47,095 nucleotides of DNA from an uncultured Candidatus Competibacteraceae bacterium. Its GTDB lineage: Bacteria; Pseudomonadota; Gammaproteobacteria; Competibacterales; Competibacteraceae. The number at the start of each line of letters is the position of its first letter. Within the stretch, counting starts at the first letter, position 1. The notes below the pieces were generated by a model that saw nothing but the letters and a program-made list of their open reading frames with translations, did not search any database and was not told the origin of the DNA. Location of the stretch: NCBI GenBank assembly GCA_964527085.1, contig CAZGON010000003.1, positions 1 to 47,095 on the forward strand, given 5' to 3'. Of the stretch, positions 1-47,095 are shown one piece after another. The position numbers were made by a program, and so were the translations under genes.

Positions 1-35707: not shown

Positions 35708-35780
35708 TTTTATAATCTTTAGCCGAATTCATCTCAAACACTAAAGATGTTTGAGTTTTCTTCGGCTAAAGATTATAAAA
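35708..35780. promoter_or_regulatory. nested perfect inverted repeat in the divergent intergenic region
   Basis: The outer 20-bp arms 35708-35727 'ttttataatctttagccgaa' and 35761-35780 'ttcggctaaagattataaaa' are exact reverse complements. Inner 8-bp arms are 'ctcaaaca' (35733-35740) and 'tgtttgag' (35748-35755). Confidence 0.6.
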
Positions 35781-35908
35781 GTAAACGCGTGGATGAAGAC
35801 AAGACCCAAAATGGGTGAAACTGCACTATAAATTGATTAAGCTTGAGAAATACTGGCGACGCCAATTCCATTGACCTTGTCATGGCGCCTATCAGGAAAC
35901 GAGCAACT

Positions 35909-37012
35909 ATGGATGATCAATTTTTTGCAAGACCCATTCTAAACTCGCCTTATGAGTGCCCGTCACGGCATTGGGAACTAGACGATAGTGGTCAGCCGAC
36001 ACAACGGATCATTGAAACGCGGCGTCCGGCAGAGTTCATCACGCCGATTCCGAAGCCTAAAAAGCGCAAAGAAACGGCCCATCAGCAAGCGCTGGTTTTC
36101 GACGAAGGCAAAGGCTTATCGACGCAGGATCAGCAGTATGACCATACCGCCATCATCACTGGCGTTCGCCAGCAAGTAGACCGGTGGCGTAATTTGCCCA
36201 ATTCAAACCAGTGGCGGGTCACCCCAGAAACGGCGCGTCTGCTGCAGCACTGGCGTCACCATGAATTCAGCGGTATCCGACCCTTCTTTTGTCAGGTGGA
36301 AGCCGTTGAGACCGTCATCTGGTTGACCGAAGTCGCGCCTCACACGGGCAACCTAGGTAAGAATTACCTGGAACATCTAGCCAATGCTAACCTTGATGCT
36401 AATCCAAATTTGGTGCGGTTGGCGCTTAAATTGGCCACCGGCGCTGGCAAAACCACGGTCATGGCAATGCTTATCGCCTGGCAGACCATCAATGCCGTGC
36501 GCAGACCCCAGAGCAAGCGCTTCACCCGCGGCTTTTTGATCATCGCCCCTGGCTTAACCATCCGTGACCGCCTGCGCGTATTGCAACCCAACGATCCGGA
36601 CAGCTACTACCAGAGCCGTGAACTGGTTCCCAGCGATATGCTGATTGACTTGGATCGCGCCAAAATAGTCATCACTAATTATCATGCTTTTAAACTGCGG
36701 GAGCGGATGGCGCTTTCTAAGGGTGGTCGTTCGCTGCTCCAGGGCCGCGGTGAGGGGCTTAATACATTGGAAACGGAAGGCCAGATGTTGCAAAGGCTTA
36801 TGCCCGAACTGATGGGTATGAAGAATATCCTGGTGCTCAACGACGAGGCCCATCATTGCTATCGGGAAAAACCGAGCCGCGACGAAGAAGGCGGGCTTCC
36901 TTGGCGGAGCGTGAAGGACTGCGCGGCAAGGTGCAATGTATTTATCTTGATCCACCCTATGGTATTAAATTCAACTCAAATTTTCAGTGGTCTACCACCA
37001 GCCGCGATGTGA
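35909..37012 (+). pseudogene. Type III-like restriction subunit (Res, SF2 helicase), N-terminal fragment only
   Basis: 'FFARPILNSPYECPSRHWELDDSGQPTQRII' Res-type N-terminus, Walker A 'ATGAGKTTVMA', motif II 'LNDEAHHCYR'. Family-like sequence stops near 36890 and helicase motifs III-VI are absent. The frame then runs 39 unrelated codons to a stop at 37012. Confidence 0.75.
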
Positions 37013-39237
37013 AGGACGGTAATGCTGACCACATTACCCGCGAACCGGAGCAAGTGAAGGCGTTTCGGGATACTTGGCGTGATGGGATTCATTCTTATTT
37101 GACCTATCTGCGGGATAGGCTAACTGTAGCGCGGGATTTGTTGGCGGATAGTGGATCGATCTTTGTGCAGATTGGGGATGAGAATGTCGGCCGCGTGAGA
37201 CTGCTTATGGATGAGGTTTTTGGAGAGGATAACTTGGTTGCATTGATTGCCTACGCGAAGACAACAGGTTTCTCGGGAAACTTTCTTTCTTCTGTTTGTG
37301 ATTATCTGGTTTGGTACTCGAAATCGCTTCCTGCTTTAAAATATCGACCACTATTTCAGACTAAAGAAGCGGGTGAAGAAGGAGCGTCTAAGTATAAACC
37401 AGCATCTTCCATTCGAGCTTTAAAAAATTATGCCGTGGAACCGATGCGCCTTGCGACGTCAGATCAGCTGACGTCGCAAGGCGCATCGCCAAATTCAGAT
37501 CAGATATTTAGATTTAGGTCTAACGAGTGGACACCATCTAATGGTCTCCACTGGAAAACTACTGTTGTAGGACTTAGCAGAGTTGTAAAAGCAGAACGTA
37601 TTATTCATGAAGGTAAATCTATACGTTATGTTCGCTTTTTGGATGACTTCGCAATCTATCCACGCACTAATGTTTGGTTAGACGTGGGAGGTGTACAAAG
37701 CCGAACCGATCCAAAGATTTACGTTGTGCAAACTGCTACAGAAGCGGTAAAGCGCTGTCTGCTAATGGCTACCGACCCCGGCGACCTCGTCCTCGACCCC
37801 ACCTGCGGCTCCGGCACTACCGCCTACGTCGCCGAACAATGGGGTCGCCGGTGGATCACCATCGACACATCCCGCGTTGCGCTTGCCCTCGCACGCGCCC
37901 GCATCATGGGCGCACACTACCCTTATTATTTGTTGGCCGATAGCCCAGAAGGGCAGCAGAAAGAGGCTGAGATCACACGTACAGCACCCTCCACTTCACA
38001 GACGCGCCACGACATCCGCCATGGTTTTGTCTATGAGCGGGTGCCCCATATTACCCTGAAATCCATCGCCAATAACGCCGAAATCGACGTCATCTGGGAT
38101 AAATATCAGCAGACCCTCGAACCCTTACGCGAAGGGCTAAACAAAGCCCTAGGCCAGCAGTGGCAGGAATGGGAAATCCCGCGAGAAGCCAACCCAGAAT
38201 GGTCTGCACCTGCAAAAAAACTGCATCCCGATTGGTGGGAACAGCGTATATCCCGACAGAAAGAGACCAATGCTTCAATCGCGGCTAAAGCCGACTACGA
38301 GTACCTCTACGATAAACCCTACGAAGACAAGAACATCGTGCGGGTGGCCGGTCCTTTCACCGTCGAGAGCCTGTCGCCCCATCGGGTGTTGGGCGTCGAT
38401 GAAAACGACGAACTCATCGACAGTGTCGCCGACGGCCATGGAGGCTATAGCGAAGAACGGGATTTCGTGCAGATGATTCTCGAAAATCTCAAAACCGCTG
38501 GCGTTCAGCAAGCCCATAAGGAAGACAAAATAACCTTCACATCCCTTAAGCCCTGGCCGGGTAATCTGATCTGCGCTGAAGGGCGCTATTTCAAAGGCCA
38601 TGAGGAATCGGGTGAGGAGGAACGCGCCGCGATCTTTATCGGCCCGGAGTTTGGCACGGTTTCCCGACCTGACCTGGTGGCTGCAGCCCGCGAAGCCGGC
38701 GATGCTGATTTCGACGTGCTCATCGCCTGTGCGTTTAACTACGACGCTCACTCGTCGGAGTTCGACAAGGTCGGTCGGATTCCCGTGCTCAAGGCACGCA
38801 TGAATGCCGACTTACATATGGCAGATGATCTCAAGAACACGGGTAAGGGCAATCTGTTTGTAATCTTTGGCGAGCCGGATATGGATATCCTCGCTGCCGA
38901 GGATGGGCAGATACAGGTCAAAATCAATGGTGTTGATGTTTTCCATCCTAATACGGGGGAAGTGCGCTCCGATGGTGCCGAGGGTATCGCCTGCTGGTTT
39001 ATCGATACGGACTACAACGAAGAGGGTTTTTTCGTGCGCCATGCCTACTTTCTCGGCGCTAACGACCCTTACAAAGCCCTCAAGACCACCTTGAAGGCCG
39101 AGATCAATGAAGACGCTTGGGAGACTCTTCACAGCGATACCTCGCGCCCGTTCCCTAAACCGAAATCGGGACGGATAGCCGTCAAGGTCATCAATTACCT
39201 GGGCGATGAAGTCATGAAGGTGTTTCGGGTGGGTTGA
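36856..39237 (+). CDS. beta-class N6/N4 DNA methyltransferase (Type III Mod-like), N-terminally truncated
   Basis: Motif IV 'IYLDPPYG' comes before motif I 'LVLDPTCGSGTTAYVAEQWGRRWITID', with a low-GC segment between them. The expected upstream segment (about 15 aa, the N.LI.GDN.. motif before SLAEREGL) is missing. The only in-frame start is TTG 36856, inside the Res fragment. Confidence 0.75.
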   Translation: MLSGKTEPRRRRRASLAEREGLRGKVQCIYLDPPYGIKFNSNFQWSTTSRDVKDGNADHITREPEQVKAFRDTWRDGIHSYLTYLRDRLTVARDLLADSGSIFVQIGDENVGRVRLLMDEVFGEDNLVALIAYAKTTGFSGNFLSSVCDYLVWYSKSLPALKYRPLFQTKEAGEEGASKYKPASSIRALKNYAVEPMRLATSDQLTSQGASPNSDQIFRFRSNEWTPSNGLHWKTTVVGLSRVVKAERIIHEGKSIRYVRFLDDFAIYPRTNVWLDVGGVQSRTDPKIYVVQTATEAVKRCLLMATDPGDLVLDPTCGSGTTAYVAEQWGRRWITIDTSRVALALARARIMGAHYPYYLLADSPEGQQKEAEITRTAPSTSQTRHDIRHGFVYERVPHITLKSIANNAEIDVIWDKYQQTLEPLREGLNKALGQQWQEWEIPREANPEWSAPAKKLHPDWWEQRISRQKETNASIAAKADYEYLYDKPYEDKNIVRVAGPFTVESLSPHRVLGVDENDELIDSVADGHGGYSEERDFVQMILENLKTAGVQQAHKEDKITFTSLKPWPGNLICAEGRYFKGHEESGEEERAAIFIGPEFGTVSRPDLVAAAREAGDADFDVLIACAFNYDAHSSEFDKVGRIPVLKARMNADLHMADDLKNTGKGNLFVIFGEPDMDILAAEDGQIQVKINGVDVFHPNTGEVRSDGAEGIACWFIDTDYNEEGFFVRHAYFLGANDPYKALKTTLKAEINEDAWETLHSDTSRPFPKPKSGRIAVKVINYLGDEVMKVFRVG
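37442..37488. repeat. perfect 21-bp inverted repeat with a 5-nt loop inside the methyltransferase CDS
   Basis: 37442-37462 'cgatgcgccttgcgacgtcag' and 37468-37488 'ctgacgtcgcaaggcgcatcg' pair at all 21 positions (checked base by base). The loop is 'atcag'. Confidence 0.95.
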
Positions 39238-41309
39238 TGGAATTTCGTATCGCCGTCACCTTTACCGATAGCCTCGCCAAACTTACCGGCGAGGAACAAA
39301 AGGCCATCAAGATGACGGCCTTCGACCTGCAACTGAACCCGGCCAATCCCGGTATGCAGTTTCACAAATTGAATGCGGCGCGGGATCCCAATTTCTGGTC
39401 TGTTCGCGTCAGCTGTGATATTCGGCTGATTGTTCACCGCACCGCAGAAAGTTTATTGTTATGCTACGTGGACCATCACGATAAGGCGTACCGATGGGCT
39501 GAGCAGCGCAAACTGGAAACCCACCCTAAAACCGGCGCCGCACAGCTCGTGGAGATACGGGAGACGATCAAGGAGGTTATTGTTCCGAAGTACGTCGAGG
39601 GTGAGCAGCCAGCATCCGTGAAGCCGGTTCTGTTTTCCGGTGTGTCTGACGAAGAACTGCTTGGATATGGGGTACCCGTAGAGTGGCTGGATGATGTGCG
39701 CCAGGCGAACGAAGATAATCTGCTCGAACTGGTCGACCATTTACCCAGTGAGGCGGCCGAGGCGCTGCTTGAATTAGCCACCGGTGGTCAACCGCAGTTT
39801 GCATTACCCCAGGCGCTGGATATTGATCCCTTTGAGCACCCAGACGCACAACGACGGTTCCGGGTGGTTACAGACATCGACGAACTGGCGCGGGCGCTGG
39901 ATTACCCTTGGGAGAAGTGGACAATCTTTCTGCATCCTGCCCAGGGACAGATCGTCGAGAAAGACTACAACGGCCCCGCTCGGGTATCGGGATCCGCGGG
40001 TACCGGAAAAACCATTGTTGCATTGCACCGAGCGGTATTTCTAGCCCGCCGCCATCCCGATGCGCGGGTTCTGCTCACCACCTTCTCTGACACCCTTGCC
40101 CATGCTTTGCAAACAAAACTGGCGCGCTTGATCAGCAACCAACCGCGACTGGGTGAACGGCTGGAAGTGCACTCTATCAACAGGATTGGGCAGCGGTTGT
40201 ATGAGTCACACTTCGGACATCCAAACATTGCATCCCAGGACACGATCCAGCACTTGCTCGCGGAAGCAGCGAAAGAAATCGACGGGCATAAGTTTAGTTT
40301 GCGTTTTTTGCTGACTGAATGGGAAGAAATTGTCGATGCCTGGCAGTTACAGACCTGGGAAGCCTATCGCGATGTTAGGCGGTTGGGCCGAAAAACCCGT
40401 TTGCCCGAGCAACAGCGTGCCTTGCTTTGGTCGATCTTTGATCGCGTCCGCTTGCACCTGGAAAACCGTGGACTGGTCACCTTTCCTGGATTATTTAACC
40501 GGTTGGCTGGGCAGCTTGCCGGTTTAAAACATCCCATCTTTGACTTTATTGTCGTGGACGAAGCCCAGGATATCAGCGTTGCCCAGTTACGGTTTCTGGC
40601 AGCACTGGGAAACCAACGGCCAAATAGCCTGTTTTTTGCTGGCGATTTGGGTCAACGGATCTTCCAGCAACCGTTCTCCTGGACAGTGCTGGGTGTGGAT
40701 ATCCGGGGTCGTTCCCGCACGCTGCATATCAACTACCGCACCTCGCATCAAATTAGAATGCACGCCGATCGCTTACTGGGACCACAAGTATCCGATGTGG
40801 ATGGCAATACTGAAGAGCGGCGTGGCACTGTGTCAGTATTCAATGGGCCAATTCCCACCATACAGGTTTTGGATAGTGTTGAAGAAGAATGCAAAGCTGT
40901 CGGCACATGGTTGTCAGATCGAAGTAATGAAGGTGTGCTATCCCATGAAATGGGCGTCTTCGTTCGCTCCGCTATGGAGTTGGAGCGGGCATGCTCAGCG
41001 GTGGAAGCTGCTGGCCTGCTGTACAAAGTACTCGACGAGAACCTAGAAACAGTCAGCGGATATGTTTCCATCAGCACCATGCACCTTGCCAAAGGTTTAG
41101 AATTTCGTGCGATTGTGGTGATGGCCTGTGACGATGAGGTCATTCCATTACAAGAACGGATTGAGACAGTAGCCGATGATGCGGATTTAGAAGAAGTTTA
41201 TAACACGGAACGCCACCTATTGTACGTGGCCTGTACCCGAGCGCGAGACCAGTTACTGGTGACGAGTGTCGATCCTGCATCAGAGTTTCTTGATGATCTG
41301 CATATGTGA
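39237..41309 (+). CDS. RelE/ParE-like N-terminal domain fused to a UvrD/Rep-type SF1 helicase
   Basis: The ATG overlaps the methyltransferase TGA by 1 nt (TGATG). Residues about 1-95 ('FHKLNAARDPNFWSVRVSCDIRLIVHRTAESLLLCYVDHHDKAY') resemble the RelE/ParE toxin pattern. Helicase motifs: 'GSAGTGKT', 'VVDEAQD', 'INYRTSHQI', 'STMHLAKGLEF', 'LLYVACTRARDQL'. Confidence 0.8.
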   Translation: MEFRIAVTFTDSLAKLTGEEQKAIKMTAFDLQLNPANPGMQFHKLNAARDPNFWSVRVSCDIRLIVHRTAESLLLCYVDHHDKAYRWAEQRKLETHPKTGAAQLVEIRETIKEVIVPKYVEGEQPASVKPVLFSGVSDEELLGYGVPVEWLDDVRQANEDNLLELVDHLPSEAAEALLELATGGQPQFALPQALDIDPFEHPDAQRRFRVVTDIDELARALDYPWEKWTIFLHPAQGQIVEKDYNGPARVSGSAGTGKTIVALHRAVFLARRHPDARVLLTTFSDTLAHALQTKLARLISNQPRLGERLEVHSINRIGQRLYESHFGHPNIASQDTIQHLLAEAAKEIDGHKFSLRFLLTEWEEIVDAWQLQTWEAYRDVRRLGRKTRLPEQQRALLWSIFDRVRLHLENRGLVTFPGLFNRLAGQLAGLKHPIFDFIVVDEAQDISVAQLRFLAALGNQRPNSLFFAGDLGQRIFQQPFSWTVLGVDIRGRSRTLHINYRTSHQIRMHADRLLGPQVSDVDGNTEERRGTVSVFNGPIPTIQVLDSVEEECKAVGTWLSDRSNEGVLSHEMGVFVRSAMELERACSAVEAAGLLYKVLDENLETVSGYVSISTMHLAKGLEFRAIVVMACDDEVIPLQERIETVADDADLEEVYNTERHLLYVACTRARDQLLVTSVDPASEFLDDLHM

Positions 41310-41463
41310 GTATTTGCAAAGTCTGGATAGATGGGAGGTGAGCTGGGCTGGTAAAATACTACTTTTCAAGAAATGCTGAATGAACTTTCAGCGTATCGTC
41401 AGTTGATTAAAGTTAAGCTTGGCACGAGTTGCCAGTAAAAAGTCTATGCCAATGATTTTAATC

Positions 41464-41489
41464 TGCCATGTTCATGGCAAGGAATTTTT
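41464..41489 (+). terminator. candidate intrinsic terminator between the convergent helicase and asmA genes
   Basis: Stem 'tgccatg'/'catggca' (41464-41479) followed by 'aggaattttt'. The stem is short and the loop tight, so this is weak. Confidence 0.3.
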
Positions 41490-43885
41490 CAAAAAAGCTT
41501 TTTTAAGGCGTCCCTTGCTTTATCTTCCAGATTTTGCTCGTCTGTTTGTTTACCTTGCGCACCACCCGGTGCTTGAAGCTTTTTCATCTGTTTCTGCAGT
41601 AAACCTTGCGCTTCCTGTTTGAGTTCATCCTGTTGTTCTTTGACCAGGGTCTCTGTGCGAGCTTTAAGTAATCCTGCGATATCTAGCGCATAGCGTGGTT
41701 CTGCTAGAGGACCTGTCACCTTGATCGGTATGGGAACCCCCCTTAACTCCGATAGGTCTTCTCCGCCTTGTCCTTGAGCCGTACCGACCACCGTTGTGAC
41801 AAGCTGATAGTCGACTTCCTCTTGAACCAGATTAGCTGCCCCTTGTCCCCTGATGCGCAGCAAAGGAGATTTAGCTAATAGATCATCGTTTTTGGCTAGA
41901 CCATTAGTAAATTGTACGCTACCGCTGAGTTCGGAAAAATCTGTTTGCGCTGTGGCTTGCTGTTCAGGCGGAAGGGATTGACCTGCCAGAGCGGCTTTAG
42001 CTTGCCGGATCAAGCGGCCAAGATTGACGCCTTTTACAGCGCCATTACGAAAGGTAAAACGGGTTACTCCGTTAAGACTGCGTTTTATAGCCGCTGCATC
42101 GACGCCTTGCCAACTAAGTTGGGTATTCAATTGGGCAGTGCCCATCAGGCGATCTTCACCCATCAAATCCTTGAGTAACGGTCCGGCTTGAATCCCCGTC
42201 AAAACGTTATCTAACGCCATGCGCGGTTGTTGGCCGGTGGCATCGAGGGTAATACCGCTTTGCAAGGCGCCTTGATAGAGTTTTGCGGTCACTGGTTGCA
42301 AGGTGAGGATGCCTTGTTTGGCTTTGACGGGCACACGAATATCGCGGGTCTTTAGCTTAGCCGCCGTCAGCTGACCGATGCGCAACTCCCCGTCAACATC
42401 CAGTTGGCGCAGGGGTTCCAGGGAAACTGTTTCAGTGGCAGGGGAAGAAGGCGGGGAATTGGCTGGTGCTGTTTCCTCAGTAGGCGGAGGAAGATAGCGA
42501 TCAAGATTAAGGTTGTCGACCTCTAAATCAAAACGGATGGTTGGTCCTTGTAGATCGGGGACATTGAGATTGCCCGTTAACTGGCTATTGTCCAACTGCA
42601 CTTTGATGGGGTCGAGGGCCACACTACTAGGAGACGCGGTAAACTGAGTCGTCATGACGCCTTTCGTGAGGGCATTGGCATCGGCTGTGTCAGGCGCCGA
42701 TTGACCCAACCGGGTTAGCAATTGGCGCGGGTTAAACGGATCTATCTGCAGAGCGCCACGGAATTGCGGTTGAGCCATAAGGTTCTGACCGATAAGACGA
42801 CCCGCCAACTGTAAACCCAAGGTACTGATTTGCAGCTTCTCGACGGCGAGGGTCTCTTTTGCAATATTGAACTGGGCATTGGCGGTAAGGTCAAGGTCGA
42901 AATTGCCCCCGGGCAGCCCGTCGCCTTGTAGGTTTCCGGTGAGTTTTAAGGTGCTCATCCGATAGATGTTGCCATCGCCCTCGAGCACACCTTGTAGCAC
43001 GACCTCGCCGCCACTGAGGCCAGTGCCAGGGGCTTTTAGGTCACTGACCGCAAGCTTTAAACCTTGTATTAACAAAGCTTGATTAGCGATGTTCAGTGTC
43101 GCATTAGTGGTACTTAGCCCTAGAACGGCAGCCATAATCGGTTGTTCTGCCTGGATGTCGGTGTCTAGTTTAAGATCTTTGATAGATAAGATTTGGGTAT
43201 CGGGTGCGAAATTGACTTCCCCAGTCAGTACTAAGGCTGCCGCTAGAGGAGGATTAGCTGTGGTCAGTTGCAGTTGGCTGTCCACCGTAAACGGTTGCCC
43301 CAACTGGATGGCGCTTGTTTCTAAAGCAAAATCTTTAATGCGGTAACGTTGCCCGGTGGCGCGGTCATCCCAGAGAATTTGGGCGTCACGAATGTCTAGG
43401 CCATTAATACTCAATTGGTTTAACGATAAATCTTGCGACGACTCTGAGGGTTCTGTTTGGGGGGCGGGCTGTTCCACCTGGCGAGCCATCAGTGCTTGCC
43501 AATTTCCCTGTCCGGCTTGGTTAACCTCTAGGTTGAGTCGCAGTCCTTGAACCGTAATGGTGTCAAGTTCTATCTCCCTCTGTAGCAACGGCAACAATTT
43601 AACTTGCATCGTTATTTGTTCCGCCTGGGCAAAGATTTCTTGGCTATAGCCTGGCGCATTACCCAATTGCACAGCCTCTAGTTGCATCCCTAGCCAAGGT
43701 AACAATGAAAATTCAATAGCACCCCCGATGGTGAGTTTAATGCCTGTTTTCTGTTCCACCTGGGCAGTAATTTCATCCTTAAAATCGTTGGCATCGAATA
43801 GCCAGGGAAGTATCAGCGCTATGACGAGAACCACCAGGAGAACAACACCGATTCCCCAGCCCAATAGTTTCAACAGGGTCTTCAT
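41489..43885 (-). CDS. asmA: AsmA-family outer-membrane biogenesis protein
   Basis: 798 aa. N-terminal TM anchor 'LLGWGIGVVLLVVLVIALILPWLF', a long beta-rich repetitive body, and a C-terminal AsmA-like segment ('FTFRNGAVKGVNLG'). Confidence 0.8.
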   Translation of the reverse strand: MKTLLKLLGWGIGVVLLVVLVIALILPWLFDANDFKDEITAQVEQKTGIKLTIGGAIEFSLLPWLGMQLEAVQLGNAPGYSQEIFAQAEQITMQVKLLPLLQREIELDTITVQGLRLNLEVNQAGQGNWQALMARQVEQPAPQTEPSESSQDLSLNQLSINGLDIRDAQILWDDRATGQRYRIKDFALETSAIQLGQPFTVDSQLQLTTANPPLAAALVLTGEVNFAPDTQILSIKDLKLDTDIQAEQPIMAAVLGLSTTNATLNIANQALLIQGLKLAVSDLKAPGTGLSGGEVVLQGVLEGDGNIYRMSTLKLTGNLQGDGLPGGNFDLDLTANAQFNIAKETLAVEKLQISTLGLQLAGRLIGQNLMAQPQFRGALQIDPFNPRQLLTRLGQSAPDTADANALTKGVMTTQFTASPSSVALDPIKVQLDNSQLTGNLNVPDLQGPTIRFDLEVDNLNLDRYLPPPTEETAPANSPPSSPATETVSLEPLRQLDVDGELRIGQLTAAKLKTRDIRVPVKAKQGILTLQPVTAKLYQGALQSGITLDATGQQPRMALDNVLTGIQAGPLLKDLMGEDRLMGTAQLNTQLSWQGVDAAAIKRSLNGVTRFTFRNGAVKGVNLGRLIRQAKAALAGQSLPPEQQATAQTDFSELSGSVQFTNGLAKNDDLLAKSPLLRIRGQGAANLVQEEVDYQLVTTVVGTAQGQGGEDLSELRGVPIPIKVTGPLAEPRYALDIAGLLKARTETLVKEQQDELKQEAQGLLQKQMKKLQAPGGAQGKQTDEQNLEDKARDALKKLF

Positions 43886-43968
43886 GACGTAAATCTCCTA
43901 GGTTCAAATGCCACCAGCCGAAGTGGGGTGCTTTGTTATGATGTTAAGTTATAGTAACAAGCCTTATC

Positions 43969-47095: not shown

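Follow-up and report, generated by a model that had tools for sequence, protein, structure and literature searches.

The window (the whole 47,095-nt stretch that we analyzed) contains three + strand ORFs in the order res, mod, helicase gene, with no intergenic space between them (Table 1). The ORF list bears out the positions in the initial annotation, which had described three packed genes on the same strand. It had also claimed that the helicase gene's ATG overlaps the stop codon of the methyltransferase gene, and our reading of the sequence confirms this. The overlap is TGATG: in GGT TGA TGG, the stop codon of mod (TGA at 39235-39237) shares its A with the start codon of the helicase gene (ATG at 39237-39239).

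Table 1. Features of the restriction-helicase locus and its surroundings, with positions in the window
Feature	Position	Strand	Basis
tRNA-Thr(TGT)	34192-34267	+	ARAGORN; Rfam RF00005, 71 bits
Inverted repeat, 33 nt, 88% complementary	35708-35780	.	Repeat search; ~130 bp 5' of the Res ATG
Res-like ORF	35843/35909-37012	+	ORF list
Res remnant, N-terminal ~330 of ~1019 residues	35909-36894	+	NCBIfam, tblastn, frame translations
Methyltransferase ORF	36856-39237	+	ORF list
Deletion junction, Res to Mod	36891-36897	.	Frame translations vs. intact L001, tblastn coordinates
Mod remnant, beta-class N6/N4 DNA methyltransferase, ~residues 144-922 of intact Mod	36895-39237	+	PF01555, PADLOC, tblastn
Perfect hairpin, 21-nt arms, inside the target-recognition part of Mod	37442-37488	.	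Repeat search
Helicase ORF	39234/39237-41309	+	ORF list
Helicase, RelE/YoeB-fold N-domain (modeled), residues 1-95	39237-39521	+	Foldseek, profile, alignment
Helicase, linker	39522-39932	+	AF2 model
Helicase, SF1 UvrD/GajB-like motor, residues ~233-690, intact	39933-41309	+	Pfam, PADLOC, motifs
AsmA-like gene, convergent with the triad	41489-43885	minus	

The triad lies in a non-core stretch of about 7 kb, with the tRNA gene at its left edge and the AsmA-like gene at its right end. A tRNA beside the islet had been annotated, and according to both ARAGORN and Rfam it is real. Phage debris had been annotated here as well, and this claim lacks support: neither Pfam nor PHROGs matches any of the three small ORFs that separate the tRNA from Res, there is no integrase gene, and the 3' end of the tRNA has no second copy elsewhere in the window. 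The inner portion of the inverted repeat upstream of Res (35733-35755) resembles a terminator.

The Res-like ORF matches ResIII from Pfam (E = 5e-9) and the NCBIfam model NF046055 ("BPTD_3080 family restriction endonuclease"), which is also PGAP/NCBI's name for the family. The match to NF046055 covers just positions 2-311 of 970 and scores 452 bits, versus a cutoff of 800. When we compared Res from a locus with an intact triad (L001) to the window with tblastn, residues 1-330 aligned to 35909-36898 at 82% identity; homology to intact Res also confirms the annotated start of the gene, ATG at 35909. The window's Res breaks off just past the DEAH box, without the second RecA-like domain or the C-terminal nuclease, and beyond the homologous part the ORF reads out of frame until the stop at 37012. 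In intact relatives, Res has both ResIII and RE_endonuc (PF19778, at residues 884-963) and lacks an MZB domain. The window's copy ends at residue 330 of 1019; no functional Res is encoded here.

Mod matches PF01555 (N6_N4_Mtase), and its DPPY motif precedes an FxGxG-type AdoMet motif; both observations agree with its annotation as a beta-class methyltransferase. PADLOC's MTase_III model (PDLC03632) matches the window's Mod at 1253 bits across model positions 175-983 of 983, while the PglX, DrmMI, and IIG models do not match it. By tblastn, residues 144-922 of Mod from an intact triad align to 36895-39231. What survives of Mod includes the DPPY motif, the variable region for target recognition, the AdoMet motif, and the last ~450 residues. 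The protein has lost its first 143 residues along with its native start; in frame, the sole start left to it is a TTG (36856) within Res-derived sequence. Across 22 triads, conservation of Mod is above 90% except at residues ~251-425, where it is 0.37-0.55. This putative target-recognition domain (TRD) lies where one would be expected, between the DPPY and AdoMet motifs. The hairpin in this part of the gene is also found in Mod from locus L022, which has the same type of TRD, and in an alignment of the TRDs, the changes in the outer stem are compensatory.

At the junction, Res (...REKPSRDEEGG(L)) meets Mod ((A)SLAEREGLRGKVQ...) in another frame, with possible microhomology of a few bases (GCTT). 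Res 1-330 directly abuts Mod 144-922 in the tblastn alignments, so one deletion took out the intervening sequence, namely Res 331-1019, the spacer, and Mod 1-143. About 2.5 kb is absent relative to intact triads. The deletion seems to be recent, as the remnants show no excess of changes at columns that are invariant in the family (1/116 for Res, 4/233 for Mod, and 2/159 for the helicase), and its recency is the most likely reason that the helicase gene is still intact. The initial annotation was right that this is a decayed unit with a broken Res; the methyltransferase is truncated as well. With Res destroyed and Mod deprived of its N-terminus and start, the remnant should no longer restrict DNA, and it is doubtful that it still methylates.

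The Res-Mod fusion might instead be an artifact of assembly, with a collapsed or chimeric contig standing in for a genome that has the intact triad. Several related loci from metagenome bins do have frameshifts, which could be sequencing errors. But the window has a single clean break that joins collinear genes, with no other damage on either side, and similar natural remnants, in which a truncated Mod abuts the helicase, are present in independent assemblies (L065 and L114). We consider an artifact to be extremely improbable.

The third gene encodes an intact protein of ~690 amino acids. For its N-domain, the top 24 matches of the model in the PDB (by Foldseek) are all RelE, YoeB, or YafQ toxins, with TM scores to the target of 0.56-0.75 and a probability of 1.0, from a model of modest quality (pLDDT of 50-70 in this region). 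A profile search also matched RelE3 (3bpq), at a marginal E = 0.026. As modeled, then, the N-domain has the RelE/YoeB fold. R63, H81, D82, and Y85 are invariant in homologs of the helicase down to 31% identity, and in our reading of the alignment, R63, H81, and Y85 line up with R65, H83, and Y84 of YoeB. The domain thus retains candidate YoeB-like catalytic positions, and it could serve as an RNase or as an adaptor. The locus is not a type II toxin-antitoxin system of the RelBE or YefM-YoeB kind: residues 1-95 share the fold of RelE, YoeB, and YafQ, but they are fused to a 600-residue helicase as the N-terminus of a 690-residue protein, the upstream gene is Mod, and no antitoxin-like gene is present.

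Within the linker, residues ~96-128 are predicted to be disordered, and these are followed by a small helical domain (~130-190; AF2 pLDDT 82-89). The linker belongs to a conserved N-terminal module: residues 1-235 as a whole recur at the N-terminus of ~690-residue proteins in 3267 representative clusters. The motor matches UvrD-helicase, UvrD_C, and AAA_19 from Pfam and has the motifs GSAGTGKT (Walker A, at 253), DEAQD (442), GDLGQ, NYR, and TMHLAKGLEF; the gene ends with a stop codon at 41307-41309. Both of its changes at invariant columns are conservative. With these motifs kept and so few changes, the annotation of an intact RelE-fold-UvrD gene holds up. Among PADLOC's models, those for GajB and NERD+UvrD give the helicase core its best partial matches (E = 1e-25 to 1e-28). 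We considered and rejected Gabija, as the GajB models cover just parts of the motor and the window has no gene for GajA (an OLD-type ATPase-TOPRIM protein). GajB also has no RelE-fold N-domain.

The helicase is related to a protein of a named system. Residues 10-686 are 32% identical (E = 1e-92) to the product of E. coli armD (our reference for ArmD is E. coli NCTC 12900 / EDL933 OI-172). The E. coli homolog is at the end of an operon of DrmD-like, IIG-MTase-like, and DruE-like genes, and it is 99% identical to a chromosomal copy in 533 E. coli genomes, including O157:H7. This match and its position in the operon fit armD. ARMADA II has been validated experimentally: defense is weakened or lost when armD is deleted or its Walker A motif is mutated (PMC12458937; 10.1101/2025.09.22.677730), although in one study, armD was less critical than armA-C (10.1101/2025.09.22.677730). 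ArmD is described as GajB-like (PMC12458937; 10.1101/2025.09.22.677730). Like our helicase, ArmD (~690-700 residues) begins with a RelE-like domain, which a linker joins to a GajB/UvrD-like SF1 helicase, and its gene always comes last in a co-directional operon with a large helicase-nuclease and an adenine methyltransferase. The partners differ, however. In ARMADA II, ArmA is a BrxHII/DrmD-like SNF2 protein, ArmB is a PglX/IIG-like gamma-class methyltransferase, and ArmC is a YprA/DruE-like helicase-nuclease with DUF1998, while the partners in the triad are a BPTD_3080-type Res (ResIII plus nuclease) and a beta-class N6_N4 Mod. Homologs of YprA (ArmC), BrxHII/SNF2 (ArmA), or PglX (ArmB) are not conserved across 83 loci with the helicase, and the window has no ArmC-type YprA DEAD/DEAH helicase with DUF1998/MZB.

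We recovered those 83 genome loci with the helicase as the only query, so every locus was found via the helicase, and the use of the best 80 matches favors intact helicases. Genes in these loci were called crudely (as the longest ORFs), and many of the loci are from metagenome bins. Among the 44 loci with at least 8 kb of sequence upstream of the helicase, Mod was present in 43 and Res in 40, and all 44 had at least one of them; in each case they lay upstream on the helicase's strand, in the order Res-Mod-Hel. Res preceded Mod in all 39 loci that showed both genes. We saw the same arrangement in 24 loci from IMG/VR and on plasmids of Pseudomonas, Gemmobacter, and Rhizobium, at 48-64% identity of the helicase. 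For example, Pseudomonas avellanae p1NCPPB4222 has an intact minimal triad at 18967-27027. Clustering of the ORFs in the loci turned up no conserved neighbors besides Res, Mod, and the helicase, and the flanks are unrelated. Within the sampled loci, linkage of the helicase to Res or Mod is essentially obligate. The initial annotation had proposed tabulating the helicase's neighbors as a test of a dedicated three-component system; the table, with linkage in 44 of 44 loci and again in IMG/VR and on plasmids, supports its view that the window holds a decayed copy of one and that intact orthologs merit testing.

Another possibility is that the helicase is an independent, single-gene defense or guard module, and that Res-Mod and the helicase just mark the two conserved edges of a recombination hotspot (a "defense cassette carrier") that moves as one block. 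In that case, the RelE-fold toxin-helicase would need no partners; it might, for example, be a back-up effector that is set off by a block of restriction, like PrrC with EcoprrI. The helicase is intact in loci where Res and Mod were deleted (the window, L032, L065, and L114), and since it outlives them, it could have a separate function of its own. It also belongs to a family that ends at least two other types of operon. These are ARMADA II and the TM0106-nuclease/DUF4011 operon, which in Qipengyuania encodes a 49%-identical helicase and neither Res nor Mod, so the partnership with Res and Mod is specific to a clade rather than universal. Conversely, distant BPTD_3080 restriction-modification pairs on PCC 7002 pAQ5 and Sphingobium pSF1 lack the helicase (in Sphingobium, mod comes before res). 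Up to ~10 kb of unrelated genes can part Mod from the helicase, and the RelE-fold domain keeps its candidate catalytic residues. On the other hand, the strict order and orientation of the genes, the start-stop overlap in minimal triads, and the trace of Res or Mod in every locus with at least 8 kb of upstream sequence speak against a free-standing helicase. The helicase also co-diverges with its partners: across 22 complete triads, r = 0.41 for Res-Hel (p = 5e-4) and r = 0.36 for Mod-Hel (p = 1e-3, Mantel tests). Furthermore, the ARMADA II homolog is a required part of a non-abortive system and not a stand-alone toxin (PMC12458937), and an antitoxin-like gene is absent. Overall, we think that an independent module is unlikely, whether as the guard of a cassette carrier or as a back-up toxin, and we favor a helicase that works with Res and Mod.

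Those partners resemble a Type III system. In the classical systems EcoP1I and EcoP15I, mod comes before res, and the subunits assemble as Mod2Res1/2. Cleavage by Type III enzymes is ATP-dependent and requires two unmethylated sites in inverse orientation, and Mod hemi-methylates its sites. As in Type III, Mod in the triad belongs to the beta class of amino-methyltransferases and has a variable region for target recognition in its interior, and Res from intact relatives combines an SF2 (ResIII) ATPase with a PD-(D/E)xK-type endonuclease. In contrast to Type III, the proteins are larger (~1019 and ~920 residues), Mod has a conserved C-terminal extension of ~450 residues, res comes first, and there is a constant third gene (the SF1 helicase) as well as two internal slots for cargo. 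PADLOC's REase_III model barely detects even full-length Res (E = 1e-5). We did not find any paper or model library that names the Res-Mod-helicase triad. The initial annotation had placed the third helicase outside the known types of restriction-modification; the triad does appear to be unnamed, but the helicase itself has a known relative, ArmD.

From these comparisons, we infer a defense function for the triad and a role for the helicase. Mod, with its hypervariable target-recognition region, would mark the host's DNA at a specific motif, and Res (an SF2 ATPase plus nuclease) together with Mod would recognize incoming DNA that is unmodified and cleave it, as Type III enzymes do. The helicase would be a dedicated accessory motor whose ATPase, by analogy to ArmD, is needed for full defense. 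It would probably load where Res has nicked or broken the invader's DNA and then unwind or process that DNA. The RelE-fold domain might contribute as an RNase or adaptor. The window probably contains a recently inactivated three-gene defense operon (res, mod, and an armD-like helicase gene), that is, the dead remnant of an apparently undescribed variant that joins Type III-like restriction-modification to an ArmD-like helicase. If the triad acts as a unit, then Type III-like restriction gains a third layer that depends on a helicase. The ArmD-type RelE-helicase, which had been known from ARMADA II only, would be a modular accessory that unrelated DNA-targeting defenses have in common, so its mechanism could be tested in a much simpler, three-gene setting. 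The window's copy is valuable mainly because it points to the family and shows, in a natural case, how such an operon decays.

Intact triads carry other defense genes. About 80% of the loci have cargo on the same strand, above all between Mod and the helicase (55 of 68 loci, or 81%) and also between Res and Mod; in the other 13 of 68 loci, Mod directly abuts the helicase, as in the window. The cargo includes Iet, SIR2-HerA, Hachiman, Lamassu, DRTs, Dsr1, Ppl, pAgo, GmrSD-like genes, and unknowns. Taken together, the two slots in the sampled loci contain at least 15 known types of defense systems as well as recurrent unannotated cassettes. Nearly all of the cargo ORFs are co-oriented with the triad (130 of 134 in the Mod-Hel slot and 15 of 16 in the Res-Mod slot), and the divergence within one type of cargo is about equal to that of the adjacent helicases, which suggests that the cargo is inherited along with the frame. 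The triad is a stable host of embedded defenses.

Earlier reports of embedding concern Hma, BREX, DISARM, and Type I restriction-modification, and 62.7% of Hma loci have embedded genes (PMC8565338; 10.1101/2024.01.29.577857; PMC12839542). We found no report in the literature of embedding in the Res-Mod-helicase triad, so it would be a new anchor for guilt-by-embedding, an approach whose use so far has been confined to those four. The initial annotation had noted a resemblance to Hma. Like the triad, Hma is a three-gene operon (helicase, methylase, and NTPase) that is found across many phyla, with defense systems nested in the same orientation, and some of the cargo is shared, such as GmrSD-like HEC-06 and HEC-01A-type ABC ATPases. 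As a claim of membership, the resemblance fails. Hma comprises a SNF2 helicase (HmaA), an m5C methylase (HmaB), and a DUF499 ATPase (HmaC) (PMC8565338, PMC12839542), while Mod is of the N6_N4 class, and no Hma model matched Res, Mod, or the helicase. The HmaA model PDLC00659 did match the ArmA-like protein from E. coli, so Hma models were present in the library that we searched.

Alternatively, the triad might mainly maintain or transfer mobile elements instead of countering phages, as an addiction restriction-modification system combined with the replication or transfer helicase of a plasmid or prophage, and the defense genes would be ordinary accessory cargo. Some copies are on conjugative and mobilizable plasmids, and at least five of the IMG/VR loci adjoin genes for terminase, portal, and ParB-methylase proteins. 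Also, the operon is unusually conserved: in more than 20 phyla, the triad's proteins are 65-86% identical, and this implies that horizontal transfer is frequent. However, the triad has no conserved neighbor that encodes a recombinase, a relaxase, or a replication protein, an HTH_17 gene lies upstream in just 4 loci, and the flanks are wholly different from locus to locus. The cargo is overwhelmingly known defense systems, and no phage in INPHARED matches at E ≤ 1e-20. We regard a role in the maintenance of mobile elements as very unlikely. A broader reading is that the triad is a distinct, unnamed class of restriction system with an obligatory RelE-fold SF1 helicase, that this helicase is portable across at least three unrelated operons, and that the triad is a major host for embedded systems across phyla; we hold this view tentatively. 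If it is true, then the unannotated cargo would be new anti-phage systems. An example is a trio of genes encoding proteins of ~254, 180, and 140 amino acids, which lacks matches in Pfam, PADLOC, or PHROGs and recurs in 6-8 loci.

The window's three genes lie on the same strand without a spacer, as the initial annotation described, and the ATG of the helicase gene does overlap the stop codon of the methyltransferase gene, with one base common to both (GGT TGA TGG). Two of the genes are incomplete. The Res-like protein (Type III-like restriction subunit) covers only positions 2-311 of the 970 positions of the BPTD_3080 model from NCBIfam, and the methyltransferase (Mod) matches PADLOC's MTase_III model PDLC03632 with 1253 bits, but only at positions 175-983 of 983. 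Using tblastn with the intact triad from Sedimenticola (L001) as the query, we found residues 1-330 of Res and residues 144-922 of Mod. At the junction, Res '...NDEAHHCYREKPSRDEEGG' joins directly to Mod 'ASLAEREGLRGKVQCIYLDPPYG', in a different frame. The lost stretch of about 2.5 kb encoded the second RecA-like domain and the nuclease of Res and also contained the spacer and the beginning of Mod (its start codon and first 143 residues). The damage is one deletion that struck both R-M genes. Res is broken, as had been noticed earlier, and it is not the only broken gene, as Mod is truncated too.

Coordinates of features in the window and in homologous loci (tblastn queries are from the Sedimenticola triad)
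Feature	Sequence	Position	Strand	Description
tRNA-Thr(TGT)	window	34192-34267
Three small ORFs	window	34419-35585
109-aa ORF	window	35256-35585	-	two CxxC pairs and 'CHPDRHGG', recalling the J-domain HPD motif
Inverted repeat, 33 nt	window	35708-35780		88% complementary, 7-nt loop, ~130 bp upstream of Res start
Res-like ORF	window	35843/35909-37012	+	Pfam ResIII; NCBIfam equivalog 'BPTD_3080 family restriction endonuclease'
Match to Res residues 1-330	window	35909-36898
Methyltransferase ORF	window	36856-39237	+	PF01555 N6/N4; PADLOC MTase_III PDLC03632
Match to Mod residues 144-922	window	36895-39231
Hairpin	window	37442-37488		perfect 21-nt arms, 5-nt loop
Helicase ORF	window	39234/39237-41309	+	SF1 UvrD-type
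AsmA-like gene	window	after helicase		convergent
Hairpin	L022, Wenzhouxiangellaceae bin	5110-5176
Remnant	L065	5092-7904
Remnant	L114	8928-12076
Trio of ~254/~180/~140 aa	L060	8298-9956
Trio of ~254/~180/~140 aa	L010	4174-5844
Trio of ~254/~180/~140 aa	L009, L021, L036, L052, L078
1559-aa ORF	L001, Sedimenticola	12048-16727
TM0106 nuclease operon	L096, Qipengyuania citrea plasmid NZ_CP098496	6787-18757
Distant BPTD_3080 Res-Mod locus	L093, Picosynechococcus PCC 7002 pAQ5	11112-11856, 14717-16591

Apart from the deletion, the remnants are clean. Where all other family members share an invariant residue, the window's copy has changed at 1 of 116 columns in Res, 4 of 233 in Mod, and 2 of 159 in the helicase (both conservative); for all three proteins, this is within the range of intact members. 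All of the helicase motifs are present, with K258 as the Walker A lysine. With so little other damage, the deletion is evolutionarily recent, and the helicase is probably intact only for that reason. Restriction has certainly been lost, because the nuclease and the second RecA-like domain are missing, and methylation by the truncated Mod is doubtful. The window's copy is a dead remnant. There are other remnants like it: in L065 and L114, a C-terminal piece of Mod directly adjoins an intact helicase gene, while L032 keeps a fragment of Res and has lost Mod. Together with the window, these loci indicate that decay of the R-M genes with retention of the helicase recurs.

The helicase family is large. 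All 8000 scored candidates had E ≤ 1e-10, with identities of 74-80% for the top 120. Screening GTDB with one genome for each species, we confirmed at least 591 relatives. The best 80 loci among these come from over 20 phyla (67-76% identity), with members in Acidobacteriota, Chloroflexota, Planctomycetota, Verrucomicrobiota, Nitrospirota, and Actinomycetota, as well as Clostridiales and several classes of proteobacteria. Many loci are from metagenome bins, in which frameshifts may be sequencing errors, and genes were called as greedy longest ORFs.

We considered loci with at least 8 kb of upstream sequence. Given that every locus was found with the helicase as the query and that the best matches favor intact copies, Mod was present in 43 of 44 loci (the exception is L032), Res in 40 of 44, and at least one of them in all 44, always on the same strand and in the order Res-Mod-helicase. 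The initial annotation had made its three-component reading depend on conserved linkage to Res and Mod, and the linkage is there; this supports the view that the window holds a decayed remnant of a dedicated three-component system. The same pattern was seen in 24 contigs from IMG/VR and on plasmids with PGAP annotation, in which the genes appear as 'BPTD_3080 family restriction endonuclease', 'site-specific DNA-methyltransferase', and '3'-5' exonuclease' or 'UvrD-helicase domain-containing protein' (the helicase). Clustering of all ORFs gave no other conserved neighbor, recombinase, or flank beside the triad. An HTH_17 gene upstream of Res was rejected as a conserved regulator, being present in only 4 loci.

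In Mantel tests covering 22 complete triads, helicase distances correlated with those of Res (r = 0.41, p = 5e-4) and Mod (r = 0.36, p = 1e-3), a sign of co-divergence; distances for Res and Mod did not correlate with each other (r = 0.10). In Type III systems, the DPPY and AdoMet motifs of Mod flank its target-recognition domain (TRD). In this family, Mod is over 90% conserved except at residues ~251-425, between those motifs, and this variable region probably explains the missing correlation.

Pfam found nothing in the first ~230 residues of the helicase (we searched the N-terminal 235), so we obtained the fold by modelling. The AlphaFold2 model of residues 1-235 was moderate (mean pLDDT 60), and the full-length model (mean pLDDT 57.6) was too poor for searching. 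In the shorter model, residues 1-95 form a beta-alpha-alpha-beta4-alpha domain, followed by a disordered stretch and a confident small helical domain. When compared to the PDB with Foldseek, the top 24 hits were all RelE, YoeB, or YafQ toxins (TM to target of 0.56-0.75, probability 1.0). A sequence profile of the N-domain also matches RelE3 (3bpq, E = 0.026) and YoeB. A toxin-like N-domain had also been suggested in the initial annotation. The two models are of modest confidence. Residues R63, H81, D82, and Y85 do not vary among homologues with identities as low as 31%; in our reading of the alignment, R63, H81, and Y85 align with R65, H83, and Y84 of YoeB. A classical RelBE toxin-antitoxin pair was rejected, as there is no antitoxin gene. 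The region formed by the N-terminal 235 residues is found in 3267 representative clusters and, in full-length representatives of ~690 amino acids, lies at the N-terminus. One representative (P0224) has the RelE-like domain and linker at residues 1-227 of 1951, instead of the usual length of ~690, perhaps because another component is fused to it.

Judging by sequence, the nearest described relative of the window's helicase appears to be ArmD, the helicase of the E. coli defense system ARMADA type II. Defense by ARMADA II depends on all four genes and on the Walker A lysine of ArmD, and it is non-abortive (PMC12458937); a second preprint also finds a need for armD, though a smaller one than for armA-C (10.1101/2025.09.22.677730). 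Residues 10-686 of the window's helicase align with a helicase from an E. coli IncY plasmid (32% identity, E = 1e-92), whose gene is preceded by DrmD/BrxHII-like, IIG/DrmMI-like, and DruE-like (DEAD+MZB) genes. Of 5426 complete E. coli genomes, 533, including O157:H7 strains, carry a chromosomal gene that is 99% identical to this one, and this finding fits armD. Plasmids from Thermus and Meiothermus have the same four-gene layout, with helicases that are 36-38% identical to the window's.

The helicase family is modular. A 49%-identical helicase lies in a third type of operon (L096), which encodes a TM0106 RecB-like nuclease, a 240-aa protein, the helicase, and a 1900-aa DUF4011 protein, in that order, with no Res or Mod. 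On Sphingobium pSF1 (L095), a TM0106 nuclease operon is followed by a BPTD_3080 pair in the order Mod-then-Res and then by a DUF3320 protein. TM0106, helicase, and BPTD_3080 R-M modules seem to recombine. There are also more distant BPTD_3080 Res-Mod pairs without an ArmD-like helicase. One of these is in the model cyanobacterium PCC 7002 (L093), a strain that would be tractable for work on the R-M core; a UPF0175/DUF3368 pair is nested between its Res and Mod, and a P-loop-plus-deaminase protein takes the helicase's position. We rejected this third gene as a helicase, as it is not a homologue.

In the main alternative, the helicase would function as an autonomous module, with the triad only as its carrier frame. 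The family's other operon contexts and the helicase's survival in the window, L032, L065, and L114 speak for this alternative. The strict Res-Mod-helicase order speaks against it, as does the lack of a stand-alone helicase copy among well-covered loci. We infer instead, from the domain content, the obligate linkage, the start/stop overlap, the co-divergence, and the genetics of ArmD, that intact triads carry out Type III-like restriction with an accessory helicase. Mod would set the specificity and protect the host. Res would use ATP for translocation or switching and would then cut the DNA. The ArmD-like helicase would act at the lesion as an accessory motor that the system requires, and its RelE-fold domain might be a second nuclease or an adaptor.

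Only 13 of 68 loci have the window's arrangement, with Mod next to the helicase; in 49, the two are over 1 kb apart (maximum 9.9 kb). More than 150 bp separates Res from Mod in 15 of 39 loci. An intact minimal triad, in which Res, Mod, and helicase all adjoin, lies at 18967-27027 of Pseudomonas avellanae p1NCPPB4222 (NZ_CP091148). ORFs in these slots are co-oriented with the triad (130/134 between Mod and helicase and 15/16 between Res and Mod). Cargo between Mod and helicase includes IetA/IetS, SIR2-HerA, two Hachiman types, AbiP2 and UG5-nitrilase reverse transcriptases, Dsr1, Ppl, GmrSD-like HEC-06, ABC-ATPase systems, Lamassu, AbiL, AriA-like genes, PDC-M07A, HEC-01A, pAgo with SIR2-APAZ, and QatA. 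Between Res and Mod, the cargo includes SoFic, PDC-S13, Schlafen/AlbA2-HATPase, and a deaminase-HATPase. Cargo of the same type has diverged across loci about as much as the adjoining helicase (for IetS, 61-75% vs. 66-72%), so cargo and frame seem to stay together for long periods. A trio of ~254, ~180, and ~140 aa recurs between Mod and helicase in 6-8 loci from different phyla, with no match in Pfam, PADLOC, or PHROGs; by guilt-by-embedding, it is a candidate new defense system.

Embedding was previously reported in Hma, BREX, DISARM, and Type I R-M systems, with 96.7% of the embedded genes co-oriented (10.1101/2024.01.29.577857). It has not been described in a Res-Mod-helicase triad. The initial annotation had likened the layout to Hma. 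Embedding of other defense genes is common to both, but the triad is not an Hma system: Hma comprises a SNF2 helicase, an m5C methylase, and a DUF499 ATPase (PMC8565338, PMC12839542), whereas Mod is an amino-methyltransferase, and no Hma model matches any of the three proteins. (The Hma models are present in the PADLOC library, as the HmaA model matched an ArmA-like protein from E. coli.) The domain plans of Mod and Res fit classical Type III R-M, but the order Res-Mod is reversed and the third gene is constant, and PADLOC's REase_III models match Res weakly (E = 1e-5). Gabija was rejected, as there is no GajA. The initial annotation had listed an existing classification of the triad, as a named system with known function, among its refuting conditions. 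Searches for BPTD_3080, RelE+UvrD+Type III, RelE-like+GajB-like, and guilt-by-embedding turned up no description of it in open-access papers or bioRxiv preprints. The most fitting description of the family is Type III-like R-M with an ArmD-type helicase, in an operon that hosts embedded defenses.

Triads are found on conjugative, mobilizable, and non-mobilizable plasmids. In at least five IMG/VR loci, the triad lies beside terminase, portal, and ParB-methylase genes; in L108, L109, L111, L112, and L113, it is a few kb upstream of genes for a ParB-like nuclease, a DNA methyltransferase, the small and large terminase subunits, and the portal, so some copies are probably prophage-borne. There was no protein-level match at E ≤ 1e-20 in INPHARED phages and no DNA-level match to the window's helicase in E. 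coli genomes. In the window itself, the 'phage debris' reported beside the tRNA was not confirmed: the three small ORFs between the tRNA and Res, including the 109-aa one, have no match in Pfam or PHROGs. Nor did we find signs of integration at tRNA-Thr in the window (no repeat of the tRNA 3' end with up to 3 mismatches, no integrase, and no attachment-site repeat). A scan of the locus for promoters and terminators gave none above shuffled expectation. The inner stem of the inverted repeat upstream of Res, with its T-run, scores as terminator-like on the + strand.

In Sedimenticola, the helicase gene overlaps at its end with the 1559-aa ORF, which has no Pfam match; Gabija (GajA/GajB-like) and ParE/Phd come next on the opposite strand, which places this triad in a larger defense island. 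Finally, a hairpin lies within the hypervariable TRD-coding part of the window's Mod. In L022, which has the same TRD type, the core hairpin is kept, and the outer stem differs but pairs (compensatory changes). It could be a recombination or regulatory element in the specificity region.

Follow-up and report, generated by a model that had tools for sequence, protein, structure and literature searches.

The locus raises the question of what a domain resembling a RelE toxin does at the front of a DNA helicase that is encoded beside restriction-modification (R-M)-like genes. The window, i.e., the whole stretch of 47,095 nucleotides that was analysed, comes from an uncultured Candidatus Competibacteraceae bacterium (GenBank assembly GCA_964527085.1, contig CAZGON010000003.1), and its relevant features are listed in Table 1. 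Translation of the helicase frame is free of stops, its ATG overlaps the TGA stop codon of the upstream Mod gene (TGATG), and, of 228 positions with at least 95% conservation in the family, only 2 differ from the consensus in this protein. The window's helicase is an intact orphan with no signs of decay. Its product is a common bacterial defence helicase with a RelE-toxin-like front domain, and the domain order given in a preliminary description of the sequence (RelE-like, linker, SF1 helicase) is correct, as judged from Pfam, an AlphaFold2 model and Foldseek.

Table 1. Features of the helicase locus and its surroundings, in window coordinates.
Feature	Position	Strand	Basis
tRNA-Thr (TGT), left border of ~7 kb decayed island	34192..34267	+	
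Truncated Res, aa 1-330 of ~1019-aa BPTD_3080-family endonuclease	35909..36898	+	NCBIfam, tblastn
Deletion junction	36895..36898	.	tblastn and direct sequence reading
N-terminally truncated Mod, equivalent to aa 144-922 of full-length homologue	36895..39237	+	tblastn, PADLOC, Pfam
Mod DPPY motif, retained	36947-36958	+	sequence
ArmD-like RelE-fold + UvrD/GajB-like helicase	39237..41309	+	complete ORF, 690 aa
RelE/YoeB-like domain, aa 1-95	39237..39521	+	AF2 model, Foldseek, YoeB alignment, alignment A4
H43	39363-39365	+	relatives have His, Glu or Lys
R63	39423-39425	+	invariant in both clades
H81-D82	39477-39482	+	invariant in both clades
Y85	39489-39491	+	invariant in both clades
Conserved beta-hairpin extension, HP.TGA motif, aa 96-107	39522..39557	+	AF2 model, alignment
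Variable low-confidence spacer, aa 108-132	39558..39632	+	AF2 model, identity
Conserved four-helix linker (GVP.EWL ... HLP.EAAEALLELATGG), aa 133-185	39633..39791	+	AF2 model, alignment
Compact SF1A UvrD/GajB-like core, aa 233-690	39933..41306	+	Pfam, PADLOC, UvrD 4c2u alignment
Walker A GSAGTGKT, aa 252-259	39990-40013	+	motif positions
DEAQD, aa 441-445	40557-40571	+	motif positions
Convergent asmA-like gene; island right border lies before it	41489-43885		

A Widespread Family That Includes ArmD

The preliminary description regarded a RelE fold joined to a helicase as an unusual combination. The family is instead common and already annotated: the architecture is shared by more than 8000 protein clusters (90% identity clustering) and carried by at least 591 species-representative genomes in ~18 phylum-level groups, many members bear the JGI label "mRNA-degrading endonuclease RelE / superfamily I helicase," and the combination has been published as ArmD (PMC12458937). 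The RelE-helicase architecture is therefore neither rare nor new; what is new is the genomic context, in which the helicase follows Res, Mod and variable cargo rather than ArmABC.

According to the accessible text of the ARMADA preprint (Bell et al., 2025; bioRxiv 2025.09.15.676423; PMC12458937), ArmD of ARMADA type II consists of an N-terminal RelE-like predicted RNase and a GajB-like UvrD helicase, is essential to the system, and requires its Walker A lysine. The mutants described in that text are K266A and D454N, and RelE-domain residues are not among them. Defence by ARMADA II is described there as direct and non-abortive, without cell death or metabolic shutdown, and the partners as ArmA (BrxHII-like), ArmB (a PglX-like gamma-class methyltransferase) and ArmC (YprA/DruE-like). 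A homologue of the window's helicase on an E. coli IncY plasmid (L091; 32% identity, 98% of length, E = 1e-77) has its Walker A lysine at K266 and a DEAQD motif beginning at the Walker B aspartate D454, as in the ArmD mutant numbering given in that text. L091 is encoded downstream of a large methyltransferase and a giant helicase of the DruE/YprA type, and the same trio recurs in Thermus, Allomeiothermus, Pseudanabaena, and Tsukamurella. Members of the window's clade are 47-80% identical to one another and 26-40% identical to the ARMADA-linked proteins.

RelE-Like Domain, Linker, and Helicase Core

In the AlphaFold2 model of residues 1-230, residues 1-100 (pLDDT ~79) adopt a beta-alpha-alpha-beta-beta-beta-beta-alpha topology, and in a Foldseek search of the PDB the first 41 matches, and the majority of the 50 best, were RelE/YoeB/YafQ/HigB/ParE toxins, with M. 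jannaschii RelE (3bpq_B) as the top match (E = 2.3e-5, target-normalised TM 0.77). The model and these matches bear out the RelE/ParE-like fold proposed for residues 1-95. Support from sequence for a RelE-type fold is weak but consistent: Pfam HigB-like_toxin was matched by 10 of 10 diverse N-domains, below its gathering score (best E = 4e-5), and residues 51-81 align to YoeB 53-83 (hhalign profile alignment, E = 2.6e-5, probability 75%). The N-domain reached no toxin gathering threshold in the Pfam search, and a comparison with E. coli RelE found no similarity. As for RelE catalytic residues, which the preliminary description had singled out for checking, the profile alignment pairs R63 and H81 with YoeB R65 and H83; none of R63, H81, D82, and Y85 changes across the two clades, down to 26% identity (alignment A4), and position 43 varies. 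Mean pairwise identity is 78.5% in the N-domain vs. 69.7% in the helicase core.

The hairpin extension (aa 96-107) is the most conserved segment of the protein, with 88% mean pairwise identity, and is followed by a spacer with 54% mean pairwise identity, of which residues 108-127 have a pLDDT below 50. The linker beyond it is modelled as helices at 138-181 (pLDDT 83-87); its G145 and P170 are invariant in both clades (alignment A4), and the Pfam search matched no family to residues 133-185. The helicase core is complete, as had been claimed: Pfam UvrD-helicase (233-477) and UvrD_C (604-677) both score above their cut-offs, and Walker A, DEAQD, GDLGQRIF, NYRTS, and the C-terminal motifs line up with D. 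radiodurans UvrD (4c2u). The protein ends just 13 residues after the last helicase motif block, which leaves no space for a nuclease domain, in agreement with the earlier reading of the C-terminus.

Truncated Res-Mod Genes in the Window

The neighbouring R-M-like unit of the preliminary description is indeed present upstream, but it is a truncated deletion derivative, which that description missed. The Res remnant stops just past its DEAH motif, while its ORF (35843-37012) continues out of frame; it is 82% identical over query 1-330 (tblastn) and matches NCBIfam NF046055 at positions 2-311 of 970 with 452 bits (cut-off 800). The truncated Mod, for which the mechanical ORF is 36856-39237, matches Pfam N6_N4_Mtase and profile positions 175-983 of the PADLOC MTase_III model PDLC03632, and is 71% identical to the Mod of locus L001 (tblastn). 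At the junction, Res codon 330 is fused to Mod codon 144 in a different reading frame, and ~2.5 kb are gone, comprising the rest of Res (codons 331-1019), the spacer between the two genes, and the beginning of Mod (codons 1-143). This deletion destroyed the helicase's Res-Mod partner in the window. GC content falls to 0.45 over 34000-36000.

A Conserved Operon in Related Genomes

Res and Mod are a BPTD_3080-family, type III-like R-M pair, and comparison of related loci indicates a clade-wide layout of HTH, Res, Mod, variable defence cargo, and helicase, in which the helicase comes last and appears to be co-inherited. Of the related loci, 64 extend at least 3 kb upstream of the helicase, and 62 of these have a same-strand Mod homologue there; of the 47 that extend at least 9 kb upstream, 43 have Res. 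This synteny strongly supports the suggested functional tie to the adjoining R-M-like unit. The Pseudomonas avellanae plasmid p1NCPPB4222 carries the three-gene Res-Mod-helicase operon, as annotated by PGAP. Helicase divergence correlates with that of both partners, with rho 0.45 for Mod (Mantel p = 0.0005) and 0.36 for Res (p = 0.005). Intact plasmid loci with Res at least 53% identical all have the helicase, apart from one that is cut by Tn3. In the plasmids searched, the helicase is absent from BPTD_3080 R-M loci at Res identities of 47% or less, and the one such locus inspected (pAQ5) has other genes downstream of the R-M; the helicase is thus apparently no general requirement of BPTD_3080 R-M.

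Direct adjacency of Mod and helicase with a stop/start overlap occurs in 11 loci, including the window's. The gap ranges over 0-10 kb of defence cargo, and elsewhere holds complete systems (Iet, Hachiman, AbiP2, SIR2-HerA, GmrSD-like, and RT-nitrilase); 133 ORFs in 85 clusters were surveyed in such gaps. No antitoxin gene adjoins the helicase.

Proposed Function and Alternatives

We consider it reasonably probable, by analogy, that the protein is an ArmD-type accessory defence helicase, last in a Res-Mod operon, whose RelE-like domain serves as a helicase-gated effector or sensor. Such a helicase joins a YoeB/HigB-like RelE fold, via the conserved helical linker, to a compact SF1 ATPase of the GajB/UvrD type. 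Judging from ArmD, the ATPase would act on invading DNA that is unmethylated or cleaved, and restriction by the methylation-based partner would depend on it. The RelE-like domain, which retains a YoeB-like residue set (H/E43, R63, H81, Y85) and is better conserved than the helicase, has most likely kept its ability to bind or cut RNA, probably on the ribosome, under control of the helicase rather than as a free toxin. Since ARMADA II defence is reported as non-abortive, a global translation toxin is less likely, at least there. Against this reading, the analogy with ArmD spans a change of partner system at 32% identity, residue 43 varies among relatives, the N-domain is below Pfam toxin thresholds and unlike E. 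coli RelE, and the helicase is absent from the R-M loci with distant Res on the plasmids searched. The intact helicase next to a destroyed R-M could also mean a stand-alone function.

It is possible, if on the unlikely side, that the RelE fold is a non-catalytic adaptor for docking or nucleic-acid binding, which attaches to Mod or Res or, on foreign DNA, tethers the helicase to ribosomes or RNA, with its conserved residues used for binding. Non-abortive ARMADA II defence (PMC12458937), the presence of H, E, or K at the general-base position, and below-threshold scores against all toxin families are consistent with this role. The N-domain is also kept with unrelated partners, ArmABC and the type III-like Res-Mod, which fits generic sensing or binding better than a partner-specific dock. 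On the opposing side, a pure docking surface would be expected to differ between the two, and the invariant residues align with or adjoin the catalytic Arg and His of YoeB. These residues, together with the N-domain being the best conserved part of the protein, would instead suit a fully active ribosome-dependent mRNase that is silenced by the helicase/linker or by Res-Mod and acts as an abortive-infection back-up once a phage blocks or escapes restriction, following the logic of PrrC/EcoprrI. Cami1, a sensor domain fused to RelE, provides a precedent, and the helicase is translationally coupled to Mod; because an antitoxin gene is absent, any control must be in cis or via partner proteins. 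We nevertheless regard such a latent toxin as unlikely, as ArmD-dependent ARMADA II is described as protecting cells without death or metabolic shutdown (PMC12458937), and the helicase in the window is intact and undecayed beside its destroyed Res-Mod, so that partner loss is evidently non-lethal.

Quite improbable, in our view, is an independent passenger, i.e., a defence gene that acts alone, or else a recombination "anchor" beside a cargo hotspot, that merely travels with this Res-Mod and has no mechanistic link to restriction. The diversity of complete defence systems between Mod and helicase, the distant BPTD_3080 loci without the helicase on the plasmids searched, and the intact orphan copy in the window would fit it, but near-obligate synteny, co-divergence with Mod and Res, the stop/start overlaps, and the reported essentiality of the homologue ArmD to its own multi-gene system (PMC12458937) argue against it.

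Comparison with Known Systems

The operon in which we place the ArmD-type accessory helicase resembles type III R-M (EcoP15I-like) in its upstream SF2 helicase-endonuclease Res (Pfam ResIII; NCBIfam NF046055) and its beta-class N6_N4 Mod, which scores 1253 bits with the PADLOC MTase_III model. EcoP15I-type Mod proteins are about 650 aa long, whereas Mod here is ~920 aa with an unannotated C-terminal half of ~450 aa; the helicase as a third conserved gene, the HTH gene, and the internal cargo hotspot are further differences, and the window's own Res and Mod are truncated.

With YoeB, HigB, and RelE toxins, the N-domain shares its fold (TM 0.6-0.77 to solved structures), the YoeB-like segment with its paired Arg and His, and an "HD.AY" motif resembling the His/Tyr-bearing ends of YoeB and HigB. 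It differs in being part of a larger protein rather than a free toxin of ~90 aa, in having no antitoxin gene beside it, and in falling under all Pfam gathering thresholds. Cami1, a CARF-RelE CRISPR ancillary ribonuclease found as a Foldseek structural match (8phj_X), and PrrC/EcoprrI, an R-M-guarded anticodon nuclease, likewise place an RNA-cutting domain under a sensor or NTPase module in an immune system. CARF and an ABC-like NTPase there take the place of the SF1 helicase as sensor, homology does not extend beyond the RelE fold, and the activity here is predicted.

GajB is also a compact SF1A defence helicase, and GajB models (E = 7.7e-25) ranked second to NERD+UvrD (E = 8.5e-28) among the PADLOC scores of the helicase core, with matches that span only parts of the models; the helicase here has no GajA/OLD nuclease partner, and GajB has no RelE-like N-domain. 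ArmD, as described in the preprint (PMC12458937), shares the architecture and, via L091, full-length homology, the invariant R...HD.AY motif, and a place as terminal gene of a helicase-rich defence operon with a methyltransferase. The window's clade is nevertheless a separate branch, which does not follow ArmABC, tolerates intervening cargo, and is partnered by an SF2 Res of the BPTD_3080 family and a beta-class N6_N4 Mod.

The helicase and its RelE-like N-terminal domain

The helicase gene of the window is an uninterrupted ORF whose ATG shares bases with the stop codon (TGA) of the gene before it (TGATG), and its product carries both domains of a UvrD-type helicase (see the table of features below). 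In an alignment with D. radiodurans UvrD (4c2u), its Walker A, DEAQD, GDLGQRIF, NYRTS, and C-terminal motifs all find counterparts, and with both domains, Walker A, DExQD, and motifs III-VI in place it can be assigned to the SF1A helicases of the UvrD/Rep/PcrA type. Since no domain follows residue 677 of 690, there is no space for a C-terminal nuclease. Orthology to the housekeeping helicases UvrD, Rep, PcrA, or HelD was rejected, as the NCBIfam equivalog models score the protein at 43-67 bits against cut-offs of 419-1168 and its core spans ~460 residues. Gabija GajB was also considered and rejected; GajB models match in part, and no GajA gene lies near the helicase within the window.

The N-terminal region was modeled with AlphaFold2 over residues 1-230, using an alignment of 35 homologues (A1). 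Over residues 1-100, DSSP assigns a strand, two helices, four strands, and a helix (pLDDT ~79), and the predicted fold contains the beta-alpha-alpha-beta-beta-beta(-alpha) arrangement of the RelE/ParE superfamily. When the model was searched against the PDB with Foldseek, the first 41 hits, and most of the first 50, were toxins of this superfamily, led by M. jannaschii RelE (3bpq_B, E 2.3e-5, target-normalised TM 0.77) and followed by YoeB, T. thermophilus RelE, the M. tuberculosis RelE proteins, YafQ, HigB, and ParE; the CARF-RelE protein Cami1 (8phj_X) was among the matches as well. In the linker, residues 108-127 are predicted with low confidence, and residues 138-181 form a confident helical module that is conserved in the alignment. 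The full-length AlphaFold model was poor (pLDDT 61.5, pTM 0.35), and neither domain packing nor the Foldseek comparison draws on it.

At the sequence level the relationship is more distant. Residues 1-228 alone give a weak match to Pfam HigB-like_toxin (E 0.05), and all ten of ten diverse N-domains match the same family below threshold; no curated toxin family scores the N-domain above its gathering score, with HigB-like_toxin (cut-off 27) reaching 14.5-16 bits and ParE_like, YoeB_toxin, and YafQ_toxin scoring lower still. Single-sequence searches of the N-domain against PDB sequences, NCBIfam, and PADLOC returned nothing significant. By contrast, a profile of the ten diverse N-domains (A3) was aligned to YoeB by hhalign with 75% probability (E 2.6e-5), pairing about residues 51-81 with YoeB 53-83; hhalign against E. 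coli RelE gave nothing significant.

A classical RelBE or other type II toxin-antitoxin module was rejected, since no small gene lies between Mod and the helicase. An antitoxin gene sought next to the helicase was absent, and Mod abuts it with overlapping stop and start codons here and in 10 other loci. A library search with the N-domain returned 2301 clusters, and the matches listed are mostly truncated pieces of the helicase family; short "stand-alone" N-domains are contig-end fragments or frameshifted genes. In one decayed copy of the system (8001-10089 of the related locus L088), Mod is interrupted by IS elements and the helicase lies in two ORFs, one of 138 aa (P0167) followed by one of 565 aa. 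Many short "RelE toxin" database entries thus arise because helicase genes have decayed or been split as at this locus.

Family size, names, and conserved residues

At 90% identity, homologues of the full-length helicase make up at least 8000 clusters, the best 120 of which are all ~690 aa long and 74-80% identical. Many clusters are labeled by JGI as [quoted passage not shown] or "superfamily I DNA/RNA helicase," and NCBI uses "UvrD-helicase domain-containing protein" and "3'-5' exonuclease," with fragments appearing as "RelE family toxin, partial." Scanning one genome per species gave at least 591 carriers, and the best 80 of these (66-76% identical) fall into ~18 phylum-level groups, including Pseudomonadota, Acidobacteriota, Nitrospirota, Verrucomicrobiota, Chloroflexota, Planctomycetota, Bacillota, and Actinomycetota. 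This broad phylum spread points to wide horizontal transfer of the helicase family. A 2009 survey of type II toxin-antitoxin systems (PMC2701414) mentions no helicase.

The preliminary description of this protein therefore stands in part. The domain order it gave was correct, because the fold, the helix-rich linker, the complete set of helicase motifs, and the missing space for a nuclease are all borne out, and the structural comparison it proposed, an AlphaFold2 model of residues 1-230 searched with Foldseek, places RelE/ParE toxins in the lead. Its suggestion that a RelE-helicase combination is unusual has to be given up: the architecture is abundant, automatically annotated, and already published as ArmD, and is no discovery, so that the claim of novelty falls by the description's own refuting criterion, a common and already annotated family.

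The two branches of the family were compared in an alignment of eight proteins with identities as low as 26% (A4), in which the sole invariant N-domain residues are M1, F9, P35, R63, H81, D82, A84, and Y85. In the profile alignments, R63 pairs with YoeB R65 and H81 with YoeB H83, both of which belong to the YoeB catalytic set (E46/R65/H83/Y84). Position 43 (His, Glu, or Lys) appears by eye on A4 to correspond to YoeB E46, the tool alignments starting at residue 51. Mean pairwise identity is 78.5% in the N-domain, 88% in the hairpin that follows it, and 69.7% in the helicase core.

A decayed locus in the window

The island that contains the helicase begins after a tRNA-Thr gene and has a right end before a convergent asmA-like gene. 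No repeat of the tRNA-Thr 3' end was found at this right border, nor any att-like repeat, and no integrase ORF was seen in the island. The ORFs in the region directly after the tRNA are all small and unannotated. The window lacks the HTH gene that stands before Res at other loci; there, this excisionase-type gene takes the place of the 33-nt inverted repeat, a possible operator or terminator.

Features of the window and of the helicase protein (aa positions refer to the 690-aa helicase unless a protein is named)
Feature	Position	Remarks
tRNA-Thr	34192-34267	
Low-GC region	34268-35842	GC 0.45
Apparent start MPFKKGQSGNP...	~34790-34816 (-)	looks frameshift-broken
109-aa ORF	35256-35585 (-)	Cys-rich, with HPD motifs
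Inverted repeat	35708-35780	33 nt, 88% complementary, 7-nt loop; ~60-130 nt upstream of truncated Res ORF
Res' (Res aa 1-330)	35909-36898	ends just after NDEAHH
'Mod (Mod aa 144-922)	36895-39231	starts 17 codons before DPPY; DPPY and remaining Mod intact
Inverted repeat	37442-37488	perfect, 21 nt, 5-nt loop; within Mod coding region
Helicase ORF	39237-41309 (+)	690 uninterrupted codons
UvrD-helicase domain	aa 233-477	Pfam, 62 bits, above curated cut-off
Walker A GSAGTGKT	aa 252-259	aligned with 4c2u
DEAQD	aa 441-445	aligned with 4c2u
UvrD_C domain	aa 604-677	Pfam, 54.6 bits, above curated cut-off
Sir2-family protein	45241-46053	Pfam SIR2, E 3.5e-40; outside island

Upstream of the helicase, Res codon 330 is joined out of frame to Mod codon 144 (36895-36898), with ~2.5 kb gone. 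A programmed frameshift at this junction was set aside, as the A-run belongs to normal Res coding sequence and lies in the wrong register. The R-M unit of the window does not qualify as type III, a class that takes an intact Res and an intact Mod. Of 228 positions with at least 95% conservation, the helicase itself departs from the family consensus at two (T26M, V626I), which is typical of the family. It is an intact orphan within a decayed locus, and the window's copy of the system would be poor starting material for experiments. The Sir2-family protein outside the island is a candidate CobB-type housekeeping deacetylase or defence gene.

The Res-Mod-helicase operon

The context of the helicase was compared across 87 related loci. 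Of the 64 loci whose upstream sequence reaches at least 3 kb, 62 have a Mod homologue upstream in the same orientation, and of the 47 with at least 9 kb, 43 have a Res homologue of ~1019 aa upstream. Full-length Res is an NCBIfam "BPTD_3080 family restriction endonuclease" (NF046055, 1402 bits against a cut-off of 800), a name for which our literature search found no paper, and Mod is an N6_N4 (beta-class) protein of ~920 aa that matches PADLOC MTase_III with 1253 bits. No Pfam family covers the C-terminal ~450 residues of Mod (window 37900-39231; L001:3262-6030), and the whole protein fits the single MTase_III model end to end. Since no PADLOC model matches full-length Res, R-M systems of this type may be under-called by it. 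The bare trio occurs on Pseudomonas avellanae plasmid p1NCPPB4222, where PGAP annotates it and the operon spans record positions 18967-27027.

A small excisionase-type HTH gene lies directly upstream of Res at three annotated loci (L001, L004, L007). At L001 (17-199) this 60-aa protein scores 81.6 bits with NCBIfam MAD1 (cut-off 80) and also matches a generic excisionase domain; no further MADS component was found at L001. Assignment to MADS was rejected, as the helicase and Res match no MADS model and the match of Mod to mad2 is weak (E 6e-9), far below that to MTase_III.

Among 27 complete related loci, helicase divergence correlates with that of Mod (Spearman 0.45, Mantel p 0.0005) and of Res (Spearman 0.36, p 0.005). 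Mod and Res follow each other more loosely than either follows the helicase (rho 0.17, p 0.09), which may reflect exchange of Mod target-recognition regions. On the plasmids searched, intact loci with a Res at least 53% identical all carry the helicase, the single exception being cut by Tn3, whereas those with a Res at most 47% identical have none, which makes the helicase a third component specific to its clade. In the one locus of the latter kind that was inspected, Picosynechococcus PCC 7002 pAQ5 (L097:13717-15591), a P-loop and cytidine-deaminase protein follows Mod in the helicase's place. Overall, the helicase appears not to be universally required by the BPTD_3080 R-M type. The pAQ5 locus also has a UPF0175/DUF3368 pair between Res and Mod.

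Mod and the helicase are ~5 nt apart in eight loci; in 12, the window among them, the gap is no more than 32 nt, and elsewhere it ranges from 0.07 to 9.9 kb. Across L001-L087 the inserts hold 133 ORFs in 85 clusters, nearly all co-directional and very diverse, and representative inserts are complete known systems: IetA/IetS, Hachiman (HamA/HamB), AbiP2, SIR2-HerA, a GmrSD-like HEC-06/Orf5 protein, and RT-nitrilase. SMC-like ATPases and HicB are carried at other loci, and SbcCD-like, MukFEB-like, and Fic proteins are often found as extra cargo downstream of the helicase. Gap sizes of about 1714, 1816, and 3565 nt recur, which suggests cassettes common to different phyla. In Sedimenticola selenatireducens (L001:12048-16727), the helicase gene overlaps at its end with a gene for a 1559-aa protein that matches no family, and next to this protein are a Gabija system and a ParE/Phd pair.

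Possible roles of the RelE-like domain

A ribosome-toxin fold on a DNA helicase within DNA-restriction systems is a puzzle, and the simple three-gene operon makes its role testable. The ATPase would act on invading DNA with a methylation-based partner, as ArmD does, and the RelE-like domain may be a helicase-gated effector or sensor directed at RNA or the ribosome. A bolder reading is that the clade is an undescribed three-part defence module (BPTD_3080 Res, Mod, and ArmD-like helicase), that the RelE-like domain is an active helicase-gated mRNA interferase adding a translation-directed or ribosome-sensing arm to DNA restriction, and that the highly conserved Mod 3' end and helicase 5' end serve as recombination anchors for swapping whole defence systems across phyla; taken as a whole, this is a tentative and rather unlikely proposal.

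The invariant residues, and the higher conservation of the N-domain and hairpin than of the helicase core, are consistent with an RNA-directed activity or binding site having been kept, without proving catalysis, and a non-catalytic adaptor is a possible, if still doubtful, alternative. The domain might also be a latent toxin that guards the system in the manner of PrrC, which we consider rather unlikely; ARMADA type II protection is direct and non-abortive in the available text of PMC12458937, and by analogy this argues against a global toxin role for the RelE-like domain. That the helicase is an independent passenger or a recombination anchor seems improbable; its divergence tracks those of Mod and Res.

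Comparison with ARMADA type II

As far as the available text of PMC12458937 goes, ARMADA type II defence needs all four genes, protection is lost in ArmD K266A and weaker in D454N, and no RelE-site mutant of ArmD is described. The helicase fits the architecture that this text defines for ArmD, a RelE-like N-domain with a GajB-like UvrD helicase. The E. coli IncY plasmid homologue L091, which stands in for the NCTC 12900 ArmD, shares 32% identity with the window's helicase over 98% of the length (E 1e-77). In L091 the Walker A lysine is residue 266 and DEAQD starts at D454, the same numbers as the residues mutated in ArmD.

The genomic context differs. In the portion of PMC12458937 available, ArmD follows ArmA (BrxHII-like), ArmB (a PglX-like methyltransferase), and ArmC (a YprA-like helicase), whereas the window's clade follows BPTD_3080 Res and the N6_N4 Mod, here and in 62 of the 64 related loci. 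The plasmid helicases form two groups, one 47-80% identical to the window's protein and comprising its own relatives, the other distant (30-38%) over its full length and found on E. coli and Klebsiella plasmids and in Thermus, Allomeiothermus, Pseudanabaena, and Tsukamurella. Genes of the distant group are immediately preceded by a very large SAM-dependent methyltransferase and an 1800-2100-aa DEAD/DEAH helicase that matches PADLOC DruE models; this gene order is ARMADA-type, and it is limited to these distant plasmid homologues.

What goes beyond the literature consulted is that the largest and most conserved branch of these helicases (~70-80% identity, ~18 phylum-level groups) is tied to a type III-like R-M system and not to ARMADA, and that its Res-Mod-helicase operon is a hotspot for many known defence systems. 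The remaining interest thus lies in an ArmD-like clade on a type III-like R-M that frames a defence-cargo hotspot, with an apparently conserved RelE-like site: neither branch varies at the residues that align with the YoeB active site or lie beside it, though ARMADA defence, as far as it is described in the available text, is non-abortive.
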